The notes beneath the pieces were generated by a model. That model saw only the letters and a program-made list of their open reading frames with translations. It was not told where the DNA came from and searched no databases. Shown in pieces: positions 1 through 10,390 of a DNA stretch of 10,390 nucleotides. The translations under genes and the position numbers were made by a program. Positions within the stretch are counted from its first letter, which is position 1; every line of letters begins with the position of its first letter. Location of the stretch: NCBI GenBank assembly GCA_964510165.1, contig CAZEBC010000145.1, forward strand, positions 1 to 10,390. The letters run 5' to 3'. This DNA is from an uncultured bacterium (GTDB taxonomy: Bacteria > Abyssobacteria > SURF-5).

Positions 1-1460
1 TGGCACGCAACAATCCAGTCGAACCTCGCGCGCATGACACACTGAAAGCGGCGGCAAGCTCCGTGCTGCCCGGCCTGTGTGTCCTCGCCGTTTATGTGCA
101 TTTCCTCGCGCCGGACGTAATGGGCGGCGACAGCACCGACCTCGCGGGACAGGCCTACCGGCTCGGAGTCTGTCACGCCACCGGATATCCCGTCACCGTG
201 CTCGCCGGGAATCTCTTCGCGCGCCTGCCAATCGGCGACATCGCGTATCGGATGAATCTGTTCTCTGCCGTGAGCGGGGCACTCGCCGTGGCGCTCATTG
301 CGTTTCTGATCAACTCTCTCACTGATGACTGCCTTATCGCGGGCCTGAGCGGCATCGTGCTGGGCCTGTCGGGTGTGTTCTGGTCGCAGGCCGAGTTTGC
401 TGAAGTGTACGCATTTGGGGCGCTGTTCACGGCCATTTCGTTTCTGCTCTTCCATCTCATGAGGAGGCACGTCCGCTATTTCTATCCGGCCATGCTCGTA
501 TTCGGATTGAGCTGGACGACGCACATGGTCAACTCGCTTCACCTTCCCGCTGTGCTGTGGCTCCTGTATGCCGGAAGGAAATCTCTCTCGCGCGTCGCGG
601 TACTCGGCGGCTTTCTCCTCTTTCTAGTGGGATTCACTCCCTATATCTGGATGATGCAACGCGCCACCGTTGCGCCGCCTTTCCACGCATTCAACCCTCC
701 CACCACATTTGGGCGAGTGCTCCCGTTTGTCCTGGGACTGGCGCATGGCCCCGTCGGATTCCGAAGCGCTGGCCCCCTGCTTGAAAAGGCGGCATGGGTC
801 TCCAAGGTGTATCTCTTGAGCTTTCTGGGGGTGGGCCTGATCCCGGCGGCCATCGGGCTTGTCGCTCTCATTCGCAAGGATAGGGAATGGGGCGTCTTCA
901 CGCTCCTGGTTGCGATTTTCAATGTCGCATTTGTGATCGAATACCATTTCTACCTTGATGTGTACGCGTTTCTATTTCCCACCTTTATTGTGACGGCGAT
1001 GTGGTTCGGTGCCGGCCTGAAGAAGTTGAGCGGCTGGCTCGGTCCCCGGGGACGGATCATCGAATGCTCTTTGAGCCTGATGCTCATCGCGGCGCAACTC
1101 TCTTTGTTCCCTTCAGAGAAATTCCTGGATAAGATGCGCGCACATGTTCACGGCTTTCCCTCGGTCGACCTCAGAGATGCGCGGCAATGGAGGGAGTTCA
1201 TCAATCATGCAGTCCAGAATCTGGAACGCGATGCCTTGGTCGTCGCGCCATGGCATCAGTTCACCTTGCTGAAATACGCGCAGACGGTCGAGGGCGCCCG
1301 GCCCGACCTGATCGTCATACTCCATAAACACACCCGGCTCGGAGACCTTCTCTCGCCCGAGTCCGACCCGGAAATCTTGAGACGGCTCTCCACGCCCGGC
1401 AAGGCCTATTTCGTGGATGCCCGCGGCATCATGCCGTTCGGAGACGACTCCGAACGCTGA
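1..1460 (+). CDS. DUF2723/TMEM260-like GT-C fold membrane glycosyltransferase (putative protein O-mannosyltransferase family); start codon probably cut at the window edge
   Basis: N-terminal motif GDSTDL...LGVCHATGYP...RMNLFSA...FWSQAEFAEVY matches the DUF2723 pattern (GDSGE...HPPGYP...WSQA..AEVY), followed by many hydrophobic helices. The frame stays open upstream of the GTG at 63 (ARNNPVEPRAHDTLKAAASSV from position 3), and bases 1-2 'tg' may be the last two bases of an NTG start. Confidence 0.85.
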   Translation, partial: ARNNPVEPRAHDTLKAAASSVLPGLCVLAVYVHFLAPDVMGGDSTDLAGQAYRLGVCHATGYPVTVLAGNLFARLPIGDIAYRMNLFSAVSGALAVALIAFLINSLTDDCLIAGLSGIVLGLSGVFWSQAEFAEVYAFGALFTAISFLLFHLMRRHVRYFYPAMLVFGLSWTTHMVNSLHLPAVLWLLYAGRKSLSRVAVLGGFLLFLVGFTPYIWMMQRATVAPPFHAFNPPTTFGRVLPFVLGLAHGPVGFRSAGPLLEKAAWVSKVYLLSFLGVGLIPAAIGLVALIRKDREWGVFTLLVAIFNVAFVIEYHFYLDVYAFLFPTFIVTAMWFGAGLKKLSGWLGPRGRIIECSLSLMLIAAQLSLFPSEKFLDKMRAHVHGFPSVDLRDARQWREFINHAVQNLERDALVVAPWHQFTLLKYAQTVEGARPDLIVILHKHTRLGDLLSPESDPEILRRLSTPGKAYFVDARGIMPFGDDSER

Positions 1461-1483
1461 GCGCGGACTGTCTGCATGGCATA

Positions 1484-1531
1484 TGTCACCCTGAGCAAAG
1501 CGAAGAATCTCTGCTTTCGAAGCCGCAGAGA
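1484..1531. repeat. REP-like half element plus hairpin between convergent genes; possible bidirectional terminator
   Basis: TGTCACCCTGAGCAAAGCGAAGAATCTC (1484-1511) resembles GTCAT.CTGAGC..AGCGAAG.ATCT-type intergenic repeats. Hairpin TCTCTGC(1508-1514)/GCAGAGA(1525-1531); no U-tract. Confidence 0.45.
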
Positions 1532-1551
1532 GGATGTGCGCTTCCGGCGCT

Positions 1552-2931
1552 TCACACTCCCAGAAGCAGCTTGGCGGTCGTGAAATAGATGAGCATGCCG
1601 GTGATGTCCACCGACGTTTGCAGCGCGGGACTTGCGACCACGGCGGGGTCTATCTTCAATTTGGAGGCAAAGAGAGGGAGGAGCGCGCCAATCAGCGTCG
1701 CTGAGATGACTTGCAGACCGAGCGCCAGCGCGACAACTGTGCTCACTCTGCCCAGCGAGAATCCGCCTGTCGTCTCGATGCTCGGCGTAAACAGAACCAC
1801 CCGTACGAGCGAGACGACGACCAGAATGAGGCTTAGCATGATGCTGACCCAAAGCTCCTTCCAGATCACCCGGAATACATCGGCAGCCTTGATTTGCCTG
1901 AGCGCGAGCGCGCGGACGACGACCGTCGCCGCCTGCGAGCCGGTATTCCCGCCCGTTCCGATCAGCATGGGAAGGTAAAACGCCAGCACGAAGACAGTGG
2001 TCAGAGTGTCCTCGAACATCTCCAGGATGGCCCCCGAGATCAGGCCCATCATTGCCAGCGTGACCACCCACACCGCCCGTCTCCGGAAATGGACTACTGC
2101 GGGAATGGACAGATAATCCTCCTCCTGGACAGAGCCTGTCAAGCCCATGAACTTCTCCATGTCCTCGGTCTGTTCTTCCCGCAGAATGTCGAATGCGTCG
2201 TCGTGAGTGACGATGCCCACCAGTGAGCCGCCGCCGTTGACGACCGGGATCGCCAGCAAGTCGTATTTCCCGATTTTGCGCGCCACATCTTCCTGGTCTT
2301 CATCAATCCGCGCCGAGATGACGTCGGGATGCATGATGTCGCCGACCTTTCGCTGGGAGCGCGCGAGCATAAGGTCCTTGAGTGAGATGAAGCCCACAAG
2401 CTTGCGTTTGTCGTCCACCACGTAGGCATAATAAATGGTTTCCTTGTCCGGCGCCTCCAGCCTCAGTTTCCTGATCGCATCCTCCACCGTCAGATCGGGC
2501 GAGAGCGCCGCGTAATCCGAGGTCATCACGGCGCCCGCCGTCCCCTCGGGGTAGGAGGCCAGCTTGCGGATGTCCTCGCGCTCGGCCTGCGCAATTGCCG
2601 GCATCAATATCTGTATCTCTTCCTCCGGCATTTTCTTGATGAGGTCGACCCGTTCGTCGTGCGACATGTTCGAGACAAGCTCGGCCAGTTCGGAGCGGGC
2701 CATTGATGACGCGACGCCGAGCTGAATATCCGTGTCCAGGTAGCTGAATATCTGGGCGCGCGTCCTGGGATCGGCAAAGGAGAGCACCCTCTGGATTTCG
2801 TCGTTTGTGAGGCCGCTCAGAAACTCGGCAATCGAGGCGGGGTGGGTGGATTCGCAGAACTCGCGCAGGTTCTGGACGTCGCCCTCGGCGAGAAATTCCC
2901 GCAACTCGGGAACCAGCAAAATGTTTTTCAT
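1552..2931 (-). CDS. mgtE: Magnesium transporter MgtE
   Basis: MgtE N-domain, tandem CBS domains (YPEGTAGAVMT...YYAYVVD...KYDLLAIPVV), TM domain with GGNTGSQ, IDPAVVASP and TSVD pore motifs. SD GGAGGT just upstream of the ATG. Confidence 0.97.
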   Translation of the reverse strand: MKNILLVPELREFLAEGDVQNLREFCESTHPASIAEFLSGLTNDEIQRVLSFADPRTRAQIFSYLDTDIQLGVASSMARSELAELVSNMSHDERVDLIKKMPEEEIQILMPAIAQAEREDIRKLASYPEGTAGAVMTSDYAALSPDLTVEDAIRKLRLEAPDKETIYYAYVVDDKRKLVGFISLKDLMLARSQRKVGDIMHPDVISARIDEDQEDVARKIGKYDLLAIPVVNGGGSLVGIVTHDDAFDILREEQTEDMEKFMGLTGSVQEEDYLSIPAVVHFRRRAVWVVTLAMMGLISGAILEMFEDTLTTVFVLAFYLPMLIGTGGNTGSQAATVVVRALALRQIKAADVFRVIWKELWVSIMLSLILVVVSLVRVVLFTPSIETTGGFSLGRVSTVVALALGLQVISATLIGALLPLFASKLKIDPAVVASPALQTSVDITGMLIYFTTAKLLLGV

Positions 2932-2937
2932 CAGTCA

Positions 2938-2971
2938 CCTCCGGCAGAACCACCGTCATGGCGGCCGGAGG
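2938..2971 (-). promoter_or_regulatory. Hairpin sequestering the mgtE Shine-Dalgarno
   Basis: On the mRNA, CCUCCGGC (2971-2964) pairs perfectly with GCCGGAGG (2945-2938), which contains the SD. Inner stem CGCC-AUGAC-GGUG. Confidence 0.7.
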
Positions 2972-2981
2972 GCAGGCGGGG

Positions 2982-3110
2982 TTACAGGGCTCTTCCAGCC
3001 CCAGCGCTCCGCAGGTGGGCCACCGTGACGGGAACCGGCGTAAATTGTCGCGCCCCTATGCGAGGCTGCTTCGCTTCTGAATACCGCGTACTACTGCCAG
3101 CTTCTTCCAT
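2982..3110 (-). CDS. Putative mgtE leader peptide (42 aa: MEEAGSSTRYSEAKQPRIGARQFTPVPVTVAHLRSAGAGRAL)
   Basis: ATG 3110 to TAA 2982 lies entirely inside the mgtE 5' UTR and stops 10 nt before the anti-SD arm. The SD is weak and translation is not demonstrated. Confidence 0.4.
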   Translation of the reverse strand: MEEAGSSTRYSEAKQPRIGARQFTPVPVTVAHLRSAGAGRAL

Positions 3111-3161
3111 CGCTTACACCGTTGCCAGTGAACAGACATCTTACGTTACAACATCTTCGTA

Positions 3162-3190
3162 ATTATAATAAATTATCCACAACCCGTCAA
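3162..3190 (-). promoter_or_regulatory. Sigma70-type promoter for mgtE
   Basis: TTGACG (3190-3185), 17 bp spacer, TATAAT (3167-3162) in an AT-rich patch. Implies a leader of about 225 nt. Confidence 0.8.
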
Positions 3191-3233
3191 GGAACAAATT
3201 AACGGCCAACATTGGCCCAATCATCGTACCCGC

Positions 3234-3262
3234 TTGTGCTGGCGACGCACATCGAATATACT
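3234..3262 (+). promoter_or_regulatory. Sigma70-type promoter for the metallohydrolase gene (near-leaderless)
   Basis: TTGTGC (3234-3239), 17 bp spacer, TATACT (3257-3262), ending 8 nt before ATG 3271. No SD present. Confidence 0.5.
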
Positions 3263-3270
3263 GTGAACCA

Positions 3271-5181
3271 ATGAAACACTTCTTTGCAGCGATTCTTCTG
3301 TGCATGATCTGGTGCTCATGCGAACCTCGCAATAACCCTCCCGCCGACCGGCAGGCCGGGACTGACGGCGAATGGTCTCCAACGATTGTTCCGTTCCTGG
3401 AGAACGTTCCTTCTTCCGTTGACGGACAAGGAACGGCACGTCTCAGGCGGCTTGATTCACCGGAGCCTCCGGTCGCCGGCTCAATCGCAAGCTTTGAGAT
3501 CGCTTACACCGTCGGCGAGCGCGGCATCGAACCGCGCGGTTTCGTGATGCTCCAGGCGCCGCCATGGTGGGGGTGGAGCGCTCCTCAGACGCTTTATCCC
3601 GAAGGGCCGGGTTACACTACCGTAACCGCCTCGTCTTCCGCGCCCATTCGCGTTCAAACGCTCCCGCTCAATCGGGTGCTCGTGTTCTGCGAACAACGCC
3701 GGCTTGAACCAAGGGAACAGATCGTCTTCAAATACGCCAATGCGCGTGTGGACACCTTCGCGGAAACCGAGGAACTATTCCAGATATTCGTGGACGGCGA
3801 CGGAGATGGCCATTCGGCGTGCATCTCAAACCCGCCCGCGCTCGCGATACTTCCCGCCAACACGGCCCGCATCAGTTTGAATTCCCCTTCCCAATGCGTC
3901 CCCGGCGAACCGGTCACGCTTCAGGCAGCCGCCCTCGACCCGGTCGGAAATTGGACATCGTTTCCGCCAGGCGTTTATACGCTGACCGCCACGTGCGACG
4001 GCGCGCCAGCGGGCAGTTCAACCCTCGAGGCAAAGGGCGGCGAGAAGATTCTCACTCTCCTCTACAATCCCGGAAAGGAAGGCGTCTACTTTTTCAAAGT
4101 CACGGGGCCGGGCGAACTACAAGGCGCCAGCAATGTGACGCTGTGCCAATCGGGCACACCGACCCTCAACCTCTATTTCGGCGACATTCACGGCCACTCG
4201 CGCATGTCGGACGGTACCGGCGCCCCGGAGGATTACTACCGCTACGCGCGCGATGTCTCGGGCCTCGACCTGGCCGCCTTGACCGATCACGCCGACTACG
4301 GGACCATCCACATAAAGGATGGAGTATGGGAGCGAATCAAGCGAGCGGCAAACGACTCCTACGAACCGGGCAGGTTCGTCACGTTCTTGGGCTTCGAGTG
4401 GACCAACTGGAAATTCGGACATAGGAACGTATACTATCGCGACGGTGACGGCCCGGTCTTTCGCTCCGTCGACCCGGGCAGTTCCACCCCGCAGCGATTG
4501 TGGGGCCTGCTGGCTCCCTATGAGGCCATGACTGTCGCCCATCACGTGGGCGGCGGCCCGATAGCCACCGATTGGACCGTTCCGCCGGGCCCGAAAGAAT
4601 ATCTGGTCGAGATATGCTCCATTCACGGAGCGTCCGAATACTTCGGCGGCGAATCGGCCATCTACAACCCCACGCAAGGCGCCTTCGTGAGAGACGCGCT
4701 CACGCGCGGATACAAGCTCGGCATAATCGCGTCGGGTGACACGCACGACGGGCATCCCGGCCAGCGCAGCGTCGGCGCCGTCGTTAACGGGCTCGTTGGC
4801 GTCTATGCCCCCGCCCTCACGCGCGAGGCCGTATGGGAGGCGTTTAAACGAAGGCAGGTCTATGGAACCAGCGGCCCAAAAATCATCCTGAATTTCCGCG
4901 TGGGCGACTCTCCCATGGGCTCGGAGGTCGCATGGAACCCATCCAAGGGGCCGCTCCCTCTCGCAGTCAGGGCCGTGGGCTGCGATGACATTGCCTCGGT
5001 CGAGATAATCCGCAACGGCCAAACCGCGTTCGCGCAAAAGGGTGAGGGCGTATTCGCACAATTGCTCCTTGAGGACACAAACGTGCTCCCCGGCGTCTCC
5101 TGGTACTATGCCCGCGTCATTCAACAGGACGGCCAGATGGCATGGTCAAGCCCCGTCTGGGTATCCACGACGAAACAGTAG
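3271..5181 (+). CDS. Exported PHP-fold metallohydrolase (CehA/McbA-like, DUF3604-type), probable lipoprotein
   Basis: PHP metal-binding motifs FGDIHGHSRMSDG, ALTDH, GFEWT, GHRNV, SGDTHDGHPG; YGTSG and C-terminal YYARV...AWSSPVWV tail. Signal peptide MKHFFAAILLCMIWCSC with an imperfect lipobox at Cys17. Confidence 0.85.
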   Translation: MKHFFAAILLCMIWCSCEPRNNPPADRQAGTDGEWSPTIVPFLENVPSSVDGQGTARLRRLDSPEPPVAGSIASFEIAYTVGERGIEPRGFVMLQAPPWWGWSAPQTLYPEGPGYTTVTASSSAPIRVQTLPLNRVLVFCEQRRLEPREQIVFKYANARVDTFAETEELFQIFVDGDGDGHSACISNPPALAILPANTARISLNSPSQCVPGEPVTLQAAALDPVGNWTSFPPGVYTLTATCDGAPAGSSTLEAKGGEKILTLLYNPGKEGVYFFKVTGPGELQGASNVTLCQSGTPTLNLYFGDIHGHSRMSDGTGAPEDYYRYARDVSGLDLAALTDHADYGTIHIKDGVWERIKRAANDSYEPGRFVTFLGFEWTNWKFGHRNVYYRDGDGPVFRSVDPGSSTPQRLWGLLAPYEAMTVAHHVGGGPIATDWTVPPGPKEYLVEICSIHGASEYFGGESAIYNPTQGAFVRDALTRGYKLGIIASGDTHDGHPGQRSVGAVVNGLVGVYAPALTREAVWEAFKRRQVYGTSGPKIILNFRVGDSPMGSEVAWNPSKGPLPLAVRAVGCDDIASVEIIRNGQTAFAQKGEGVFAQLLLEDTNVLPGVSWYYARVIQQDGQMAWSSPVWVSTTKQ

Positions 5182-5193
5182 CGACAACAGAGG

Positions 5194-5238
5194 CCCCTCA
5201 CCCTGCCCTCTCCCGGCAGGAGTGGGTTGGGGTGAGGG
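5194..5238. repeat. REP-like imperfect palindrome, copy 1
   Basis: CCCTCACCCTGCCCTCTCC...GGAGTGGGTTGGGGTGAGGG long hairpin just after the stop at 5181. A related copy lies inverted at 9037-9082. Confidence 0.75.
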
Positions 5239-5354
5239 AGAAGAAACGGGACAGAAACTCACGAATTAAGGCGAGTCGTACACAGGCGATGTGGTGGGTG
5301 CGAATTTACTCCCGCAATGACATATGGTGGTGGGATGAACTCGACGGACGAACT

Positions 5355-6977
5355 TCAGCGAATGTGGCTTGTGGTCTGCTGCCTGGGTTGAGGCCATGCA
5401 TCGGGTGTGTCACAGGCACGCGACTGACTGCGACTCGCGGCGTCAGTGGCAAATATCCATCTCCTCAAGTTATCGCGCTCGATCTTGCTCAGATTGACAA
5501 AGTCGATCCCTGCCTGAAACGCGGGTACGCCCTCAGCATCGCTCTTGGATATCCACACCACTCTCCCCTTCTTCTCGCCCAGTCCCAGTTCGTTGAACAG
5601 CTTCGACCTGAAGCTCACTGTCTCGCCGGTTTTCAGCGCCACATTCGTTGATATCCTCATGCCGCCCTCGCTAATATCGAGGATTTCGCTGTCAATGCGG
5701 ACCGTGATCTTCCCGGACACCGCCTTGCGGAAGAAGCGCCTGCTTTCAATAGATCTCTGCTCCCCCACGAGGGCGCCCTCGAGCTTCGAGACCAGGACCG
5801 ATGGGTCGAACGCCTCGGCGATGATGTCATTTATGCCGCTGCGGAACGCCGCCTCCACGTCCTCGCGAGAGATTCCGTGACTCAGCAGTATCAGCTTCAC
5901 TCCGCCGTTCTTCTTTGACTCCCGTATCTTCTGCGCCAGTCGCAGGATTCCGAACCTGTTTGGCTCGTGACCCAAAAGCACCATTCTCACGTCCTCTCGC
6001 GACAGCCTCTGCAATAGCTCGGCGGCGCTGGTCACACACACGAGGCGATGCTCCACGTTCTTCAACGCCGACTCGACCGCCCCCTGGAGCGATTTGCGCG
6101 AAATATGACAAAGTATGAGAGGAACCGCGCCCGTTTCGGCGGACGCGCCGGCGTGAGCCTGCTCGCTCCACAACTCGAGGTCCCTCTTGAGCGTCGCCGC
6201 GTCCGGGTATCTCTGCTCCGGTGACTTGGCCAGCATCTTTCGGGCAATCATCAGGAGTTTCGGGGGCCACTGTGTCGGCACGAATTTGGGCAACTCCATC
6301 AGGTGGCCCTTTATCACTGCCGCCGGAAAATCATCGCAAAACGGCGGTTTTCCCGTTATCATCTCATACAGGATAATTCCAAGCGAATAGATATCCGTCC
6401 GATTATCTATCGCGCCTTCTCCACATTGCTCCGGCGACATGTACGCTGGAGTCCCCACGAGCGTCATCGTATTCTCGGTTTCGATTGAGATCACCTTGGA
6501 AATGCCAAAATCCGCCACCACAACCCGGCCGCCCCGCTCCACCAGAAGATTGCTTGGCTTCAGGTCCCGGTGAATGACCCCTCGCTCGTGGGCATACTGT
6601 ATGGCGTCGCATACCTGGAGGAGGTAATCGACCGCCTGGCGCGGCTCTATCGCCCCGCGCTCCTCCAATATGCGGGACAGCGGGATGCCGTCAACATACT
6701 CCATCGCAATGAATGCCAGACCATCTTCCTGACCGGTCTTCAATACTCCGACGATGTTTGGATGCTGCAGCATCTTCATCGAGCGGGCTTCCCGGTTGAA
6801 GTTCCTGACGAATCTCATATCCTGATACCGGCTCGGATGCGGAATCTTCAGCGCAACATCGCCGCCGTCTTCATCGCAGGCACGATATACGTTGGCCATC
6901 GCTCCATGGCCAATGAGCTCCACGATGCAGTAATTGCCGACTTTCTCGCCTATCAGATCGGCTTCTTTGAGTGACAC
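5355..6977 (-). CDS. Hanks-type Ser/Thr protein kinase with pseudo-receiver and C-terminal PilZ domain
   Basis: Kinase aa ~16-270 (IGHGAMANVY, VALK, REA, HRDLKPSN, DFG, GTPAYMSPE, DIYSLG). REC-like fold aa ~286-403. PilZ aa ~411-508 (RRFFR, DISEGG, GRVVW, AGIDF). GTG start with SD GGAGG; no TM segment. Confidence 0.9.
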   Translation of the reverse strand: MSLKEADLIGEKVGNYCIVELIGHGAMANVYRACDEDGGDVALKIPHPSRYQDMRFVRNFNREARSMKMLQHPNIVGVLKTGQEDGLAFIAMEYVDGIPLSRILEERGAIEPRQAVDYLLQVCDAIQYAHERGVIHRDLKPSNLLVERGGRVVVADFGISKVISIETENTMTLVGTPAYMSPEQCGEGAIDNRTDIYSLGIILYEMITGKPPFCDDFPAAVIKGHLMELPKFVPTQWPPKLLMIARKMLAKSPEQRYPDAATLKRDLELWSEQAHAGASAETGAVPLILCHISRKSLQGAVESALKNVEHRLVCVTSAAELLQRLSREDVRMVLLGHEPNRFGILRLAQKIRESKKNGGVKLILLSHGISREDVEAAFRSGINDIIAEAFDPSVLVSKLEGALVGEQRSIESRRFFRKAVSGKITVRIDSEILDISEGGMRISTNVALKTGETVSFRSKLFNELGLGEKKGRVVWISKSDAEGVPAFQAGIDFVNLSKIERDNLRRWIFATDAASRSQSRACDTPDAWPQPRQQTTSHIR

Positions 6978-7024
6978 CTCTTCCTCCCCTCAAGGCACAA
7001 GGGAATTGCCTTTTCCAATTGATG

Positions 7025-7040
7025 AGCAAACTTCATACCA
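7025..7040 (-). promoter_or_regulatory. Sigma54 (-24/-12) promoter of the kinase gene
   Basis: Minus strand reads TGGTAT-GAAGT-TTGCT, matching TGGCAC-N5-TTGCW with exact GG-N10-GC spacing, about 48 nt upstream of the GTG. Confidence 0.7.
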
Positions 7041-7124
7041 AAGCGTCTCGCAGACCGCTGACTTTGTTACTCTATATCCAGCAATCGTTTAGGCGAAAGG
7101 ACCCACCGACCGCGAATGTCTCTT

Positions 7125-7141
7125 GTGACATAAAATGTCAC
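7125..7141. promoter_or_regulatory. Perfect palindrome, candidate enhancer-binding protein site (UAS)
   Basis: GTGACAT-AAA-ATGTCAC, about 110-127 bp upstream of the predicted sigma54 start site. Confidence 0.55.
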
Positions 7142-7208
7142 TCTCCTGCTCATTTGAACATCTGGAGCACAACCCACGGCGGGGAACGCACTATCCGGAC
7201 TGCAGGCC

Positions 7209-7961
7209 CTAACTCACCTTAAGCGCCAGTAGAGTCACGTCGTCAGTGAATCCGCCCTCGCAAATCTCTTCCAGATGGCGGACGAGCGATGTAACCATTG
7301 CGCGGGGGGCGGAATCTCGGTCGGTCACTCTCTGGCAGGCCTCGAGCAGGCCGTTAATATTCAAGCGCTCTTCCGTTTTTCTTCTGATGTCAAGAACGCC
7401 GTCGGTGTAGAACAGGAGCACATCGTCTTCATATAGCTTGGCCTTTGCCTGAATGTACTCTGTATCGCCCAGGATGCCCAGCGGCACGCCAGAATTGCGT
7501 TCGTCAACCGGTTGGAGAAACTGCCATCTTCCGCCCGTCGCACTGAGCCTCAACACCGTCGGATGACCCGCATACGCGTATATCAGGTCGCCCTTTTCAC
7601 CGTTATACGTTGCGGCGACCATCGTCACGAATCTGCCGTCCCGAAGCGTGCGACGCAACGCTTCATTCACGGACATCAGCAGCCTGCTGTTGTCCACCTC
7701 ATTCAGGTGCGCGCGCAACAGATTGCGCATCTCCTCCGCGAGCAACGAGACGACCTCGCCGTGCCCCGAAACGTCCGCGATCACGACCTTGGCGATGGTC
7801 TCGGGGTCGCACTGGCACAGATAATGAATATCGCCCCCCTTGCTCGAGTCGTACGGTATGCTCAACAGGTACCCCTTAAGCTTACCCACCTCCACGTCAT
7901 CGGCGACGCGCTTGTTGCCTCCCCAAATCTCGTTGCATACAAACTTTTTGCCAGGCGCCAT
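7209..7961 (-). CDS. PP2C-family (SpoIIE/RsbU-like) Ser/Thr phosphatase, stand-alone catalytic domain
   Basis: Motifs GGD, IADVSGHG, FVT, AGHP, PLG, YTDGV, DDVT. Short N-terminus with CNEIWGGN and no sensor domain. SD-like GAGGGGG upstream. Confidence 0.92.
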   Translation of the reverse strand: MAPGKKFVCNEIWGGNKRVADDVEVGKLKGYLLSIPYDSSKGGDIHYLCQCDPETIAKVVIADVSGHGEVVSLLAEEMRNLLRAHLNEVDNSRLLMSVNEALRRTLRDGRFVTMVAATYNGEKGDLIYAYAGHPTVLRLSATGGRWQFLQPVDERNSGVPLGILGDTEYIQAKAKLYEDDVLLFYTDGVLDIRRKTEERLNINGLLEACQRVTDRDSAPRAMVTSLVRHLEEICEGGFTDDVTLLALKVS

Positions 7962-8007
7962 GAGTCCCCCTCGTCGTCAACTCTTCACCCGTCGCTTCCA
8001 CGCCTCT

Positions 8008-8036
8008 ATTATGACCTTCCCTCACGGGCGTGGCAA
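8008..8036 (-). promoter_or_regulatory. Sigma70-type promoter for the phosphatase
   Basis: TTGCCA (8036-8031), 17 bp spacer, CATAAT (8013-8008). Confidence 0.65.
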
Positions 8037-8068
8037 TTCGGGCGATAAACCAGCCGGATCTGAGAAAC

Positions 8069-8097
8069 TTGACAGCGCGCCCTCCTTGGATTAAATT
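8069..8097 (+). promoter_or_regulatory. Sigma70-type promoter for the Zn-finger membrane protein gene
   Basis: TTGACA (8069-8074), 17 bp spacer, TAAATT (8092-8097); back-to-back with the phosphatase promoter. Confidence 0.7.
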
Positions 8098-8281
8098 AAT
8101 TGCCAGGTATAGGAGGTAGTTGACGGCTCATTGCACGGAGGAACTGTCCCGCAATTAAAATGTGCGGAGCGCTTGCCCGCAGGAGCGGATTCAATCGCGC
8201 GCTTCGCCGGGCATCCTTGTTCGCGGTTGTCCCGACAAGGCCGCACGCGCAAGATCGCGGGACGTTCTCAGGAGGGGGGTT

Positions 8282-8998
8282 ATGCAATGCGCGGCGCATG
8301 CCGACAAGAAATCATTGGGATACTGTAAGAAATGCGGGACCCTGGGCTGTGAGTTGTGTCTCACACGCGTAAACGTCACCGGTGGCAAGACCGGCAGGTC
8401 CACGGTAACCGAAATCCTCGTGTGCCGCGAGTGCCTGAGCAAGATCAGGCCCGACTTGCTGCCGCCGCAGCAAGCATCAAAGAAATCGTCCAAAGGCGTC
8501 TCTCGGGCGAGGTCCCGCAACTTCTTCAAACTAATCGGCGGCGCGGTCGCCGTCGCCATCTTCCTGGCCGCCGCCGTCGCCATCCTGCCGCGAATCAATG
8601 TGAAGAATCAACTCATGTCGGCCGACCAGATCGCGGCCGGAGCGCTTGAGGCGCTCTCCGCCGGGAACGTCAACAGATTCCTCTCGTACGTGGACGTGGA
8701 ATCGTTCATGTGCGCCATGGACTCGACCGGACTCACCCGCCGCGATTATGCCGAAGCCTCGCAAGAGCGGCGCTCTCAACTCATCTCCTCCCATGTAGAC
8801 CTGCTCATCAACGATTTCTTTGTGCGAGGAAACCTCAAGAAGAAGTTCGAGGTTGTCGACCGTGACATCAAGCAGGATTCCGCCTCGATGGCGGTGAAGC
8901 CGTGGATATTTTTCGGCAATAAACTCTACCAGAAACTTCTCCTTGAGAAGAAGCTGGGCGAGTGGAAGATATCCGGACTGGCCTCCCCCGATTATTGA
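8282..8998 (+). CDS. Membrane-anchored protein with N-terminal B-box-like Zn finger and extracytoplasmic NTF2-like domain (238 aa)
   Basis: SD AGGAGG (8270-8275) precedes ATG 8282. MQCAAH-x8-CKKC-x4-CELC...CREC, then a basic linker, a TM helix (LIGGAVAVAIFLAAAVAIL), and a C-domain ending LLEKKLGEWKI. The NTF2-like fold is inferred. Confidence 0.75.
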   Translation: MQCAAHADKKSLGYCKKCGTLGCELCLTRVNVTGGKTGRSTVTEILVCRECLSKIRPDLLPPQQASKKSSKGVSRARSRNFFKLIGGAVAVAIFLAAAVAILPRINVKNQLMSADQIAAGALEALSAGNVNRFLSYVDVESFMCAMDSTGLTRRDYAEASQERRSQLISSHVDLLINDFFVRGNLKKKFEVVDRDIKQDSASMAVKPWIFFGNKLYQKLLLEKKLGEWKISGLASPDY

Positions 8999-9036
8999 GC
9001 CAATCAATCACCCCTTCGTCAAGCAAGACGGCCTTC

Positions 9037-9082
9037 CCCCTCATCCCAACCCTCTCCCTCAGAGAGGGGGCAGGGTGAGGGG
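9037..9082. repeat. REP-like imperfect palindrome, copy 2
   Basis: CCCCTCATCCCAACCCTCTCCCTCAGAGAGGGGGCAGGGTGAGGGG; its reverse complement aligns with 5194-5238. Lies about 38 nt after the stop at 8998. Confidence 0.75.
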
Positions 9083-9125
9083 TTTCGGTTGCGGCTTGCC
9101 GCGTTGAACAATATCCGATTTCCAA

Positions 9126-9159
9126 ATCTGTAACTTATCTGTGACTTTTATGGTATATT
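9126..9159 (+). promoter_or_regulatory. 11-bp tandem direct repeat plus extended -10 promoter
   Basis: ATCTGTAACTT-ATCTGTGACTT (9126-9147) followed by TG-G-TATATT (9151-9159). Confidence 0.45.
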
Positions 9160-9300
9160 TTGGCATGTTATTGCCGGAATATACTCGGGGAGAGACATGC
9201 TAAACTTCATGCTCAATAGACTCCCTCCGCAGCCAGCGCGCGCCGTAACTCTATTGTTCACAACCAGTTTAGGAATCGCAGCGCTTCTTCATACCGCTGC

Positions 9301-10221
9301 ATGGCCCGACATGCTCGCGCTCCAGGAAAATTCATTCATGCAAAGAACGAATGCCAGAAGGTCCTTCAGCTTGAGCCTTTTAATATCGCGGCTCACCGCA
9401 CTCTCGCGCTCGTTTTCGAAAAACACTGCAATGACCTTCCACGGGCGCTCCATCACTACCAAAAATGCATGGAGCAGGGCGGACACAATCCGCATGTTGC
9501 CCGCCGTATCGAATATCTGCGAAGCCGCCTGCGTCCTCCGCAGCAGCCTATTCCCCGACCGGCCTCACCAGCAAAACGCGCGGGGTTCCTCCAAACAGTC
9601 AAGTCTCTTCTGCGCGCAGTGGACCAGGCGCGCATAGCAGCGGCCAAGAGCTTGCCCCGATTCCGGGTCGTTGCGGAAAAAACACTCCTGTCAACTGCGA
9701 TGTTTCTTGTCTGCCTCCAAAGCCTGCGCGTATTCGCGATCCTGTCGCCGCCAGCCGCGGCCACGGTTTCAATGGCAGTGGCGATCCTGACGGCGGCCCA
9801 GCCATGGGCAGGCGTCTACGCGGGCCTTGCGACTGTTGTCCTCCTCAGCGCATTCACCAACGCCCTGCTGGGATATCTGGCTGGGGCTGGCGCGTTGCTC
9901 CTCCTCTTGGCGTACCATCGAACGCATCCGGCAAGAGCGGTGCTGGTTTTGATGGTTCCTTTGCTGGCTAAGATGAACCTTGCATACGTAATCCCGCTCG
10001 GCGCAGGCCTGGTCCTCGGCCCTATCTCGGCTGCCGCCCTCGCCGCCGCCGCCTGTCTTGCCGGATTAGGCTACATGGCCGCCGGAAACATCCCTCAGCT
10101 CGGCCCGCTCGCAGCAACCTATCAAGGCGTCCCCATAAAGATTTCCCTGTTCTGCGGAAGCGTCGGCGACCTCTTTCAAGTCCAATTCACGCTCAGCACA
10201 GCAGGGGATAGGTTCCGGTGA
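9301..10221 (+). CDS. TPR-repeat polytopic membrane protein; start uncertain, possibly frameshifted or truncated
   Basis: TPR-like GKFIHAKNECQKVLQLEPFNIAAHRTLALVFEKHCNDLPRALHHYQKC, a Pro-rich linker, then several Ala/Leu-rich TM segments. No SD at 9301; the ATG with an SD (9197) is in another frame. Confidence 0.6.
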   Translation: MARHARAPGKFIHAKNECQKVLQLEPFNIAAHRTLALVFEKHCNDLPRALHHYQKCMEQGGHNPHVARRIEYLRSRLRPPQQPIPRPASPAKRAGFLQTVKSLLRAVDQARIAAAKSLPRFRVVAEKTLLSTAMFLVCLQSLRVFAILSPPAAATVSMAVAILTAAQPWAGVYAGLATVVLLSAFTNALLGYLAGAGALLLLLAYHRTHPARAVLVLMVPLLAKMNLAYVIPLGAGLVLGPISAAALAAAACLAGLGYMAAGNIPQLGPLAATYQGVPIKISLFCGSVGDLFQVQFTLSTAGDRFR

Positions 10222-10223
10222 GA

Positions 10224-10390
10224 CTACTTGCGCTTAAGTCTGGCCTCGATGCGCTCCAGCAGCGTGGTGAGTTCGTCGAGGTCCAGTTTGGCGAGAAATC
10301 CGCGTGGCTCGCGGATGTCAAGCAGGGTCTCGATCTTCCCGACGAGTTCGTCTTTGGTCAGCTTCTTGAGTTGCGCCTTGATGCGAACGT
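10224..10390 (-). CDS. 3' end of a small alpha-helical hypothetical protein (partial, not in the ORF track)
   Basis: Open frame ...VRIKAQLKKLTKDELVGKIETLLDIREPRGFLAKLDLDELTTLLERIEARLKRK* with strong GC3 bias. TAG stop at 10226-10224. Confidence 0.7.
   Translation of the reverse strand, partial: VRIKAQLKKLTKDELVGKIETLLDIREPRGFLAKLDLDELTTLLERIEARLKRK

Follow-up and report, generated by a model that had tools for sequence, protein, structure and literature searches.

A conserved leader ORF and a Shine-Dalgarno-sequestering hairpin precede mgtE genes in several bacterial phyla: a possible leader-peptide translational attenuator

Introduction

What controls synthesis of the magnesium channel MgtE in a bacterium whose mgtE gene is preceded by a short open reading frame and by a hairpin that buries its ribosome-binding site? 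MgtE ranks among the principal channels through which bacteria take up Mg2+. To our knowledge, the M-box is the only well-studied RNA control of MgtE, and leader-peptide control of Mg2+ transport has so far been enterobacterial (mgtL, mgtP and the corA leader). The locus analysed here lies in a 10,390-nt stretch of DNA (assembly GCA_964510165.1, contig CAZEBC010000145.1, positions 1 to 10,390) from an uncultured bacterium of the Abyssobacteria (SURF-5), the whole of which we call the window. A sequence-only reading of the window had proposed that the mgtE leader is a candidate Mg2+-sensing translational switch, in which a ribosome pausing at or near the stop codon of an upstream ORF (uORF) covers one arm of the hairpin and so frees the mgtE Shine-Dalgarno sequence (SD).

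Results

A single-copy mgtE gene with its own promoter and a long leader

The mgtE gene occupies positions 1552-2931 of the minus strand, with its ATG at 2931, and encodes a protein of 459 amino acids with the Pfam domains MgtE_N, CBS and MgtE. The window mgtE was the sole match to an MgtE protein query in the window's genome (97% complete), where CorA gave no match and MgtA none above the cut-off; MgtE is the sole Mg2+ importer seen in this genome with the queries used. The leader of mgtE measures about 225 nt and is single-copy in its genome. Upstream of it stands the near-consensus promoter already noticed from the sequence: TTGACG (3190-3185) and TATAAT (3167-3162), separated by a 17-nt spacer, form a sigma-70-type promoter (3162-3190, minus strand) that agrees with the consensus at 11 of 12 positions and is the sole match within 2700-3500, where shuffled sequences lead one to expect 0.4. 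The implied transcription start of the leader lies near 3155.

The window's phylum is represented in the collection by 11 species genomes, 10 of which belong to one family, and mgtE orthologues (69-78% identical) are present in every family genome. All 12 of the family leaders described below carry a promoter of the form CTTGAC-N17/18-TATAAT, placed 51-288 nt 5' of the uORF.

A leader ORF is conserved in the window's family

The leader contains a uORF of 42 sense codons and a TAA stop codon (2982-3110, minus strand; ATG at 3110, TAA at 2984-2982; MEEAGSSTRYSEAKQPRIGARQFTPVPVTVAHLRSAGAGRAL), preceded by a weak SD-like GGUG (3120-3117); in most family leaders a GGAG is found 7-10 nt 5' of the uORF start. 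The first seven full-length relatives each have a uORF at the corresponding place, and a peptide profile (HMM) made from these seven and the window's peptide (8 peptides) found one strong match, and no more, in each of the 10 family genomes, lying just 5' of mgtE in every case, with E-values mostly between 4e-18 and 6e-24 and 2e-14 at worst. The one sister-family genome yielded only weak profile matches, inside long frames. A second uORF-like match in genome G002 was rejected as spurious, lying in another frame inside a 542-codon ORF. Two further uORF copies, again before mgtE, came from metagenome contigs and complete the family set of 12 leaders, and a profile search of 1.84 billion representative proteins added six more uORF peptides among 8 proteins at E≤0.001, the remaining two being proteins of 775 and 813 amino acids. 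The uORF is real: the 42-codon frame proposed at 3110-2982 is confirmed by all 10 family genomes and by both metagenome contigs.

Read-through of the uORF was considered and discarded: the window's frame runs on to a UGA that overlaps the mgtE AUG, and this arrangement is not conserved in relatives. Relatives in the family use UGA as the stop codon where the window has UAA, and the wider clade introduced below mostly uses UAG, so that a selenocysteine or release-factor-specific mechanism at the uORF stop is unlikely.

The element recurs before related mgtE genes in several phyla

The element recurs before related mgtE genes in several bacterial phyla. We assembled from genome and metagenome collections a wider set of mgtE genes that are 45-60% identical to the window's; their depositor labels include Desulfobacterota/Thermodesulfobacteriota, Ignavibacteriales/Ignavibacteria, Fermentibacteria, Spirochaetes, Planctomycetota, Hydrogenedentota, Marinimicrobia and others, and the names given to carrier MAGs include Desulfosarcina and Desulfobacula. 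The ribosome-binding region is nearly identical across these genes (GGCCGAAACGGAGGTGAACCATG), and the uORF of this wider clade has 41-54 codons with the consensus MSDSDGSHSCxxxTxExTQxxxDDPGPRxxxxAAxDVNGRxxxxA*. When the 118 unique leaders of the wider set were compared with the peptide profile, 36 gave a full match, 13 a partial match and 11 a split match, and 58 were missed. Among the missed leaders, 48 have an ORF of at least 20 codons that ends 40-85 nt before mgtE, compared with 8 and 17 such ORFs in two control windows of equal size, and many of these ORFs start with a similar N-terminus (MNDDPGSC, MDDDDGPC, MSESDQPPPG). With the family included, 116 of 130 unique mgtE leaders have an ORF within these limits of length and position. 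Searches of whole genomes from the wider clade gave one peptide-profile match each in 5 of 5, at the mgtE leader.

The peptides of the family and of the wider clade align colinearly (GSS.R ... L ... fGP with GSHS ... EL ... DDPGP), and an hhalign comparison of the two gave a probability of 1.5%, which is not significant for homology. We treat the two sets of leaders as one element because of their shared position, length, motif type and RNA layout, not because of sequence.

No M-box was found: RF00380 (at ≥44 bits) is absent from the window, as the sequence-only reading had judged, from the 11 phylum genomes, in a search whose controls were positive in B. subtilis and L. lactis, and from 71 related mgtE loci. 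Nor does an M-box replace the uORF where none is detectable, being absent in 40 of 40 such mgtE orthologues scanned. Across the window, Rfam gave nothing at the gathering score, the three matches at E≤10 scoring 13-15 bits against gathering scores of 51-80, and Rfam 15 returned no relevant family for 11 family loci and 60 wider-clade loci. What Rfam did match in these related loci was limited to tRNAs and, on the opposite strand, one fluoride riboswitch.

Is the conservation in the peptide or in the RNA?

These results bear on a reading in which the ORF is incidental, the leader being an RNA-only two-state switch (for a ligand, metal ion, protein or temperature) whose apparent peptide conservation follows from RNA constraints. 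We consider this reading improbable. No Rfam family matches, and none of the 12 family leaders has a stop within frame 0, each other frame having stops in 11 of 12. The start codon, the SD-like sequence upstream of it (found in 89 of the 116 uORFs) and the position of the stop are conserved as well. Some observations do speak for such a switch. At least three of the 11 split matches (leaders L144, L156 and L054) have their two parts in different frames and so keep the nucleotide pattern in two frames, and many third codon positions are conserved (CCU GGC AGU among family leaders; GCG and AAC among those of the wider clade).

The codon-position signal differs along the uORF. The family consensus reads M-E-[DE]-[PAS]-G-S-S-S-R ... 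F-G-P-V-P-A-T-V-A-H-P ... A*, and begins with an acidic N-terminal motif (3090-3110, minus strand) that is MEEAGSS in the window and that most relatives have as MEDPGSS. In the first 8 codons, the differences among family members at the first, second and third codon positions are 0.09/0.08/0.31, which suggests selection on amino acids there; the FGPVPA motif has a mixed pattern (0.32/0.33/0.39), and in the last codons it is the third position that differs least (0.53/0.62/0.46), a sign of constraint on the RNA. In the wider clade, conserved D/E columns vary at the third codon position only, as expected of a translated peptide and not of an RNA-only switch. The ratio pN/pS is also lower in the uORF frame than in shifted frames, both in the family (0.81 against 0.92 and 0.89) and in the wider clade (0.635 against 1.0 and 0.93). 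Peptide constraint in the window's family is nevertheless weak, the corresponding value for mgtE itself being 0.28.

What the subfamilies share at the peptide level is the acidic N-terminal motif, the only feature common to all of them, and this motif lies outside both of the helices described below, which again is hard to explain by RNA constraints. A D or E stands at residue 3 in 71 of 116 uORFs and at residue 5 in 61 of 116, and residues 2-7 hold on average 1.78 acidic residues (D/E), compared with 0.63 in 540 background ORFs. By the D/E/P count over the N-terminal 6 residues, the window's MEEAGSS scores 2/6 and the typical family MEDPGSS 3/6. A count of 4/6 is reached by only 5 of the 116 uORFs, the window's not among them; this cut-off is the one that Chadani et al. 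give, in the part of their preprint used here, for DE/P-rich segments that are internal (bioRxiv 10.1101/2021.02.02.429294). The peptide motif HLRSxGxGRA* named in the sequence-only reading is not conserved; M-E-[DE]-[PAS]-G-S-S and F-G-P-V-P-A-T-V-A-H-P are conserved instead. The segment CACCUGCGGAGCGCUGGGGCUGGAAGAGCCC, which the same reading had put forward as a possible conserved metal-sensing motif, turned out to be the least conserved part of the uORF, where only a small hairpin is kept.

We also weighed the possibility that the uORF encodes a small acidic protein acting in trans, as a partner or metal-binding modulator of MgtE, with the SD-sequestering hairpin merely coupling its synthesis to that of the channel. 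The D-x-D-G-S-H-S-C type of N-terminus offers potential metal ligands and the ORF is strictly linked to mgtE, both of which would suit such a protein. Overall constraint on the peptide is weak (pN/pS 0.64-0.81), however, and its middle and C-terminal parts vary by subfamily while the RNA layout stays constant. The peptide also belongs to no Pfam family, and the called proteins that resemble the wider-clade peptide number 24 among 5.8 billion, all of them unnamed or 'hypothetical'. We regard a role in trans as very improbable. The same count means that this conserved small ORF has almost always been overlooked by gene callers.

A conserved hairpin sequesters the mgtE SD

Downstream of the uORF, the hairpin P2 (2938-2971, minus strand), identified by folding and by conservation, has an outer stem of 8 bp, in which 2971-2964 (CCCUCCGG...) pairs with 2945-2938, and an inner stem, in which 2962-2958 pairs with 2953-2949. 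The mgtE SD, GGAGG (2942-2938), lies within it. The 8-bp SD-burying stem that had been placed 10 nt past the uORF stop is thus confirmed at 2971-2938: it folds at -23.0 kcal/mol (z = -2.55), a stability equalled by 2 of 200 shuffled sequences, and is conserved in 12 of 12 family leaders. In the wider clade, where covariation was assessed in an alignment of 32 sequences, P2 comprises 17 pairs, formed by GGUUCACCUCC with GGAGGUGAACC and by an inner GC stem. There, 91.2% of cells are paired, compared with 34-55% in slid controls, and compensatory changes occur at 9 of the 17 pairs, a number that none of 500 shuffles reached. P2 also holds a conserved GAAAC bulge that is kept across phyla, an observation that would suit an RNA-only switch.

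The small hairpin that had been seen over the last uORF codons, P1 (2987-3001, minus strand), is present as GGGCU (3001-2997) paired with AGCCC (2991-2987). By itself it is within chance expectation (z = -0.48; 55 of 200 shuffles), and hairpins of differing sequence occupy its position in most of the 12 family leaders. Nor does the leader as a whole fold with unusual stability (z = 0.18); it is because they are conserved in relatives that the features of the leader exceed chance.

The 3' half of the uORF can pair with P2 in a competing helix

An alternative helix was found by refolding the leaders with the SD forced open. In the window, a strand within uORF codons 23-31 (3018-3043, minus strand), which we call the antisequestor, can pair with 2966-2935, that is, with the upper part and the SD strand of P2, in what we call the ON helix, whose tip is P1. 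In the wider clade, the SD-open fold is a long imperfect helix whose 5' strand comes from the 3' half of the uORF (GCGACG, CGCGACCGG, GUGAAC-CGGCG) and whose partners are the linker and, within P2, the 5' arm and the 3' inner arm. Because the ON helix and P2 use the same nucleotides, they are mutually exclusive. Of the cells at the 24 pairs of the wider-clade ON helix, 77.4% are paired, compared with 28-48% in slid controls; compensatory changes occur at 17 of the 24 pairs, a number that 1 of 500 shuffles reached, and the cells with such changes number 42, which no shuffle of 500 reached. Covariation in both folds is what an RNA-only switch would likewise produce.

The window's own family gave a less even picture. 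An ON-type topology was the SD-open fold in 6 of 8 inspected family leaders, the window included (GGACC...CCCGCC...GGUGGCC with GGCCGCC...GGCGG...GGUCC), and in G003 and M125 forcing the SD open removed only the SD's own pairs. In the alignment of the 12 family sequences the alternative helix is paired in 75.5% of cells and has no covariation beyond that of shuffles (99 of 500). The question of peptide conservation against RNA covariation, which the sequence-only reading had left to be settled, thus has a divided answer at the level of the RNA, in that both helices covary in the wider clade and the family ON helix does not do so beyond shuffles.

Two further lines of evidence come from folding. 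The SD is cheaper to open with the native uORF than with a dinucleotide-shuffled one in 10 of 12 family leaders, the exceptions being G007 and G009, where no antisequestor effect was seen, and in 22 of 26 leaders of the wider clade, where the mean difference is 3.6 kcal/mol; in the window leader, opening the SD costs 5 kcal/mol. When transcripts were truncated at the P2 loop, so that the SD strand was still absent, the minimum free energy folds paired half or more of the P2 5' arm with the uORF in 9 of 12 leaders of the family and 26 of 30 of the wider clade, the partners being mostly uORF codons 26-39.

Two other pairings were examined and rejected. A 5' helix between uORF codons 1-7 and 23-28 is paired in 64.6% of cells and is not conserved, none of 5 measures going beyond shuffles (150-485 of 500 reach the observed value), and pairing of a CUGGCAG near the uORF start with the SD strand has no compensation in the 12 leaders.

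A ribosome at the uORF stop does not open the SD

The original proposal was that a ribosome at the uORF stop covers the anti-SD arm. We simulated ribosomes by masking, at each codon in turn and also at the stop, the nucleotides from -12 to +14 relative to the first P-site base. With a masked ribosome at almost any codon, or with none, the SD was still paired in 11 of 12 family leaders, and it remained paired under ribosome masks in 6 of the 7 leaders tested from the wider clade. In the family the window alone departs from this, its SD accessibility being 0.2-0.5 when the ribosome is at codons 1-13 and rising to 0.2-0.33 with the mask at codons 3-13. With the stop codon in the A site, the ribosome reaches about 9 nt past the stop, to about 2973 in the window, where the stem starts at 2971 and the SD stays paired. 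Because of this reach, opening by a stop-paused ribosome fails, P2 lying 10 nt away in the window and typically 6 nt away in the wider clade. Simple steric opening of the SD by a positioned ribosome was therefore discarded, as no position, the stop included, works in most leaders.

A related idea is positive translational coupling, in which the ribosome terminating at the uORF stop melts the lowest pairs of P2 and either re-initiates or admits another ribosome at mgtE; the pause at the stop under low Mg2+, as first proposed, would be one special form of it. It has several points in its favour. The stop is held at a tightly conserved position 5' of P2, at a distance of 6 nt in 19 of the 30 leaders of the wider clade and of 1-13 nt in those of the family; the hairpin puts the uORF stop near the mgtE AUG in space; and P2 is so stable, at -21 to -39 kcal/mol across leaders, that little independent initiation is to be expected. 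When the stop codon occupied the A site, moreover, the accessibility of the spacer and AUG rose slightly in 3 of 7 wider-clade leaders. Against it, the ribosome at the stop extends over no more than 3 nt of P2 in wider-clade leaders and does not touch the window's core stem, and the SD remained paired in the simulations just described. Coupling also leaves the covariation-supported alternative helix without a role, and it would run in the wrong direction for an importer, giving less MgtE at low Mg2+, if the acidic motif lowers uORF completion. On balance we think coupling rather unlikely.

Discussion

Two features of the attenuator class are present in this leader, namely a conserved leader ORF with its own start signals and an SD held in a conserved helix. 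Because a conserved leader ORF is combined with an SD-sequestering hairpin, a translational switch, as the sequence-only reading had proposed, is the best reading of the locus, even if the route to opening the SD must be another. In the form that we tentatively favour and think quite possible, the mgtE leader is a leader-peptide translational attenuator that rests on two mutually exclusive RNA folds.

In the OFF fold, the local GC-rich P2 (2971-2938) would pair the mgtE SD with its anti-SD arm; in the ON fold, the upper part of P2 would instead pair with the uORF's 3' half (about 3043-3018, P1 forming the tip), and the SD would be left single-stranded. Folds of the nascent transcript predict that the ON helix starts to form before the SD strand has been transcribed. 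The uORF takes in the whole 5' strand of the ON helix, and its stop lies in the apical region of that helix, 6-10 nt before P2; from this geometry, a ribosome that completes the uORF should unzip the ON helix and leave P2 undisturbed. Completion would then erase the ON helix, allow the more stable P2 to form and turn mgtE off, and a uORF 3' half free of ribosomes would let the ON helix persist and mgtE be translated. Equilibrium folds favour P2, so that the ON state would have to be a kinetic, co-transcriptional product. We infer both this trapping of the ON fold and the direction of control, with uORF completion as the off signal and ribosome loss as the on signal.

The place at which ribosomes are lost or held is likely to be the acidic N-terminal motif (M-x-D/E-x-D/P-G-S), by analogy with MgtL, and their loss or arrest there would turn mgtE on. 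The same analogy suggests that ribosomes may be lost at the motif when Mg2+ is low, which would make Mg2+ a candidate signal for the leader, and Mg2+-dependent loss would match the expected homeostatic direction. In its most specific form, the acidic N-terminus would be a direct Mg2+ sensor inside the ribosome, so that low Mg2+ leads to early drop-off, survival of the ON helix and translation of MgtE; this we hold to be unlikely.

MgtL itself has 17 amino acids and controls a P-type ATPase, and control in the mgtL-mgtA system acts through Rho-dependent transcription termination. The likeness to mgtL-mgtA of Salmonella and E. coli lies in a short leader ORF before a Mg2+ importer, in an acidic/proline N-terminal motif and, as that system is described, in ribosome progress choosing between alternative RNA folds. 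At the N-terminal EPDP motif of MgtL, translation is described as aborting more often at low Mg2+ (bioRxiv 10.1101/2021.02.02.429294). Here, by contrast, the ORF has 42-48 codons, the gene encodes the channel MgtE and the output is sequestration of the SD, and the window's N-terminal motif is weaker than MgtL's (2/6 D/E/P). In ermC and cat attenuation, too, the SD lies in a hairpin, a competing helix involves the leader ORF and the position of the ribosome decides between them; there, a drug-stalled ribosome on segment 1 turns the gene on. Unlike in ermC and cat, completion of the uORF is predicted to switch mgtE off and ribosome loss to switch it on, because the 5' strand of the ON helix lies wholly inside the uORF, whose stop comes just before the hairpin.

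Control by the corA leader is exerted at the level of transcription. CorA belongs to a different transporter family from MgtE, and we liken the two leaders by description only: in E. coli and Salmonella, the 5' region of this Mg2+ channel gene is predicted to fold like the mgtA leader, as described in PMC11552253. Thioalkalivibrio's mgtE motif (SRC-65-1), an orphan riboswitch candidate 5' of mgtE (Narunsky et al. 2024, PMC11109978), resembles the present element in that SD and AUG are described as lying at the bottom of a long imperfect stem. It comes from one gammaproteobacterial genus, with 32 representatives, and the part of that article drawn on here describes no uORF; it is on this description only that we set it apart (PMC11109978). 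The M-box is described as controlling mgtE-type transporters in Bacillus and mycobacteria (PMC12810186), and uORFs associated with M-boxes are described in mycobacteria (PMC12810186), a kind also described in M. abscessus (PMC4974804). As a direct Mg2+-binding aptamer, the M-box (RF00380) needs no uORF, whereas the window leader has one. A full-text literature search found no description of an mgtE leader peptide of the present kind. What would be new here is a leader-peptide translational attenuator with a new target gene, a geometry of its own and a distribution over several phyla.

The element would extend leader-peptide control to MgtE. Its carriers include many uncultured and anaerobic lineages, which lacked an M-box at all loci scanned, and because it is a defined two-state RNA with covariation for both states, it is directly testable with reporters and by in vitro translation. 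If the Mg2+-sensor reading is true, the element would be a second, independently evolved and far more widespread use of the MgtL-like principle, one that acts on translation initiation of a channel gene and not on Rho-dependent termination.

Leader reading frame, predicted pairing and upstream stretch

A profile of the peptide encoded by the uORF (3110-2982, minus strand), the small leader ORF that precedes mgtE (2931-1552), gave two-piece matches in the leaders of L156, L054, L144 and eight other mgtE loci of the wider clade, the related loci whose mgtE is 45-60% identical to that of the window. At L144, L156 and L054, the two pieces of the profile lie in different frames, and the nucleotide pattern runs on. 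These split matches may reflect errors in assembly, or they may mark leaders in which the frame is truly broken. In the window, read-through of the uORF stop codon (2982-2984) would lead to an in-frame UGA that overlaps the mgtE AUG (UGAUG, 2931-2933), a layout that is found in the window only and is not conserved in its relatives.

Since the anti-SD arm of P2, the hairpin that sequesters the mgtE SD (2971-2938 in the window), is paired with the SD region of the uORF itself in several predicted folds of the nascent transcript, the SDs of the uORF and of mgtE may compete for a single anti-SD. The apical loop of P2 in the wider clade (alignment A6, columns 103-120) is C/U-rich and frequently carries CCUCCC, a second anti-SD-like word.

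The stretch between promoter and uORF measures 110-290 nt in four leaders from genomes of the window's family, L007 (G004), L003 (G007), L120 (G009) and L002 (G005), in which the promoter is conserved. Terminator-like hairpins with U runs on their 3' side occur within it, as in CCGCCG...CGGCGG UAUUUUGUU. This stretch could serve as a second attenuator placed upstream, or else encode a small RNA. No such long hairpin-bearing stretch is present in the window, where the promoter lies only 51 nt upstream of the uORF.

Genomic context

The mgtE promoter and leader share a 339-nt intergenic region with a divergent DUF3604 gene (3271-5181, plus strand). Further along the window, on the minus strand, are a Ser/Thr protein kinase gene (5355-6977), whose product has a C-terminal PilZ domain and a weak receiver-like region, and an adjoining SpoIIE-type phosphatase gene (7209-7961). 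Elsewhere, four loci (L036, L043, L049 and L159) have tRNA genes directly 5' of their mgtE leader, and in L064 a fluoride riboswitch (873-938, minus strand) lies near mgtE, on the opposite strand.

Across the whole 97%-complete genome of the window (G000), CorA (PF01544) had no match and MgtA (TIGR01524) gave nothing above the cut-off; the sole match to an mgtE query was the leader-controlled mgtE itself.
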